A stretch of DNA of 64,000 nt. Source: Candidatus Desulfofervidus auxilii (GTDB lineage: Bacteria > Desulfobacterota > Desulfofervidia > Desulfofervidales > Desulfofervidaceae). A program made the translations under genes and the position numbers. Shown here in pieces: positions 1-64,000 of the stretch (the first letter of the stretch is position 1; every line of letters begins with the position of its first letter). Below the pieces are notes generated by a model, which worked only from the letters and a program-made list of their open reading frames with translations, did no database searches and was not told where the DNA came from. The stretch is from positions 1 through 64,000 of the forward strand of contig JAJSZS010000003.1 of the NCBI GenBank assembly GCA_030262725.1. The letters run 5' to 3'.

Positions 1-855
1 TAAGTCAAAATCTTGAAGCCAAGGACGAATTTTTGTTTTTGCTCCTTTTTCTAAAATAATATTTTTTGCCTGAGACAGTGTTTTATAGACAACCTCATAA
101 GGATGTTTAGCAGGATTGGAAAAACCAAAATTACCGCTATTATAATGAGAAGGATAAACCATAGGGCAGATATAGTCAAAATAATTAAGGATATCAACAA
201 ATTTTTGACCTATCCCTAAGTCATGATTGCAAAAAATACTATAGGCAAAAAAATCAATTGAAATAGGCTTGCCCAATGGTTTTAAATTTTCATAAAAATA
301 TTCAAAGCATTTTTTAATAACTTGCGACTTGCTCTTTTTTTGATCCCATCTTGGATAAACTATTTCATTTAAATTTCCCTCAGATGGAAAACGGATATAA
401 TCAAAGTTTATCTCATCAAAACCAATCTTAATTGCTTTTTTTGCTATTTCTACATTATATTTCCAAGCTTCTTTTGCAGAAGGGTCAACCCATTTCCCTC
501 CAAGGTTATCAGTCCAAAAATCTCCATTTTGCTTTTTTAAAGCAATTGATGGCATCTCAACTGCTAATTTTGAATCTTTAAATACAACAATGCGTCCGAT
601 TAGATAGATTTTTCTTTCATGAAGATTTTTAATTATCTCATCAAGTCTATTAACCCAATCAAAGATTAAATTGCCATGACCATCTTTTACATCAATTACT
701 AATGTATTTAGCTCTGTTCTTTCAACTAAATTAATTATATTTTCAACCTTTTTAGAACTAGCCATATTCCAAATGGTAACAAAAATTCCTTTATGTGGAT
801 CGGCGAATAGAGTGTTTGTCCAAAAAATGACAAGGAAAATAAATAATTTCCACAA
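1..855 (-). CDS. Secreted or lipoprotein TIM-barrel-like protein, partial (C-terminus runs off the window). Possibly a DUF187/GHL10-like glycoside-hydrolase-like protein.
   Basis: Reverse-strand translation gives a signal-peptide-like N-terminus (LILWKLFIFLVIFWTNTLFA) followed by DPHKGIFVTIWNMASS...LVIDVKDGHGN. A TTG start lies near 853-855 behind a GGAAAGAGG Shine-Dalgarno. The ORF runs to position 1. Confidence 0.4.
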   Translation of the reverse strand, partial: MWKLFIFLVIFWTNTLFADPHKGIFVTIWNMASSKKVENIINLVERTELNTLVIDVKDGHGNLIFDWVNRLDEIIKNLHERKIYLIGRIVVFKDSKLAVEMPSIALKKQNGDFWTDNLGGKWVDPSAKEAWKYNVEIAKKAIKIGFDEINFDYIRFPSEGNLNEIVYPRWDQKKSKSQVIKKCFEYFYENLKPLGKPISIDFFAYSIFCNHDLGIGQKFVDILNYFDYICPMVYPSHYNSGNFGFSNPAKHPYEVVYKTLSQAKNIILEKGAKTKIRPWLQDFDL

Positions 856-944
856 AATTAATTACCTCTTTCCTTTTAATTTATCGGACAATTCTTTATA
901 TTTGTCCAAAAATTGAATTATAATGGAGAGATAAAATAGACTAT

Positions 945-3900
945 TTAAATATGCAGTTCAATAATGCTTGTTGATGTAAAATCTTTTTTTACTAAGATGT
1001 AGGCTGGTAAAAGTTGTTTAAATTTTTCTAAATGTGTAATAATCCCCACTAATCTATCCTGTTGTTTTAATTGATTAAGCACTTCTGCCACTGCATCTAA
1101 TAGATCCTCATCAAGGCTTCCAAAACCCTCATCAATGAAGAAAAAGTGGATAGGACGTGCCTTTGTCTTTTGAATATATGAAGAAAGGGCAAGAGCTAAA
1201 GAAAAGGAAACCAAAAATGTCTCTCCTCCAGAAAGGGTCTCAATCGGGCGCACATGACCTAAAGACTGGTCATAAATAGAAAAATCAAATTCCTTTTTGC
1301 TCATCTGGATAATAAATTTTTCTCCAATTATATCTTTAAGAATGTAATTGGCTTCATATAAAATATTTTGGAATAAATGTCTGGCTGCAAATTTTACTAA
1401 CGCCTTTCCATAAAGGCAATCTTTTAAAGTGAAAGTTAACCTAATTTCCTCTTCATCTTTTTTGATTTCTGCTTCAAGTTTTTGTTTTTGACTTAATTTT
1501 TGCTCTAAATTTTTTACTTCATTTTCCAATGCCCCTTCTTGATTTTGTAAGTATTTTATTTCTTCTTTTAATCTTTCCAGTTTTTTAAAAGTAGCTTCAG
1601 GTTCACCTGGAGGTAGGATCTGGATGGGCAGGTCGTTTATCTGAGTTGCTATCTGTTTTAATTGCCCTTTGATATTCTCTATTTCTTCTTTCCATTTTTC
1701 AATAGTTTGTTTTAAGGCAAGCATTTCTTTTTCTGAAAGTAAAAGACTTTTTAAGCCTGCTAAATCAAGATGTCTCTTTTTTGTTTCTTTTATAAGAATT
1801 TCTGTTAACTCTTGTTTTCTCTGTATTTTGATCCTTAACTGTTCTTTAGTTTTAACCAATTTTGTTTTGATATTTAAGTAATCATTTTGTGCTTTTTGCC
1901 TTATTTCCTCCAATTTTTGTCTCTTTTTATCTAATTTTTGCCTTTGTTCTTTAACTTGATTAAGGAGTTGCTCAGGAGAGTTTTTGCCAATTTTTTCTAT
2001 TATTTCTGTCTTGATATTTACTAGTTCCTTTTCTAAATTTCCTATCAAACTCAATAAGTGCTTAATTTCTTTTTTATGACCTTCGGCTTTACGCCTTTCT
2101 CTTTGTATTTTTTCTTCTTGCTGTTGCAATTTTTCTGCAATCTCTCTAAGTTCTTCGCTAGCCTTATTTTGCAATTCAAATTTGTTTTGTAATTCATCAA
2201 ACAGATTTTTTAATCCTTTTACATCAAGCCTTAAACCTAATTTCCTTAAAATATTTTCTAGCTCTTTTTCAAAATCAGCAAATTTTTCTGAGTATTGTTG
2301 ATGTTTATCCTGTAATTTGGTATTTATTTGCACCAATTTTTCAACAAGAGGTTTTAAATTTTTTCTAATTTGATTTATTGTTTCTATTTTTTTCTCAAGC
2401 TTTTCTTTTTCCCTCTGAGTGTCTTTTATTTTTGCACTAATCTCCTTATCCTGTGCAGGTTTAGGATGGATAGGAGAACCACAAACAGGACAAGGATGCC
2501 CATGTTTAAGCCTGATGGCCAAACTCACTGCCAGGTGTCTTTGGTGGAAATCTTCTAAAACTTTATCAAAAGTCTTTAATGTCTCCTCACATTTTAGCCT
2601 AAAGTCTTCTAATACATCTACTGCATTTTCAGGTGAAGGCAATTCAATTTCAGGCAGCCATTTCTGCCATATCTTTTTTATTCTTGTCTCGCAGTCTTTT
2701 TTTTCTTTTTTAAATATCTCTATTTTTTGTTTAAGTTCTGCTATTTCCTCTTTCCAGCCTTTTAATTTACCCAAATGAGGAGCATATTTTTGTAAGATAT
2801 TAAAAGTCCTTTTTTCTTCTTCATTGAAGGCATTTCTTTCTAAGGTCTTTTTTGCCCTTTTCTGTCTATGCAACAGGAATTGTTTTTGTGTCCTATATTT
2901 TTTTAAAATATGGGCTATATAATTTAATGCCTGTTTGTTTTCATCTAGCTGTTTTTTATTTTTATCAAGCTGTTTTTGTTTTTCTATAAAATCTTTCTCT
3001 AGTTTCTGCGCCTGTCTGGCGTTTTCTTCCAAATGGGCAAGTTCTTCTAATTTTTGAGGAAGGGTTTCTGCAAATTCTTTTAGTTGTTTTTCTGCAAGTT
3101 GCCATTTTTTCTCTAATTTTGCTTCTTTATTTTGCAAATCTTTTAATAATCTTTCTATTTTAGGGATAGAGCTTTTCAATTCTTCATATTCTTTAAATAT
3201 ATGAGCAAAAGGTGCTATTTCTTCTGCCTGTTTTAAACGCCTTTCTTTCTCTTTTATAATTGGCTCATCTAGCTTTAATTTATTAAGTTTTTCTTCTAAT
3301 TCCTTTTTTCGATATAAAAAATCAGCTAATTTGGTTAAATTTTGGTAATATTTTTCAAGTTTATTTTTGCTTTCTTCCTTTTCTTTTAAAACCTTCTTTA
3401 TTTTTTCAACTTCCTGTTTTTTATCATCTATTACTTTTTTACTTACATCTTTTAATGCCAAAAGTTGTTTTTCTTTTCCTTCCTTTAAGATATTTAACTT
3501 CTCAAAATATTGAGTAACCTTTCTCCATAAAGCTTCACCATAAACCTCAAGTCCAAAAAGCTTTTCTAGCATCTCAGCCCGATTTGCAGGGGAAAGTTTT
3601 AAAAACTCTGAAAACTTCCCTTGGGGTAAAATAACTACCTTTGTAAAGTCTTTAAACTCAAGTCCCAAGATATGATCCAAACGATTGCTTACTTCAGTTA
3701 TTTTTTCTGCAATAGGCTCTTTATGTTCTTTAACTACCTTATAAAGTCTTACATAACTATGGCCATATCTATCTATTCCTCGTATTATCTCATATACTAT
3801 TCCATCAATTTCAAAGTTAAATATTACCTTCAATTGCTTGCTACCTGGATTAATAGCTTCTTTTATAGCCTTTTTATCAAGGCGATCCACCTTCCCAAAA

Positions 3901-4055
3901 AGGGCATAGGTTATAGCATCAAGAATACTAGATTTACCATCACCAGTCTTTCCAAAAATACCAAAAAGGCGATACCGATAAAAAGGACGAAAATCTATAA
4001 TTTGTCGTTCTCTGTAGCTATAAAGACCTTCAATTTCCAAACTAACAGGTTTCAT
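945..4055 (-). CDS. sbcC: SbcC/Rad50-family DNA repair ATPase
   Basis: N-terminal Walker A (GKTGDGKSSILDAI), a very long coiled-coil with a central CPVCG zinc hook, and a C-terminal ABC signature/Walker B (LSGGETF ... FFIDEGFGSLD). Confidence 0.9.
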   Translation of the reverse strand: MKPVSLEIEGLYSYRERQIIDFRPFYRYRLFGIFGKTGDGKSSILDAITYALFGKVDRLDKKAIKEAINPGSKQLKVIFNFEIDGIVYEIIRGIDRYGHSYVRLYKVVKEHKEPIAEKITEVSNRLDHILGLEFKDFTKVVILPQGKFSEFLKLSPANRAEMLEKLFGLEVYGEALWRKVTQYFEKLNILKEGKEKQLLALKDVSKKVIDDKKQEVEKIKKVLKEKEESKNKLEKYYQNLTKLADFLYRKKELEEKLNKLKLDEPIIKEKERRLKQAEEIAPFAHIFKEYEELKSSIPKIERLLKDLQNKEAKLEKKWQLAEKQLKEFAETLPQKLEELAHLEENARQAQKLEKDFIEKQKQLDKNKKQLDENKQALNYIAHILKKYRTQKQFLLHRQKRAKKTLERNAFNEEEKRTFNILQKYAPHLGKLKGWKEEIAELKQKIEIFKKEKKDCETRIKKIWQKWLPEIELPSPENAVDVLEDFRLKCEETLKTFDKVLEDFHQRHLAVSLAIRLKHGHPCPVCGSPIHPKPAQDKEISAKIKDTQREKEKLEKKIETINQIRKNLKPLVEKLVQINTKLQDKHQQYSEKFADFEKELENILRKLGLRLDVKGLKNLFDELQNKFELQNKASEELREIAEKLQQQEEKIQRERRKAEGHKKEIKHLLSLIGNLEKELVNIKTEIIEKIGKNSPEQLLNQVKEQRQKLDKKRQKLEEIRQKAQNDYLNIKTKLVKTKEQLRIKIQRKQELTEILIKETKKRHLDLAGLKSLLLSEKEMLALKQTIEKWKEEIENIKGQLKQIATQINDLPIQILPPGEPEATFKKLERLKEEIKYLQNQEGALENEVKNLEQKLSQKQKLEAEIKKDEEEIRLTFTLKDCLYGKALVKFAARHLFQNILYEANYILKDIIGEKFIIQMSKKEFDFSIYDQSLGHVRPIETLSGGETFLVSFSLALALSSYIQKTKARPIHFFFIDEGFGSLDEDLLDAVAEVLNQLKQQDRLVGIITHLEKFKQLLPAYILVKKDFTSTSIIELHI

Positions 4056-5214
4056 TCTTTAATTCTTCTACAAATTTCAAAAAAAGTCTTACTACAGCTT
4101 CATCTGGTGTTTGATTGTATTTTTCCTTATAAAATTCAACAAAAAGCTCTTCTGGTGTTAAATCTGCTACAGCTATTGGTCTATCAACCCAAAACTTAGG
4201 CATTTCAAAACGAAAACCTAAAAGATTATGACTGTATGCCTGTTTAAGCTTAGCAATTTCTTCAGGACTTGCTGCAATTGCTGGAAAACGCAGAAAAACT
4301 AGACTATTTTTGAAATTCACACTTTGTTCTAAAGCTTCATTAATAGTATTAAAATTAAGAGATTTTACAGGTTTTTGACGAGTAAAAGGATAAAATTCAA
4401 TCTTTCCATCTGGTTGTCTTAATAGCACTCCTTTATTTTGATTTGCTTCCTGTATATCAAAAGGAAAAATAGAGCCAGAGTAAAAAATGTTTTTTCCTAA
4501 ACATTGATAGCGGTGTAAATGACCTAAAGCAATATAATTAGCATATTTTGGGAAAAAATCTAAAGGAATTAATTGTGCTCCACCGATGGTGAAATCCCTT
4601 TCTGAACCAGACTTTTGCCCACCCTGGACAAAAAGATGTGAGACAATAATATATTCGTCTGCTCTATATGGAGGTATGGCCTGCAAAATATTTTTAAGGT
4701 GCACTTCGTAATTTGTGCTAACTTTAAGGCGTGCCTCTGAAGGATATGGCAATAAAAGCAAAGAAATAGATGCATTTTTTGATGGAAAAATAGCCTGAAG
4801 AAAATTCCTTTCTCCTTTAAGCCCAAAATGATTTGTTTTAAAGGAAAAAAGGCTTAAATCATCCTGCGGACTGCCACAAATCACCATCGCATGAAAACCT
4901 GCTGCCAGAGGTTTTGGCACATCAAACTTTTCTGGAGCATCATGATTACCAGCAATAGCAATTACAAGTCTCCTTCCATTAGCCGTTAATTCTCTTAAAG
5001 TGCTATAAAATAATTCCTCAGCCTTAAAAGGAGGATTGTAGCTATCAAAAATATCACCAGCGATAAGTACTACATCCACATCTTCTTTCTCTGTTATTTC
5101 TACAATTTCTTTAAGAATCTCTTGCTGAATTTCCAATAAAGAAAAATCAGTATTTTTAAATGTCTTTCCCAAATGCCAGTCTGCGGTATGAAGTAGTTTA
5201 AGCATTTTAAACAA
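4042..5214 (-). CDS. sbcD: SbcD/Mre11-family nuclease. The ORF track uses a TTG start at 5214. A canonical ATG start lies at 5205, 1 nt after the cas2 stop.
   Basis: Calcineurin-like phosphoesterase motifs: LHTADWHLG, IAGDIFD, GNHD, GHLH. Confidence 0.9.
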   Translation of the reverse strand: MFKMLKLLHTADWHLGKTFKNTDFSLLEIQQEILKEIVEITEKEDVDVVLIAGDIFDSYNPPFKAEELFYSTLRELTANGRRLVIAIAGNHDAPEKFDVPKPLAAGFHAMVICGSPQDDLSLFSFKTNHFGLKGERNFLQAIFPSKNASISLLLLPYPSEARLKVSTNYEVHLKNILQAIPPYRADEYIIVSHLFVQGGQKSGSERDFTIGGAQLIPLDFFPKYANYIALGHLHRYQCLGKNIFYSGSIFPFDIQEANQNKGVLLRQPDGKIEFYPFTRQKPVKSLNFNTINEALEQSVNFKNSLVFLRFPAIAASPEEIAKLKQAYSHNLLGFRFEMPKFWVDRPIAVADLTPEELFVEFYKEKYNQTPDEAVVRLFLKFVEELKNETC

Positions 5215-5497
5215 CTTCTACCTTTTCTTCTTCTAAATAAAAAGGTGTTCTGCCAATATGCTCAATTTTTTCTCTACAATGCTCACAAAGAAAATAATAA
5301 ATTACGCTATCTTCAAGTGGATCAATAATTTTTTCAACCCTTCTCTTCATCTGTTCAAATAAATCTCTTTCAATATAACATTCAAACACACTATAAAGCA
5401 CTCTAAAACCATAATCTTCCATCACCTTTGCTACTTTTCTAAGTCTTTCTTCATCCCTTATATCATAACTTGCCACAATAAATTGTTTTTCTTTCAT
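5207..5497 (-). CDS. cas2: Cas2 (second, distal paralog)
   Basis: 96 aa. Has the N-terminal YDI(R)D acidic motif and a ..RVLYSVFEC.. core. About 45% identical to the adjacent cas2. Confidence 0.85.
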   Translation of the reverse strand: MKEKQFIVASYDIRDEERLRKVAKVMEDYGFRVLYSVFECYIERDLFEQMKRRVEKIIDPLEDSVIYYFLCEHCREKIEHIGRTPFYLEEEKVEVV

Positions 5498-5775
5498 ACA
5501 ATTACAAACTCCTCTTCTTCTGGCACCTCTGCAAATCCACTTATTTCAGCACGCTTGCGACAAGCTCGGCAGATTTGATAAATTCTTACCCTATCTTCCT
5601 TTTCACTTATAATCCTTTCTATCCCTCTTTTTACCTCTACAAGTATCTCCTTTGTCAAAAAACATTCAAACACACTCTTTTGCACCCTATGACCATAATC
5701 TTTTAAAAATTTACGCATCCTATCTCGTCTTTTATCATCAGATATATCATAAGAAATAACAAACAAACTCCTCAT
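5494..5775 (-). CDS. cas2: Cas2 (proximal to cas1)
   Basis: 93 aa. Motifs VISYDISDDKRR...RVQKSVFEC. Overlaps the cas1 stop by 4 nt. Confidence 0.85.
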   Translation of the reverse strand: MRSLFVISYDISDDKRRDRMRKFLKDYGHRVQKSVFECFLTKEILVEVKRGIERIISEKEDRVRIYQICRACRKRAEISGFAEVPEEEEFVIV

Positions 5776-6758
5776 CTAAACACCGCTGCCCTGTATTTAT
5801 CTTCTCCTTTAAGTGCACGCACAAAAAGCCTTGTCTGTTCTTCCATATAGCTTCTATAGCTAATTTTTGCCGCTTTTAAAGGATGTGTTACTTTTTCTGC
5901 CATTTTCCTTTCAAATTGAGAAATAAACTTTCGCCATCCATCTCTAGCCAAATAAAGCCCCTCTTCATCTTTTGTAAAATCCTCTTCTTTTATAACCTTA
6001 AGATTAAAAATACTTAAAATCAATGTATCAACAATTACTGGTCTCCATTCTTCCATCAAATCTAACACTAAAGAAGGTCTACCATAATCTATTGTATGAT
6101 AACAACCAAAATATGGGTCTAATCCAACCATGCTTATAATGGAAAAAATATTGCTAAAAAGCAGTGTATAACCAAGGCTTAAAAGAGCATTAACTGGATC
6201 TTTAGGTGGTCTGCGCTCCCGTTTTAAAAAATTAACCTCCTCTAAAAAACCTTTTGCATAGGCAGAAAAATATAATCTACTTGCACTTCCTTCAATCCCT
6301 CTCAAACTTTCTATATTTGTTTCTTCATCTACCTTTTGAACAAACTTTTTTAATTTCAAAATAGTATCCTCAAGCCCAAGTCCCTTCCTATTTATCCTCC
6401 TAAGTAACATCCTTTGATTTTCTATCTTTCCTTTTATAACTGCCTTTGCTATCTCAAGTTTAAAATCAAACTCTTTTAATCTTTCAAATTGTTTTATCCT
6501 AAGTTCTATATTTTTGCTCATCAAAGGAGAAAGTCTCCCTAAATATTTACCTGATGTGGTAAGAAAAACTGTGTCAATTCCCCTTTTAAGCAAAGTAAAA
6601 ATCACTGCTGGAGAAAGGGAAATCCTTCCAATTATGACTAATTGTTCAAGATTATGAAAATGAATTACTTTTAAGACCTTACCTTCTTTTTTAGCAATTA
6701 ATCTTTCTCCATCCTTATGAAGGCTTAAACCTTGTTCTATTGCATAAAAAATGGACAT
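5772..6758 (-). CDS. cas1: Cas1 integrase
   Basis: 328 aa with a typical Cas1 N-terminus (ISLSPAVIFTLLKRGIDTVFLTTSGKYLGRL). Position immediately upstream of cas2. Confidence 0.9.
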   Translation of the reverse strand: MSIFYAIEQGLSLHKDGERLIAKKEGKVLKVIHFHNLEQLVIIGRISLSPAVIFTLLKRGIDTVFLTTSGKYLGRLSPLMSKNIELRIKQFERLKEFDFKLEIAKAVIKGKIENQRMLLRRINRKGLGLEDTILKLKKFVQKVDEETNIESLRGIEGSASRLYFSAYAKGFLEEVNFLKRERRPPKDPVNALLSLGYTLLFSNIFSIISMVGLDPYFGCYHTIDYGRPSLVLDLMEEWRPVIVDTLILSIFNLKVIKEEDFTKDEEGLYLARDGWRKFISQFERKMAEKVTHPLKAAKISYRSYMEEQTRLFVRALKGEDKYRAAVFR

Positions 6759-6759
6759 A

Positions 6760-8472
6760 TTATTTTCTTAAAATCAAATTTTCTCCTTCAAGCATTAATC
6801 TTATGCCTTCAATTTCATATTCTTTTAAACCCTTCTTTAAAAATGCCTTTTTTAACTCTTTTTCAAGTTTTTGAAGCTTCCATTCAATCCTTTCCTTTTC
6901 TTGATAAAACTCTATAAATATCTTTATTAAATGTTTTAATGAACTTCTTTTTAAACTAAATCTATCTTCCTCAGGTGGTACAAGATAACGATTTATATGC
7001 AATAAAGGAGAAGGATAACGTCCATCACTTAAATCAAACACACAATGACAGTCAAGACTTAGGCTTAATTCTGGCACAAGCTCTCTAATTTTTATACAGC
7101 TTATAGGATTTGGTTTCATAGCCTTTAATATTCGTTTAACTTTAAAAAAATTATAATCAGGTGTAGGATAAAGAATCTGATGCAACAAATTATTATTAAG
7201 CAGACCTATTGTATAAAACAAAATAAGTTTTTCTTGATAATTGAGTATCCGACCTGCTTGTGCTTTCTTTACTAACATATCAATAATTGGACAATTTTCC
7301 CTAAGTTTATTTAATATTTCTTCACTCCCCTTTTTCTCTATCTCTTTTACTCTACGCCTTATAAATGTCTTTATTTCCAAAGGATTAAATTCATTTATTC
7401 TTTTTAAAAATTTAATCTGCTCTAAATAAGGCTCCCCATTTTCATCAATAAAAAGACTCCTTTCATTTGTCTCTTTATTAAGTCCAAGAGGTAGAAAGAT
7501 TGGAGTTTCTTTCCAGCCTATACCAACTGGTTTTGTAGGCAAAAGTGGCTCAACCACAATACCAAACTCAGGATAAGGCAATCTTTGTATAATTTCTCTT
7601 AAAAATCTTTTTACTTGCAAAAAATGAATAAAATCTTCTAAAAATATCCATAAGCGATAAAAAAATTGATTAACCCTTTCTAAATAAGCAGGTATATCAA
7701 AAACATTATTGAGTGTTTTTTGTGCTTCAAGACAATAATCTCTTAATTTTTCGCTCTTTAACATTAAATAGGCTGGCTGTCTTGCATAAAGAAATTTTTC
7801 TCTTTTAGAAATAAAAAAAGCAATAATTCCAGATTTTACATGATTATCACTTCTTAAAGGGAAAAAGAAAAGTGTTTTTTGTCCTAAGATATGTGCTCTT
7901 GCAAAATCTGGCATAAGTGGAAGATTATAAAAAATCAATTGTGAAAGGGCAGTCTTTTTATCCAAAATTTGTTCTGCAAATCCTCTTTCTTTACCAGAAA
8001 AAAGCCTTAAAAAGATTTCTATTTCTTCTTTGCCAAGACTTGGTGGAAAATACCTAATTAATGAATCCTTTTTCTCAATCCCTTTTAAACTTTCACTTGC
8101 CCCTTTTAAATCAAGCTCCTCTAAAAGATTAACCCAATAATTATTTATTTCTTTATCATCTGGAATAAGCTTTATTAACTTTTTAAATGCTCCAAAAGCC
8201 TTTTCTAAAAATCCTGTCTCATAAAAGAGAATAGCCAAAGGTTTTAAATAACGAGGATTGTTGGGAGAAAGTTTTAAAGCCAATCCATAACTTTCTATTG
8301 CCTTTTTTGCTATACCAAGCAATTCAAAAGTCTTTCCCCATTCATAATAAAGCTCTGGGTCATTAAAATCTTTTGAGAAATATCTTAATGCTAATTCTAT
8401 TGCTTTGCCTTCATGCCCTTTTTCAAGCTCTTGCTTGATTAATTTTAGGCAATGATAGCCTACCTGCTGCAT
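6760..8472 (-). CDS. Uncharacterised 570-aa protein. N-terminal TPR repeats (~110 aa) followed by a ~450-aa domain I cannot assign. Translationally coupled to cas1.
   Basis: Long ORF with no internal stops. TPR-like N-terminus (AIELALRYF...YYEWGKTFELLGIAKKAIESYGLALKLSPNNPRY). Its stop codon is 1 nt before the cas1 ATG. Confidence 0.75.
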   Translation of the reverse strand: MQQVGYHCLKLIKQELEKGHEGKAIELALRYFSKDFNDPELYYEWGKTFELLGIAKKAIESYGLALKLSPNNPRYLKPLAILFYETGFLEKAFGAFKKLIKLIPDDKEINNYWVNLLEELDLKGASESLKGIEKKDSLIRYFPPSLGKEEIEIFLRLFSGKERGFAEQILDKKTALSQLIFYNLPLMPDFARAHILGQKTLFFFPLRSDNHVKSGIIAFFISKREKFLYARQPAYLMLKSEKLRDYCLEAQKTLNNVFDIPAYLERVNQFFYRLWIFLEDFIHFLQVKRFLREIIQRLPYPEFGIVVEPLLPTKPVGIGWKETPIFLPLGLNKETNERSLFIDENGEPYLEQIKFLKRINEFNPLEIKTFIRRRVKEIEKKGSEEILNKLRENCPIIDMLVKKAQAGRILNYQEKLILFYTIGLLNNNLLHQILYPTPDYNFFKVKRILKAMKPNPISCIKIRELVPELSLSLDCHCVFDLSDGRYPSPLLHINRYLVPPEEDRFSLKRSSLKHLIKIFIEFYQEKERIEWKLQKLEKELKKAFLKKGLKEYEIEGIRLMLEGENLILRK

Positions 8473-8968
8473 AAAAATATTTTGCTTTTTGTAAAAAATT
8501 ATCTAATTGCTGATAAATCTTCCTTTCTTTAGCAAGTGCGGCAATTTCTTCCCTGCTTCAACTAAAGCATTTTCTACCTTTTTAAATAAGCATCAATATC
8601 TTTAGAATATTTGCATTTTATCATTTTCATACTAATTATCTTTACCACATTTGTAGCCATCAAGTAAATGTTTAAAATTTCCAAAATGGTAATAATCAAT
8701 GCTCTTTTTCTGAATATCTCCAATAAAATTCTTAATTGACTGCTTAATCTACCCTCCCACAAATCCTAAAGTCAGATTTAGAGGCAAAAGACAAAAAGAA
8801 AAATAAAGGAAATTTGCGGGCTTATCCAAAATTTTCTACATCACAAATTCTTTTAGGAAAACAGAGATTTGAACAGATAATAAATTGTTTTGGGCTGTTT
8901 TAACATCCCATCCATGGGATTTTTGCCATCTATCCACTTATCTCCTTCTGTTTTAAGACATTCCTTTC

Positions 8969-9920
8969 TTATTTTATTCTTATTTCTATCCATATTTCTT
9001 CACAAAGAATTTCTTCTACAATTTCATCAATAATTTTTGGACTTCTCTCTTCAGGATAAATTAAAGCTTTTATAAGAGGTTTATTAAAAGTCTTTAAAAT
9101 TTCCCTACCAGTATTTGTTATACGATTTTTGTTTTGGTCTAATCTTTCCAATTCCCCTCTTGTAGTCATAGGTAAAAGATAGTTCCTTATAAAAATTTCT
9201 TCTGTCAGATCTTTTTCTTGAAATGCTTTAATAAAAATATCCTTAGCATAAAATCCTTGATTTTTGGGATCGTCTTTATATAATTCTAGTAAGTCATAAT
9301 ATTTTCTATCAAAATTCATCTTAAAAAATGGAATAAAACGGAATTGAAATTTTTTGGGATCTTCACTAGGGGGAGAAAGATATTTTGTATATTCTGAGGC
9401 GCCTAAAAATGTATAATAAATTCGTCCTACTCTTCCACTCAATAAAGCTACTTGTAACAAAGCAGCATTCATAATATTTGTACCACCAGTAATATTACAC
9501 CATATTTGTTTACCTTGCTTTTTACCTTCGCTAAATTTAAGAAATGCCGCTGCCATACGTTCAAAACAAATTTCATAATCATTTTCATTTACAGTGCAAA
9601 TAAAAAGAGTGCTTTTTTTTAGGGAGAATGTTTTTTAAACGGTTTTTTATAAATTTTTCTATAATTTCAATTAAAGTCTTATTCCTTAAAGTTGTACCTT
9701 GAACACTTCCATATTTATTGTCAACACACTCTTTAACAAGCTCTTCTCCTTTACTTACTGCCTGTGAAACAAAAATTACTACACTCTCAATCCTTTCATC
9801 AAAATCCTTTCCTACTAAATCAGAAAATCTCTCAGGATGTGCTTTAATATAAGCTAAAGCAGAAGTCACAGCTCCAGGTGCTTTACCTACTGTAGCAAAA
9901 TGGACTACACCCATAATCAC
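8969..9920 (-). pseudogene. CARF-wHTH (Csa3-like) protein, split by a +/-1 frameshift in a T8 homopolymer (9613-9620). The two ORFs are 9585-9920 and 8969-9556.
   Basis: N-terminal part shows a CARF strand-1 motif (VVHFATVGKAPGAVTSALAYI). C-terminal ORF shows the CARF signature (NITGGTNIM) and a wHTH-like tail (RITNTGREIL). The reading frame switches inside the A8 run on the coding strand. Confidence 0.6.
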
Positions 9921-10609
9921 TCACCTCCAAACCATTGATTGAAATATTCTGGCTTCCTCTCTAAAATACTTCGTAGCACTTTTCCTCTCTGGTTTTTAGA
10001 CAATTTGTGATAAAGTTTTTTACAAGCAATTTCAGCAATAAATTCCCAATCTTTAGCCTTATCTAATTCTTCCGTAAAAAAACGCTTTTCTTCTTCTATT
10101 TTCTCCTGACAATATTTTTTCATCATTAATTCTATCTCCATTCTATTTGCAGAAAATATGTGTGAACCTCTTCTTATGGGAATTTCTTTTGAGTCTATAT
10201 TTACCTCCGAATGTTGCAAGTTTCGTTTAAACATATAAGGAGGATTGTCTGAGTAAATTTCTATAACTATTATTTTTTTACCTTCAATCTCAAACTCTTC
10301 ACAATTTACCCTAGGCACAGGCTCTATCCATTCTGATAAAATTTGATAAATCATCTGACTTAATTGGTCTATTGAGATTTTAGAACAACCTACAATAGGA
10401 GACTCTTCAGAAGATGAGTGTTTTTCATCTTTTATACCAACGATTATATAACCTATTTCTTGGGACAAAGTATTTGCTATAGCAGCTACAAGCTTAGCAA
10501 ATTTTGCCTTATTGGGCTTATTACTTAAATCTAACCTTTCCTTAAAATCTATTTTTTCTATTTCTCTGTGTATCTTGATGATTTCTAAAAGTTCTTTTTT
10601 AGAAAGCAT
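9917..10609 (-). CDS. AlbA_2/Schlafen-like putative DNA-binding domain protein, embedded in the csm operon
   Basis: Pattern matches the AlbA_2 domain: E.EKIDFKERLDL ... AKLVAAIANTLSQEIGYIIVGIKDE ... EFEIEGKKIIVIEIYSDNPPYMFKR. Overlaps both neighbours by 1-4 nt. Confidence 0.5.
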   Translation of the reverse strand: MLSKKELLEIIKIHREIEKIDFKERLDLSNKPNKAKFAKLVAAIANTLSQEIGYIIVGIKDEKHSSSEESPIVGCSKISIDQLSQMIYQILSEWIEPVPRVNCEEFEIEGKKIIVIEIYSDNPPYMFKRNLQHSEVNIDSKEIPIRRGSHIFSANRMEIELMMKKYCQEKIEEEKRFFTEELDKAKDWEFIAEIACKKLYHKLSKNQRGKVLRSILERKPEYFNQWFGGE

Positions 10610-10610
10610 C

Positions 10611-11831
10611 TTAAATTTTTTCCAACTTTACCCATCCTAAAAGATTTTTAGGTTCTCCCATTGCATTTGTAATTACCCGCCTTGTTTTAGGAAACTCTTC
10701 TTTTGTCCGCCAGCGTCTGATGAAGGAAATAGCTTGTCTTAACATTTTATAAACTTGCGGACTGTCTTGTTTTAATTTCAAATCAACCGTTATACTTAAA
10801 AATCCCTGCCCTGCTCCTAATCGCAATAAGGGTGTGTCAGGTCTATTTTGCGTTTTTAAAAATTGTATTTTTTTAAAGATCTCAGGATAATTCCGAAAGT
10901 ATTTCTCTTCATGTTCTAAAAGAGTTTTAGCTTTATAAAAACAGATATTAAAAAGTCCATCTAAAGATAAGTATTTTTCAAATTTTTTATGCCCTAATTT
11001 TTCTAAAAATAAAGATTTCTTTTCTATGTTTAGAGTTGCAATAACTTCCACACCAGCAGATATAGCTTCAAGCCAGGTTTTAGTATAACATTTTGTAGCA
11101 AGACTTTGAGTAAGATAAATCTTAAGATAACTTAAAGGTAAAGGTTGAGTGTCAGCAATAGAGATAAATTTAAAAAAATCATATTTTGCATCAGATCTTC
11201 CATAACAAAGTATTTTAGATTCTAATTCTTTTGCTATTTGCTCCAGTTTTTTTCTTTTATTTTGTGGAGAAAGACCACTTTTATGGATTTTTTGATAATA
11301 TTCTTTTATTTTTATCTCAACTTCCTTAAAAAAACTTTTATCTTGCGTAAGAAAAAAGGAAAGAAAAGCCGTTCGTAAAGCTCCTTTTATTTCTGTTCCA
11401 GGTATGTACGGATTAAACGATGGAGTTTTAAGACAAGTTTTAAACCCATCCTGTGTAGGTTGTACTTCAAATGGAATTCTATAGAGGCAAAATTTTTTAA
11501 CAATAGAAGAAATATTTGTCTCTAATCTATTCTTAAGAAACCAATGGATATCAAGCCTTTGCTCTATTTCTCTTTTTTGTTTTTTTAATCTTCGCAAAAA
11601 TTCAAAGTTATCCCCTGCTGATTTTATCTTTTCTTCTATATCATCTATTTGAGCTAATAGGTTTTCCATCCAGTTTAAAAAGCTTTCTCTTTCTTTTTCA
11701 GAAAAATCTGCAAGCAACCTTTCTATATCAAGCACATAAACCCATCCTTTATCAATAATATAAGAAAGAGGTTTTAAGCTATTTCCATCTCCAATATGTA
11801 CAGGGGTAAGGGTGATAAGTTTTATACGCAT
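10611..11831 (-). CDS. csm5: Csm5 (Cas7-group RAMP)
   Basis: ITLTPVHIGDG N-terminus and an IPGTEIKGALRTAF G-rich loop. 406 aa. Position downstream of csm4. Confidence 0.8.
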   Translation of the reverse strand: MRIKLITLTPVHIGDGNSLKPLSYIIDKGWVYVLDIERLLADFSEKERESFLNWMENLLAQIDDIEEKIKSAGDNFEFLRRLKKQKREIEQRLDIHWFLKNRLETNISSIVKKFCLYRIPFEVQPTQDGFKTCLKTPSFNPYIPGTEIKGALRTAFLSFFLTQDKSFFKEVEIKIKEYYQKIHKSGLSPQNKRKKLEQIAKELESKILCYGRSDAKYDFFKFISIADTQPLPLSYLKIYLTQSLATKCYTKTWLEAISAGVEVIATLNIEKKSLFLEKLGHKKFEKYLSLDGLFNICFYKAKTLLEHEEKYFRNYPEIFKKIQFLKTQNRPDTPLLRLGAGQGFLSITVDLKLKQDSPQVYKMLRQAISFIRRWRTKEEFPKTRRVITNAMGEPKNLLGWVKLEKI

Positions 11832-12946
11832 TTTTTACTTACCTCTATTTTGGCAAATATAGGAAAGGCAATACCATCATAAAATGTATCATCTTGTCCG
11901 ATTTTTCCTATAGCTATGAGTTTTCCGTAACTTTCTTTTTTAGATAAAAATGTAAATAAAGATCCCTCTTCAAAGCAGCGTATTAGTTTTTTAAAAATCC
12001 CTCGGTTATCATAGGAATACAAGGTATCTAATTTTGCTCTCAAGTTTAAAATATTCCATAAAGAAAGAGATAAATCTATCTCATCTTTTACAGGCACATA
12101 TCTTGAAAGTGTTATAAAAACATTAGGATTTTGAACAGCAGGCGGCTCATATTTTTCTATTTGAAACCTGAAGTGTCCTTTTCCTGCAGTTCTCTCTCCA
12201 CCTATGCCTGTATCGGCTAAAAATCGTAAAAGAGAATGTATAAACTCTTTGTCTTTTGTTTTTATAAGAAACCACAAACCACAACAGGTATGAAAAAATA
12301 TCTCTTTTCTGAAAAATAAAAATCCTTCACCTGTAGAAAAGGAAATCCTGTCAATTTGATTTTTTTGAATATCTATTTCCTTAAAAAGGTATTTATCTAT
12401 TAGCTCGCCCTCAGGGTCTATTTGCCTCCTTTCTTCAGTAGTAATCAAACAAAAACCGTATTTTTCTATATCTGTTTTTATGCTCCCTCTCTTTTTTAAC
12501 CAAAAACATATTTTAGAATACCCAAAGTTACCCTTTATCATTCCCCAAAAGATGTTTTCTGAGACATATCTAATTCTTTTAAAATCTTTTAATCTTTCAC
12601 TGATTCTCAAAAAAGCCAAGTTAAAGTTTAAAACTTCATCCTGTGTGATAATTTCTCCTATTCTCTTCTGTTTTTCTATTAGTTTTTTTCTTTCTTCATA
12701 ATCTGGATCAGGCAGAAGTGGTTTAGGAAAAAAATGAATTTTCCTATCGCTATTAAATACGCAAGGAAAACTAGAACTTAAAATAAATGGAGGAGAGTTT
12801 TCTATAAAGGCCGAAAGGGTCTCTTTAAGTCTTTTTTTGCCGTAGAGATGGAAAATTGCCCAGCAAAAGGCACCAAATAAGGTATCAGAAGCAGGCCATG
12901 TAGTAAAAGAAGACTTTGGGTATAAATAAACTGCATAAGTTTGCAT
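11822..12946 (-). CDS. csm4: Csm4 (Cas5-group RAMP)
   Basis: N-terminal YPKSSFTTWPASDTLFGAFCWA signature. Confidence 0.85.
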   Translation of the reverse strand: MQTYAVYLYPKSSFTTWPASDTLFGAFCWAIFHLYGKKRLKETLSAFIENSPPFILSSSFPCVFNSDRKIHFFPKPLLPDPDYEERKKLIEKQKRIGEIITQDEVLNFNLAFLRISERLKDFKRIRYVSENIFWGMIKGNFGYSKICFWLKKRGSIKTDIEKYGFCLITTEERRQIDPEGELIDKYLFKEIDIQKNQIDRISFSTGEGFLFFRKEIFFHTCCGLWFLIKTKDKEFIHSLLRFLADTGIGGERTAGKGHFRFQIEKYEPPAVQNPNVFITLSRYVPVKDEIDLSLSLWNILNLRAKLDTLYSYDNRGIFKKLIRCFEEGSLFTFLSKKESYGKLIAIGKIGQDDTFYDGIAFPIFAKIEVSKKCV

Positions 12947-12951
12947 AGAAA

Positions 12952-13905
12952 TTACTCCACATTAGGAAAATTCTCAATAATTTGTTTAACAGTAATTATT
13001 TCCCTCTCTATCTCACCTTTAATTGGATGAACAAATTTTTCTTTTATAGGCTGTATCTTATTCAGACTTTCTACAATTTCATCCTTACCATCTGTTTTTC
13101 CTGTTTGGTAATATTCTTTAGAATGAAACTCTATAAAGTTTTTATTTTTTTTATTTTCAAATATAAATTTTATCTTCCCATATCCTCTGCTTCCAGATCC
13201 CCCAAGGCTGCTATCTTCTAGAAGAAGCATAGCAGTGAAAACATCCTTTAAAAGCTTTTTATCTTCATTACGATAAATGTCAAAAATTATTTCTAACTGA
13301 AACTCTGATCCTGCAGGCACTCTTTCCATTGGACGGGGAGTAGCTTGAGAGGTAATCCGATCAATGGTATTTTCTGTCTTAATCTCTGTATATGTTGCTT
13401 CACCTAAAAGTGTTTGCCATAAATTTATAGTGTCATCTACAGGAAAAGCATCTCTTATTGTGATTCTAGTAGGCTGTGCCCCTGATGCAGTTGCAGATGT
13501 TCCAAAAATTAAACAAATTTCGCATTCGTTTATTAATTCTTTTAATTTTTTTTCAATTTCTTGCTTTTTTTCTTCTTCTTTTTCCTTATTTTTTGCTTGT
13601 TGATATTTTCTAAGCTCTGCCTTCAGTTGCTTAATTTCAGGATGGTTTTCACAAGAATGGGCAGGAAATTTATTTTTATCATCTGAATATACTTTTCCCA
13701 ATTTCCACTCTAAAAGACACCGCATCTTTCCCTTTAGAGAAGAACCAGGAATGTATGGATAACCAGTTAAGGGGTCTTTTATAACCACATTATCAACTCC
13801 ACCTATTTCTATTCCTTCTTGAGTACCGCCGATATGAAGACCTGTTTCAAGTCTGACAATACCCTTAATTAAGTATTTTCCTAAAAAGCTAAGTTCTTGT
13901 TGCAT
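12952..13905 (-). CDS. csm3: Csm3 (Cas7 backbone subunit) with a zinc-finger insertion
   Basis: GLHIGG and a GSSLKGKMR G-rich loop. CxxH...CEIC insertion. 317 aa. Confidence 0.85.
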   Translation of the reverse strand: MQQELSFLGKYLIKGIVRLETGLHIGGTQEGIEIGGVDNVVIKDPLTGYPYIPGSSLKGKMRCLLEWKLGKVYSDDKNKFPAHSCENHPEIKQLKAELRKYQQAKNKEKEEEKKQEIEKKLKELINECEICLIFGTSATASGAQPTRITIRDAFPVDDTINLWQTLLGEATYTEIKTENTIDRITSQATPRPMERVPAGSEFQLEIIFDIYRNEDKKLLKDVFTAMLLLEDSSLGGSGSRGYGKIKFIFENKKNKNFIEFHSKEYYQTGKTDGKDEIVESLNKIQPIKEKFVHPIKGEIEREIITVKQIIENFPNVE

Positions 13906-13907
13906 TT

Positions 13908-14339
13908 TTACCCTCCACGAGGATAATGATATTTATGATATGCTATAATTGCTTCCAAGAAATCAGCTAAGCGAAGAAAATCTTCATTTGTTTGGAGAAT
14001 TTCCTTACGTAAGCATATTTTTAATACTTTCTGATAGAATTCTTTTGGTATAAGTCCTCTTCCTACTGAATATACTAAAACAGGCAAAAGCTTAGCTACC
14101 TGTGCAAAATCAAATGGATCATTAGGTTTACGGCTTATCTTTCTAGAAATTGCTTTAATTTCGTTGAAAAATTTCCGCAATTGAGTCATTTTTAACTCTT
14201 TTGCATTTTGGACAATTTTATCTGCAAGTCCACCTTCGTCACAAAATTCTTTGTAGTCTAATTCTTTAAAAGAATGAAGCTCGCGTAAACGTTCTTCTAT
14301 TTCTTTAAAACCCTTCTTTTTTTTAGATTCTTCTTTCAT
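13908..14339 (-). CDS. csm2: Csm2 (Cas11 small subunit)
   Basis: 143-aa helical protein with the TQLRKFFNEIKAI motif. Position between cas10 and csm3. Confidence 0.75.
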   Translation of the reverse strand: MKEESKKKKGFKEIEERLRELHSFKELDYKEFCDEGGLADKIVQNAKELKMTQLRKFFNEIKAISRKISRKPNDPFDFAQVAKLLPVLVYSVGRGLIPKEFYQKVLKICLRKEILQTNEDFLRLADFLEAIIAYHKYHYPRGG

Positions 14340-14340
14340 A

Positions 14341-16848
14341 CTAACTCCCCCTTATCTTCAAGCTTACATAAGAAGTAATTATTCTCAAACTATTATTAAA
14401 AAACTTAGATATTTTCTCAACCAATTCAGCCTTAACCTCTTCATCTTTTATTCTTCTTACCACATTATAAAAAAAATATGGCACCCACATTAAAGTGGTT
14501 TCTTTTTCTAAATTATGCAGAAAATATATAAATCCACGCGGCATTTTTTCTTCTTTTATCCAAGAAATCATCTTTTCAGCAAAATTAAACACTTCTTTAA
14601 ATTCATTCCACTTTATAGTTCTATTAAATAAAGTTAATCTGTTTTTCTCATTGAACCCTTTAACTTCACAAGTTTTAGATCTTTCTAATGCTTGACCTGC
14701 TAAATGCACAAATCTCTGAATAGGAAAAAGAGGTTTTACAAAACATATCCCACCTGAAAGATGAAAGTTTTCGTTAAAAGAAGTATAAGCTGTAAAATCT
14801 TGTTGAATCTTGTAACTTAGCTCAATAATAGCATCCCAAGGGCCTATGATTAACAAATCATCTCCACCTGCATAAAGGATATAATAAAGACTTTCAAAAG
14901 CACCTTGCCAGTTTTTATTTTCTTTTACCCATTTTTCTGTTAGCTCTCTACAAATTACATTTAGCCATCCACCAAAAAACAAGTCTAAAATTGTGCTTAA
15001 AGTGGAAATCCTTGAAAAGGACATTTCTTCTTTTTTTAACCCTAACGCAAATATTGCTCCCAAATAATCAACATCCATTTTTAATACACCTAAATATTTT
15101 GCTCCTTTGTTTAACTCAGCTATTTCTTCAAAACTTAAAATATCTCCCTTTTTTACTTCTTCATCTTTTACATTTATTCCTTCCTTCAATACTTTGGGCA
15201 CAGCATTTGCGATAAACTTAAACCCAAAAGAGGTAGATTTACCCTTCTTTTTGAAGTCTAATAGATTTTCAGGGATAAAATCACTTTCAGGATTTAGTAC
15301 ATAAATAACTGCTTTTTGCTCATTATCTATACATGAACAAAATGCCTTTATCTCCTCCTCAGAAATCAAATACACATAAACACCTAATTTTTTAAAAGCA
15401 ACCTTTACGAGATGTTTCAAATTTTCCTTAAAAATTTCTTTAATTAGAATAGGTTTTCCATAAAGAAAAACGATATATTTTGTTTTAGGCAACTTATTTC
15501 CAATTTCCTCTTGTTTTTTACATTGAATACAACATATTTCATTATCTTTTATTTGAGAAACCAAACACACTCTACACACATTTAAAGGAACACTTTTTTC
15601 GGGTGTAAAAAAGTCACTGGTTTTTAATATCTCTAAAAATTTCTTATATTTTTGTTTTGCCAATGTATCTTCAAGTTTCTGATAAACAAAAGAAAGATCC
15701 AGAAAATCTTTTGGACATATTTCCACAGCTGCTATTTGAAGACTTAACTCTCCATTAAACTCCTCAAGAAGCCACTTATTTAGTTGAGACAATAAATTGG
15801 GAATTTTCTCTTCTGCGGTAATAGGCAAAAGCAAATCAAATCTTCCTCCACCACAAAAAAGAATATTGGCAACAGGAAGTTCAATTTCCCTTATAATCCA
15901 ATCAGCAATAACCTCTGTAAGAAGGGTTACAAAAAATGACCTTCCTCTAAGCCTTTTTGCTGTTTTTCTAGTATCTTTCTCAGGTTCAGGGCGGGTAATA
16001 GAATAAATAAATTTTTGGATACCTGCTATATCTCCTCTTAATAACAAAAATAAAGGTTTTTTAGTTATATCTAATGAATTAAACCTCCTTTCAAAATCTT
16101 CCTCTTTATAACTTTTAAGAATTTTCACTAATTCTTTCATTTCCTGTAAAGATAGGTCATTCTTAGAAAGCTTATTTAAACAAGCGGCAATTGCACATGT
16201 GATTTTGGAATGGTCAAACAAAGAAATATCAGGAATAGTTTGAGCGTCTTTTTCCCATGGAGTAGCTGAAGGAACAAATAAAACAAACTTTTTTAAAAGG
16301 TAATATAAAGTCACAAAATCACAATCTTGATATTTACTAAGTCGCTTAACACTCCCGAAAAATTCTTCCCAAGTAGTTTTATAAGCATCTTCTTCTACTT
16401 TTTCTTTCTCTGTAGGAAATAAAATTTCTTTTTTAATCTGCAAAGGATAGGGCTGATAATATTTTTCAGTAGGTGGGTTGGCATGAAGTTTAATTTTTGA
16501 AGTAATAGCAACTAAAGCAGCCTGTTTAGAAGAAATCCTTTCTCTCACTTCCTGCCTTCTCTCAATTGATGAAAGCTTATCTGCTATTTGCAAAATTAAC
16601 TCATCTTTAGTAGTAGGAATTTCATGGTGGTTTCTTACTAACTTCTTTATTTCTATCCATACTGTTTCTTCCCAGAAACTTTTAAGAGCTTTAATAAAAT
16701 GCTCTCCTACCTCCGCATGCGTTCCTAAAAACTCTTTACTTGCCCTTTGGGACAATTTTCCAATATCATGTAAAAGACTTGCTAATAAAATAATCCTTTC
16801 ATTTTTATCCATTTTCATTTTCCTTCCTTCAAACACCCACACGTCCAA
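14341..16848 (-). CDS. cas10: Cas10/Csm1 with intact HD nuclease and GGDD cyclase motifs
   Basis: N-terminal HD (LLHDIGK ... NHHE), a treble-clef zinc finger (CRVCLVSQIKDNEICCIQC), and a palm GGDD (YAGGDDLLIIG). The real start is probably an internal Met (MKMDKNE near 16812-16818). Confidence 0.9.
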   Translation of the reverse strand: MDVWVFEGRKMKMDKNERIILLASLLHDIGKLSQRASKEFLGTHAEVGEHFIKALKSFWEETVWIEIKKLVRNHHEIPTTKDELILQIADKLSSIERRQEVRERISSKQAALVAITSKIKLHANPPTEKYYQPYPLQIKKEILFPTEKEKVEEDAYKTTWEEFFGSVKRLSKYQDCDFVTLYYLLKKFVLFVPSATPWEKDAQTIPDISLFDHSKITCAIAACLNKLSKNDLSLQEMKELVKILKSYKEEDFERRFNSLDITKKPLFLLLRGDIAGIQKFIYSITRPEPEKDTRKTAKRLRGRSFFVTLLTEVIADWIIREIELPVANILFCGGGRFDLLLPITAEEKIPNLLSQLNKWLLEEFNGELSLQIAAVEICPKDFLDLSFVYQKLEDTLAKQKYKKFLEILKTSDFFTPEKSVPLNVCRVCLVSQIKDNEICCIQCKKQEEIGNKLPKTKYIVFLYGKPILIKEIFKENLKHLVKVAFKKLGVYVYLISEEEIKAFCSCIDNEQKAVIYVLNPESDFIPENLLDFKKKGKSTSFGFKFIANAVPKVLKEGINVKDEEVKKGDILSFEEIAELNKGAKYLGVLKMDVDYLGAIFALGLKKEEMSFSRISTLSTILDLFFGGWLNVICRELTEKWVKENKNWQGAFESLYYILYAGGDDLLIIGPWDAIIELSYKIQQDFTAYTSFNENFHLSGGICFVKPLFPIQRFVHLAGQALERSKTCEVKGFNEKNRLTLFNRTIKWNEFKEVFNFAEKMISWIKEEKMPRGFIYFLHNLEKETTLMWVPYFFYNVVRRIKDEEVKAELVEKISKFFNNSLRIITSYVSLKIRGS

Positions 16849-17630
16849 ATGCCTTTATTTGTAATTCTAATTCCGCCCCTTTCAACCTCCACTAATCCAT
16901 AATGCTCAAGGCGGTTAATTTCGTCTGCGTATTTGTTTATTAATTCTTCAAATTCCTTATTGCTTTTTGTTTTTTTGTCAGAAAGCATCTCTAAAACCTT
17001 TAATTCATTTCCCCTTGGTAGGTAAAAAAGTGGAGGAAATTTGATTATGTCTTTAAATTCTTCATGCATATAATAAACCTCACAACCTGTAAGAAAACCA
17101 GCAAGGGCACTAGTAATTACATGTGCCTTAAATCCACCTGTAGGATTAAAGACAACTTTATATCCTTCTTTTTTCTTTTTACTAGCAAGATAAATGAAAC
17201 GATCAAGAATGTCAGTTAGTCCTTTAATAAATTCATCTGCTGCTGTTTCTAAAGGTCTATCAAAATAGCCAGGAAATTGAGGTGAGCTATACATTGCGCA
17301 ATTTAACCCTTCTTTAAAATACTTTTCAATTGTTCTTAAGGCAATTTCATTAGAGGCAGTTTGTGTACCAGATAAATAGATTTCACAAGTTGCAGGATTG
17401 ATACTGTGCTTTTCACAATATTTTAAAAAAGAATTCAATTCAGCAGATCTTTCTCTAGGTTTTTCAGAAAGAAAATCATAAATCTTTTTAAAAAAAGATG
17501 AATCATTTATAACTTCTAACCATATTTCATCACCCATTCCTGCATTTTTTACCTTTGAATCATCTATGTTTTTTTGATAATTTGCAATAAGACTATTGCC
17601 TACAGTAATTAAATGAAACTCCTTTTTCAT
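16815..17630 (-). CDS. CARF-wHTH protein (Csa3-like putative cOA-responsive regulator)
   Basis: CARF motifs HLITVGNSLIANY and FNPTGGFKAHVITSALAGF. C-terminal wHTH-like segment (LKVLEMLSD...GLVEVERGGIRITNKG). No R-X4-6-H HEPN motif found. Confidence 0.7.
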   Translation of the reverse strand: MKKEFHLITVGNSLIANYQKNIDDSKVKNAGMGDEIWLEVINDSSFFKKIYDFLSEKPRERSAELNSFLKYCEKHSINPATCEIYLSGTQTASNEIALRTIEKYFKEGLNCAMYSSPQFPGYFDRPLETAADEFIKGLTDILDRFIYLASKKKKEGYKVVFNPTGGFKAHVITSALAGFLTGCEVYYMHEEFKDIIKFPPLFYLPRGNELKVLEMLSDKKTKSNKEFEELINKYADEINRLEHYGLVEVERGGIRITNKGIWTCGCLKEGK

Positions 17631-17955
17631 CCATCCTCAATTTACCTAAGTGCCGTTAAAATGTCAAGAAAATATTTAAAAGATTTTTTCTTGCCTTAAA
17701 ATAAAAATTATGCTATCAATTTGAAAAAATTAAGCTCTTTTGAAAACTGAATAGGATCTCCAATTTTGCGGAAACCTTCCCTATTGTTCTAAGTGCCCAA
17801 TTTTTTAAAGTGGTTCCCGAAAAAGAATTTTTCCCTTTTTAAGGGAGATTATTAAAATTACCTGCTTAAGAAAAGTTAATTTTGGGCAATCAATAAAGAG
17901 GTTTCCGAAAATGGGTTTCTAACTACCCAATATTTCAAACGCAAAAAACGGTGCG
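17631..17955 (+). promoter_or_regulatory. CRISPR leader / divergent promoter region containing a repeated GGTTTCCG motif and repeat-like fragments
   Basis: AT-rich 325-bp gap between the CARF gene and repeat 1. GCGGAAACC (17768-17776), GGTTCCCGAAAAAG (17812-17825), GGTTTCCGAAAA (17900-17911). GGGTTTCTAAC (17913-17923) is the reverse complement of the repeat 5' end. Confidence 0.5.
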
Positions 17956-18630
17956 GTTAGAAACCTTGACCCGATTTGAGGGGATTGCGACTAGGAATGC
18001 CGTCATTATCGTCATCGGTGGGCGGCTCACAAGTGTTAGAAACCTTGACCCGATTTGAGGGGATTGCGACATAATCGCATCCAGAACCACATCACCCGTA
18101 TCAAACAACTCTAAAAGTTAGAAACCTTGACCCGATTTGAGGGGATTGCGACCAATTTGATAGCGCCAGTATGGCGTTTTATCTAAAACATAATCAAAGT
18201 TAGAAACCTTGACCCGATTTGAGGGGATTGCGACTTTTTTCTTATTTCTTTTTCTTTCTCTTCCATTCTTTTTTCAGGTTAGAAACCTTGACCCGATTTG
18301 AGGGGATTGCGACAATGTCCTTTGCCCATGTTTAAAAACAATGAAATAAGTTAGAAACCTTGACCCGATTTGAGGGGATTGCGACAGAAAGAAAAGTAGG
18401 AAGCTTAACATAAAGAATCTCTACCCATTCTGTTAGAAACCTTGACCCGATTTGAGGGGATTGCGACTGCAATAAGAATCTGTGTAGTATCATCAACAAA
18501 CAAATTACCATGTTAGAAACCTTGACCCGATTTGAGGGGATTGCGATAGACAATTCGTTTGAACGTTTCAACGTTTACACGTTTGAATGTTTTCATTGAA
18601 AACCTTGACCCGATTTGAGGGATTGGAAAA
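17956..18630 (+). CRISPR. CRISPR array, 8 full repeats plus 1 degenerate terminal repeat. Repeat GTTAGAAACCTTGACCCGATTTGAGGGGATTGCGAC (36 bp).
   Basis: Exact repeats start at 17956, 18035, 18117, 18199, 18278, 18350, 18432 and 18512. The copy at 18512 has a final C>T change. The degenerate copy lies at about 18595-18630. Spacers are 43, 46, 46, 43, 36, 46, 44 and 47 bp. Degeneration at the right end implies the leader is on the left and transcription is on the plus strand. Confidence 0.95.
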
Positions 18631-18831
18631 CTTATACTTATTTTTTCTATGTCTATGAAATTGGCTTGAAAGTTAAAGTTATTTAAAAGTTGTATATGTT
18701 TATAATTAAGAATGTTTACGCTGTAGTAAAAGAAATAAAAGCTAAAAAATTACAAAGGAAATTGTAAAATGAACTTAGCATTTTTTACATGATTATCTTG
18801 TTACAGAAAGAAATGAAATATAACATTTAGA

Positions 18832-19935
18832 TTACAATTTCTGATAGCAATTAAGAGCCTGTTTAATATCTTCTTTAAGACCCGGGATAAATTTGTAAGA
18901 AGCAAGATTATCTACATCTATCCATTTTATTACATCAAATTCTTCACTTTCTTCTTTAAGACAACTTTCATCAGTGGTAACACACAGAAAGCGTACACCC
19001 GGTATTGCGGGTCTACCGTTAGAAGAAAGTATAACATAAGAAGTAAAAGGTTTGAGCACTTTTACTTTTATCCCGAATTCTTCCCACATCTGTCTTCTCA
19101 CTGCTTCCTCAAAACTTTCTCCTATATGAACCTGCCCTCCACCACATTCCCAGAATAAGGGATAAATTTCCCTATCTCCTTTCCTTTTACCAGCTAGTAC
19201 AAAAAATTTATTCTGTTCTTTTTTGAAAACTATTCCAGCCACATGAACCTCTATTTTATGTTGGTATTCTTCTCTGCGGCGAGGATGTAACAAAGGAGGA
19301 TGGACATCACTATTATAAAGCACCGTAACAGTAGGCAAACCTTTAACCACAATTTGGTCTTTTTCAAAACCCATGTTTTTTAAATCTTTCTCTAAAAAAG
19401 GCATAGCTTCAATGTCAATAACTATTCCTTTAGGCCTAGCTGCATCGCAAAGGCGTGAAGCAAGATTTATAGGGTTACCAAAAAAATCATATTCAGAAGG
19501 GGTTATAAAAGCTTTTAAAATACCAAAAGAAATACCTATACCTGAATCTAACTTTTCTGCTTTACCTCCTGCTTCAGTTATGGGAATAATAACTTTTTCT
19601 TTAAATTCTTTTCTCCAATATGAAACTATTTTTGTGATTATATTTCTTATTTCATTTTTATGATTTTCTTTTAGTAAAGGAACAAATTTTTCTACTTCTT
19701 CATTTGAAGAAACTTTTCCTTTTATCTCTACAATACTTTTTATAAATAGCCCACCATCACCCAACCTTTTATAAACAAAGGGCTTATTACTACTTCCCAT
19801 TTCTTTCGCTTTTTCACTAAGAAATTTATAAAGAAGTTCAATTAAAACAGGCGCATAAGCCTCATTTTGTTTAGCCCAATTAGAAAAACCCCTTATATCA
19901 AAATTAACAACAATCCCTAAAACCCACATATTCAT
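18832..19935 (-). CDS. Class III nucleotidyl cyclase (CHD) fused to a C-terminal NUDIX hydrolase domain
   Basis: Cyclase motifs: FDIRGFS (metal Asp), KRLGDGG (second Asp), GNPINLASRLCDAA. Nudix box GGQVHIGESFEEAVRRQMWEEFGI, matching GX5EX7REUXEEXGU with RQ in place of RE. Confidence 0.8.
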   Translation of the reverse strand: MNMWVLGIVVNFDIRGFSNWAKQNEAYAPVLIELLYKFLSEKAKEMGSSNKPFVYKRLGDGGLFIKSIVEIKGKVSSNEEVEKFVPLLKENHKNEIRNIITKIVSYWRKEFKEKVIIPITEAGGKAEKLDSGIGISFGILKAFITPSEYDFFGNPINLASRLCDAARPKGIVIDIEAMPFLEKDLKNMGFEKDQIVVKGLPTVTVLYNSDVHPPLLHPRRREEYQHKIEVHVAGIVFKKEQNKFFVLAGKRKGDREIYPLFWECGGGQVHIGESFEEAVRRQMWEEFGIKVKVLKPFTSYVILSSNGRPAIPGVRFLCVTTDESCLKEESEEFDVIKWIDVDNLASYKFIPGLKEDIKQALNCYQKL

Positions 19936-20065
19936 CCCTCTATTTTTCTATTAACCCATTTATAACCTAATCTAGTGGAGAAAATATGTCAAGATAATTT
20001 TTTAAAAATAATCTGCTTCAAACCCAAATTTTAGGAGAAATGTTTTCATCAAGGAGGAATTTCAC

Positions 20066-20292
20066 TTATGCTACCTTTTCTAATTCACCCACTTCTTCTC
20101 TGGCAAGCATGGCAGCATATTTTACACAAGCCTGAATATCTTCTTTGGTTAAATCAGGATAATCATCAAGAATCTCATCAATGGTCGCTCCACTGCTAAA
20201 AGGTCAAGAATCAAATAAACTGGAATCCTTGTACCTTTTATACAAGGTGTACCATGTAATATTTCCTGGTTTACTACTATACGGTCAATCAT
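20066..20292 (-). pseudogene. DUF433-family small protein with a 1-nt frameshift near 20196
   Basis: Minus-strand translation gives MIDRIVVNQEILHGTPCIKGTRIPVYLILDLLAVE, then in another frame ATIDEILDDYPDLTKEDIQACVKYAAMLAREEVGELEKV. Both parts match the DUF433 consensus. Confidence 0.55.
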
Positions 20293-20394
20293 ATTTTTGA
20301 GCTCCTGACACTCATTCTTACAAAACATTTATTATAAAATCACCTAACTCACAATACTGCTCTTCATTTTTAACAATTCTATAAAAGGTAAAAA

Positions 20395-20415
20395 CCGATT
20401 TGAGGGGATTATGAC
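20395..20415 (+). repeat. Orphan partial CRISPR repeat (3' 21 nt, 2 mismatches: CCGATTTGAGGGGATTATGAC)
   Basis: Matches the 3' half of the array repeat in the same orientation, about 1.8 kb right of the array. Confidence 0.55.
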
Positions 20416-20557
20416 ATTAAGATATGCATTGTGGAAGCAATCCGGGCTGCTCTAGCCTTTGCCGCCGAAGTCTCAAAGCAGATGTTGTCAAAAAGCCGTA
20501 TAATGGAATTTATAGCTGATGAAAGTATAGATAAACAAATTGTAAACTGCTTCAACA

Positions 20558-20677
20558 ATTTTATCAAACGTGGGAAGGAAATGTGCCTCTTAAATTTACG
20601 TCCCTTACATGGACTGCTTCAAACCTAAGACTTTTTAGATGTAATATATCTTCCTTTACCACTATGCGATCAATCAT
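20558..20677 (-). pseudogene. 5' fragment of a second DUF433 gene (first 13 codons, MIDRIVVKEDILH) plus a duplicated upstream segment
   Basis: Identical N-terminal peptide. About 65 bp of upstream sequence (20666-20730) is ~75% identical to 20281-20345. The reading frame diverges after codon 13 and stops after 39 codons. Confidence 0.4.
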
Positions 20678-20767
20678 GCTTTGAGCTTCTAATCACTTGT
20701 TTTTACAACATCTATCATAAAATTGCCTGATTGGTAGTTCTGCTAACTTGATACAAAAGTTTTCTTA

Positions 20768-21193
20768 TTAAAAATTCTCTATCCAAATGACATTTTTCGC
20801 CTTATTCTTTACAGTGTTAAAAAATTTTTTATCACCTGTGATTAAATTTATTTTTAATTTATTTGCTAAAGTCAAATAAGAAGCATCATAAACAGAAATG
20901 TTAAATTCCTTGGATATATCTAACAGTTCTTCCTTTAAAAAACTTAGATCATGTTTTTCTATATCCAAATTAAGTATTTTTTCTTGAATATCTTTTGCTT
21001 CATCAAAATTGATTCTTTTTCTTTTATAGGCTACAAAAACAGCATTTGAAATCTCATAATCTATAAGTGATGGTGCAAACAAATCTAACTTACCTAAAGA
21101 ATAAAGAAATAAAATTTTCTTTGCTTTTTCAAACCCTTCCTCATCTGGGAAATAACCTTTAAGTAAAGTACTAGCATCTATGACAATTTGCAT
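20768..21193 (-). CDS. vapC: PIN-domain toxin (VapC-like)
   Basis: 141 aa with a MQIVIDASTLL N-terminus (first PIN Asp) and the TGDKKF motif. Overlaps the upstream antitoxin gene. Confidence 0.8.
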   Translation of the reverse strand: MQIVIDASTLLKGYFPDEEGFEKAKKILFLYSLGKLDLFAPSLIDYEISNAVFVAYKRKRINFDEAKDIQEKILNLDIEKHDLSFLKEELLDISKEFNISVYDASYLTLANKLKINLITGDKKFFNTVKNKAKNVIWIENF

Positions 21194-21450
21194 CTTTCTT
21201 CTAATTCTTTCCTAGATGCTTCGTATAACTCTTTTGCTTTTACACCTTTTTTTTGCATTTTTTCCGCAATTTTAAGCATATTTACCCAGTCAGAAAGTCT
21301 TTTTAAATTTTTAAATTGCTCATAAGTAATAATTACTGCTACAGGTTTTCCCCGTTTGGTTATGATAACTTCTTTATCCTTTTTTAAAGATTGAATAATT
21401 TTAGTAAAATCTCTTTTACCTTCGGTAATGTTTACTTTTAACATGATCAC
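21178..21450 (-). CDS. Phd/YefM-type antitoxin
   Basis: 90 aa. VIITKRGKPVAVIITYEQFKNL resembles the YefM/Phd core. Position immediately upstream of the PIN toxin gene with a 16-nt overlap. Confidence 0.75.
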   Translation of the reverse strand: MIMLKVNITEGKRDFTKIIQSLKKDKEVIITKRGKPVAVIITYEQFKNLKRLSDWVNMLKIAEKMQKKGVKAKELYEASRKELEERCKLS

Positions 21451-21496
21451 CTCCTCTAGTTAGAATAAATGGACAGAAAGAATTTGTCAATTTTTA

Positions 21497-21534
21497 GTTA
21501 ATATGCATTTGAGCTAATTTGAGGAGATTGCGAC
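21497..21534 (+). repeat. Orphan degenerate CRISPR repeat (GTTAATATGCATTTGAGCTAATTTGAGGAGATTGCGAC)
   Basis: The 3' 18 nt match the array repeat at 17/18. It starts with GTTA like the repeat. Same orientation as the array. Lies in the vapB / SPFH-gene divergent promoter region. Confidence 0.5.
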
Positions 21535-21791
21535 AATTTACTGTTGCTATTCTAAAATAATTGGAGACAAGAATTAGATATGATATTATTTTACCTCATG
21601 TGAGCTATTTGGATATTTAGATGGTCAATCTATATGTTAAATCATTTATTGTCTTAGCTTGCTGTTGGATAAAGGTTTAAAAACGGGTAGCTAAAAAGTT
21701 AAGGACGTATAAAACTAGACCTCTTGGTTAATTTTTCTTGATTTTAAATATTTGACATGCTATTTTTTAGAAAAGTTTTCAGAGGATAACT

Positions 21792-22904
21792 ATGGGGAAA
21801 AACAACGTATTTTTCTTAGAGGTAATTGAGTGGTTTGATCCTACAGGCAAAGAAATTGTTCACCGGATTCCAGAAGAAGGATCAGGGGAAATTAAGCTTG
21901 GCGCTCAGTTAATTGTGCGAGACAATCAAGTTGCTGTCTTTTACTATAATGGGCGTGCTTATGACGCCATCGGTCCTGGGCGTCATACTTTATCCACAAA
22001 GAATATCCCTATCTTAACTAAAGTGTTAAGCCTGCCCTGGGGGTTTACAAGTCCCTTTCGGGCAGAAGTTTATTTTGTCAATATGAAAGTTTTTACTAAC
22101 CTGAAATGGGGAACAAGAGAACCTGTTGCTTTCAAAGACACAGAACTTGGGCTTGTGCGTCTTCGTACCTTTGGTATATTCAACATTCAGATATCCCAAC
22201 CAGTCTTGTTTATCAATAGTTTAGTAGGCACTCAAGGAGTCTACACTACCGAGGAAATAGAAAATTATCTCAGTCGAGTAATTGTTTCTCGCTTTAATGA
22301 CTATTTAGGTGAAAAACTAGATACAATTCTAAATTTACCAAGCAGGTATGACGAATTGTCACAAGGATTGCAGGAAAGATTAAAAGAGGATTTCTCACGT
22401 TATGGAATCCGCCTAGCTGGGCTTTATATCAATTCTATTACCCCACCTCCTGAAGTACAACAAGCCATTGATGACAGAGGACGTTTGGCTGTATTGGGAG
22501 ATTTGGATAGATTTATAAAAATGAAAGCAGGAATGGCAATGGAAGCCGCTGCTGAAGCTGGAGGAACCGCAGAAGGAGGTCTTGGGCTAGGGTTGGGATT
22601 AATGCTTCCGGGTTTTTTGATGGGAGCAATACAGGGTAAAACACAGACCACTTCACCTAATTGCCCTGAATGTCATCAGCCTGTACCTCAGGATGCTAGG
22701 TTTTGCCCTTTTTGTGGACATCAGTTAGTTATTATTCATAAATGTCAACATTGTGGTAAAAATTTACCTCCTAAAGCTGTTTTCTGCCCCCGTTGTGGTG
22801 CTCCTGTTGCTTCAAAACCTCATTCCATTAAGTGTCCTCATTGTGGAGCTGAAAATTTACCAGAAGCCATCTTTTGTAATTTCTGTGGTGAAAAATTAAA
22901 GTAA
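21792..22904 (+). CDS. SPFH/Band-7-like domain protein (PF13421-like, YdjI-like) with C-terminal tandem zinc ribbons
   Basis: N-terminus [60 protein letters not shown]. Gly-rich linker. Four C..C...C..C zinc-ribbon units at the C-terminus. Confidence 0.6.
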
Positions 22905-24226
22905 TGCAAACATGGCATATTCAAACACGCTGTCCTCAATGTGGAGCTCCGGTCTCTCTTACTGAAACGCAACGAGTGCTTCATTGTGAGTATTGTAAGA
23001 CAAGACTTTATTTACTACCTAAGGGTTTTCAGTGTTATCTTTTACCACCAAAAAAGCATAAAGATGAAATTCTTTTTATTCCCTTCTGGCGCATCAAAGG
23101 AATGAGCTTTGTTTGTAAAATGCCTTCTAAAATAGAAGCCAAAGTAATTGACAAAACCACTATTGCTCTGGATTTCCCTCTAGGTTTTACTTCTTTAGGT
23201 ATACGTCCTCAGGCAATAAACCTCGAATTTGCAGATGTAAAAAGAGGAATTTTTTTATCACCTCAGCTTAGTTTTAAAGAAGCATTACAAAAAATAAAAA
23301 CACGCTCAAAAAGTAATGCATTTCGTCTTTCTCATAGCAAAATGTCTTGTAATTATAAACAAAACATTCTAGCAATTTTGGGGAATGAAGAACATCCTTC
23401 TGTTACAGTTATTTTTCACTCTTTTATTGGTGAGGTATGGAGTCTTATTTATTTCCCTATTTTTATTGAGGAAAGCAGACAAAAAATTATTTTAAAAGAT
23501 GGACTGTCTAGGCAAAATATTGGGGATTTAACCTTAAAAGAATGGGAACAATTCAAAAAAAAGAAGGTTACTAGATTGCCTGCATGGCAATTTCTGCCCC
23601 TTATTTGTCCCCATTGTGGCTGGGACATCCCTTGCGATAAAGAAGCGTGGGCAGTATTCTGCCCCAATTGTAACCGAGGTTGGGGAGTTTTAAAAAACAA
23701 ATTTGTTCCTTTGCACTATAAGGTGGCTAAAACTGAAGGAAAAGATATATTTTACCTACCTTTTTGGCAAATTCGTGCTACTGCTTCTGCTCTTTCTTTA
23801 CATACCTATGCAGACTTGATTCGTTTTGCAAATTTGTCGAAAGTGATAAAAAGTAAACACCGAAAAATTCCTTTTTATTTTTATATCCCTGCCTTTAAAC
23901 TTAATCCTCATCAATTTTTAAAAATAGCCAAAACTCTTACACTAAACCAACCAGACTATGTTTATTTTTCTCAACCTGTTCCTAATGCCCATCCTGTAAT
24001 TTTACCACCAACAGAGGCATTAGAAGCGATAAAATTGGTAATGGCAGATATAGCTGTACCAAAGCGATATTTTTTCCCTCGACTGAAAGAAATAGAACCT
24101 AAAGTTACTCAAATTATCTTACTCTTTTTGCCTTTTGTTAAAAAAGGTATTGAATTAATCTTAGCTAATAAAGATATTAATTTGGCCATTCCTGTAAATG
24201 CTTTAAAATGGGGAAGTTTTTTATAA
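22904..24226 (+). CDS. Zinc-ribbon-containing protein of unknown function (YdjG-like partner of the SPFH protein?)
   Basis: CPQCGAPV...CEYCKTRLY and CPHCGWDIPCDKEAWAVFCPNCNRGW zinc ribbons. Start codon overlaps the upstream stop (ATGA-type coupling). Confidence 0.4.
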   Translation: MQTWHIQTRCPQCGAPVSLTETQRVLHCEYCKTRLYLLPKGFQCYLLPPKKHKDEILFIPFWRIKGMSFVCKMPSKIEAKVIDKTTIALDFPLGFTSLGIRPQAINLEFADVKRGIFLSPQLSFKEALQKIKTRSKSNAFRLSHSKMSCNYKQNILAILGNEEHPSVTVIFHSFIGEVWSLIYFPIFIEESRQKIILKDGLSRQNIGDLTLKEWEQFKKKKVTRLPAWQFLPLICPHCGWDIPCDKEAWAVFCPNCNRGWGVLKNKFVPLHYKVAKTEGKDIFYLPFWQIRATASALSLHTYADLIRFANLSKVIKSKHRKIPFYFYIPAFKLNPHQFLKIAKTLTLNQPDYVYFSQPVPNAHPVILPPTEALEAIKLVMADIAVPKRYFFPRLKEIEPKVTQIILLFLPFVKKGIELILANKDINLAIPVNALKWGSFL

Positions 24227-24354
24227 ATTAGTTCAGTTGTGAAAATCAAATTTATTGATCTTTCTCTATTCGATTTCTACTTTGAGCGGTTTATTATCAC
24301 ACCGTAACCCAATTTTTGAAAGATCAGAGCCAACATTAATTGACAAAAAAATAA

Positions 24355-25353
24355 TTGTTTTGCAGAATAATCAAATTGAAGGAAATGGCTATGCGTCAAA
24401 AATGTATTTTGGTTGTTTTTTTAATTTTTTGCTTTTCTAATGTGCTATATGCTGGCGGAAAGATTAAGTTAAAAGTATTTCATGCAGGAAGCTTATCTGT
24501 ACCTTTTGCCAAATTAGAGTCTGTTTTTGAAAATAAATATCCTCAAATTGATGTAAGGCGTGAAGCAAGTGGTAGTGTGCAGGCAGTAAGAAAAGTAACA
24601 GATTTAGGCAAAGCATGTGATGTGATAGCGGTGGCTGATTATGAAATTATTCCTAAAATGATGTTTCCCTATTATGCTGATTATGTTAAGCTTTTTGCAA
24701 GAAATGAGATTGTTCTCTGTTATACAGGAAAGTCTCGGTGTAAGGAAAAGATAAATAGCAAAAACTGGTATAAAATTTTATCTAAACCAGATGTAAAATG
24801 GGGTTTTTCTAACCCTAATGACGATCCCTGTGGCTATCGTACCCTTATGACTATAGCCTTGGCCTCCATTTATTATAAAAAACCAGATTTATTTATTTCT
24901 TTATTAAAAAATTTTCCTATTATTTATAAAAGTGACCAAAATAATATTTTTATTGAATTAAAAAAGGATTTACAGACAAAAAAAGGCATTTTTATTCGCT
25001 CTAAGTCAGTAGAATTAATTGGCCTTCTTGAAAGTGGAGCAATTGATTATGCATTTGAGTATAAAAGTGTAGCAAAGCAACATAAACTTTTTTATATAGA
25101 TTTACCAAAGGAAATTAATCTTGGTGATTTCTCTTATAAAGATTTCTATGCAAAAGTAAGGATAAAATTAAAAACAGGTATTATTATAAAGGCAAAACCT
25201 ATTATCTATGGCATAACTGTTTTAAAAAATGCCATTCATCCTGAAGAGGCAAGATTATGGGAGATGTTTGTTACAGGAAATGATGGAATAAAGATTTTAA
25301 AAGAGTGTTTTCAGATACCTATATTCCCAACTAAAGAAATCAGATATAAATGA
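24355..25353 (+). CDS. Molybdate/tungstate-type ABC transporter periplasmic substrate-binding protein (ModA/WtpA family)
   Basis: Signal peptide, then KVFHAGSLSVPF ... SGSVQAV ... NPNDDPCGYRT. Followed by the permease gene. Confidence 0.7.
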   Translation: MFCRIIKLKEMAMRQKCILVVFLIFCFSNVLYAGGKIKLKVFHAGSLSVPFAKLESVFENKYPQIDVRREASGSVQAVRKVTDLGKACDVIAVADYEIIPKMMFPYYADYVKLFARNEIVLCYTGKSRCKEKINSKNWYKILSKPDVKWGFSNPNDDPCGYRTLMTIALASIYYKKPDLFISLLKNFPIIYKSDQNNIFIELKKDLQTKKGIFIRSKSVELIGLLESGAIDYAFEYKSVAKQHKLFYIDLPKEINLGDFSYKDFYAKVRIKLKTGIIIKAKPIIYGITVLKNAIHPEEARLWEMFVTGNDGIKILKECFQIPIFPTKEIRYK

Positions 25354-26117
25354 TAAGGCTCTTTTATTTCTTTTTAGCTATTTTCTGTGTGATTTTTATT
25401 GTCTTTCCCATTATGCATCTTTTTATTTCTCTTACAGTTAATGAATTTATAAAGGCGATTTATGATCGTGAAGTATGGCAGGCTATTTTTACCTCTTTTA
25501 TTGGAGCAAGTTTATCTACATTTTTTGGATGCTTAACTGGCATTCCCTTTGCTTATATTTTAAGTCGATATGATTTTAAGGGGAAAAAAATCTTAGAAAG
25601 TATAGCCAGTTTGCCAGTTGTAATCCCTCATGTTGCTGTAGGTATTATCTTAATCTCTTTACTTAGTGAGAAAAGTTTTTGGGGACATTTTTTTTCTTAT
25701 TTTAATTTAAGCTTTATAGATACAATTTATGGAATTGTTATAGCAATGGCTTTTGTAAGCATTTCTTATATCATTACCTCTGCCTTAATAGGCTTTGAAA
25801 GTGTTGATAGAGAGTTAGAAATGGTCTCAAGAACTTTAGGAGCAACTGCATTTTACACATTCTGGCATATCACTTTTCCCTTAGCATTGCCTGCTATAAT
25901 TAAAGGAGCTATCCTTGCCTTTGCAAGGGCAATAAGTGAAGTAGGGGCACTGCTTATTCTTGCCTATTTTCCTAAAACAGCACCAATTATTATGTATGAA
26001 AGGTTTGAACAATATGGCCTTAAAGCTGCACATCCTGTTACTGTTTTAGTAGTATTTTTTTCATTAATAATTTTCTTTGTACTTTTATATTTTTCAAAAC
26101 GCCATGCTTTCCGTTAA
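25350..26117 (+). CDS. ABC transporter permease (ModB/WtpB-like)
   Basis: Six predicted transmembrane segments and an EAA-like loop (ISEVGALLILAYFPKTAPII). Confidence 0.8.
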   Translation: MIRLFYFFLAIFCVIFIVFPIMHLFISLTVNEFIKAIYDREVWQAIFTSFIGASLSTFFGCLTGIPFAYILSRYDFKGKKILESIASLPVVIPHVAVGIILISLLSEKSFWGHFFSYFNLSFIDTIYGIVIAMAFVSISYIITSALIGFESVDRELEMVSRTLGATAFYTFWHITFPLALPAIIKGAILAFARAISEVGALLILAYFPKTAPIIMYERFEQYGLKAAHPVTVLVVFFSLIIFFVLLYFSKRHAFR

Positions 26118-26268
26118 TTTTAAAAAAACATTACCTAATTTTTGCTTAGATATAGCTTTTGAGATACCAAAACATAGTTATAGTTTTATCTTAGGGTCAA
26201 GTGGGGCAGGAAAAAGTCTTACTTTAAAGATTATTGCAGGTTTGGATGATAAGTTACCATTTTGTTAA
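26104..26268 (+). pseudogene. ABC transporter ATPase, truncated about 40 aa after Walker A
   Basis: MLSVNFKK...ILGSSGAGKSLTLKIIAGLDDKLPFC then stop. Only about 110 bp remain before the convergent ruvB stop, so the ABC signature, Walker B and H-loop cannot be present. Confidence 0.7.
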
Positions 26269-26381
26269 AACAGCTGACTTGCCAGTAGAAGACAAAAAAT
26301 ATTTTAAAAAATTTGAAAAAGCAGGGAATAAAAGAAAAAGGAAATTAATGAAATAAAAAAATCTAATTCATAAAGATCAAC

Positions 26382-27389
26382 CTAAAATAACCTTGATTGT
26401 GTTCTTATTTCTTTACCGAGATGTTTATAGGCTAAAGGAGTGGCTATACGTCCTCTAGGTGTGCGTTGGAGATAACCATTTTGTACTAAATAAGGTTCAT
26501 AGACTTCAACAATAGTATCTTTTCCCTCACCAATAGCGGCTGCTAATGCTTCAATACCAACAGGGCCTCCATTAAATTTTTCAATAATAGTTAATAAAAT
26601 TTTTCTATCCAAGCTGTCTAAACCACATTTATCAATTTCAAGCATAGCTAATGCTTGATCAGCAATCTCTGCTGTAATAATACCATCTGCCTTTATTTGA
26701 GCAAAATCTCTTACTCGCTTTAAAAGCCTTAAAGCTACTCTAGGAGTGCCTCGAGCACGTCTGGCAATTTCTTCTGCACCTTCTGGATCTATTTTTATAT
26801 TTAAACGTTTAGCAGCTTGAAGAACAATTTTCTTTAAATCTTCTGGTTTATAAAAATCTATATAAAGAATAACACCAAATCTGTCTCTTAAAGGAGAAGT
26901 TAAAAGACCTGTACGAGTAGTAGCACCAATAAGTGTAAATTTGGGTAAGTCTATTTTTATTGTTCTGGCATTTGGGCCTTGACCAATAACTAGGTCAATT
27001 TTAAAGTCTTCCATAGCAGGATAGAGGATTTCTTCTACAACAGGGTGTAAACGATGAATTTCATCAATAAAAAGCACATCTCTAGGATTGAGGTTTGTCA
27101 AAATAGCTGCTAAATCACCTGGTCTTTCTAGAACAGGCCCTGATGTAGCCTTAAGATTAACATTTAATTCTTTAGAAATGAGATAGGCAAGGGTAGTCTT
27201 TCCAAGCCCAGGTAAACCATGAAGCAGCACATGGTCAAGAGCCTCTCCCCTTTCTTTAGCAGCTTCAATAAATATTTTTAATTTTGCCTTTAAACTATCC
27301 TGTCCCAAAAATTCTTCTAAAGATTGTGGACGTAATCCAATCTCTTCTTTTTCTTCTTTATTAAAAGGGTCAAGCAATCGATATGTCAT
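26382..27389 (-). CDS. ruvB: Holliday junction branch-migration ATPase RuvB
   Basis: [14 protein letters not shown] Walker A. Overall RuvB-like sequence. Confidence 0.95.
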
Positions 27390-28000
27390 TAGAGTTGCCT
27401 CAGTGTTTCTTTAATTAAATCTTCAAGCCTTGGCAATTGTGAAAACTTATTTAATGCTTTTTCTACTGCTTTTAAAGCCTCTTGCCTTTGATAACCAAGA
27501 TTTATTAAAGCAGAAATAGCATCTTCTTTCAAAGCTTCTTCTTTTTTCTTTTCTGTAGGTATTACTTTAGGCAAGACCTTATGTTTATCTTTTAATTCTA
27601 GCCAAATTCTTTGGGCTGCTTTTTGACCAATACCTGGAATAGCTTTAAGACGTCTTAAGTCCCCATTGTTTATAATTTCAGAAAATTCAGAAGGGGTTAT
27701 TCGAGAAAGGATATTTAATGCCAACTTTGGCCCAATCCCTGAAATTTCAATCAAAGTAGAAAAAAGCTCCTTTTCTTCTAAAGAAGAAAAACCATAAAGT
27801 TTTAAAACATTATCTTTAGAATAAGTATGAATATAAAGCTTTATATTTTCGCCTTTTTCAGGTAATTCAGAAAATGTACTTAAAGGCACTTCCACTTGAT
27901 AGCCTACTCCATTAACTAAGATAATAATATAATAAGGAAGTTTAAATAATAAAGTGCCCTCCAAATAACCAATCATATGCGTAGATAATTTAAATGACAC
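27389..28000 (-). CDS. ruvA: Holliday junction DNA helicase subunit RuvA
   Basis: [10 protein letters not shown]-terminus, HhH motifs ([11 protein letters not shown]), position upstream of ruvB. Confidence 0.9.
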
Positions 28001-28443
28001 AATGCTACTGCAAGGGCATCAGCAGCATTTTGAGTTGGTAATTCTTTTAAATTTAAAAGACGTTTTATCATTGCTTTTACTTGCTCTTTTTGAGCTAAAC
28101 CATAACCTACTACAGCCTTTTTCACCTCTAAAGGAGAATAAGCAAATACAGGTAAACCAAATCTTTCTGCTAAAAGTGTAGCTACTCCTCTAATTTGACC
28201 TAAGGTAAAAGCGGTTTTTACATTCAAAGATAAATATAAATCCTCAATAGCTACTTCATCAGGATTATAACTTTTTATTATTTCTTCCATTTTCTCATAA
28301 AAAATATAAAGTCGTTTTTGCAAAGGTTTATATCGAGGCAAATTAATCTCACCAAATGTTATACAAAAGATATTATGACCATTTTTTTCAACTATACCAT
28401 ATCCGCTTTGATAAGAGCCTAAATCCATACCTACAACTCTCAT
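27973..28443 (-). CDS. ruvC: Crossover junction endodeoxyribonuclease RuvC
   Basis: [20 protein letters not shown]-terminus, 156 aa. Confidence 0.9.
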   Translation of the reverse strand: MRVVGMDLGSYQSGYGIVEKNGHNIFCITFGEINLPRYKPLQKRLYIFYEKMEEIIKSYNPDEVAIEDLYLSLNVKTAFTLGQIRGVATLLAERFGLPVFAYSPLEVKKAVVGYGLAQKEQVKAMIKRLLNLKELPTQNAADALAVALCHLNYLRI

Positions 28444-29195
28444 TAAGCAGCTTCAGCCTCCATAATTTCTTCTGGAATATCAAAGTTAGTGTATACTTTT
28501 TGCACATCATCATGCTCTTCTAATGTTTCCATAAATCGCAAAATACGTTCTGCTTGTTGCCTATCAGTAATTTTAACAATATTTTGGCAAACCATAGTAA
28601 TCTCAGCCCTCTCATATTTTAATTGAGCCTCATCAAATGCTTGTTTCACTTTTTCAAAATCTTCAGGTGCAGTAATAACTTCATATTCATCTTCTTCACT
28701 TTTTACATCCTCAGCACCTGCTTCTATAGCTATCTCCATTAGTTTATCTTCATCTACTTTATCCTTATCAAATGCAATCACACCCTTTTTTTCAAACATC
28801 CAAGAAACACATCCTGTCTCACCAAGATTTCCACCAAATTTATTAAATAAGTATCTGATTTCACTTACTGTTCTGTTGCGATTATCTGTAAGTGCTGAGA
28901 TCAATACGGCAATTCCACTTGGCCCATAACCCTCATAAGTTACTTCTTCATAATATGTACCTTCTAATTCACCAGTACCTTTCTTTATAGCCCTTTCTAT
29001 ATTTTCTTTAGGCATATTTTCTGCTTTGGCTGCTTCTATAGCTGCACGTAAACGAGGATTATTGTTAGGATCACCACCACCTAGTCTAGCAGCTGTCATT
29101 ATCTCTCTCATCAATTTTGTAAATATCTTTCCTCTTTTTACATCCATAGCTGCTTTTTTTCTTTTTATCTGAGCCCATTTAGAATGACCTGCCAT
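28443..29195 (-). CDS. yebC: YebC/PmpR-family transcriptional regulator
   Basis: [32 protein letters not shown] is the canonical YebC N-terminus. Confidence 0.9.
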
Positions 29196-29210
29196 ATATA
29201 AATCCCTCCT

Positions 29211-29792
29211 TTATTTCTTTTTTAAACTAATAAGAAAAATTTCACGACTTTCTTGACGAGAGCTTTTAGGCTTATATATTTTGACAAAAGAAAAATGCCT
29301 TTTACACTCCATCAAAAAATCCTTCATTTCTTTACCTTCAAATATTTTTGAAACAAAATGTCCACCTGGTTTTAAAAGATTAATGGCAATTTCTAAAGCA
29401 CGCATTGCCAATTTGAAAGAACGATATGCATCAACATCTTTAATACCTGTAGTAGAAGGAGCCATATCACTTACTACTGCATCAAATAAACCAAATTTTT
29501 TTGCTTCTTCAAAATTCCAATTAAATACATCTCTTTGCCAAAAATGCACATAAGGCGGAGGATTACTCCATTTTATAGGATTGATATCAATACCCAATAC
29601 TATACCTTTTTTACCTACTATTTTAGCAATATATTGCAACCATGAACCAGGTGAAGAACCTAAGTCCAATACTTTATCTTGTTTTTTAAAAATATGATAT
29701 TTTTTATCTATTTCTTGAAGCTTATAAATGGATCTGGCAAAATAACCTTCTTTTTTTGCTTTTTTAAAAAAAGCATCCTTTAAATAAATCAT
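29211..29792 (-). CDS. rlmE: 23S rRNA (uridine-2'-O)-methyltransferase RlmE/FtsJ
   Basis: ARSIYKLQEID, DLGSSPGSWLQY, VVSDMAP motifs. Confidence 0.9.
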   Translation of the reverse strand: MIYLKDAFFKKAKKEGYFARSIYKLQEIDKKYHIFKKQDKVLDLGSSPGSWLQYIAKIVGKKGIVLGIDINPIKWSNPPPYVHFWQRDVFNWNFEEAKKFGLFDAVVSDMAPSTTGIKDVDAYRSFKLAMRALEIAINLLKPGGHFVSKIFEGKEMKDFLMECKRHFSFVKIYKPKSSRQESREIFLISLKKK

Positions 29793-29833
29793 ATTTCGTT
29801 TTTACCATAACTTAAAGAATTTGACAAAGAGCT

Positions 29834-31696
29834 TTATAACATCTCTTTCCTTATTTTTATCTCTGCTTTTTCTCGAAGCTGTCTTACCCAAGCTTGAAAT
29901 AGAGCTATTTGCCGGCGAATTAAAAGTCTCTTTTTAAATTCTTCCTTTTCTTTCTCATAATCTGCTTTATTGACTTTTTTACGTGATTTAAGTTTAAAAA
30001 GATAAAATTTATTCCCTATTTCAGCTATATCATTAAAATAAGGTTGATTTTTATCTAGGAAAAATAATTCTTTTTGTTTTAAATAAAAACCAATTTTTGG
30101 AATAGGCTCATCAGGAGAAAAAAATCCTGTTTCTGTCCATTTTAATTTTATTTTTTCTCCTTTTTTTAAAGCATTTAAAGTTTTTTCAGCCTTTTCCTTT
30201 GCTTTTCTTCTTGCTTCTTCTTTTATAAAATCTTCTTTTACTTTTTCTTTAACCTCATCAAATGTAGGAAAATGTTTAGGTTTTTCATCTTTTAATTGTA
30301 TTAAAAAATAGCTTTCTTTTGATTTTAATGGAGATGATATTCCTCCCTTTTTAAGAGAAAGTATTTGATCTTTTAAATTGTGCGGAATCTGTAAAGGCCA
30401 ATCTTTTTCACTAAAAAAATCTGTTTCTTGAATAGTTTTTTTATATTTTTTAGCTGCTTTTCTTAAATCATTTTCCAAGATAGCTTCAGCATAAATGCGA
30501 TTTGCTGTATTAAAAGCCATTTCTTTTGCCTTTTCTTTTTTCAAAACCATAATAATATGCTTTTTAACTTCTTTTAAAGGCTTTGTTCTTTCTTCTTTAA
30601 TATCATATACTTTGACAATATGAAAACCCAACTTTGTTCTTATAGGCTCAGAAATTTCTCCTTTTTTTAAAGAAAAAACAGCATCTTCAAATGACTTAAC
30701 CATTACTCCTTTAGGAAAACAACCAAGGTCTCCTCCCCTTTTTGCCGTTGCCTTATCCTCTGAATATTCTTTAGCTAATTTGACAAAATCTTCTCCTTTT
30801 TTTAACTTAGACAAAACTTCTTCTGCTTTCTTTTTAACCTTTTCCACTTTTTCTTTAGGTGCATCAGATGCTACACGAAAAAGAATGTGTCTGGCACAGA
30901 CTTTTTTAGGCTCATAGAATATATCTTTATTTGCCTCATAATATTTTTCTATTTCTTCATCAGTCAAATTTATTTTTTCTAAAAATTCTTTAGAAGAAAT
31001 CTTAAGATATACAAGCTTTAATTTGCGAGGGATTTCATATCTTTCTTTATGATCTTCAAAATATTTTTTTAAATCTGTTTCTTTTGGCTTAATCTCTTTA
31101 ATAAACTGATTTGGCTCAAAAGCAATAAATTCTAAATTTATTTTTTGATTTAACCAACGATATGTCTCATAAGCTTCAAGGTCAGAAACTTGAGCTAAAT
31201 CTTTAAAAATTTCTCTTATTCTTTTAATGATTAAATCTTCTCTTAATGATTGCTCAAATTCTGCAGGTGTATAATGATAATGTGATAGCACCATTTGATA
31301 ACGTTTAAGATCAAATTTTCCATCTTTTTGGAAAATCTTATAATTGCTAATTGTTTCCCATAATTCCATATCTGATACCATCAATCCCATTTTTTTTGCA
31401 GCTTGTAAGATGAGTTTTCTCTCAATTAATTGTTCAAGAACAGTCTGTTTTAAATTTAATTTTTTAATCCATTCTTCATCAAATTCCTTAAAGCGCGCTC
31501 TATAGTTTTCTAAAACTTGACGATAAGTATTGTAAAATTCTTTATAATAAATAGGTTCACCATTAACATAGGCAAGGATAGTAGCACGACGAGCACGAAA
31601 TGAACCTACACCCCAAAAGACAAAGACAATGATAATAATTGCAAAGGCAGCTTTTATAATCCAAGATTTGGCATGACGCCTCATGAACTTTAACAT
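29834..31696 (-). CDS. ppiD: Periplasmic chaperone / parvulin-type peptidyl-prolyl isomerase (PpiD/SurA-like)
   Basis: N-terminal membrane anchor, a long chaperone domain, and an internal parvulin motif (ARHILFRV...GGDLGCF). Confidence 0.75.
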   Translation of the reverse strand: MLKFMRRHAKSWIIKAAFAIIIIVFVFWGVGSFRARRATILAYVNGEPIYYKEFYNTYRQVLENYRARFKEFDEEWIKKLNLKQTVLEQLIERKLILQAAKKMGLMVSDMELWETISNYKIFQKDGKFDLKRYQMVLSHYHYTPAEFEQSLREDLIIKRIREIFKDLAQVSDLEAYETYRWLNQKINLEFIAFEPNQFIKEIKPKETDLKKYFEDHKERYEIPRKLKLVYLKISSKEFLEKINLTDEEIEKYYEANKDIFYEPKKVCARHILFRVASDAPKEKVEKVKKKAEEVLSKLKKGEDFVKLAKEYSEDKATAKRGGDLGCFPKGVMVKSFEDAVFSLKKGEISEPIRTKLGFHIVKVYDIKEERTKPLKEVKKHIIMVLKKEKAKEMAFNTANRIYAEAILENDLRKAAKKYKKTIQETDFFSEKDWPLQIPHNLKDQILSLKKGGISSPLKSKESYFLIQLKDEKPKHFPTFDEVKEKVKEDFIKEEARRKAKEKAEKTLNALKKGEKIKLKWTETGFFSPDEPIPKIGFYLKQKELFFLDKNQPYFNDIAEIGNKFYLFKLKSRKKVNKADYEKEKEEFKKRLLIRRQIALFQAWVRQLREKAEIKIRKEML

Positions 31697-31769
31697 ATCT
31701 CGGTTAATAGCATTTCAATTAAAAGAAGTCAACTTGCTACTAAGCATATTTCGTGATAATTTTTAAAAA

Positions 31770-33512
31770 ATGTCTAAAGAACATTTACTTGAACTTATAA
31801 AAATAATCTCTACAGCCCTAGGAGATGATATAGGTTTAAAAATAAAGGCTGGGAAATGGTGGTCTTATGATTTTGAAAAGAATGAAATTACCTTTCCAGA
31901 AGAGTTCTTACTTAATTATTCTCCTGAACAGGTAATAGGTTTTTCCATTCATGAAGCAGGACACAGACAAATAACCCGCATTGATTTAAGAAAAGAAGAA
32001 TTTAAACTTTTTTATTCTAAAAATTCTTTTAAATTGCTTTTAAGTGTTTTTGAAGATGCAAGAGCAAACAATTGGATGATCTCTTTATTTCCAGGTGCAA
32101 ATTATTATTTAGGCATTATTTATGATGAGCTTGTACCAGAAGATTTAACAACATCTCAATATCTTAAAAGTTTGCAAAAAGAGATTAAAGTGCCTGATCT
32201 TCATCCTTATATATTATATCCTTATTTAGAATATATTTTAGGAGTCATATATTATTGGCGTTTTAAAAAACTGCCAATTATTATAAATCAAAAAGCAAAA
32301 CAAGCATTAAAAAAGACTTTTTCTTATTTTGATGAAATTTTTAATTGCCTTCCAAAAAAAGATGCTGGTGAAAAGGAAAGATTTGTCTCTGGATATAAAG
32401 CAGTACAACTGATAAAGCAATATATATTTGAAGAATATAAAAAACTTATCAAAGAAAGCATTGAAAATGTATCTAAGGCATTAAAAGAAAATCAAATAGA
32501 ATCAGGTGGGAATATTTCTCAAAAGGATTTATATGGTCAGGCAATTGGTTTTATAGAAGAAAAGGCAAAGGAGTTAGCAGAAAAACTTTCTCCTAAAATC
32601 CAAAGACCAGATGAAGGAAATATAGAAAGACAAATAGGCATTCCTTCAACATCTTTACCACAATCCTTTTCAGAATTAACATTTAAAGATTTTATTAAAG
32701 AAACTAAAAGATTAGAAAAATGCAGACAATCTATTTGTCCTTATGAGCAATTTTATAATCAAATAGGAAATATTATTCAGCATCTTACAGGTGTTTTAGA
32801 AAATTATTTTTTAAAAAATCGAAGACTTCGCTATCAGGGATATTTTAAATCTGGTCAAAGACCTGATTTAAGAAAGGTTATGAATCAATCTAGGAAGATA
32901 CAGGAAAAGATTCCATTAGAAAAGGATGATTTGGCTGTATTTTTAAGACGTAAATTACCAACAGAAAGAGAACATAGAATTGCTTTGGTATTAGATGAAT
33001 CTGGTTCTATGTCAGAGCCAAAAAGAAGTGCAGCTTTAGCTGGTCTTTTACTTTTTATAGAAAGTTTAGAACAACTTAATATAGATTATGCAGTTATTGG
33101 TTTTTCTGAAACAGTAATTGTCCACAAGGAATTTGGGAAAGGTCTTAGTAGGGCTGAAAGAGAAAATCTTTTTGAAGAAGTTTCTATGTATATTCCATCT
33201 GGGCTTACAGCAGATGCTGATGCCCTTGCTCTTGCTATAAAACTTATACTTGAAGCACCAGAAGATATTATTAAACTTATTATTATGATTAGTGATGGAG
33301 AGGGAAATATTAATCGGACAGGAAAAAGTTTTGCAGAGTTGCAAGAAGAGGCTTTTAAAAAAGATATAACAGTTGTTGGCATTGGCTTAGGAGAAAGGGC
33401 TAGTAGTGTGTTAAAAAGGTATCAATTACCTATTTTAGTAAAGGAAATAAAAGAATTGCCAAAAACTTTAGCCAAAGTTTTAGAGGAAAGGATTGTATTT
33501 GAATGTCAATAA
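31770..33512 (+). CDS. HExxH putative metallopeptidase-like N-domain fused to a C-terminal von Willebrand factor A (vWA) domain (DUF2201-like?)
   Basis: SIHEAGHRQ (HExxH). vWA MIDAS motif IALVLDESGSMSEP ... IGFSE ... MISDGEGN. Confidence 0.7.
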   Translation: MSKEHLLELIKIISTALGDDIGLKIKAGKWWSYDFEKNEITFPEEFLLNYSPEQVIGFSIHEAGHRQITRIDLRKEEFKLFYSKNSFKLLLSVFEDARANNWMISLFPGANYYLGIIYDELVPEDLTTSQYLKSLQKEIKVPDLHPYILYPYLEYILGVIYYWRFKKLPIIINQKAKQALKKTFSYFDEIFNCLPKKDAGEKERFVSGYKAVQLIKQYIFEEYKKLIKESIENVSKALKENQIESGGNISQKDLYGQAIGFIEEKAKELAEKLSPKIQRPDEGNIERQIGIPSTSLPQSFSELTFKDFIKETKRLEKCRQSICPYEQFYNQIGNIIQHLTGVLENYFLKNRRLRYQGYFKSGQRPDLRKVMNQSRKIQEKIPLEKDDLAVFLRRKLPTEREHRIALVLDESGSMSEPKRSAALAGLLLFIESLEQLNIDYAVIGFSETVIVHKEFGKGLSRAERENLFEEVSMYIPSGLTADADALALAIKLILEAPEDIIKLIIMISDGEGNINRTGKSFAELQEEAFKKDITVVGIGLGERASSVLKRYQLPILVKEIKELPKTLAKVLEERIVFECQ

Positions 33513-36500
33513 TATTTTAACTAGTGTTTATCTTTCTTTAAAGGAAAATTTTAATTTTAATTTAAGGCATCTTAAAAGGGCTTCTGAAGCACTGGGGATT
33601 CTTTTAAATAAAATTGAACCTAAAAAGGCATTAATTGAGGCTTTAAAATATGGATTTACACAAACTATTGAAGAGGAAAAAATTATACAAAATATTTTAA
33701 ATCATCCATTTATTAAAGACATTGATTTGAAAAGAGATGATTTTAAAATTCAATCAAATAATGTTATTCCTGAGAATCTTGGAGATTTAATAAAGATTAT
33801 CGCTGAATCAACTCATGATTCGGATTTAAAAGAAGTATTTTATCTCCTTACACGACTTATTAGCCATAAGGATAAATCAATAGCTATTCCTGCCTTAAAA
33901 ATAGCTTTTGAAGTTTTGAATGCCACAGATATAAGAGAATTAATTTTAGAAGAAATTGAAGATAATTTAAGAGAAGATTGGTTAAGCCGTAGAATGGCAG
34001 CATTAGCATTAGCAGAGATTTATGCCAGTTTTATTAAAAATGGGAAAATCAATTATCTTTCTAATCTAGAAAGATTAATGCAAAAAGAGGATTTACATAT
34101 CCAAGCTGTTGTTGCCCCTATTATTGCCTCTGTTTATGCCCATTTAATAGTTAATGGAAAAAGTAAATACATAAGTCTTTTAAAAGAGATGAGTAAAAAT
34201 AAAAATCAAGATATTGCTCAAGCAGCTTATAAAGCGCTTGAAATAGTATATTTAGAGGAAATTAATAGAGGGAAAATACCAGATTTAAAAGAGATAGAAT
34301 GTATAATAGAAAATAGTGAAATTACATGGCAAATAATGGCTGTTAATACTTTAGCCCCTATTTATACTGCCCTTATTAAAAAAGGAAAGTATATTGATTT
34401 TGGAAGACTTGAAGAATTACTTAAAAGCCGTTATGGAGGATTAAAAGATGTTGTTGTGCGAGCTTTGGGAAAAATCTATTTAGCTCTTATTCAAATAGGG
34501 AAAGAACCAGAATTATCTAATTTAGAAATTATGCTTTCTGCTGATGATTGGCGTATACGATTAAGTACTGCAAATGTCCTTGGACGTCTTTATGGAGAAT
34601 TAGTAAAAAGAGGGAAAAAACCTCCTCTTGAAAAACTTGAAGCCCTTTTTAAAGATAGACATGGTTCGGTACGCAAAGCAGCTGCTGAAGCCATAGCTAA
34701 TGTATATTTGAAGTTTATTGAGAAAGGTGATAAGAGTGGTCTGAAAAGATTGGAAAAAATGCTTTATAAAGAAAATTGGTTACTTGCTAGAGTTGTTTCT
34801 ATCTCTTTAGCAAATATTTATTCCTTTCTTATACAAAAAGGTGAAATGCAATATTTGCCAAAACTTGAAAGGATGCTTGAAGGAGATGATTTTTACGTAA
34901 ATATTGTAACTATATCTTCTTTGGCTACAGTTTATATAAAGCTTATTGAAGATGGAAGGATTCCTCAATTAGAAAAATTAGAAAATATGTTATTTCATGA
35001 AGACCTTTATATCCGTATAGCCGCAGCCTCTTCCTTAGCTAGTGTTTATTCTAGTTTAATTTTAAAAGGACATAAAGAATATTTGGAAGATTTAGAAGAG
35101 ATGCTAAGTGGGGAGTGGTATACAAAAAAGGCTGCAGCTACTGTTCTTGTGAATACTTATGCCCATCTTATTGCACAAGGGGAAAGGCAATATTTAAGAG
35201 AGCTTGAAAGAATGATTGAAGCAAAAGATATAGATATAATTCAAGCAGTATCAAAAGTTTTAGGAAATGTTATTAAAAATATAGTTAAAGATAAAAAAGA
35301 AAAGCTTGATATAGCATTAGCTAAAATAGAATTGCTTTTAGAGCAAAAACTTTCTTCTCCTTTAAAAGGAAGTCTTTCTTCAGAAATAGAAATAACTCAA
35401 GAAAAAGTAAGAATAGGTTGTCTTGAATTAGAAAGGAAAAATTCCTTTCCACTCCCTGTCTGTGTATTTACTGAAAGTTCTTTTGAAATATTAAAAACCA
35501 TTTCTTTAGGCTATCTTTTAAACCATCCTGTTCTGTTATTAGGTCCAACTTCTACTGGTAAAAGTTTTCTTATTAAATGGCTTGCAAATCTTTTAGGTTA
35601 TGAACACATTTCTTATACTTTAAATCCATATTCTTCTAAATTTGAACTTATTGGAGGTATAAAGCCAGATAAAGAAGGAAAATTCATTTGGCAAGATGGT
35701 ATCATTTTAAAGGCAGTTAAAGAGGGAAAATGGCTTGTTCTTGAGGAAATAAATCTTGCTTCCTCAGATGTAATAGAAATATTAAATGACTATCTTACTA
35801 CTGGTAAATTCTTTTATTCTGAAAATGGACAGCAAAAAGAAATCATACCTCATCCTGATTTTCGTCTTTTTGCTACAGCCAATCCAGAAAGCTATAGTCA
35901 AAGACAGCGCCTTTCAGAAGTATTCTTATCTCGTTGGAAGATTTATTATCAAAAAGAACTCTCTGAATCAGAGATTGCTGAAATATTGAGCAGTTTATTT
36001 CAAATCCCAGCATCTCTTTCCCTTTTAATAGCTAGATTTCATAAAACTGTAGAGAAACAATCCCAAGCCCGTTTAATTGGTAAAGAAGAAAAAGACCCTT
36101 ATATTTATTCTTTAAGAGATATTTTAAGACTTGGAAAAAGATTAAAAAATAAAGACTTAAATTCTCTTAAAGATTTATTCCTTGAGCTCTATATTGTTTA
36201 TTTGGCTAGGATAAGAAATAAAACAGAAAGAGATGCACTTATTGCTTCTTTAGATGCCCATTTTGGCTTTAGAGCAAAAGGATTAAAATTAAAAGAAATT
36301 ATAGAAGAACAAAAAGAAAATCTTGATTTAAAAATTGAAAAGATTCAAGTAACAAATGGAGATGAATTTATTCCTAAAAAAGAGGCAGAAATTATTCCTA
36401 CATATTCACAAAAAGTTCTTCTTTCTCAAATTGTTTCAGCAATAATTCAAGCTGAGCCTGTTTTATTGGTTGGTATGCCTGCTTCTGGAAAAACTACACT

Positions 36501-36933
36501 TATTCGTTATCTTGCAAGAGAAAAGAAAACCAATCTTTTTTATGTAAACCTTTCTTCAGATACAGGATTGGAGGAACTTCTAGGTGGATATATGCAGGAT
36601 AAAACAGGAAAATGGTATTATAAAAAAGGATTGCTTTTTAGAGCAATTGAAGAGGGAAGTTGGTTGTTAATCGATGAAGCAAATTTAAATCCCCTTTCTG
36701 AGTATTTGAATACATTAATTGATTTTGGCTATATTATTGATGAAGAGGGAAAGATTCACAGAGCCCATCCTAATTTTAGGTTATTTTTAGCTATAAATCC
36801 ACCTAAAATTCATGCTTCAAGAAATGTACTTTCTCCTTCCTTAAGGAGCAGATTTTTAGAAATCTGGATAGAGGAAGTCTTAAAAGAAGAAGAATTAGAA
36901 GAGTTAGTAAAAAGATGGGCAACAAGAACATAA
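33493..36933 (+). CDS. 1146-aa protein with about 12 tandem ~38-aa HEAT/PBS-lyase-like repeats followed by two AAA_5 (MoxR/dynein/midasin-like) ATPase domains
   Basis: Repeat unit ..LE.ML...D..IR.AAA.SLA.VY..LI.KG...YL. First Walker A LLGPTSTGKSF with Walker B LVLEEINLA. Second Walker A LVGMPASGKTT with Walker B LLIDEANLN. Overlaps the upstream vWA gene by 20 nt. Confidence 0.75.
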   Translation: MYLNVNNILTSVYLSLKENFNFNLRHLKRASEALGILLNKIEPKKALIEALKYGFTQTIEEEKIIQNILNHPFIKDIDLKRDDFKIQSNNVIPENLGDLIKIIAESTHDSDLKEVFYLLTRLISHKDKSIAIPALKIAFEVLNATDIRELILEEIEDNLREDWLSRRMAALALAEIYASFIKNGKINYLSNLERLMQKEDLHIQAVVAPIIASVYAHLIVNGKSKYISLLKEMSKNKNQDIAQAAYKALEIVYLEEINRGKIPDLKEIECIIENSEITWQIMAVNTLAPIYTALIKKGKYIDFGRLEELLKSRYGGLKDVVVRALGKIYLALIQIGKEPELSNLEIMLSADDWRIRLSTANVLGRLYGELVKRGKKPPLEKLEALFKDRHGSVRKAAAEAIANVYLKFIEKGDKSGLKRLEKMLYKENWLLARVVSISLANIYSFLIQKGEMQYLPKLERMLEGDDFYVNIVTISSLATVYIKLIEDGRIPQLEKLENMLFHEDLYIRIAAASSLASVYSSLILKGHKEYLEDLEEMLSGEWYTKKAAATVLVNTYAHLIAQGERQYLRELERMIEAKDIDIIQAVSKVLGNVIKNIVKDKKEKLDIALAKIELLLEQKLSSPLKGSLSSEIEITQEKVRIGCLELERKNSFPLPVCVFTESSFEILKTISLGYLLNHPVLLLGPTSTGKSFLIKWLANLLGYEHISYTLNPYSSKFELIGGIKPDKEGKFIWQDGIILKAVKEGKWLVLEEINLASSDVIEILNDYLTTGKFFYSENGQQKEIIPHPDFRLFATANPESYSQRQRLSEVFLSRWKIYYQKELSESEIAEILSSLFQIPASLSLLIARFHKTVEKQSQARLIGKEEKDPYIYSLRDILRLGKRLKNKDLNSLKDLFLELYIVYLARIRNKTERDALIASLDAHFGFRAKGLKLKEIIEEQKENLDLKIEKIQVTNGDEFIPKKEAEIIPTYSQKVLLSQIVSAIIQAEPVLLVGMPASGKTTLIRYLAREKKTNLFYVNLSSDTGLEELLGGYMQDKTGKWYYKKGLLFRAIEEGSWLLIDEANLNPLSEYLNTLIDFGYIIDEEGKIHRAHPNFRLFLAINPPKIHASRNVLSPSLRSRFLEIWIEEVLKEEELEELVKRWATRT

Positions 36934-37472
36934 ATAGTATTTTTAAATGAATCAGTAATTGCATTTATCTCCACTTTAAACCCTCTTTTTTTTGCAAGAG
37001 AAATAAGAGGAGTAAAATCAAATTCTTCCTTACCATAAATAATTTTTTGTATATAGTAATATAAACTGCCGTAGGGCATTTTTACCCAAGGTAAACAAAT
37101 AAATTTACCTTCTTTTTTTAATACCCGTTTTATCTCATCCCAAAATTCTGATTTGAAAATAAAAGCTGTAGGAAAACCAGAAAATATTAATGAAAAACTA
37201 TTTTCTTTAAAAGGCAATGCTTCTGCCTTAGCCTGAATAAAATATGTCTTGCTTTTCTTAGCATATTTCAACATAGAAAAAGACAAATCTATAGCAACAT
37301 CTATTTTTGATAGCCAACCTGCGGTTCCTATCTCTAAACTAAGTCCTTTAGGAGCAAATTTTAAAGCATTAATTTGCCAAATAATCCACTTTTTACCAAA
37401 AATAAGAGAGATTAAAGGTCGATATAAAAAAGCTAATGGGCCATAAAATAATTTAAAAAATCGATAAAGCAT
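36810..37472 (-). CDS. Class I SAM-dependent methyltransferase (Methyltransf_11-like)
   Basis: Motif I LEIGTAG and motif post-II AEALPFKENSFSLIF. Its 3' end overlaps the convergent gene by 124 bp. Confidence 0.65.
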   Translation of the reverse strand: MLYRFFKLFYGPLAFLYRPLISLIFGKKWIIWQINALKFAPKGLSLEIGTAGWLSKIDVAIDLSFSMLKYAKKSKTYFIQAKAEALPFKENSFSLIFSGFPTAFIFKSEFWDEIKRVLKKEGKFICLPWVKMPYGSLYYYIQKIIYGKEEFDFTPLISLAKKRGFKVEINAITDSFKNTIYVLVAHLFTNSSNSSSFKTSSIQISKNLLLKEGESTFLEA

Positions 37473-37784
37473 ATATTAAAATAGCATAAATGAATAAATG
37501 TCCAAAATCCGCGATTGAATTTTAGAGAAGGATATTTTTAATAAAGAAATGAAAAAAATTAAGAAAGAACACCAGAATTATCCCCTACGAAGTAAATGTT
37601 TTATAACAATTCCCTTAAATTAGGCAAAAAATGCTCCTTTAAGACCCACTTAAGACACTCTTCTGCCTTAGAAAAAATAATTGCACTGTTTTTTCAATAT
37701 AACAAAACTACCTAGCATCATACCATTTGACTACTTGCTCTGGCTCAAAATCAAGGTTTGTTGCTATCACTTTATATCTTTCCT

Positions 37785-38164
37785 TTAAATCAATTTGTTT
37801 TCACCAAATAGCCTTTGCTGATATGGTCTTCTTACCACAATTAGCCTAAATGCTCTCTTTGTCTTTTCCACACAATGTAGTGTCTCGGCAATATGTCTAT
37901 TTTCGTATGGTCTCCATCCATCTTCTTTTATAGACAAAATCGCTTCTTTGACTGCTCTATCTATATGAGCACCTATGGCATATTTTATCCTCTTTTGTTC
38001 ACAATAATTAAATATCTCTGCTTGATATGATGCCGCATCTGCCCTTAAATATCCTATCCTTTTGCCTTTAGGGATTTGCCTTTCACAGTATTTTATAAAC
38101 TCCAAGTTTTTGGCTACCCTAAACCCTTTAATCCTTCTCCTTCGCCCATCCGTCTTAACCAGCT
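37785..38164 (-). pseudogene. DDE transposase C-terminal fragment (IS1380/IS4-like remnant)
   Basis: ...KGFRVAKNLEFIKYCERQIPKGKRIGYLRADAASYQAEIFNYCEQKRIKYAIGAHIDRAVKEAI...RRPYQQ. Only about 125 aa are open, bounded by an upstream in-frame stop. The nearby ORF 38155-38472 is unrelated or frameshifted. Confidence 0.5.
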
Positions 38165-38789
38165 ATAAAAGGCATCACTTGAGGAATTCTCTCTATGCAT
38201 AATAATTCTCTTAAACCTTCATCTACTTTGATAATTGGAATAGTAATGTACCTTAGATGGTTTATAGATATCCTTAAGTGACATACATCTTCTCGACTTT
38301 TTTGACACTTTGTATTATGGCTTAAAGTAAAAGGCAGTAATTGAAAGTTTGGAAAAACTGCGGGGTAAATATAATGGTTAAAGACATAGTAGAAATAATC
38401 ATTCTTGCTTGTTTCTTTGTCTGGCTCGTGTGGTACGGAGAAAAAAACATAAAAAAGCTTTCTCAAAGGCATAAAGAAAGTAGGGTATAAGGAAGAACGG
38501 AAATGTTTGAAACTCCGACGCTCATTTTCGGTATCGTTGGTGTAATTATTGCTATTGTGGGATGTTTGGTGTATGTGGTGAGGGGTGGAGAGGAGAAGTC
38601 TATTTCAAATTATCACGAGTTTTCCTGTGATTATGATATATATGGATGGATGAAATATTCTTATAGTTAGGAACCCTGGCTTTCAACAAAATTTGCCTTA
38701 TATCGTGATCTGATAAGTCTAAAAATCTTCGTGCATCTTACCTTTGAATAAAGTTATTTCAAAAGATTGTCAAGAAAATAGTTTGTAGC

Positions 38790-38817
38790 TTGACACAAAA
38801 AAAAGAAATGCTATAAA
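38790..38817 (+). promoter_or_regulatory. Sigma70-like promoter for tRNA-Ala (TTGACA, 16-nt spacer, TATAAA)
   Basis: TTGACA at 38790-38795 and TATAAA at 38812-38817. The tRNA starts 9 nt downstream. Confidence 0.5.
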
Positions 38818-38826
38818 AATGGGGGT

Positions 38827-38902
38827 GGGGATGTAGCTCAGTTGGGAGAGCGCCTGCCTCGCATGCAGGAGGTCAGGGGTTCAATTCCCCTCATCTCCAC
38901 CA
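38827..38902 (+). tRNA. tRNA-Ala (anticodon CGC), CCA-encoded
   Basis: GGGGATGTAGCTCAGTTGGGAGAGCGCCTGCCTCGCATGCAGGAGGTCAGGGGTTCAATTCCCCTCATCTCCACCA. G3:U70 pair in the acceptor stem. Anticodon loop CTCGCAT. Confidence 0.9.
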
Positions 38903-38923
38903 TTTTTTCTTTTTGGAGAAAAT

Positions 38924-39505
38924 ATGAGAACGGCTGAGGTGAAGCGGGAAACAAAAGAGACAAAAATTTCTCTTTTTTTAAATATAGATGGTAAAGGAAA
39001 TCTAAAAGGTACAACAGGTATTGCCTTCCTTGATCACATGCTTACTCTTTTTTGCACACATGGTTTTTTTGATTTAAATCTTGAAGTAAAAGGTGATTTA
39101 GAAGTAGATGCTCATCATACTACTGAAGATTTAGGTCTTTGTTTAGGTATAGCTTTAAAAAAAGCTTTAGGAGATAAAAAGGGGATTAATCGTTTTGGAC
39201 AAGCTGCAATACCTATGGATGAAGCCCTAGCACAGGTTTTTATTGACCTTTCTGGTCGCCCTTTCTTTTTTTATAAAGGAAAATCACTTAGTGGACAAGT
39301 AGGACAATTTGATTTGGAGTTAGTAAAGGAATTTTTTCGTGCTATGAGTAATGAGGCTAAAATGAATTTGCATATTCATCTGCTTTATGGTGAAAACAAA
39401 CATCATTGTATAGAAGCTATTTTTAAGGCATTTGCCCGTGCATTAAAGGAGGCAGTAAGCTTATTTCATCCTGACATCATTCCCTCTTCAAAAGGAGTGT
39501 TATAG
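38924..39505 (+). CDS. hisB: Imidazoleglycerol-phosphate dehydratase
   Basis: RETKETKISL ... DHMLTLF ... HHTTED motifs. Confidence 0.9.
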   Translation: MRTAEVKRETKETKISLFLNIDGKGNLKGTTGIAFLDHMLTLFCTHGFFDLNLEVKGDLEVDAHHTTEDLGLCLGIALKKALGDKKGINRFGQAAIPMDEALAQVFIDLSGRPFFFYKGKSLSGQVGQFDLELVKEFFRAMSNEAKMNLHIHLLYGENKHHCIEAIFKAFARALKEAVSLFHPDIIPSSKGVL

Positions 39506-40270
39506 ATGATCATTATCCCAGCAATTGATTTAAAGGATGGGAAGTGTGTAAGATTGCGCCGTGGTGAAGAAGGGACAGAAACTATTTTTCATGAAAATCC
39601 TATAGAAATTGCTAAATATTGGGAAAAACAAGGAGCAAAAAGACTTCATGTAATTGATTTGGATGGAGCATTTTTGAAACATCCAATTCATTATGAAATA
39701 ATTAAAAAAATTGCTAAAGCAGTTTCTATTCCTATACAAGTAGGTGGTGGTATTCGTAGCAAAGAAGATATTAAAGCTTACTTAGATGCTGGAATAAGTT
39801 GGGTTATTATAGGTACTTTGGCATTAAAAGATGAAGAAAATTTTAAAAAAATCTGTCAAGAATTTGCTGGACATATCCTTTTAGCCATAGATGTTAAAGA
39901 TGGAAAAATTGCTATTGAAGGTTGGAAAAAGGTTACAAAAGAAAGTCCATTTGATTTAGCAAAAAAAGCTCAAGAATTAGGTATAGCAGGTATAAATTAC
40001 ACTGATATTTTAAGAGATGGAATGGAAACAGGTGTAAACCTTGAAGGTTTAAAATCATTCTTAAAAGAATTAGATATTCCTGTGTATGTAGCAGGAGGCA
40101 TATCATCTATTGAAGATATAAAAAGGCTTTTACATCTGCAAAAAAAAGGGCTAGCAGGAATAATTGTTGGGCGAGCCCTTTATACAGGTAAAATAAATTT
40201 AAAAGAAGCAATAAAGTTGATTGAGGGTGATTATGGAGGAAGAACTCACCTACGAGAAAGCAGGAGTTAG
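39506..40270 (+). CDS. hisA: ProFAR isomerase HisA
   Basis: MIIIPAIDLKDGKCVRL and GGGIRS motifs. Confidence 0.9.
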   Translation: MIIIPAIDLKDGKCVRLRRGEEGTETIFHENPIEIAKYWEKQGAKRLHVIDLDGAFLKHPIHYEIIKKIAKAVSIPIQVGGGIRSKEDIKAYLDAGISWVIIGTLALKDEENFKKICQEFAGHILLAIDVKDGKIAIEGWKKVTKESPFDLAKKAQELGIAGINYTDILRDGMETGVNLEGLKSFLKELDIPVYVAGGISSIEDIKRLLHLQKKGLAGIIVGRALYTGKINLKEAIKLIEGDYGGRTHLRESRS

Positions 40271-41276
40271 TCTAAAAAGGGCTAGTGAAGCAATAAATCG
40301 CATAAAAAAATTGGTAAGAAAAACACATAGAACCAGCGTTCTTTCTGACATAGGTCATTTTGCTGCTTTTTTTGCATTTGATAAAGAAAGATATAAGGAT
40401 CCTGTTTTAGTATCTTCAACAGATGGTGTAGGAACAAAGTTAAAAATTGCCTTTATGCTTGATAAGCATAATACTGTTGGCATTGATTTGGTAGCCATGT
40501 GTGTTAATGATATCATTGTTCATGGTGCTACACCTCTGTTTTTCTTAGACTACATTGCTACTGGTCATTTATCTCCAGAAAAAATTGAACAAATAATGGA
40601 AGGCATTGTTGAAGGATGTGCTCAAGCTGATTGCGCAATCGTTGGAGGAGAAATGGCAGAAATGCCTGATTTTTATAAACCAGGTGAATATGACTTAGCT
40701 GGTTTTGTTATTGGCATAGTAGATAGAGGAAAGATTATAGATGGATCAGAAATCTCTGTTGGTCATCAGATTATAGGATTGGCTTCCTCTGGTCTACATA
40801 GTAATGGTTATTCTTTGGTCCGTAAGCTCTTTTTTGAGCAATTAAAATGGCCATTAGATAAATATCTAGAAAGTTGCCAATGTACATTGGGTGAGGAATT
40901 ATTAAAACCCACTCGAATTTATGTGCCAGCAATTTTGAATATATTAAAAGATTTTCGCATTGCTGGTATGGCACATATCACTGGTGGAGGAATACCAGAA
41001 AATTTAAGTCGTATTTTACCAAAGGGCTGTAAAGCTGTTATTAAAAAAGGAAGTTGGAAGATACCACCTATCTTTCAAATTATTCAACAAACAGGTAAAA
41101 TAAAAGAAGAAGAAATGATACGTACTTTTAATTGTGGTATTGGACTCATTTTAGTAGTAAATGCAAAATATTGTGATGAAGTTATGGACAGACTCAGAGG
41201 ATTAAAAGAAACACCTTATATTATTGGTGAAATTTTAGAAAGAAAGGAAAATGAATCAATAGTGGAGTTTGTATGA
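40221..41276 (+). CDS. purM: Phosphoribosylformylglycinamidine cyclo-ligase (AIR synthetase)
   Basis: VSSTDGVGTKLKIA and GLASSGLHSNGYSL motifs. The start is probably the internal Met at about 40233. Confidence 0.9.
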   Translation: MRVIMEEELTYEKAGVSLKRASEAINRIKKLVRKTHRTSVLSDIGHFAAFFAFDKERYKDPVLVSSTDGVGTKLKIAFMLDKHNTVGIDLVAMCVNDIIVHGATPLFFLDYIATGHLSPEKIEQIMEGIVEGCAQADCAIVGGEMAEMPDFYKPGEYDLAGFVIGIVDRGKIIDGSEISVGHQIIGLASSGLHSNGYSLVRKLFFEQLKWPLDKYLESCQCTLGEELLKPTRIYVPAILNILKDFRIAGMAHITGGGIPENLSRILPKGCKAVIKKGSWKIPPIFQIIQQTGKIKEEEMIRTFNCGIGLILVVNAKYCDEVMDRLRGLKETPYIIGEILERKENESIVEFV

Positions 41277-41734
41277 TTTTGGTTAGTGCTTGTTTAATAG
41301 GTTTAAAATGCCGATATGATGGTAGTAATGCTATTTGTCCTGAACTTTTAGAAATGTTAAAAAACAAACCATTTTTGCCTGTCTGTCCAGAACAATTGGG
41401 AGATCTTTCTACACCTAGACAACCAGCAATAATTGTTGGTGGAACAGGTGCAGATGTACTAAAATTAAAGGCAAGAGTAATCAATGAAATAGGACAGGAT
41501 GTGACTTTTAATTTTTTAAAAGGAGCAAAAAAAACCTTAGAAATGGCAGAGTTGTTTAAAGTAAAAATTTGTTATTTAAAAGAAAGAAGTCCATCTTGTG
41601 GAGTAAATTTTATTCATACTAAAGAAGGTCTTGTAAGAGGTATAGGAGTAACTACGGCTATGTTATTGAAGAATGGATATAAGGTTATTGGTGTACAACC
41701 AGGTGAATTTAAAAAGGAGGAAAATGATGAGTAG
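41273..41734 (+). CDS. DUF523 (YbbK-like) family protein
   Basis: [12 protein letters not shown]...[14 protein letters not shown] pattern typical of DUF523. Confidence 0.65.
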
Positions 41735-41930
41735 AAGATGTGAAATCTGTGGAAAACAACCTTCAGTAGGACATAAAGTTAGTCATGCTAATAATAGAAC
41801 AAAAAGAAGATGGCTTCCTAATTTGCAAAAAGTAAGAGCAATAGTAAATGGTAGGGTAAAACGTATCAGAGTTTGCACCAAATGTCTTAAAGCAGGAAAA
41901 GTGATAAAGCCAGGTGTTAGAGTATTTTAA
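41724..41930 (+). CDS. rpmB: 50S ribosomal protein L28
   Basis: [36 protein letters not shown]. Confidence 0.9.
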
Positions 41931-44053
41931 ACTCCCAAACGCTTTACTTCCTCAACAGCATCAATGGCTTGAAGTGCACTAATTATTTCTTGGAGATGAG
42001 CATTATTTTTCACTTCTATAACAAAAGAACATATAGCTCTGTGATCCAAAGTGCTTTTTGTCTCAGAAGCTACAATATTTGCTTCTGCTTTTGCAATAGC
42101 AGCAGTAATTTCTGCAAGAATGCCTACTCTATCTTGACACCATATTTGAATTCTTACAGGATATACTTCATTAATTTTCTCCTCCCATACAACTTCTACT
42201 AAGCGTTCTGGATCAATTTGCCAAAGATTAGGACAATCTTTGCGATGAACAGTTATACCATGACCTCTAGTAATATAACCTATAATTTCATCTCCTGGTA
42301 TAGGAGAACAACATCTTGCTATTTTTATTAAAATATCTTCTACTCCTTTAACTTTTATTCCTAAAGGAGATTTTTTATCTGTTGAGGCAGTTTCTTTTTG
42401 TTGCTCTTTTTTAGATGGAGCAGGAAGAAAACGGTTGATTACTTGTTTTAAAGAAACCTTTCCATAACTAATTGCAAGAAGGAGATCTTCAGGTGTTTTA
42501 AAAGAAAGCTGTTTAGCTATCTTGGTAAATTCAGGACTATTATAACAAGTCTGAAAATCAAGACCAGCTTTTTTAAATGCCTTTTCACACATTTCTTTCC
42601 CTAAAATCAATCCCTGCTCTCGTTCTAAGGTACGTAAATAATGATTAATACGACTTCTAGCTCGTGGTGTTTTTACAAATTTCAACCAGTCTTTTCTAGG
42701 ATGTTGTTTAGGTGAAGTAATAATTTCTACAACATCTCCAGTATTAAGTCTATAACGAAGAGGAACAAGTCGACCATTTACTTTAGCTCCAACACAGTGA
42801 TGACCTACTTCTGTATGAATACAATAAGCAAAATCAACTGCTGTTGCACCAACTGGCAATACCTTTATGTCCCCTTTTGGAGTAAAAACATAAATTTCAT
42901 TTGGAAATAAATCAGTTTTTATTGCTCGTAAAAACTCCCTGGGATCTTTTAATTCCCTTTGCCATTCAAGGATTTGCCTTAACCAAGCAAAACGTTCTAT
43001 TTCTTTTTCATCTGCTTTATTTCCTTCTTTGTACCGCCAATGAGCAGCAATACCTTCTTCTGCAATCCGATGCATCTCTTCTGTACGAATTTGGATTTCA
43101 ATACGTCCACCATAAGGGCCAATTACAGTAGTATGAAGACTTTGATACATATTGGGTTTAGGCATAGCAATATAATCCTTAAATCTGCCAGGAATAGGTT
43201 TCCAAAGAGAATGTACCATACCTAATGCTTCATAACATTCTTTTACGGTTGTAACAATAATCCTAAAAGCAACCAAATCATAAATTTGATTTAAATCAAT
43301 TTGTTGCCTTTTCATTTTGAGATAAATGCTATAAATGCTTTTATGTCTTCCCTCTACTCGACCTTTTATCCCAAATTCCTCAAGTTTTTTTTCTAAAATA
43401 GATTTTATTTCCTGAATATATTTTTTTTCTTCACTTTTTCTACGAGCAATACCTTGAGCAATCTGCTGATATACTTGTGGTTCAAGATAATAAAGAGAAA
43501 GGTCTTCTAATTCTGTTTTTAACCATCCTATACCTAGACGTGCTGCTAAAGGGGCATAAATTTCAAGTGTTTCTTGAGCAATTAAATGTTGTTTTTCAGG
43601 TGTCATATAACCTAAAGTACGAAGATTGTGTAAACGATCAGCAAGTTTTACTAAAATAACTCGAATATCTTGAGCCATAGCAAGTATCATCTTGCGAATA
43701 TTTTCTGCTTGTCTTTCTTCTCTAGAAGAAAAAGTAAGTTTGCTTAACTTTGTTAGCCCATCAATAATAAGTGCAATTTCATCTCCAAATTGTTCTCTAA
43801 TATCATCTATAGTTGCTTCAGTATCTTCAACCGTATCATGTAAAAGCCCACAAGCAACAGTAACAACATCTAAACGCATCTTAGCTAAAATAGCTGCTAC
43901 TGCTAAAGGATGAGAGAGATATGGTTCACCTGAAAGACGTGTTTGTCCTTTATGAACCTTGGCTGAATAAATATAAGCTTTTCTTATTAAAGCAATGTCT
44001 GCTTTGGGATTATAACTTAATATTTGGTCAATAATGTTTTCTATTCTAATCAT
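41927..44053 (-). CDS. relA: Bifunctional (p)ppGpp synthetase/hydrolase (RelA/SpoT family)
   Basis: HD hydrolase domain, synthetase domain (YQSLHTTV), TGS and C-terminal ACT domains. 708 aa. Confidence 0.9.
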
Positions 44054-45744
44054 AGACTTTTTATTAGTTTTTCAATCTTTTCCTCTATTTCTGATAAAGA
44101 AATAAAAATTGTTTCCTTTGTCTTTCTTATTCTTATCTCTACCTTTCCTTTTTTCAATGCCTGCCCAATAGTAATCCTTAAAGGAATACCAATCAAATCA
44201 GCATCTTTAAATTTTACTCCTGCTCTTTCTTCCCTATCATCATAAATCACTTCCCAAGAAACAGAAAGCCTTTTATAAAGTTTTTCAGCTATTTCTCTTA
44301 TTTCTGTTTTTTTCACATCTACTGGTAAAAGATAAATCTGAAAAGGAGCTAATGGAAGAGGGAAAATAATACCATCTTTGTCATGATTTTGTTCAATAGC
44401 TGCGGCTAAAGTGCGACCAATTCCTATTCCATAACATCCCATTACAATATATCTTTCTTTTCCTTTTGCATCTAGATATGTAGCCCTTAAAGCCTCGCTA
44501 TATTTTGTACCTAATTTAAAAATATGACCTACTTCTATACCCCTTTTAAACTCTAATTCACCACCGCAGCGAGGGCATTTATCAGATGGTGTGATAAAAC
44601 GAAGGTCAGCAAATTGAGTTATAGGAAAGTCATCTAAATTTACATTGATAAAATGATAATCTGTTTTATTTGCACCAGTAACAAAATTAACCATTCCTTT
44701 TATACTCTGATCAGCCAAGATAGGTATGTTAAGCCCTATTGGACCTGCAAATCCTACTTCTGCTCCAGTTAATTCTTTTATTATTTCTGGTGGTGCTAAA
44801 GTAAGTTCATTGCAACCAATTAAATGGCTAAGTTTAATCTCATTAACTTCATGGTCACCACGTACAAGCACAGCTATTGGTTTATTATCTGCAAGATAAA
44901 TAATGGTCTTAACCAATTTTTTTGGAGGAACACCAAGAAAGGCTGTTACCTCTTTTACTGTATGTTTGCCTGGAGTAAATACTTCCTCTTTAGGTTTTGG
45001 TGTTTCAGAGGATAAAGTATCATTTATAACTACTTCAGCTTTTTCCACATTTGCTGCAAATTTGCATTTTTTACAAAAAACAATAGCATCTTCACCCACA
45101 TCTGCTAATACCATGTATTCATGAGAAAAGCTCCCACCAATAGCACCTGTTTCAGCCTCTACTGCCCGAAACACTAAACCACAGCGAGAAAAGATTCGAT
45201 TATAAGTTTCATACATTTGCCAATAAGTCTTTTCAGCACTGGCATCATCCACATCAAAGCTATAGCCATCTTTCATAATAAATTCTCTTCCACGTATAAT
45301 GCCAAATCTAGGGCGAATTTCATCCCTAAATTTTATTTGAATTTGATAAAGATTTAGAGGTAAATCTCGATAAGAACGTACTTCATGACGAACTAGATCC
45401 GTAATTACTTCTTCATGTGTTGGACCAAGACAAAAATTGCGATTATGTCTGTCTTTAAAACGCAAAAGCTCCTTTCCATATCTTTCCCAACGACCTGTCT
45501 CCTGCCATAGCTCAGCAGGTTGCACCAATGGTAATAAAAGCTCTTGAGCACCAATTCGATTCATCTCTTCACGCACAATATTTTCTATTTTACGAATGGC
45601 ACGCAAACCAAAAGGTAAATAAGAATAAATGCCTGAAGTCAATTTCCGAATCATACCTGCTCTAAGCATCAATCGATGACTAGCAATCTCTGCTTCACTT
45701 GGAGATTCTTTTAAGGTAGGCAAAAATATTTCAGAAAAACGCAT
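44050..45744 (-). CDS. proS: Prolyl-tRNA synthetase (bacterial type with editing insertion)
   Basis: Class II aaRS motifs, 564 aa, ProRS-like throughout. Confidence 0.95.
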
Positions 45745-45753
45745 AGACCCTCC

Positions 45754-46854
45754 TTAATGCTTCAACATCTTTTTGATCTCATCCACTAATGTTGTTATCA
45801 ATAATTCTTCTTTTATTTTTTTAATCACTTTACCTTTTTTAAAAAGAATACCTACACCTTTTCCTCCAGCAATGCCAATATCTGCCTCTTTTGCCTCACC
45901 AGGCCCATTGACAACACAACCCATTACTGCCACTTTAATAGGTTCTTTCACCCAAGAAAGTTGTCTTTCTACTTCAGAAACAAGACTTATTAAATCAATC
46001 TCACACCTTCCACAGGTAGGACAACTGATTAAGTCAATCCCATATTTTCTTAAACCCAAACTACGTAAAATTTCATAAGCAATCTGGACTTCAATTACTG
46101 GATCACCAGTTACAGAAACCCTAATAGTTTCTCCAATACCTTCCATTAAAAGGATACCTAAAGCAATAGCTGATTTGACAGCACTGCGCAAAGGAGGTCC
46201 TGCTTCTGTTACACCAATATGAAATGGATAGTCTACTTTTTCTGCTAACAATCGATAAGCAGAAATAGTATGAAGCACATTTGAGGATTTAAGAGAAACT
46301 TTAAAATTATAAAATCCCCATTTTTCTAAAAAAGAAATGCTTCTTAAAGCACTTGCAACCATAGCCTCTGGGGTAGGGCTTTTATATTTCTTTAAAATAT
46401 CCTTTTCTAAAGAACCACTATTAACCCCAATACGCACAGCTACTTGATATTCTTTGGCTATATCTATAACTTTTTTTAATTTTTTTTCTCCTCCAATATT
46501 ACCAGGATTAATTCTAATACCATCTGCTCCCTTTTTTATAGATTCTATAGCTAATTTATAATCAAAATGAATATCTGCAATAAGGGGAATATTAATTTGT
46601 TTTTTTATTAAAGGTATAGCCTCTACTGCCTTTTTATCAGGCACGGCAATACGAATTATCTCACATCCTACTTCCTCAAGTTTTTTAATCTGCCTTAATG
46701 TCTTTTCTATATCTATTGGATGAGTGGTTGTCATAGATTGCACCCTTATAGGAGCACCTCCACCTATTTGCATTTTTCCTAAAAAAATTGGTCTTGTTTT
46801 TCGCATAATATATTTAGAATAGAATAAAGGTATATTTTTGTAAACGCTTGACAT
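45754..46854 (-). CDS. ispG: 4-hydroxy-3-methylbut-2-enyl diphosphate synthase (IspG/GcpE)
   Basis: RVQSMTTT N-terminal motif and a C-terminal Cys cluster (CPTCGRC). Confidence 0.9.
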   Translation of the reverse strand: MSSVYKNIPLFYSKYIMRKTRPIFLGKMQIGGGAPIRVQSMTTTHPIDIEKTLRQIKKLEEVGCEIIRIAVPDKKAVEAIPLIKKQINIPLIADIHFDYKLAIESIKKGADGIRINPGNIGGEKKLKKVIDIAKEYQVAVRIGVNSGSLEKDILKKYKSPTPEAMVASALRSISFLEKWGFYNFKVSLKSSNVLHTISAYRLLAEKVDYPFHIGVTEAGPPLRSAVKSAIALGILLMEGIGETIRVSVTGDPVIEVQIAYEILRSLGLRKYGIDLISCPTCGRCEIDLISLVSEVERQLSWVKEPIKVAVMGCVVNGPGEAKEADIGIAGGKGVGILFKKGKVIKKIKEELLITTLVDEIKKMLKH

Positions 46855-47576
46855 ATCATTTTGTCACAGCCATATTAGTATTAATGCTTTATTGGAGAAT
46901 ATTTTTGCTATTTATTCTCATTTTTTTATCTTCTTTTTGTTCTGCTCAAAATAATGATTTTGCAAAGTTACGAAAAGAAATGGTGGAAAAACAAATTAAG
47001 GCTAGGGGAATAAAAAATAAAAGAATTCTAAAAGTTATGGAAAAAGTTGAAAGGCATAAATTTTTACCTCCTTTTTTGCAAAAATTTGCTTATGAAGATC
47101 GTCCATTACCTATAGGACATGGTCAAACTATCTCTCAACCTTATATTGTAGCATTGATGACAGAACTACTTTGCCCAAAACCAACAGACAAAATACTTGA
47201 AATTGGTACAGGCAGTGGATATCAAGCAGCTATTTTAGCAGAATTAGTAGATAAAGTATATACTATTGAAATTATACCTGAATTGGCAAAATTAGCAGAA
47301 AAAAGACTAAAAATACTTGGTTATAAAAATGTATTTGTAAGATGCGGAGATGGATATTTTGGATGGCCTGAAGCAGCTCCTTTTGATGGAATCATTGTCA
47401 CATGTAGCCCTGAAAAGATACCTCAACCTTTAATTGAACAATTAAAAGAAGGGGGACGCATGGTCATTCCAGTAGGAGAGGGATGGGCACAAAAATTATT
47501 AGTCTTGCATAAAAAAAAGGGTAAAATTATAAAACAATATATCACTGATGTACTTTTTGTACCAATGAAACACTAA
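46848..47576 (+). CDS. pcm: Protein-L-isoaspartate O-methyltransferase
   Basis: QTISQPYIVALM and EIGTGSGYQAAILAEL motifs. Confidence 0.85.
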   Translation: MTYHFVTAILVLMLYWRIFLLFILIFLSSFCSAQNNDFAKLRKEMVEKQIKARGIKNKRILKVMEKVERHKFLPPFLQKFAYEDRPLPIGHGQTISQPYIVALMTELLCPKPTDKILEIGTGSGYQAAILAELVDKVYTIEIIPELAKLAEKRLKILGYKNVFVRCGDGYFGWPEAAPFDGIIVTCSPEKIPQPLIEQLKEGGRMVIPVGEGWAQKLLVLHKKKGKIIKQYITDVLFVPMKH

Positions 47577-47597
47577 ATCCAAAAATAAGGGGGGTAT

Positions 47598-50500
47598 ATG
47601 TACAAAAAAATAATCTTAACTATCCTCCTACTTCTATGTGGAGGTATAACCTATTATTTTTATTTTTTATCACATACTGATTTTATTTTTTCCCATATTT
47701 TTTATATACCTATAGTGTTAGCCGCATTTTGGTGGGGAAGAAAAGGTATTTGGATAGGTGTATGTTTAGGTATTTTATTAATGGTTTTTCATTTCTTTTC
47801 TAATTTAAACACTCCATTTCTATCAGATGCTATTAGGTTTGTTATGTTTGTTACTATAGGATTAATAGTAGGTCTTTTAAGAGAAAATGCATTACATTCA
47901 GAAAAAAAATTAAAAGAAACACAAGACTATTTAAATAATTTAATACATTGTGCTAATGCTCCTATTGTGGTTTGGGATAAAGATGGGAAAATAACTCTTT
48001 TTAATACTGCCTTTGAACGTCTCACTGGTTATCAAACCGATGAAGTAATAGGTAAACCATTTACAATTTTATTTGGTCAAAATGCTAAAGACAAATCTCT
48101 TAAAAAAATTGAACATGCTTTAAAAAATCAGTATGAAGATGGAATAGAAATTCCCATTTTATGCAAAAATGGAAAAGAACGTATTCTTTTATGGAATTTT
48201 GCTAAAGTCTATGCTTCAGATGGCGAAACTTTAATAGCTACAATTGGGCAAGGGCAAGATATTACATTAAGGAAAGAAGCTGAAGAAGCATTACATTTGA
48301 AAATAAAAGGGCTTGAAAATCATGGACGTGTTAAAGAATCCATGCTTGAACAACAAATGAAAGAATTAGCTGCCTATGAGCGAGTTATAGATGCTATGCT
48401 CCGTACCCTTGATTTAGACAAAAGGCTTGAAATTGGACTTAAAGAACTTATGAATCTCACAGGAGCAGAAAAGGCTGGAGTAAGTATTAAGGAAAATGAT
48501 CGTTTGGTTATACGAAAACAATTTGGCTTTTCTGAAGTTTTCACAGCCTGGGCAGGTGATTTAGCTATTGAGGATGTTACTTCACTTAATGAAATTACTG
48601 TGGGATGGAATAATATACCTGATCCCTCTTCAAAGCTTGAAGTGGCACTTAAAAAAGAAAGAGTAAAAAGCTGGGCAACCGTTCCTCTTAGGTCAGAACA
48701 AGGTTTCTTTGGTATTCTTATCCTTGCCTCTGAAAAACCTGAGGCATTTTTAAAGGAACAAATCAATATTCTTTCTGCATTAGCAAATAGATTCACTTTA
48801 ATGTTAGAACAGGCAAATTTATATCGCATAGCACAAGAAAGGCTTGCCCGTTTAACTACATTAAGGGAGATTGATAGTGCCATTTCAGCTAATCTTTCTA
48901 TGGAAGGAATAATTGAAATTGTCTTACGTAAAGTCAGCCCTCATATTTGGGTTGATGCTGTAGGAATAAGTTTAATTGATTGGGAGAGAAAACGAACTAT
49001 ATTAGCACGATTACATTTACCTGGTGATGTAAATATAGAAGGAGAGGCATTTCGTCTATCAGAAAGTCTATTAGCCCAATTAGGTATTGAGAAGAAACCT
49101 GTAATCATTTATGATATTAAATCTGATCCACGTGTACAAAACCACCGAGATATTGCGCGAAAATATAATCTTTCTTCTTATGTAGGAGTGCCTTTAGTTG
49201 TTCAGGACAAAGCTATTGGTGTACTTCATTTATTCACTGTAGAACCTAAAAAATTCTCTCATGAAGATTTGGATTTTTTTGTTACTATGGCTGGACAGGC
49301 AGCTATATCTGTACAAAATGCCCGTTTATATGAAGAAGCAACAAGACGAGCTGAAAATATGGAAGCTCTTGCTAAAGTAACATTCAATTTTACACAAGTT
49401 AGTCATGAAAAACAATTAGCTGAACAAATATTGGTTTCTGCCTGTGAAACTACTGGTGCTGAAATGGGGGCTTTATTTTGGTATAAAGAAAATGAAAATA
49501 GTCTTGAATTACTTGCTGGAATAGGTATTCCCGATAAAGTAATAAATCATTTAAAAGAAATGCAACCACTTCCTGTAGAACCAAGGGCAGGATTACTTGG
49601 ACTTGTAGCCTCTACAAGAAGATCTATTTATGTACCAAATATAAGCAAAGAGCCTAGCTTAGAATTTTTAGAAAATGGTTCAGCTTATATTGTACCTCTT
49701 GTATATCGTGAACATCTTTTTGGTGTATATATTTTTCTTTCAAAACAAATAGATGCATTTTCACCAGAACAACGTGCTTTGGCTGATACATTTGTAGGCT
49801 ATGTTTCAACTACACTTGAGAACGCCAGATTATTTAAAGAAACTCAAAAGGCTTATGAAGAGCTAAAAGCTACACAAGAACAACTTATTCAAGCTCAAAA
49901 GATGGAAGCTATAGGAAGGTTAGCAGGAGGAATAGCTCATGATTTTAATAATCTGCTTACAAGTATTCAAGGATTTGCAGAACTTGCTTTAATTAAACTC
50001 AAAGAGGATCATCCTGTTTATTATCATATAAAAGAGATTCAACGAAATGCTATGCGGGCAGCCAATTTAACGCGCCAATTGCTTCTTTTCAGTCGTAAAC
50101 AACCCATGGAGTTAAGACCAATTTGTATAAATACAATAATTAAAGATATGATGAAAATGTTAAACCGTCTTATAGGTGAAGATATTACTTTAAAGACTGA
50201 ACTTGCAGATTCACTTTGGACTGTTAAGGCAGATGCCGGAAGTATTGAACAAGTAATTATGAATTTGGTTGTTAATGCAAGAGATGCAATGCCAAAAGGA
50301 GGAGAAATTTTGATAAAAACTGAAAATGTTCATATAGATAAAGAATATGTAAAAACTCATACTGAAGCTAGGATTGGAAATTTCATTTGCCTTTCTGTTA
50401 AAGATCAAGGGATTGGAATGGATAAAAACACATTAGCACATATTTTTGAACCTTTCTTTACTACTAAGGAGCCTGGAATAGGCACAGGATTGGGACTAGC

Positions 50501-51017
50501 AGTAGTCTATGGTATTGTCAAGCAACATGAGGGATGGATTGAAGTAGAAACCTTAAAAGGAAAAGGAACAACTTTCAAAATATATTTACCAGCAGTTTTT
50601 ATAGGTCCAATAGAAGAAGAAAAAACTATAACTTCATTAAGCTCTTTAAAGGGGAAGGGTGAATGGATTTTGTTAGTAGAGGATGATGAATCTGTAAGAG
50701 AATTTGCTAAAAAAGGACTTTCTGAAAATGGCTATATAGTTTTTACTGCAAGAAATGCGAAAGAGGCATTTGATATTTTTGAAAAAAATAGAAAAAATTT
50801 TGCTCTTATTTTTAGTGATGTTGTATTACCAGATGGAAATGGACTTGAACTAGCAGAAAGATGTTTTAGATTAAAACCAAAAATTAAAATTGTATTTGCA
50901 AGTGGCTATAGTAATGAAAAAATAGATTGGGAAGTTATTCAAGGATATAGATATATTCAAAAACCATATTCATTATCTGAATTACTTAAAATTGTAAAAA
51001 ATACATTAGAAGAATAA
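47598..51017 (+). CDS. Membrane-anchored hybrid sensor histidine kinase (PAS, 2-3 GAF, HisKA, HATPase_c, REC)
   Basis: N-terminal transmembrane segments. H-box (GIAHDFNNLL). N/G boxes (NLVVNARDAM, GTGLGLAV). C-terminal receiver (LLVEDDESV ... FSDVVLPDGNG). Confidence 0.85.
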   Translation: MYKKIILTILLLLCGGITYYFYFLSHTDFIFSHIFYIPIVLAAFWWGRKGIWIGVCLGILLMVFHFFSNLNTPFLSDAIRFVMFVTIGLIVGLLRENALHSEKKLKETQDYLNNLIHCANAPIVVWDKDGKITLFNTAFERLTGYQTDEVIGKPFTILFGQNAKDKSLKKIEHALKNQYEDGIEIPILCKNGKERILLWNFAKVYASDGETLIATIGQGQDITLRKEAEEALHLKIKGLENHGRVKESMLEQQMKELAAYERVIDAMLRTLDLDKRLEIGLKELMNLTGAEKAGVSIKENDRLVIRKQFGFSEVFTAWAGDLAIEDVTSLNEITVGWNNIPDPSSKLEVALKKERVKSWATVPLRSEQGFFGILILASEKPEAFLKEQINILSALANRFTLMLEQANLYRIAQERLARLTTLREIDSAISANLSMEGIIEIVLRKVSPHIWVDAVGISLIDWERKRTILARLHLPGDVNIEGEAFRLSESLLAQLGIEKKPVIIYDIKSDPRVQNHRDIARKYNLSSYVGVPLVVQDKAIGVLHLFTVEPKKFSHEDLDFFVTMAGQAAISVQNARLYEEATRRAENMEALAKVTFNFTQVSHEKQLAEQILVSACETTGAEMGALFWYKENENSLELLAGIGIPDKVINHLKEMQPLPVEPRAGLLGLVASTRRSIYVPNISKEPSLEFLENGSAYIVPLVYREHLFGVYIFLSKQIDAFSPEQRALADTFVGYVSTTLENARLFKETQKAYEELKATQEQLIQAQKMEAIGRLAGGIAHDFNNLLTSIQGFAELALIKLKEDHPVYYHIKEIQRNAMRAANLTRQLLLFSRKQPMELRPICINTIIKDMMKMLNRLIGEDITLKTELADSLWTVKADAGSIEQVIMNLVVNARDAMPKGGEILIKTENVHIDKEYVKTHTEARIGNFICLSVKDQGIGMDKNTLAHIFEPFFTTKEPGIGTGLGLAVVYGIVKQHEGWIEVETLKGKGTTFKIYLPAVFIGPIEEEKTITSLSSLKGKGEWILLVEDDESVREFAKKGLSENGYIVFTARNAKEAFDIFEKNRKNFALIFSDVVLPDGNGLELAERCFRLKPKIKIVFASGYSNEKIDWEVIQGYRYIQKPYSLSELLKIVKNTLEE

Positions 51018-51018
51018 T

Positions 51019-52536
51019 TTACCATAACTTTTTTAATAAGGTATTAGGATAATAAAAAAGAAGAATTTCTTTAAATGATTTCCCTTCTTTACCCAATTCT
51101 GCAGCACCCCATTGAGAATAACCTACACCATGACCCCAACCATGTCCTTCAAAAATAAATGTATTACCAAATTTTTTAATAGAAAAAAGAATTTCTGGTA
51201 ACTTTAAAGCCCTTCTTAAAGTAGTACGAGTGCGAAAGATGCCATTACCTTTATCAGCAATAATTTTTATTTTTATGATCCTCCCTGAAGGGCCTTTTTC
51301 TACTGGAACAATATCTCTTAGTCCCTTTATTTTCAAACCAATCCTTCTCAATGCATTTTCCACTTGATCTACTTTGAATTCCTTTTCCCAATAAGCCATT
51401 TTCCCTTTAAGACTAGGTGGATCAGGATGAGCAATAAGGTAAGATTTATATAATTTAAATATGCTTTTTGCTGAAGCAGTATAACCTCCACTATTAGCAG
51501 TATACATAGCCAAAATAGGCCTTCCTTTCTCCACTAAAACAAGACCCTCTGTCTCTCTTACTGCTTGTGTAGTCCTATCTGTTTCCCTATCTACTCCTCC
51601 ATATGCTTGATCCCCTTCATAATCCACTAAATCATAATCCCAGTTTTTGCGGTGAAGTACTTGATAAAGGGCATATGTTCGAGCTGCCACTGCTTGTGCC
51701 TTTAATGTCTCTAACGGCCATGAAGACCAAGATTCAGATGGTACAACACTTAATAAATAACTTTCTATATCAACAATGTTTAAAACCATTAAATTATTTT
51801 CTTTTATTTTAATAAAAATTCGTCCTCTTAATTTTTTCCTTTTTCCTTTAACTATTACTTCTAATGGAGTTTCAGCATTAATATTTATAGATTTTGAAAA
51901 AAAGTTTGTGTTTTTAATATATATTTTTCCATTTTTTAAATAACATATAATTTCATTTTTTAAAAAGGGATGATTATTAATAGATAAATTTTTACCTCTT
52001 ATTTTTACTTCTTTTGCTTTACGGTGAATCAATACTCTTACTTCTGGTCTTTTTATCTTTGGTATTGGTGGAGCAATGGCTTTTTTTGCTTTTTCTAAAA
52101 GCACCTCTGTTTGAAATCTAAATCGCCCTTGAGGATATTTTTTAAGATATAATTCTAATGTCATTACAGCATCTTTAAATCTCCTTGTCTCAAAAAGTAA
52201 AAGCCCTTTACGATAAAGGGCAATCTCTTCCCCTTCAGGATATTCTTTTATGATCTTCTCATAAATATTTAATGCCTCTTCTTCGGCATCTAAAAAAGTA
52301 GCTAGTAAATTTGCTTTATATAAAAGAGCCCTTAGTTTTGTTTGACGATAGGTTGTTACTTCATAGGCTGTGTTATATGCATCAAGTGCTTCTAAATATT
52401 TACCTACATCTATCAAATAACTAGCATAATTAATGTTCCATTGTGCTAATCTTTCTGCAGAAAGTGTATCTTCTTGAGCTAAAGCAATAATAGGCAATAA
52501 AATTAAGATAAAGATAAAAATTCCTCTTTTTACCAT
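51019..52536 (-). CDS. SpoIID/LytB-domain protein with N-terminal TPR-like region
   Basis: LKAQAVAARTYALYQ and GHGWGHGVGYSQWGA motifs typical of SpoIID/LytB. Signal peptide. Confidence 0.7.
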   Translation of the reverse strand: MVKRGIFIFILILLPIIALAQEDTLSAERLAQWNINYASYLIDVGKYLEALDAYNTAYEVTTYRQTKLRALLYKANLLATFLDAEEEALNIYEKIIKEYPEGEEIALYRKGLLLFETRRFKDAVMTLELYLKKYPQGRFRFQTEVLLEKAKKAIAPPIPKIKRPEVRVLIHRKAKEVKIRGKNLSINNHPFLKNEIICYLKNGKIYIKNTNFFSKSININAETPLEVIVKGKRKKLRGRIFIKIKENNLMVLNIVDIESYLLSVVPSESWSSWPLETLKAQAVAARTYALYQVLHRKNWDYDLVDYEGDQAYGGVDRETDRTTQAVRETEGLVLVEKGRPILAMYTANSGGYTASAKSIFKLYKSYLIAHPDPPSLKGKMAYWEKEFKVDQVENALRRIGLKIKGLRDIVPVEKGPSGRIIKIKIIADKGNGIFRTRTTLRRALKLPEILFSIKKFGNTFIFEGHGWGHGVGYSQWGAAELGKEGKSFKEILLFYYPNTLLKKLW

Positions 52537-52539
52537 AGC

Positions 52540-54624
52540 TCATTCCTTTAAATTTTTTTGAATAAAAAAATTTTTCTTAAAAATACCTTTTTCTACTTTA
52601 CCTTTCAAAGAAAAAATTTTTTTATCCACATTAAAACTTCCTTCAGCAAAGAAACGCATCAAAGGTGAGATAAAGCGTATATTTTTAAAATTAATAATTT
52701 TTGGTGTACCTTTAATTACACAAATAACATTATCAAAAGGTAAAGTATCTTCAAGTTTGGCAGGATTTAACTTGATTATTCTCATAATATCTAAAATAAA
52801 TCCTAATGATTTATGTAAATTAGAAAGTTTCATAATTTGACCTGCTTCAATATTTAATAACCCATCTATTTTAGCATTGTCTATAAATTCTTTATCTGTC
52901 TTCCCTTGCGCACTTATAGTTAATTGGAAACCTGTTTTTCCTGTAACATAAATAGGTGCTTCATGAATAAAACATCCTAAAAGATGTTCTAAATTCACAG
53001 AACTAACCTTTGCTTCGCTAAAGCAATTGAGGAAATTATCAGTAAATTCACATCCAAGATTTAAATTTACATTACAAAATCTTGTATTAAGAGCCAATTG
53101 ATTATTTGAATCAAACATAGCATCTATTTTTAGAGATTCAATAGGAGGATAATCTTCATATACAATTTGGTCAAATTCTAAATGCCATTGTGGTGATATT
53201 TTTGAAACTTTTTTACTCCAAGAAAAATCAAATGGTTTTGGTTTAGATTCAACTTTTGAAGAAACTGTTTTTTTCTTTTTTTCTTTTAATTTAACTAAAG
53301 GTGAAATAACAATTATTTTATTTTCTCTTTGATCAAGACGAGATTTACCATTTATGAGCAAATTTGTTATTCCCAAATTGTAATGAGCAATCAGCTCTTT
53401 ATCAGGAAGTTTTTTTAAATCTATTTCTTTTAAAAAAATAGATGAAAAATCAATATCTTTAACCAAAAGATCTATCTGTGCTGGTTTAAATGAAAGTGGC
53501 CAATCAAAATCTGTTTTTAATTTTATAAATCCTTTTGGTGGAACAGCTATATTGCTTTCTAGATTTGATATTTCTATTTTTTCAGGTGAATAAGAAATAT
53601 AGCCATTTAATTTTTCAATATTAAATATCTTTTTACGCCAAGCAATATTTATTGGTTTGGCTTTAAAATTAAATTTAGCAAAATATTTATTTTTAGAAAA
53701 ATTTGTCTGAATGTCTTGAAAAACTATGCCTCCATTGAGATTAATAAATTCATCATTTAAAGTGTATATAAAATTAGAAGCATTTATTCCTATATTGTTT
53801 GATTTTATTGATGCAATTTTATTCTGCCACAAAAATGTCATTTCTGGTATAGAAATAACAAAATTTGAAGGTAAAGCTTTTGGCAAATTAGGTAAGAGAA
53901 AGATATTTAAAGGCTTGATTGTCTTTATATTTGCTTTAGAGGTATTTAAAAGAAATTTATTTTCTTCTTGAATCAAATTGATATTTAGATTTGTCAATAA
54001 TATTTCTCCTTTTAGCTCTAAATCCTTATAAAAATTTAATTCATCTAAAATTTTCTTTTTATACTGAGGATTAAAATTAAAAAATGCTTTAGAAATTGAA
54101 GCCAAATCCAAAATAATCTTTTCACAATTTACATTTATGTTTGTTTTAATATAATTACCTGTTAAATTAGTAAATAAAGATGAACCTAAATTTAAGATTC
54201 CTATTTTCCAATTAATATTATTTCCAATAATATTAATTTGAATGTCCTTAATAGCAATAGGATAAAGACTATATAAAGATGGGAAAATACTTTCTTTTAT
54301 ATTCAAAAGATAATTATTGTTTTCTGCTTTAAGAAAAATCTGTTTTAAAATAGCTTTGCCTTTAACTGATAAATTAAATTCTTTTGGTAAATATCCAATT
54401 TTTTGCAAATAAATTAATAAACTACTTGTTTCTATTTCACATAAAGGGCTTTCAATCTCCCAAATCAAAGGCTTAGTAGAAATAAGATGAAAATTGAATT
54501 CTCCTTTAAATTGCAACTCAGGAATATTTAATAAAGTTTTTATTTTAAATTCCTTTGAAGAAACAGCAGAGAAAGAAACAAATAGAAAGATTAAAAAATA
54601 GAGAAAAAGAAATCTACGAATCAT
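52540..54624 (-). CDS. Large secreted/membrane-anchored beta-rich protein of unknown function (AsmA-family-like?)
   Basis: N-terminal transmembrane/signal segment. 694 aa, Asn/Ile-rich repetitive sequence. No motif I can assign. Confidence 0.4.
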   Translation of the reverse strand: MIRRFLFLYFLIFLFVSFSAVSSKEFKIKTLLNIPELQFKGEFNFHLISTKPLIWEIESPLCEIETSSLLIYLQKIGYLPKEFNLSVKGKAILKQIFLKAENNNYLLNIKESIFPSLYSLYPIAIKDIQINIIGNNINWKIGILNLGSSLFTNLTGNYIKTNINVNCEKIILDLASISKAFFNFNPQYKKKILDELNFYKDLELKGEILLTNLNINLIQEENKFLLNTSKANIKTIKPLNIFLLPNLPKALPSNFVISIPEMTFLWQNKIASIKSNNIGINASNFIYTLNDEFINLNGGIVFQDIQTNFSKNKYFAKFNFKAKPINIAWRKKIFNIEKLNGYISYSPEKIEISNLESNIAVPPKGFIKLKTDFDWPLSFKPAQIDLLVKDIDFSSIFLKEIDLKKLPDKELIAHYNLGITNLLINGKSRLDQRENKIIVISPLVKLKEKKKKTVSSKVESKPKPFDFSWSKKVSKISPQWHLEFDQIVYEDYPPIESLKIDAMFDSNNQLALNTRFCNVNLNLGCEFTDNFLNCFSEAKVSSVNLEHLLGCFIHEAPIYVTGKTGFQLTISAQGKTDKEFIDNAKIDGLLNIEAGQIMKLSNLHKSLGFILDIMRIIKLNPAKLEDTLPFDNVICVIKGTPKIINFKNIRFISPLMRFFAEGSFNVDKKIFSLKGKVEKGIFKKNFFIQKNLKE

Positions 54625-54636
54625 ATTTTTAAAAAA

Positions 54637-54662
54637 GGGGCGAAAATCGCCCCTTTATTTTT
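54637..54662. terminator. Rho-independent terminator hairpin (GGGGCG-AAAAT-CGCCCC) flanked by A/T runs on both sides
   Basis: A perfect 6-bp GC stem with an A-run before it and a T-run after it. Positioned right at the 3' end of the minus-strand gene 54661-55539. Confidence 0.6.
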
Positions 54663-55539
54663 ATTTTAATACAAATACTACTTTTGCCTGAGCAAGGAAA
54701 TTGGTCTTTTGATTATGTGTAAATATAGCTGCTGCATCATCAGAACCTACTTTTACATCTGTCATCTTTATTACACCTTTTGCCTTTACAACCATTGGAT
54801 TATTAGAACCCCAAGTCTGAAGCAATGCCTTTGCTTTAGCCTCATCATTTGTAAAACCACCACAACCCCTTTCTACCAAAACAGAACTGACAATCTTTGA
54901 AGGGTCAAAAATTATTTCATTTTTATCCGTAAGTATACGATTAATTAAGGCTGGTCTAAAATTATATTCTCTTACATCCACAATAAGACCATCATGTGGG
55001 TGGGTAATCTCTGAAGGTTTTGCAACTTCAGGTGTTTCAGGAACAACTGATTTCTCCGCTTCAGGAATCAACTTTGGTTGATAAGAAGGAGCAGGAGGAG
55101 GCAAAAGTTTTTCATCTCTCATCAAAGGCAAAATGATATCATAAAGACCCCCTTTCCCTCTAATATAAAGTCTTAAACAAACTTCAGCATAACCCCGATT
55201 AGGATCATATTTTTCACCGCATTTAACAGCACCTTTTAAGAAACCTTCTACTGTTGTACGAATGACATCACTTTGCAACATACCATCTCTTACTGTAGTA
55301 GTGCCATAAAGACTAAGTCCTTGCAAAACCTCAAGCAAATCTCTCTGAGCTACTACTGTTGCTGCTCTAATTGCCCGATAACGACTCTGCCCTTCTTCAG
55401 AAGTCCCAATTACTTGAATATACCCTTCGCTAAAGACCTTTACAGGGTCAGTTACTGATTGCCAACCTTGCTGAGCAAAAACCTGAATAACCATTAAACA
55501 AACTAGAATACCCGCTAAAAGACCAAAAATTTTCTTCAT
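54661..55539 (-). CDS. LPP20-like periplasmic lipoprotein
   Basis: Signal peptide. YIQVIGTSEEGQSRYRAIRAATVVAQRDLLEVLQG resembles the LPP20 fold family. Confidence 0.45.
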   Translation of the reverse strand: MKKIFGLLAGILVCLMVIQVFAQQGWQSVTDPVKVFSEGYIQVIGTSEEGQSRYRAIRAATVVAQRDLLEVLQGLSLYGTTTVRDGMLQSDVIRTTVEGFLKGAVKCGEKYDPNRGYAEVCLRLYIRGKGGLYDIILPLMRDEKLLPPPAPSYQPKLIPEAEKSVVPETPEVAKPSEITHPHDGLIVDVREYNFRPALINRILTDKNEIIFDPSKIVSSVLVERGCGGFTNDEAKAKALLQTWGSNNPMVVKAKGVIKMTDVKVGSDDAAAIFTHNQKTNFLAQAKVVFVLK

Positions 55540-55549
55540 TTTCCCCCTC

Positions 55550-56746
55550 CTAATATATATTCATGACATTTCTCAATTTCATTAATGCCAAAATCAACTC
55601 TGCCCCATCTACATAATCATCTGGTCTGAATTCACCTGAAAGCTCTGGCTCCATAAGCCCTCTTGTAGTTACATTCATCACTGCATTAAACCAGGCTACA
55701 TTTACAGGCACATCAGGAAAAGGTGATTTTTCTGTACCAAAATAAGCTGTAGCTAAATTTTCATCACCAGTCAGTTTAATCAACAAATCTTCAAGGATAA
55801 AAGCCAATTCCTTACGTTTAATTGGCTCTTGCGGTTTAAATAAATATGCTTGTGTAGTTGAATCATATTTTGCTTGTAAACCTCTTACATTCCATTTAAT
55901 TACTGTAACAATCTCATTTTCAAATGGATGACCTAAAGCATCAGCTGGAATAAAATCTGCTTTTGGTAATTTGGATTTTACAGGAATACGACCTGCTAAA
56001 AAGCGGTCTAAATGAAGCTCATCTATCAAAAGAGCAGCTACATCACCTCTTGTTACCTGCTCTTTTACAGCAATCTTTTTGGCTACATCGGTTAATGTAT
56101 ATTGACCACATGCCCTAACAATCTTTTGAACTTTTTTATACAAATTATCTGCCTTATCATGCCATTTACCAGGTTTACTAGAAATTACCTTTGCTAAAGT
56201 CTCTTCTGCTTTGCGAAATTCATAGGCACGATAATAAGCTATTCCCATAAAATAATGCATTGCAGAAGTAGTTTGATAATAAGGTAAATCTGCCTCATTT
56301 ACTTTTTTAAGTTTAAGGGCATATTCATAATGATCTTTAGCTTCTCCTAACCAATCCTTTGGATGCCCTTCTGTATAAACACGGATAGCTGTTACATGAT
56401 AAATGAATTTTTGACTATCACCATTAGCTTTCTTTCTTGCTTTTTTAAGAAAATCAATCGCTTTTTTCATATCTATAGCCATATGTTCTTTCTCACCTTG
56501 TTTACCAGCCTTAATTGCTAAGACCAAAGCTTTACCTGCTAAAGCAGGACTATAATCTTTATCAAGATAAAGAGCACGATCAAACCGCCTTTCTGCTTCA
56601 TCTAAATCACCTCTTTCAATTGCCTCCATCCCTTGTAGATAATGATGGGGTGGATTATCTTCAATAGAAATAGGCACTGGCTTAAGCTTTGCACAAGCAA
56701 CAATCAAAAACAAAATTAACCATACTATCCCTATTTTCTTAACCAT
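55550..56746 (-). CDS. TPR-repeat lipoprotein
   Basis: Lipobox (VACAK) and TPR-like helical repeats. Confidence 0.5.
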   Translation of the reverse strand: MVKKIGIVWLILFLIVACAKLKPVPISIEDNPPHHYLQGMEAIERGDLDEAERRFDRALYLDKDYSPALAGKALVLAIKAGKQGEKEHMAIDMKKAIDFLKKARKKANGDSQKFIYHVTAIRVYTEGHPKDWLGEAKDHYEYALKLKKVNEADLPYYQTTSAMHYFMGIAYYRAYEFRKAEETLAKVISSKPGKWHDKADNLYKKVQKIVRACGQYTLTDVAKKIAVKEQVTRGDVAALLIDELHLDRFLAGRIPVKSKLPKADFIPADALGHPFENEIVTVIKWNVRGLQAKYDSTTQAYLFKPQEPIKRKELAFILEDLLIKLTGDENLATAYFGTEKSPFPDVPVNVAWFNAVMNVTTRGLMEPELSGEFRPDDYVDGAELILALMKLRNVMNIY

Positions 56747-56757
56747 TTTTTACCCCC

Positions 56758-57837
56758 TTATCTTGTAATAGATTTCCAAAAATCTTTAAGTACATCTTTT
56801 ACTTCTTCTTGTTGAGCTTTTTTCTTAGCCTGAGCAGCTGTAAGTCTAACCATTTGACCTATTTTAAGACGACTCATAACATTTTTATCTGTAACAAGGA
56901 TTATAGCCTCATTATCTGTAAGCCCTTCTTGAACGACTTTTCCTTTACCTATCTGTATATAAGAATCTATTTGACGATTGGTTACAGGATCTATCTCTAT
57001 AAGGTGCTCAATAATTTCTACTTCATCGCCAGGTACAATTCCATCAGCCCTACCTAAAGTAATATAGGCTATTTTTTTTGCCCCAGAAGAATGTGTCATG
57101 ATTTTACGAATATAGCCATAGATAGGAATAGCCTCTATTAAATGGACAGGAACATATCTATTAATTGCTTGTGAAAGTGCTTTTTGTGCTAATCCACAAC
57201 TAAAACGGCAATTTTGACGTGCAATATCTGTCTCACTTCCCTTTACACTAAAACTTTTAACAACACGGCCAGTAGAAAAATCTATTACTCTAAAATTTAA
57301 AGTAACCTCTGCCCTTACACTACATTCAGGAGGAATATATATGCCTTCCTTAGTATAATAGCCTGGTTTTTGATTCTGACTAACTAAAACTTCATTTACT
57401 GCACCTACAATAGCATAATCAATATCCTTACCTAAACTAAAATATCTCTCTTCTATTTTTTCCCAATCAACTCCATGCTCCTCTTGATAACCAAGTTCCC
57501 TTGCTAATTGATTAGCACGTGAACGCTCCACTACTTCAAATGTTCCGGTTTTAGCAACCACATTATGCATTAATTCAGTAGCAACATGTCCCAATCTGCA
57601 ACCCTTGCCTGAGTAATCTCCCATTTCCAAAACCACAATCCGTGGTTTTTTCTTCTGAAGCACATATTTAGGAGGCATAATTTCTGCCTTTTGTATATCT
57701 TGCGGAGTCTGATAATACTCTGCAATCTTTATAGTAGGTCCTACTGCAGCACATGAAAGGATAAAAATCAAACCTATTACTAAAGCAATCCTTCTCATAT
57801 TTACCCTCCAATTAATAGCCTGTATAATTTCCATCAA
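56758..57837 (-). CDS. CsgG-family (curli-type) lipoprotein
   Basis: Lipobox (LSCAA). PRIVVLEMGDYSGKGCRLGHVATELMHNVVAKTGTFEVVERSRANQLARELGY matches the CsgG core pattern. Confidence 0.6.
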   Translation of the reverse strand: MMEIIQAINWRVNMRRIALVIGLIFILSCAAVGPTIKIAEYYQTPQDIQKAEIMPPKYVLQKKKPRIVVLEMGDYSGKGCRLGHVATELMHNVVAKTGTFEVVERSRANQLARELGYQEEHGVDWEKIEERYFSLGKDIDYAIVGAVNEVLVSQNQKPGYYTKEGIYIPPECSVRAEVTLNFRVIDFSTGRVVKSFSVKGSETDIARQNCRFSCGLAQKALSQAINRYVPVHLIEAIPIYGYIRKIMTHSSGAKKIAYITLGRADGIVPGDEVEIIEHLIEIDPVTNRQIDSYIQIGKGKVVQEGLTDNEAIILVTDKNVMSRLKIGQMVRLTAAQAKKKAQQEEVKDVLKDFWKSITR

Positions 57838-58957
57838 AAATTACTCTACTTCCAGCCATCTCTGCTGGTATAAAAGAAAGTCCTGCTGCTTTTAATTTCT
57901 TTTTCATAACACGTCTTACAGAAGTAGGATCTGCTTCACTAAAAACCTCTATTTCTATATAATTACCTGTTTGACGAGCAATCCTATATCTCCAACCAAT
58001 TTCATCTAAAAGATTTTCAATCCTATCTTGATCATTTGGAGAAACATTTCTGAATATAAGTACAACAAACTTAGCTCTCATAGTACTAAAGCGATCAACT
58101 ATCTTTCTTACAAGATTATCCACACAGCGAGGTCCTACTTTAAGAGCAATTCTTGCTACACCATCTTGAATTCCATAATCCCCACCACGAGTAATAGTTT
58201 TGTTTCTATCCTGAACATTGGCAAACAATTCACCAGTAGTAACATCATAGGCTTTAAGACTAAGTGTAGCCATAACAAGATAATATCCATCAGAGGTAGG
58301 TCTCATACCTGCATCAAAACTTACTAATACTACTGCATCTCCAGCCTCTTGACGAGCAACTTCAATAGCTGTCTCCTCATCTATAATCATCTCCGCTGCC
58401 CTTCCTCTAATCCGCCTAAGCTCACTAGGCAAAAATACACGAAAACCATATTCAGCCAATTTATCTTCAATTAAATCAATAACTGTTTGTACTGCCTTTG
58501 AATTTTCTGGTAAATCAAGACCTGTTCGCGGCATATAAATTACTACTACTCGCCTTTCCTCAAACTGTGTCTCCTGAAATGCCCTTTTAAAACGAGGATC
58601 TTTTCTAAATTCTTCTAATGCATTTTTCAATTTATAATCATCAATAAGCACTGAAAGTTTTACTTTATATGTATCAGTAATGGGGTCTTTCCCCTCTGCC
58701 AAGACCTTATAATTTCTTACATAACCTGCACTGGCTGAAACTATCCTATCATAGATTAACCTTCCTTGACCGATTTCTGTTTGGGATTTTATATATGTCC
58801 CAAGCGCTTTTTCAATTGCTACTCTAATACCATTATTAATAGCTTCCTGGCGAGTATGTCCTTCTCCTATAGCAGTCACTTCAATTGCCAAACTAAAGCT
58901 AGTTAGAAATAACATTAGACAAAGAGTTAAACTTGCTACAATAATGCTCTTCCTCAT
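57812..58957 (-). CDS. LPP20-like / uncharacterised secreted protein (partner of the CsgG-like gene)
   Basis: Signal peptide. IEVTAIGEGHTRQEAINNGIRVAIEKALGTYIKS resembles LPP20. Confidence 0.45.
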   Translation of the reverse strand: MRKSIIVASLTLCLMLFLTSFSLAIEVTAIGEGHTRQEAINNGIRVAIEKALGTYIKSQTEIGQGRLIYDRIVSASAGYVRNYKVLAEGKDPITDTYKVKLSVLIDDYKLKNALEEFRKDPRFKRAFQETQFEERRVVVIYMPRTGLDLPENSKAVQTVIDLIEDKLAEYGFRVFLPSELRRIRGRAAEMIIDEETAIEVARQEAGDAVVLVSFDAGMRPTSDGYYLVMATLSLKAYDVTTGELFANVQDRNKTITRGGDYGIQDGVARIALKVGPRCVDNLVRKIVDRFSTMRAKFVVLIFRNVSPNDQDRIENLLDEIGWRYRIARQTGNYIEIEVFSEADPTSVRRVMKKKLKAAGLSFIPAEMAGSRVIFDGNYTGY

Positions 58958-59171
58958 AAAATGCCTCCTAATTAAGTGATTTTTAAAGGTTCTTATACCA
59001 TCACAGCCATTATAAAGTCAAGAATTTTTCCCAAAATCCGCCATTGATTTTTTGTTAAAAGAAGACATTTGGGCTTTGGGCAAAATAGCTCTTTACTTTA
59101 GATTTGTGAGTGATTTTTAAAATTGCTTTGGGATGCTTGTTTTTTCTGTATAATTGTGATAAATTTTTATA

Positions 59172-59828
59172 GTGAGATTTGTTATCTATTTTCTCATTAT
59201 TTTATGGCTTTTAGGATGTGGGCCACGTACTAAGATTGCCTGTTTTAAAGATTCTTCTTATCTGTTTAATAAAGCCAAAAAAAATATATTAATTACTATA
59301 GTAAATTATGACAATTGGCAGACAAAAGGTAATGAGGTTTTGGTTTCTAATATTGCAAATGCTGTTAAAGTAGAGTTATTAAAAGCAGGATATAATGTAT
59401 ATACATTAGATGTTAAGCATAAAAATAAAAAAAATTTCAAGGAGTTTTTAAAAGACTATCTGGCTAAAAATTCTATTGATTTTCACTTAGTAATAACTTT
59501 AGAACCCACAGAGCAGGAAAGAAAATTTATTCCTCCTTCTACTTATGTAAGTTATGAATTTATGATCGCAAATGTCTATGATAGATATGGGAGAATAAAA
59601 AGCTATTACTGGCAATTGCCTGTATTGAGAACGAGAGGAGCTCAACTTTATACATATCATATAGTGACCATAGATTTAGCCCTTTATGATGTTAGATTAA
59701 AAAAACAAATTTGGTTGGGGAAAGCTAGGACAAAAGGTCGTTCTGATGATGCAGAAAAATTTTATCTTAAACCTGCTATTAAACTTGTGCAAAAGCTTAT
59801 AAATGAATTTACTCAAAATTCTCATTAA
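59172..59828 (+). CDS. Small lipoprotein of unknown function
   Basis: LLGCG lipobox. 218 aa. Confidence 0.5.
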   Translation: MRFVIYFLIILWLLGCGPRTKIACFKDSSYLFNKAKKNILITIVNYDNWQTKGNEVLVSNIANAVKVELLKAGYNVYTLDVKHKNKKNFKEFLKDYLAKNSIDFHLVITLEPTEQERKFIPPSTYVSYEFMIANVYDRYGRIKSYYWQLPVLRTRGAQLYTYHIVTIDLALYDVRLKKQIWLGKARTKGRSDDAEKFYLKPAIKLVQKLINEFTQNSH

Positions 59829-60988
59829 GATGATTTTCTATTGATCCATTCCTTTGCTTTTTTTCTAGCCCATTGGTCTACTATAAATATTTCCTCTATT
59901 TCTTTTACTGTTGTTGGTATATGAGCATTCATTACAGTTTCAATTAATTCTGGAATTTCAAGAAATTTTATCTTTTTTTTCAAAAATGCCTCTACTGCTA
60001 TTTCATTTGCAGCATTGAGCACAATAGGCATACTTTTTCCGATTTTAGCTGCAATAAGAGCAAGTTTTAAACAACGAAATTTTTCTAAATCAAAAGGAAA
60101 AAATGAGAGGGTTAAATTAGTTAAATCAAGTGGGGTAAAAGGCAAAGGAAATCTTTCTGGAAAATTTAAGGCATAGGCAATAGGAATTCGCATATCAGGC
60201 TGGCTTAATTGTGCAAATATTACACCATCATGAAATTCTACTAATGAATGAATAATGCTTTGAGGATGAATAACAATTCCTATTTTTTCTAAATCTAAAT
60301 CAAATAGCCACATAGCTTCAATTACTTCCAATCCTTTGTTCATTAAGGTAGCTGAATCAACACTTATCTTTGCTCCCATAGTCCAGCGTGGATGATTTAT
60401 AGCTTGTTCTGGTGTAACATCTTTTAATAAAGAAAAATCCTTTTGCCAAAAAGGCCCACCAGAGGCAGTTAAAATAATGCGTTTTAATGTTTTTTTATCT
60501 CTTTCTAAAAGAAGCTGAAATATAGCACTGTGTTCACTATCTATAGGTAATAATTGATTTTCATATTTTATGCTTTTTTTAATAATATTTCCACCAGTTA
60601 CCAAAGCTTCTTTATTTGCTAGGGCTACAGTTTTTTTAGCTTTTAAGGCAGCTAAAGTTGGTTTTAAGCCATTTATACCTACCATTGCTGAGACTACTAA
60701 ATCAGCATTTGGATAACTTGCTATCTCTTGATAACCCTCTTCTCCCCAAAGGATTTTTGTTTTTGTTAAAAGTGCCTCTTTTAATGCCTGAGCATATTCT
60801 TTATTAATAACACAGACTACTTCTGGCTGAAATCTTTCAATTTGTTCTTTTAATAAACTGATATTTTTGCCAGCTGCTAATCCAACAATTTTAAACTTTT
60901 TAGGAAATATAGAAACTACTTCTAAAGTCTGCCGACCAATAGAACCTGTAGAACCTAAAATAACTAAATTTTTCATTTGAGCCACCAT
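59825..60988 (-). CDS. dxr: 1-deoxy-D-xylulose 5-phosphate reductoisomerase
   Basis: LVILGSTGSIGRQTLEV N-terminal NADPH motif. Confidence 0.9.
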   Translation of the reverse strand: MVAQMKNLVILGSTGSIGRQTLEVVSIFPKKFKIVGLAAGKNISLLKEQIERFQPEVVCVINKEYAQALKEALLTKTKILWGEEGYQEIASYPNADLVVSAMVGINGLKPTLAALKAKKTVALANKEALVTGGNIIKKSIKYENQLLPIDSEHSAIFQLLLERDKKTLKRIILTASGGPFWQKDFSLLKDVTPEQAINHPRWTMGAKISVDSATLMNKGLEVIEAMWLFDLDLEKIGIVIHPQSIIHSLVEFHDGVIFAQLSQPDMRIPIAYALNFPERFPLPFTPLDLTNLTLSFFPFDLEKFRCLKLALIAAKIGKSMPIVLNAANEIAVEAFLKKKIKFLEIPELIETVMNAHIPTTVKEIEEIFIVDQWARKKAKEWINRKSS

Positions 60989-61764
60989 GATAAGAAATAA
61001 TAGCTTACTGGTAAAGCAAACAAAACTCCATCAATTCTGTCAAGCATTCCACCATGTCCAGGTAAAATTTTTCCACTATCCTTACAACCAGCTTGGCGTT
61101 TAAGTGCGGATTCAAAAAAATCTCCAATTTGCTCAAAAATAGCAATAATAAAGCTTAAAAACAGAATTTTTAAAGTATTTAAAGGCAGAAAAAAAGAGGC
61201 AATTATTCCTAAAATAAAAGCACTACCAATACATCCTATAAGCCCTTCCCAAGATTTTTTAGGACTAACAGCTGGATAAATTTTATGCTTTCCAAATTTA
61301 CGCCCCATATAAAATGCTCCAGTATCAGCAGCAAAGACAATAAAAAGTATCCAAAGGAGGAATTTTCTACCTTGAGGAAGTGTTAAAAAAGAAAAAGCAT
61401 GTCCTAAAAGTAAATTGGGATATATAATTGAGAATATTCCTATTGTAAAAAATGATGAAATTTCAGATTTATGACCATAAGTCCAAATAAAATAAATAGT
61501 AAGAATAAAAAAAGCCATAAGTAAACTTAATATAGGAGAAGAAAAGGCAAATCCTAAAAGAACAATCAAACTAAGAAGGGTATAAAAAAAAGAAAAATTT
61601 TTATTTGGAAGATGCCATAAATTAACTTGTTCAAGAGATGCTATAAAGCCTACAAAAAAAATAAATATAAAAAAAAGAAAAAATGGTGAAAAAACTATTA
61701 GCCAAATAATTAAAGGTAAAGTAATGACAGCAGTAAGAATACGCTGCTTATGAGCCTTTTCCAT
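60973..61764 (-). CDS. cdsA: Phosphatidate cytidylyltransferase
   Basis: Multi-transmembrane protein with C-terminal KDSGKILPGHGGMLDRIDG. Confidence 0.9.
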   Translation of the reverse strand: MEKAHKQRILTAVITLPLIIWLIVFSPFFLFFIFIFFVGFIASLEQVNLWHLPNKNFSFFYTLLSLIVLLGFAFSSPILSLLMAFFILTIYFIWTYGHKSEISSFFTIGIFSIIYPNLLLGHAFSFLTLPQGRKFLLWILFIVFAADTGAFYMGRKFGKHKIYPAVSPKKSWEGLIGCIGSAFILGIIASFFLPLNTLKILFLSFIIAIFEQIGDFFESALKRQAGCKDSGKILPGHGGMLDRIDGVLFALPVSYYFLSWWLK

Positions 61765-62494
61765 TTTTTAATTGTTCAGAGATTTTCCCAAAGCGACGTT
61801 CTCTATTCTGATAATCCTTTAAGGCTTCAATAAATTCTGCTTTATGAAAATCTGGCCATAAAATTGGGGTAAAATAAAATTCAGCATAAGCACATTGCCA
61901 AAGTAAAAAATTGCTTATTCTTATCTCTCCTCCAGTGCGTATAATAAGGTCAGGGTCAGGCAAGCCTTTTGTCCAAAGAAATTTGCTAAATAAATCTATA
62001 TTTATATCCTCTATTTTTATTTTATTCTGTTTTATTTTTTCTATCAAATTACGTACAGCATAAATTATTTCCTGTCTACCTCCATAACTTATAGCCAAAT
62101 TGAAGATCATACTTTGACAATGTATAGTATCTTTTATAACACTTTGTAAAGTTTCATAAGTAGTTTTAGGAAGGAGACTTAAATCACCGATAGCCTGAAG
62201 ACGTATATCTTCTTTAATTAGATTTTTCCGTTCCTCTTTTAAATAATCTTCAAGCAAATGCATTAAAAATTTTACTTCTTCTTGAGGTCTTTGCCAATTT
62301 TCATAAGAAAAAGTATAAAGTGTAAGTATTTTTATGCCTAATTCTCTAGCTGTTTCTACTATTTCTCTTGCCCTTTTTGCCCCTTCTTGATGACCAACTA
62401 TACGTGGAAGTCCTCTCCTTTTTGCCCAGCGTCCATTACCATCCATAATAATGGCTACATGAACAGGCAATTTATTTAGTTTTATATCTTTCAT
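61748..62494 (-). CDS. uppS: Undecaprenyl diphosphate synthase
   Basis: HVAIIMDGNGRWA and ISYGGRQE motifs. Confidence 0.95.
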   Translation of the reverse strand: MKDIKLNKLPVHVAIIMDGNGRWAKRRGLPRIVGHQEGAKRAREIVETARELGIKILTLYTFSYENWQRPQEEVKFLMHLLEDYLKEERKNLIKEDIRLQAIGDLSLLPKTTYETLQSVIKDTIHCQSMIFNLAISYGGRQEIIYAVRNLIEKIKQNKIKIEDINIDLFSKFLWTKGLPDPDLIIRTGGEIRISNFLLWQCAYAEFYFTPILWPDFHKAEFIEALKDYQNRERRFGKISEQLKNGKGS

Positions 62495-63185
62495 AATTTT
62501 TAACCACTATTTCTCTAACTAAATTAGCTAATTTATTTTTTTCTTTTTCTGCATATTTAGAAACATCAATTGGTCTATCAATTATAATCGTCACATTTCC
62601 TGGTCTAATCCGACGACCTGATTTAGGTAGAATAGAAAATGTGCCAATAATACTAACTGGTACAATAGGTACTTTAGCTCGTAATGCTAACACAAAACCA
62701 CCACTTTTAAAAGACCTAATATTTCCATCAAGACTTCTTGTACCTTCTGGAAAGATAATGATTGAAAAACCTTGTTTTATAATTTCTAAAGCTTTTAAAA
62801 TTGCTTGATAAGCTGCTTTTGGATTTTCTCTTTCTACTGGAATATATCCACAAGCCTTCATTCCCCATCCTACTAAAGGAATATAAAAAAGGCTCTTTTT
62901 TGCCATCCATTTAAATTGGATAGGAAGATGAGCTAATAATGTAAAAATGTCATATTGACTTTGATGATTAGCAGCAAAGACATAAGGTCTTTTTAAATCA
63001 ATATTTTCTAATCCTAAGATTTTTACTTTTACTCCACTTACCCAAAGTATGGTTTTTGCCCAATAACGGGCTAAAATGTGTGGTATGTGTTTTGTATAGG
63101 GGATAAGACTTGTAATTAAGGCAAGAGGATAAAAGAAAAAGCTAATTATAGCTATCCAAATAAAAACTAAAAAAAATCTTAACAT
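62472..63185 (-). CDS. plsC: 1-acyl-sn-glycerol-3-phosphate acyltransferase
   Basis: NHQSQYD (HX4D) and FPEGTRS motifs. Confidence 0.85.
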   Translation of the reverse strand: MLRFFLVFIWIAIISFFFYPLALITSLIPYTKHIPHILARYWAKTILWVSGVKVKILGLENIDLKRPYVFAANHQSQYDIFTLLAHLPIQFKWMAKKSLFYIPLVGWGMKACGYIPVERENPKAAYQAILKALEIIKQGFSIIIFPEGTRSLDGNIRSFKSGGFVLALRAKVPIVPVSIIGTFSILPKSGRRIRPGNVTIIIDRPIDVSKYAEKEKNKLANLVREIVVKNYERYKTK

Positions 63186-63188
63186 AAA

Positions 63189-63584
63189 TTAACCTTCAAT
63201 GCATTTAACAAAGACTTTACGTGAACGTGGGCCATCAAATTCAGCAAAGAATATACCTTGCCATGTGCCCAATACTAAATGACCATTTTCAATGATTACT
63301 AAAACAGAAGAACCAATAATACTGGCTTTTATATGTGCAGGTGAATTGCCTTCTAAATGTTTATAATTTGCTTGCCAAGGAACAATCTGATTTAAAATAT
63401 TTAAAATGTCTTCTGCTACACTTGGATCAGCATTTTCATTGATTGTTACTCCTGCTGTAGTGTGTGGGACATAAACAATACATAAGCCATTTTTTATTCC
63501 AATTCGTCTAATTACTTCAGCTACTTTATTAGTAATATCAATAAATTGTGTTCTTTTTGTTGTATTTAAAGAAATTATCTCCAT
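63189..63584 (-). CDS. yjbQ: YjbQ/UPF0047 family protein
   Basis: 131 aa. ITNKV...CIVYVPHTTAGVTINENADP pattern. Confidence 0.75.
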   Translation of the reverse strand: MEIISLNTTKRTQFIDITNKVAEVIRRIGIKNGLCIVYVPHTTAGVTINENADPSVAEDILNILNQIVPWQANYKHLEGNSPAHIKASIIGSSVLVIIENGHLVLGTWQGIFFAEFDGPRSRKVFVKCIEG

Positions 63585-63673
63585 TTTTTACCTCCATTTT
63601 TGATGAGTTTTTTAGCAAAAAAATTTAATTAATACAAGTTGACATAAAAGAAAAGTCAGAATAAAAGGAAGAT

Positions 63674-64000
63674 ATGAAAAAGATAACTCTTTTAGATTTA
63701 AAGACAAAAAAAGAAAAGAAAGAAAAGATTACTATGCTTACTGCTTATGATTATCCTTTAGCTCGATTGGTAGATGAAGTGGGAATAGATACTATTTTAG
63801 TTGGTGATTCTTTAGGTATGGTAGTACTTGGATATGAAAATACTTTACCCGTAACTATGACAGAGATGCTTCATCATATAAAGGCTGTAAAAAGAGGAGT
63901 GAAAAGGGCATTTTTAATCGGTGATTTGCCATTTATGTCTTATCAAGCCTCTATAAAAGAGGCAGTGAAAAATGCAGGTAGATTTATGAAAGCTGGTTGT
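63674..64000 (+). CDS. panB: 3-methyl-2-oxobutanoate hydroxymethyltransferase, partial (N-terminus only)
   Basis: [45 protein letters not shown]. Confidence 0.9.

What the first reader, a model, noticed from the sequence alone, without database searches (positions are those of the whole stretch)
31770..36933. Two-gene cassette: HExxH+vWA protein and a HEAT-repeat protein with tandem AAA_5 ATPase domains (a split midasin-like architecture)
Gene 1 carries a HEAGH motif (putative metallopeptidase-like N-domain) and a C-terminal vWA domain with MIDAS residues. Gene 2 overlaps it by 20 nt. It encodes about 560 aa of HEAT-like repeats followed by two complete MoxR/dynein-class AAA_5 modules, each with Walker A and Walker B. 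MoxR-vWA pairs are known chaperone or remodelling systems. Some vWA-MoxR systems have been proposed to act in conflict or immunity. A double AAA_5 with a long solenoid N-terminus is unusual for bacteria and recalls eukaryotic midasin/Rea1 (AAA ring plus MIDAS). This is a candidate novel ATP-driven system with a metalloprotease-like partner.
Basis: partly seen in the sequence, partly recalled or inferred. Interest (0 to 1): 0.7.

Follow-up and report, generated by a model that had tools for sequence, protein, structure and literature searches.

The report
Bacterial two-gene midasin-like ATPase machine
Two overlapping genes in a Desulfofervidus-like bacterium encode a small, split prokaryotic relative of midasin, the giant eukaryotic ribosome-assembly motor; relatives elsewhere fuse the same parts into one chain, which suggests how midasin's six-part ring could be built from two-part units.

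Summary
Gene 1 (31770-33512) has an HExxH N-domain and a C-terminal VWA domain with a full MIDAS motif. Gene 2 (33493-36933, likely start 33499) has about twelve 38-aa HEAT repeats, then AAA_5, a midasin-type lid (Pfam AAA_lid_7) and a second AAA_5. Both ATP sites look intact, but the second AAA module has no lid.

Among solved structures both proteins match midasin/Rea1 best (gene 2 E 3e-133; CbbQ/NorQ/CobS about 1e-8). The pair is obligatory: adjacent or fused in every locus with upstream DNA. It is rare (43 of 185,579 species genomes: Desulfofervidaceae, Syntrophales, methanogen-type archaea) and shares no neighbour gene across lineages. It has no defence-library, plasmid or phage match.

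Bacterial giant proteins join three gene-2-like units and one gene-1-like module in a single chain.

Best reading: three gene-2 protomers form a six-AAA ring that works a MIDAS/zincin-like partner on an unknown substrate.

The link to eukaryotic midasin rests on the lid, the tandem architecture and the MIDAS domain. Deep domain phylogeny is unresolved, and single-domain CbbQ/CobS-type proteins are about as close per AAA core.

Verdict: new variant of a known kind; function unknown; evolutionarily interesting.

The parts
31770..33512 (+). Gene 1: 580-aa partner protein (zincin-like N-domain, linker, VWA/MIDAS domain)
   Evidence: ORF; translation; 98% identical to P0023, which NCBI names 'VWA domain-containing protein [Candidatus Desulfofervidus auxilii]'. 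Found directly upstream of, or fused to, the HEAT-AAA gene in every locus that has upstream DNA.
31770..32594 (+). N-domain, aa 1-275: a 3-stranded sheet, an HExxH helix and a helix carrying E95/D96. Probable zincin-like metal site.
31950..31964 (+). HEAGH motif (aa 61-65)
32049..32063 (+). FEDAR motif (aa 94-98). E95 is the candidate third metal ligand, 30 residues after H65.
   Evidence: The ligand role is inferred, not shown.
32595..32978 (+). Charged linker and conserved pre-VWA element (aa 276-403), including GQRPDLRK (aa 362-369, nt 32853-32876)
   Evidence: Low pLDDT in the isolated model. G362 is invariant. This segment aligns with the stretch just before the MIDAS domain of midasin (6qt8 residues 32-105) and with Pfam VWA_CoxE.
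32979..33509 (+). VWA domain (aa 404-580) with MIDAS residues D409/S411/S413 (nt 32994-33008), T480 (33207-33209) and D509 (33294-33296)
   Evidence: Pfam VWA and VWA_2. With the family profile, the best PDB hits are the midasin MIDAS domain 6qt8 (E 4.6e-17) and CobT (E 1.3e-16). The MIDAS residues are conserved in 39-40 of 40 modules.
33484..33512 (+). Gene junction: Shine-Dalgarno-like GGAAAGGA (33484-33491), in-frame TTG codons at 33493 and 33499, gene 1 stop at 33510-33512. Implies translational coupling.
   Evidence: Sequence. The 1144-aa length of P0001 fits a start at 33499.
33493..36933 (+). Gene 2: 1146-aa (probably 1144-aa) protein with HEAT repeats, AAA_5, a midasin-type lid and a second AAA_5
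33493..35355 (+). Helical N-terminal cap and about twelve 38-aa HEAT-like repeats (aa 1-621)
   Evidence: Pfam HEAT_2 and HEAT. PDB hits to alphaRep designs. AF2 helical pairs at model residues 94-619 with pLDDT about 90. 38-aa periodicity.
35473..35949 (+). AAA module D1, large domain (aa 661-819): Walker A 35542-35565, H2-insert ELIGGIKPD 35644-35670, Walker B 35734-35754, sensor-1 FATANP 35869-35886
   Evidence: Pfam AAA_5 at aa 679-814. Invariant motif residues. Coordinates verified.
35965..36342 (+). Lid (small subdomain) of D1, midasin type (aa 825-950)
   Evidence: Pfam AAA_lid_7 at aa 827-925, E 5.6e-13. My own lid HMM hits only after odd-numbered AAA modules, both in the bacterial giants and in eukaryotic midasins. 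The HH alignment covers the lid only with midasin.
36403..36870 (+). AAA module D2, large domain (aa 971-1126): Walker A 36472-36495, H2-insert ELLGGYMQD 36574-36600, Walker B 36664-36684, sensor-1 FLAINP 36784-36801. No lid follows it.

Best explanation
The cassette encodes a self-contained, two-component AAA+/MIDAS remodelling machine of the midasin type.

Shown by the sequence:
- The genes overlap and are probably translationally coupled.
- Both AAA_5 modules of gene 2 keep Walker A, Walker B, sensor-1 and arginine residues.
- Gene 1 keeps a complete MIDAS metal site and an invariant HExxH...ED site.

Inferred:
- Three gene-2 protomers form one planar ring of six AAA_5 modules alternating D1, D2, as in midasin, where all six modules are in one chain. 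The HEAT solenoids project outward as substrate or adaptor platforms.
- The VWA domain of gene 1 docks on the ring through its pre-VWA element and/or C-terminus, as NorD does on NorQ and the MIDAS domain does on the midasin ring.
- The MIDAS Mg2+ captures an acidic side chain of a target protein. ATP hydrolysis around the ring then pulls or twists that target.
- The zincin-like N-domain holds or cleaves the engaged polypeptide. This step is the most speculative.

The substrate is unknown. In evolutionary terms, the D1-lid-D2 unit looks like the building block that was concatenated three times in bacterial giant proteins, independently in at least two lineages, and perhaps also in the ancestor of eukaryotic midasin.
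For: Domain content and intact motifs.

Similarity to midasin:
- phmmer of gene 2 against the PDB gives 449 bits (E 3e-133) over 7 stretches, against 34-38 bits for CbbQ, CobS and NorQ.
- The AAA part alone aligns continuously through D1, the lid and the start of D2 onto AAA1>2, AAA3>4 and AAA5>6 of yeast Rea1.
- HH alignment of the tandem unit covers about 465 of 485 columns with every adjacent midasin pair: score 380-422 in the 1-2/3-4/5-6 register, 333-390 in the 2-3/4-5 register.
- The D1+lid profile scores 270, 234 and 198 with AAA3, AAA5 and AAA1 plus their lids, and 192 and 169 with AAA2 and AAA4. With a CbbQ_C-type protein it covers the core and part of the lid (141). With NorQ it covers only the core (104).
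- The gene 1 profile hits the midasin MIDAS domain best, including about 80 residues before the domain.

Obligate partnership: in every locus that has upstream DNA (38 of the 46 related loci; the other eight are cut at the contig end), the gene-1 module lies directly upstream or is fused in frame. One divergent pair has the reversed order.

Ring of three:
- P0041 (4471 aa, bacterial contig) consists of three internal units of about 1150 aa, 62-66% identical to each other. Each unit is a spacer followed by D1-lid-D2. One complete gene-1-like module follows (435 bits).
- P0050 has the same plan.
- D1 groups with the giants' odd modules at 97.5% bootstrap, and D2 with their even modules at 94.5%.

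Docking model: NorQD cryo-EM and its discussion of the midasin MIDAS loop (PMC13036017).

No client operon.
Against: - No experiment and no multimer model supports the trimer. Tandem-AAA proteins of other clades form stacked double hexamers.
- D2 lacks a lid, so its ATP site may not be closed in the usual way.
- Stoichiometry is inconsistent: 3 tandem units to 1 partner module in the giants, but 1:1 in the fused Syntrophales proteins.
- Per AAA core, the family is no closer to midasin modules (35-104 bits) than to a CbbQ_C-type single-domain protein (78-80 bits) or to phage CobS-like phrog_249 (147 bits over two cores).
- The backbone of the domain tree is unresolved. The odd/even split has 20-35% bootstrap, and the split between outgroups and ingroup has 28%.
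- Nothing indicates the substrate.
Confidence: 0.6

Rival explanations
1. An ordinary MoxR-class AAA_5/VWA maturation chaperone (NorQD, CbbQO, CoxDE or CobST type). It would insert a metal into, or reactivate, one dedicated enzyme that happens to be encoded elsewhere in the genome.
For: - The VWA domain matches CobT (E 1.3e-16) almost as well as it matches midasin.
- Pfam CobT_C and VWA_CoxE, NCBIfam CobS and GvpN, and phage CobS-like phrog_249 all give partial hits.
- A CbbQ_C-type single-domain protein is as close per AAA core as midasin modules are.
- In 17 Syntrophales loci a DUF4213/DUF364 gene (Pfam: putative heavy-metal chelation) overlaps the 3' end of the fused gene.
Against: - No client or metabolic gene is shared between lineages. 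Four Desulfofervidaceae genomes carry the pair in four different contexts.
- The DUF364 gene has no homologue in the window.
- The lid, the tandem AAA arrangement, the roughly 620-aa HEAT arm and the invariant HExxH domain are absent from NorQD, CbbQO and CobST.
- All NCBIfam hits lie far below the family cut-offs, for example CobS 36 bits against 558.
Confidence: 0.2
2. A conflict or anti-phage system in the style of the MoxR-vWA ternary systems. The HEAT arm would sense an invader, the AAA ring would transduce the signal, and the HExxH peptidase would act as effector.
For: - The distribution is patchy, spans bacteria and archaea, and the AAA part is about 60% identical across that divide, which implies horizontal transfer.
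- Transposase remnants lie nearby in the window (37785-38472) and in L004.
- Published MoxR-vWA conflict systems do fuse peptidases and HEAT or TPR repeats to vWA proteins (PMC7159879).
- A distant HExxH-VWA + AAA_5 pair sits on a mobile-looking contig with a diversity-generating retroelement.
Against: - PADLOC gives nothing for gene 1 and only generic P-loop hits for gene 2.
- No third component of the VMAP, beta-propeller or FtsH type is present.
- Neighbours are housekeeping genes.
- No relative was found in IMG/VR, PLSDB or the phage collection.
- The sequence is strongly conserved rather than diversifying.
Confidence: 0.08
3. A new ATP-dependent protease built like a type-II unfoldase. 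Six gene-2 protomers would stack a D1 ring on a D2 ring and thread substrates to the zincin domain of gene 1.
For: - Tandem AAA modules, each with an intact ATP site.
- An invariant HExxH...E site in the obligate partner.
- AAA+ rings are repeatedly paired with peptidases in prokaryotes, as discussed in PMC3495828.
Against: - In the closest relatives, consecutive AAA_5 modules sit side by side in one ring (midasin).
- The single-chain bacterial versions carry exactly three tandem units.
- D2 has no lid.
- MoxR-class and midasin-class rings are not known to thread substrates; the partner's finger occupies the pore.
Confidence: 0.1

Closest known systems
Midasin / Rea1 / Mdn1 (eukaryotic pre-60S ribosome remodelling AAA+ protein)
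   Same: - AAA_5 modules joined in one chain through a midasin-type lid (Pfam AAA_lid_7).
- End-to-end alignment of D1-lid-D2 with each adjacent pair of midasin modules at about 29% identity.
- A MIDAS-bearing VWA domain, preceded by the same conserved pre-VWA segment, as the substrate-binding element.
- A helical region N-terminal to the AAA modules.
- Midasin is the best PDB match for both proteins.
   Different: - Two AAA modules per chain, not six.
- The second module has no lid.
- The MIDAS domain is on a separate protein, or fused N-terminally in Syntrophales, rather than at the far C-terminus.
- No linker or D/E-rich region is present.
- The partner carries an HExxH domain that midasin lacks.
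- The host is prokaryotic, and no Rsa4/Ytm1-type UBL ligands are known.
Uncharacterised bacterial giant proteins (P0041 4471 aa; P0050 4005 aa; P0049, P0190 and P0053 6700-7600 aa)
   Same: They use the same D1-lid-D2 unit (38-42% identity to the window protein) and the same HExxH + VWA module (435 bits for P0041). D1 and D2 cluster with the giants' odd and even modules at 95-97% bootstrap.
   Different: Three tandem units and the partner module are joined in one polypeptide, with the partner at the C-terminus. The spacers are TPR or other repeats rather than the 38-aa HEAT array. No name or publication was found for them.
NorQ/NorD and CbbQ/CbbO (CGN subfamily of MoxR AAA+ ATPases with VWA partners)
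   Same: AAA_5 core with an H2 insert; an adjacent partner with a C-terminal VWA/MIDAS domain; a likely docking mode with the VWA domain sitting on the ring.
   Different: - They have a single AAA module per chain, which forms homohexamers.
- They carry a CbbQ_C-type lid.
- They have no HEAT arm and no HExxH domain.
- They are encoded next to their client enzyme (NOR, Rubisco), which is not the case here.
CobS/CobT (aerobic cobaltochelatase subunits and their phage homologues)
   Same: CobT is the second-best PDB match for the VWA domain (E 1.3e-16). CobS-type models hit both AAA cores.
   Different: No CobN partner is present. The scores lie far below the family cut-offs. The tandem AAA arrangement, the midasin-type lid, the HEAT arm and the HExxH domain are all absent from CobST.
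MoxR-vWA ternary conflict systems (Kaur, Burroughs, Iyer, Aravind 2020; PMC7159879)
   Same: A MoxR-class ATPase with a vWA protein. vWA proteins in those systems can be fused to peptidases and to HEAT or TPR repeats. There is a weak Pfam bpMoxR hit.
   Different: No third component (VMAP, beta-propeller or FtsH). The ATPase here is tandem with a midasin-type lid. The context is not a defence island.

Membership tests
Midasin/Rea1 family | AAA modules of the AAA_5 (dynein-related) type, with best sequence similarity to midasin | tested here: met
   Pfam AAA_5 x2, E 1.1e-39. PDB phmmer gives midasin E 3e-133 against CbbQ 5e-9. Caveat: per core, CbbQ_C-type and phage CobS-type proteins score similarly.
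Midasin/Rea1 family | Midasin-type lid between consecutive AAA modules | tested here: met
   AAA_lid_7 at aa 827-925, E 5.6e-13, cut-off 22.7 bits, score 49.5. HH alignment covers the lid with all five midasin lids tested. This holds for D1 only; D2 has no lid.
Midasin/Rea1 family | Six AAA modules in one polypeptide forming the ring | tested here: not met
   Two modules per chain. A six-module ring from three chains is inferred only.
Midasin/Rea1 family | C-terminal MIDAS domain on the same chain, preceded by a linker and a D/E-rich region | tested here: not met
   The MIDAS domain is present and is the best PDB match, but it lies on a separate upstream gene. No window of 40 residues reaches 30% D+E.
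Midasin/Rea1 family | Acts on pre-60S particles through UBL domains of Rsa4/Ytm1 | not testable with these tools
   This is a eukaryote-specific function. No prokaryotic ligand is known.
MoxR-class AAA+ / VWA two-component chaperones (NorQD, CbbQO, CoxDE, CobST) | AAA_5/MoxR ATPase encoded next to a protein with a C-terminal VWA domain bearing a MIDAS motif | tested here: met
MoxR-class AAA+ / VWA two-component chaperones (NorQD, CbbQO, CoxDE, CobST) | Single AAA module per protomer (homohexamer) with the family-specific C-terminal lid (e.g. CbbQ_C) | tested here: not met
   Tandem modules. No CbbQ_C hit; AAA_lid_7 is found instead.
MoxR-class AAA+ / VWA two-component chaperones (NorQD, CbbQO, CoxDE, CobST) | Conserved linkage to a client enzyme operon (nor, cbb, cox, cobN, gvp) | tested here: not met
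   No neighbour family is shared across lineages in 47 loci. Neighbours in the window are ruvABC, yebC, ftsJ, ppiD, a methyltransferase and hisB/hisF.
Zincin (HExxH) metallopeptidases, gluzincin type | HExxH on a helix plus a downstream Glu as third ligand | tested here: met
   H61, E62, H65 and E95 are identical in 40 of 40 modules. HExxH lies on helix 52-68, after a 3-stranded sheet.
Zincin (HExxH) metallopeptidases, gluzincin type | Recognisable zincin fold or family membership | tested here: inconclusive
Known anti-phage defence systems (PADLOC-DB 2.0) | Match to a defence-system protein model | tested here: not met
   Gene 1: no hit. Gene 2: only partial P-loop hits (mad8 34 bits, RtcR, BrxF).
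MoxR-vWA ternary conflict systems | Third core component (VMAP, beta-propeller or FtsH-like) in the operon | tested here: not met
   No third gene is conserved across lineages.

The most novel reading that the evidence does not exclude
This family is a surviving prokaryotic relative of the midasin ancestor. Under this reading, the functional ring is a trimer of D1-lid-D2 chains. Bacteria have repeatedly welded three such chains and the MIDAS partner into single giant proteins. Eukaryotic midasin arose the same way: its odd-numbered modules descend from D1 and its even-numbered modules from D2, and the partner's zincin domain was lost. Midasin's six-module ring would then have a prokaryotic, two-module origin, not a de novo six-fold duplication of a MoxR gene in early eukaryotes.
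Probability: 0.3. Interest if true: 0.85.

Novelty: new variant of a known kind. Interest (0 to 1): 0.62.

Why it matters
Midasin and dynein are the only well-known proteins that carry a whole six-module AAA+ ring on one chain. The papers I could read treat both as eukaryotic inventions derived from single-module MoxR ATPases (PMC3495828, PMC13036017).

This cassette differs. It is small (2 + 1 domains) and expressible. It comes from a thermophile-associated bacterium. It has a midasin-type lid, a tandem module and an obligate MIDAS partner, and it has natural single-chain trimer versions in other bacteria.

It therefore offers two things:
- a tractable model for how a MIDAS domain is driven by an AAA_5 ring;
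- a concrete, testable intermediate for the origin of the midasin ring.

It also adds an unrecognised, invariant HExxH domain to the repertoire of AAA-coupled VWA partners.

Tried and rejected
1. Metabolic-operon test. Gene neighbourhoods in 47 loci were clustered. Only lineage-specific synteny appeared (Syntrophales: DUF4213/DUF364; archaea: a 185-aa ORF plus a transglutaminase-core gene). None of these has a homologue in the window.

2. Defence reading. PADLOC, PHROGs, IMG/VR, PLSDB and INPHARED gave nothing specific.

4. D1 = odd, D2 = even mapping onto eukaryotic midasin.
- HMM scores of the cores do not discriminate.
- Di-domain HMM scores do not discriminate.
- The NJ tree shows the split but with only 20-35% bootstrap. 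With outgroups the backbone is below 30%.
- Only the lid evidence and the HH scores lean that way.
- I therefore do not claim the mapping is shown.

5. D/E-rich linker as in midasin: not present. The archaeal partners are longer because of an N-terminal extension.

6. A HEAT-part HMM built from alignment A1 was contaminated by the partner portion of the fused sequences and was discarded.

7. The promoter and terminator scan gave no more sites than shuffled sequence.

8. The third word-indexed protein search, run with a profile of AAA cores, returned mostly short fragments.

10. Literature. No held paper describes prokaryotic tandem midasin-type proteins. Garbarino & Gibbons 2002 was requested but is not held. 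Iyer et al. 2004 was not read either, so prior mention cannot be excluded.


Full report
**What is in the sequence**

The window has 29-31% G+C around the finding. It carries two same-strand ORFs at exactly the stated coordinates:
- gene 1, 31770-33512, 580 aa;
- gene 2, 33493-36933, 1146 aa from the first in-frame TTG.

A Shine-Dalgarno-like GGAAAGGA (33484-33491) sits 7 nt before a second TTG at 33499. A start there gives 1144 aa, the length of the 98%-identical database protein P0001, and a 14-nt overlap. Either start implies translational coupling.

The nearest database proteins are named Candidatus Desulfofervidus auxilii (P0023, 98% identity).

The flanking genes are housekeeping:
- upstream, on the other strand: ruvB, ruvA, ruvC, yebC, ftsJ and a ppiD-like gene;
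- downstream: a methyltransferase-like ORF, transposase fragments, then hisB, hisF and purM-like genes.

**Gene 1**

Pfam finds only the C-terminal VWA domain (aa 404-548, E 2.9e-9), with weaker VWA_CoxE and CobT_C hits.

The N-terminal 392 residues match no Pfam family even at E < 10, in any of nine family members.

An AF2 model of this part (mean pLDDT 70.8; highest, about 80-95, over aa 80-270) shows:
- a three-stranded sheet (aa 24-43);
- a helix carrying HEAGH (aa 52-68);
- further helices, one ending just before E95/D96.

Conservation is striking. I collected 40 gene-1-like modules: split, fused, reversed-order and embedded in giant proteins. H61, E62, H65, E95, D96 and R98 are identical in all 40. 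The MIDAS residues D409, S411, S413 and D509 are also identical in all 40, and T480 in 39.

With the family profile, the best solved-structure matches are the MIDAS domain of midasin (6qt8, E 4.6e-17) and CobT (E 1.3e-16). The midasin alignment starts about 80 residues before the first VWA strand. It covers the conserved, model-disordered segment that contains G362-Q-R-P-D-L-R-K.

**Gene 2**

AF2 (pLDDT 80.6) gives the following layout, in model numbering, which starts at the TTG at 33499 and so runs 2 below gene numbering:
- a helical cap and a regular solenoid to residue 619;
- a short beta element;
- AAA large domain D1 (659-817);
- a helical lid (823-948);
- AAA large domain D2 (969-1124);
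- one terminal helix.

The solenoid repeat is 38 aa long.

Pfam calls AAA_5 twice, and calls AAA_lid_7 ('Midasin AAA lid') for the lid at E 5.6e-13.

Walker A, Walker B, sensor-1 and arginine residues of both modules are invariant in 15 homologues. D2 has no lid in any member, which remains unexplained.

**Relatives and distribution**

The word-indexed search found only 22 relatives of gene 2 and 18 of gene 1.

A pattern scan of one genome for each of 185,579 species found 43 true loci:
- Desulfofervidaceae;
- Syntrophales/Syntrophaceae;
- Methanomicrobia-, Halobacteriota- or 'Euryarchaeota'-labelled MAGs from fens and bogs;
- single Bathyarchaeia, Planctomycetia and Acidiferrales bins.

Because the scan required near-exact peptide patterns, 43 is a lower bound.

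In every locus where upstream DNA is present, the gene-1 module is immediately upstream. This is the arrangement in Desulfofervidaceae and most archaea. In all Syntrophales, some archaeal bins, and the Acidiferrales and Planctomycetia bins, it is fused in frame N-terminal to the HEAT-AAA part, giving proteins of about 1800 aa.

A more divergent pair has the opposite gene order (L055).

No third gene is shared across lineages. Four Desulfofervidaceae genomes hold the pair in four unrelated contexts.

PADLOC, IMG/VR, PLSDB and the phage collection give nothing specific.

**Relation to midasin**

phmmer of gene 2 against all PDB sequences gives midasin/Rea1/Mdn1 at E about 3e-133 (449 bits, 7 stretches). 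CbbQ, CobS and NorQ reach only about 1e-8.

With the AAA part alone, three long alignments run from D1 through the lid into D2. They fall on AAA1>2, AAA3>4 and AAA5>6 of yeast Rea1.

Profile-profile alignment of the family's D1-lid-D2 unit covers about 465 of 485 columns with every adjacent pair of midasin modules, at probability 100% and about 29% identity.

The exhaustive HMMER search of 1.84 billion representatives found 869 proteins at E < 1e-30. The order was the family itself, then a handful of giant proteins, then eukaryotic midasins at 400-470 bits.

**An important caution**

A midasin accumulates score from six modules, so these totals overstate its closeness. Per AAA core, with my D1 and D2 HMMs, the scores are:

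| Target | Bits |
|---|---|
| Eukaryotic AAA3 | 80-104 |
| Other eukaryotic modules | 13-81 (mostly 30-80) |
| Single-domain CbbQ_C-type protein P0196 | 78-80 |
| NorQ P0209 | 44-50 |

Phage CobS-like phrog_249 scores 147 bits over the two cores.

So the AAA core alone places the family in the CbbQ/NorQ/CobS/midasin region of AAA_5. It does not place it uniquely with midasin.

Four features are specific to midasin:
- the lid (Pfam AAA_lid_7), which HH alignment extends through fully only with midasin;
- the covalent tandem arrangement;
- the MIDAS domain with its pre-VWA segment;
- the giant proteins described next.

**The giants**

P0041 (4471 aa) lies on a 512-kb contig among folD, metF, PTS-EIIA and polysaccharide-export genes.
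- It consists of three internal units of about 1150 aa, the size of gene 2, that are 62-66% identical to each other.
- Each unit ends in D1-lid-D2.
- One complete gene-1-like module follows (435 bits, with HExxH and DxSxS present).
- Sources.

P0050 (4005 aa) is labelled Thermoproteota, but its neighbours are LpxB, a ClpC-like gene and RadA. It has the same plan.

P0049, P0190 and P0053 (6700-7600 aa) also end in the gene-1-like module. P0190 is on a bacterial contig.

In a neighbour-joining tree of 73 AAA cores:
- family D1 groups with the odd modules of P0041 and P0047 (97.5% bootstrap);
- family D2 groups with their even modules (94.5%);
- the three units of each giant cluster with each other. 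The triplications are therefore lineage-specific fusions of a two-module unit, not reductions of a eukaryotic gene.

This is the main support for a ring made of three gene-2 chains serving one partner module.

**Does D1 equal odd and D2 equal even in eukaryotic midasin?**

In favour:
- The best NJ tree says so.
- The family lid HMM hits only after odd modules: after AAA3 9-20 bits and after AAA5 3-28 bits, against 3 bits or less after AAA2 and AAA4.
- HH scores favour the 1-2/3-4/5-6 register (mean 400 against 361).
- HH scores favour odd modules for D1 plus lid (270, 234 and 198 against 192 and 169).

Against:
- Bootstrap for the odd/even split is only 20-35%.
- With outgroups, the backbone of the tree is below 30%.

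I rate this mapping as suggestive, not shown.

**Mechanism**

By homology with NorQD, the VWA partner should sit on the ring. In NorQD a VWA finger enters the AAA pore and the VWA C-terminus binds the post-sensor-1 loop. The authors of that study relate the arrangement to the MIDAS loop of midasin (PMC13036017).

In the proposed mechanism the partner presents its MIDAS ion to an acidic residue of a target, and ATP turnover pulls or twists that target. The invariant HExxH...ED site suggests that the partner also binds a metal and may cleave the target. The HEAT arm is a likely substrate or adaptor platform.

Nothing identifies the substrate.

**Novelty**

The held literature describes MoxR as the closest prokaryotic relative of the midasin and dynein modules. 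It describes the six-module chain as an early eukaryotic invention (PMC3495828).

I found no paper on prokaryotic tandem or six-module midasin-type proteins. Two key older papers were not read: Garbarino & Gibbons 2002 is not held, and Iyer et al. 2004 was not looked up.

Database names are generic: 'AAA family ATPase', 'HEAT repeat domain-containing protein', 'VWA domain-containing protein'.

I file the system as a new variant of a known kind: an AAA_5/VWA remodeller of the midasin type.

Noticed in passing
window 36810-37472 (- strand) versus gene 2 3' end 36810-36933: A 220-aa methyltransferase-like ORF (Pfam Methyltransf_11 at aa 58-125) converges on gene 2 and overlaps its last 124 nt. 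Its C-terminal 40 residues are the antisense reading of the conserved gene 2 C-terminus, so its real end may lie earlier or it may be decaying.
   Followed up: partly
window 37785-38105 and 38155-38472 (- strand): Two short ORFs lie here, one with a partial DDE_Tnp_1_4 transposase hit (E 1e-5). They are probably remnants of an insertion sequence, sitting between the cassette and hisB.
   Followed up: no
L052 6001-19416 (P0041); L057 212-12229 (P0050); L056 8001-30779 (P0190): Bacterial giant proteins of 4000-7600 aa carry six AAA_5 modules, midasin-type lids and a C-terminal HExxH + VWA module, that is, a full 'prokaryotic midasin' architecture. P0050 is labelled Thermoproteota, but its contig carries LpxB, ClpC-like and RadA genes and looks bacterial.
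   Followed up: partly
L053 7001-13287: A distant HExxH + VWA protein (P0037, 25% identity) lies next to a single-module AAA_5 protein (649 aa). The contig also carries a diversity-generating retroelement (bAvd + reverse transcriptase), ParB, NikA-like and FtsK/TrwB-like genes, so it looks like a mobile element.
   Followed up: partly
L004 15370-16137 and 16 other Syntrophales loci: A DUF4213/DUF364 gene (Pfam: putative heavy-metal chelation) overlaps the stop codon of the fused VWA-HEAT-AAA gene in all 17 Syntrophales-type loci. In most of them a thioesterase, an acetyltransferase and MobB follow. No homologue is present in the window.
   Followed up: partly
L001 14058-15804 and 16 other archaeal loci: Downstream of the archaeal pairs lie a conserved 185-aa ORF with no Pfam hit and a convergent transglutaminase-core gene. 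This recalls the MoxR-vWA-transglutaminase operons discussed in PMC3495828, but it may be only lineage synteny.
   Followed up: partly
window 22904-24226 (+ strand): A 440-aa ORF has no Pfam family apart from a marginal zinc-ribbon hit at its N-terminus. G+C is locally higher here (0.37).
   Followed up: no
L001 7432-10014, L009 5312-7918 (archaeal gene 1 homologues): The archaeal partners are about 260 aa longer than the bacterial ones because of an N-terminal extension with no counterpart in the window protein. Its nature was not examined.
   Followed up: no
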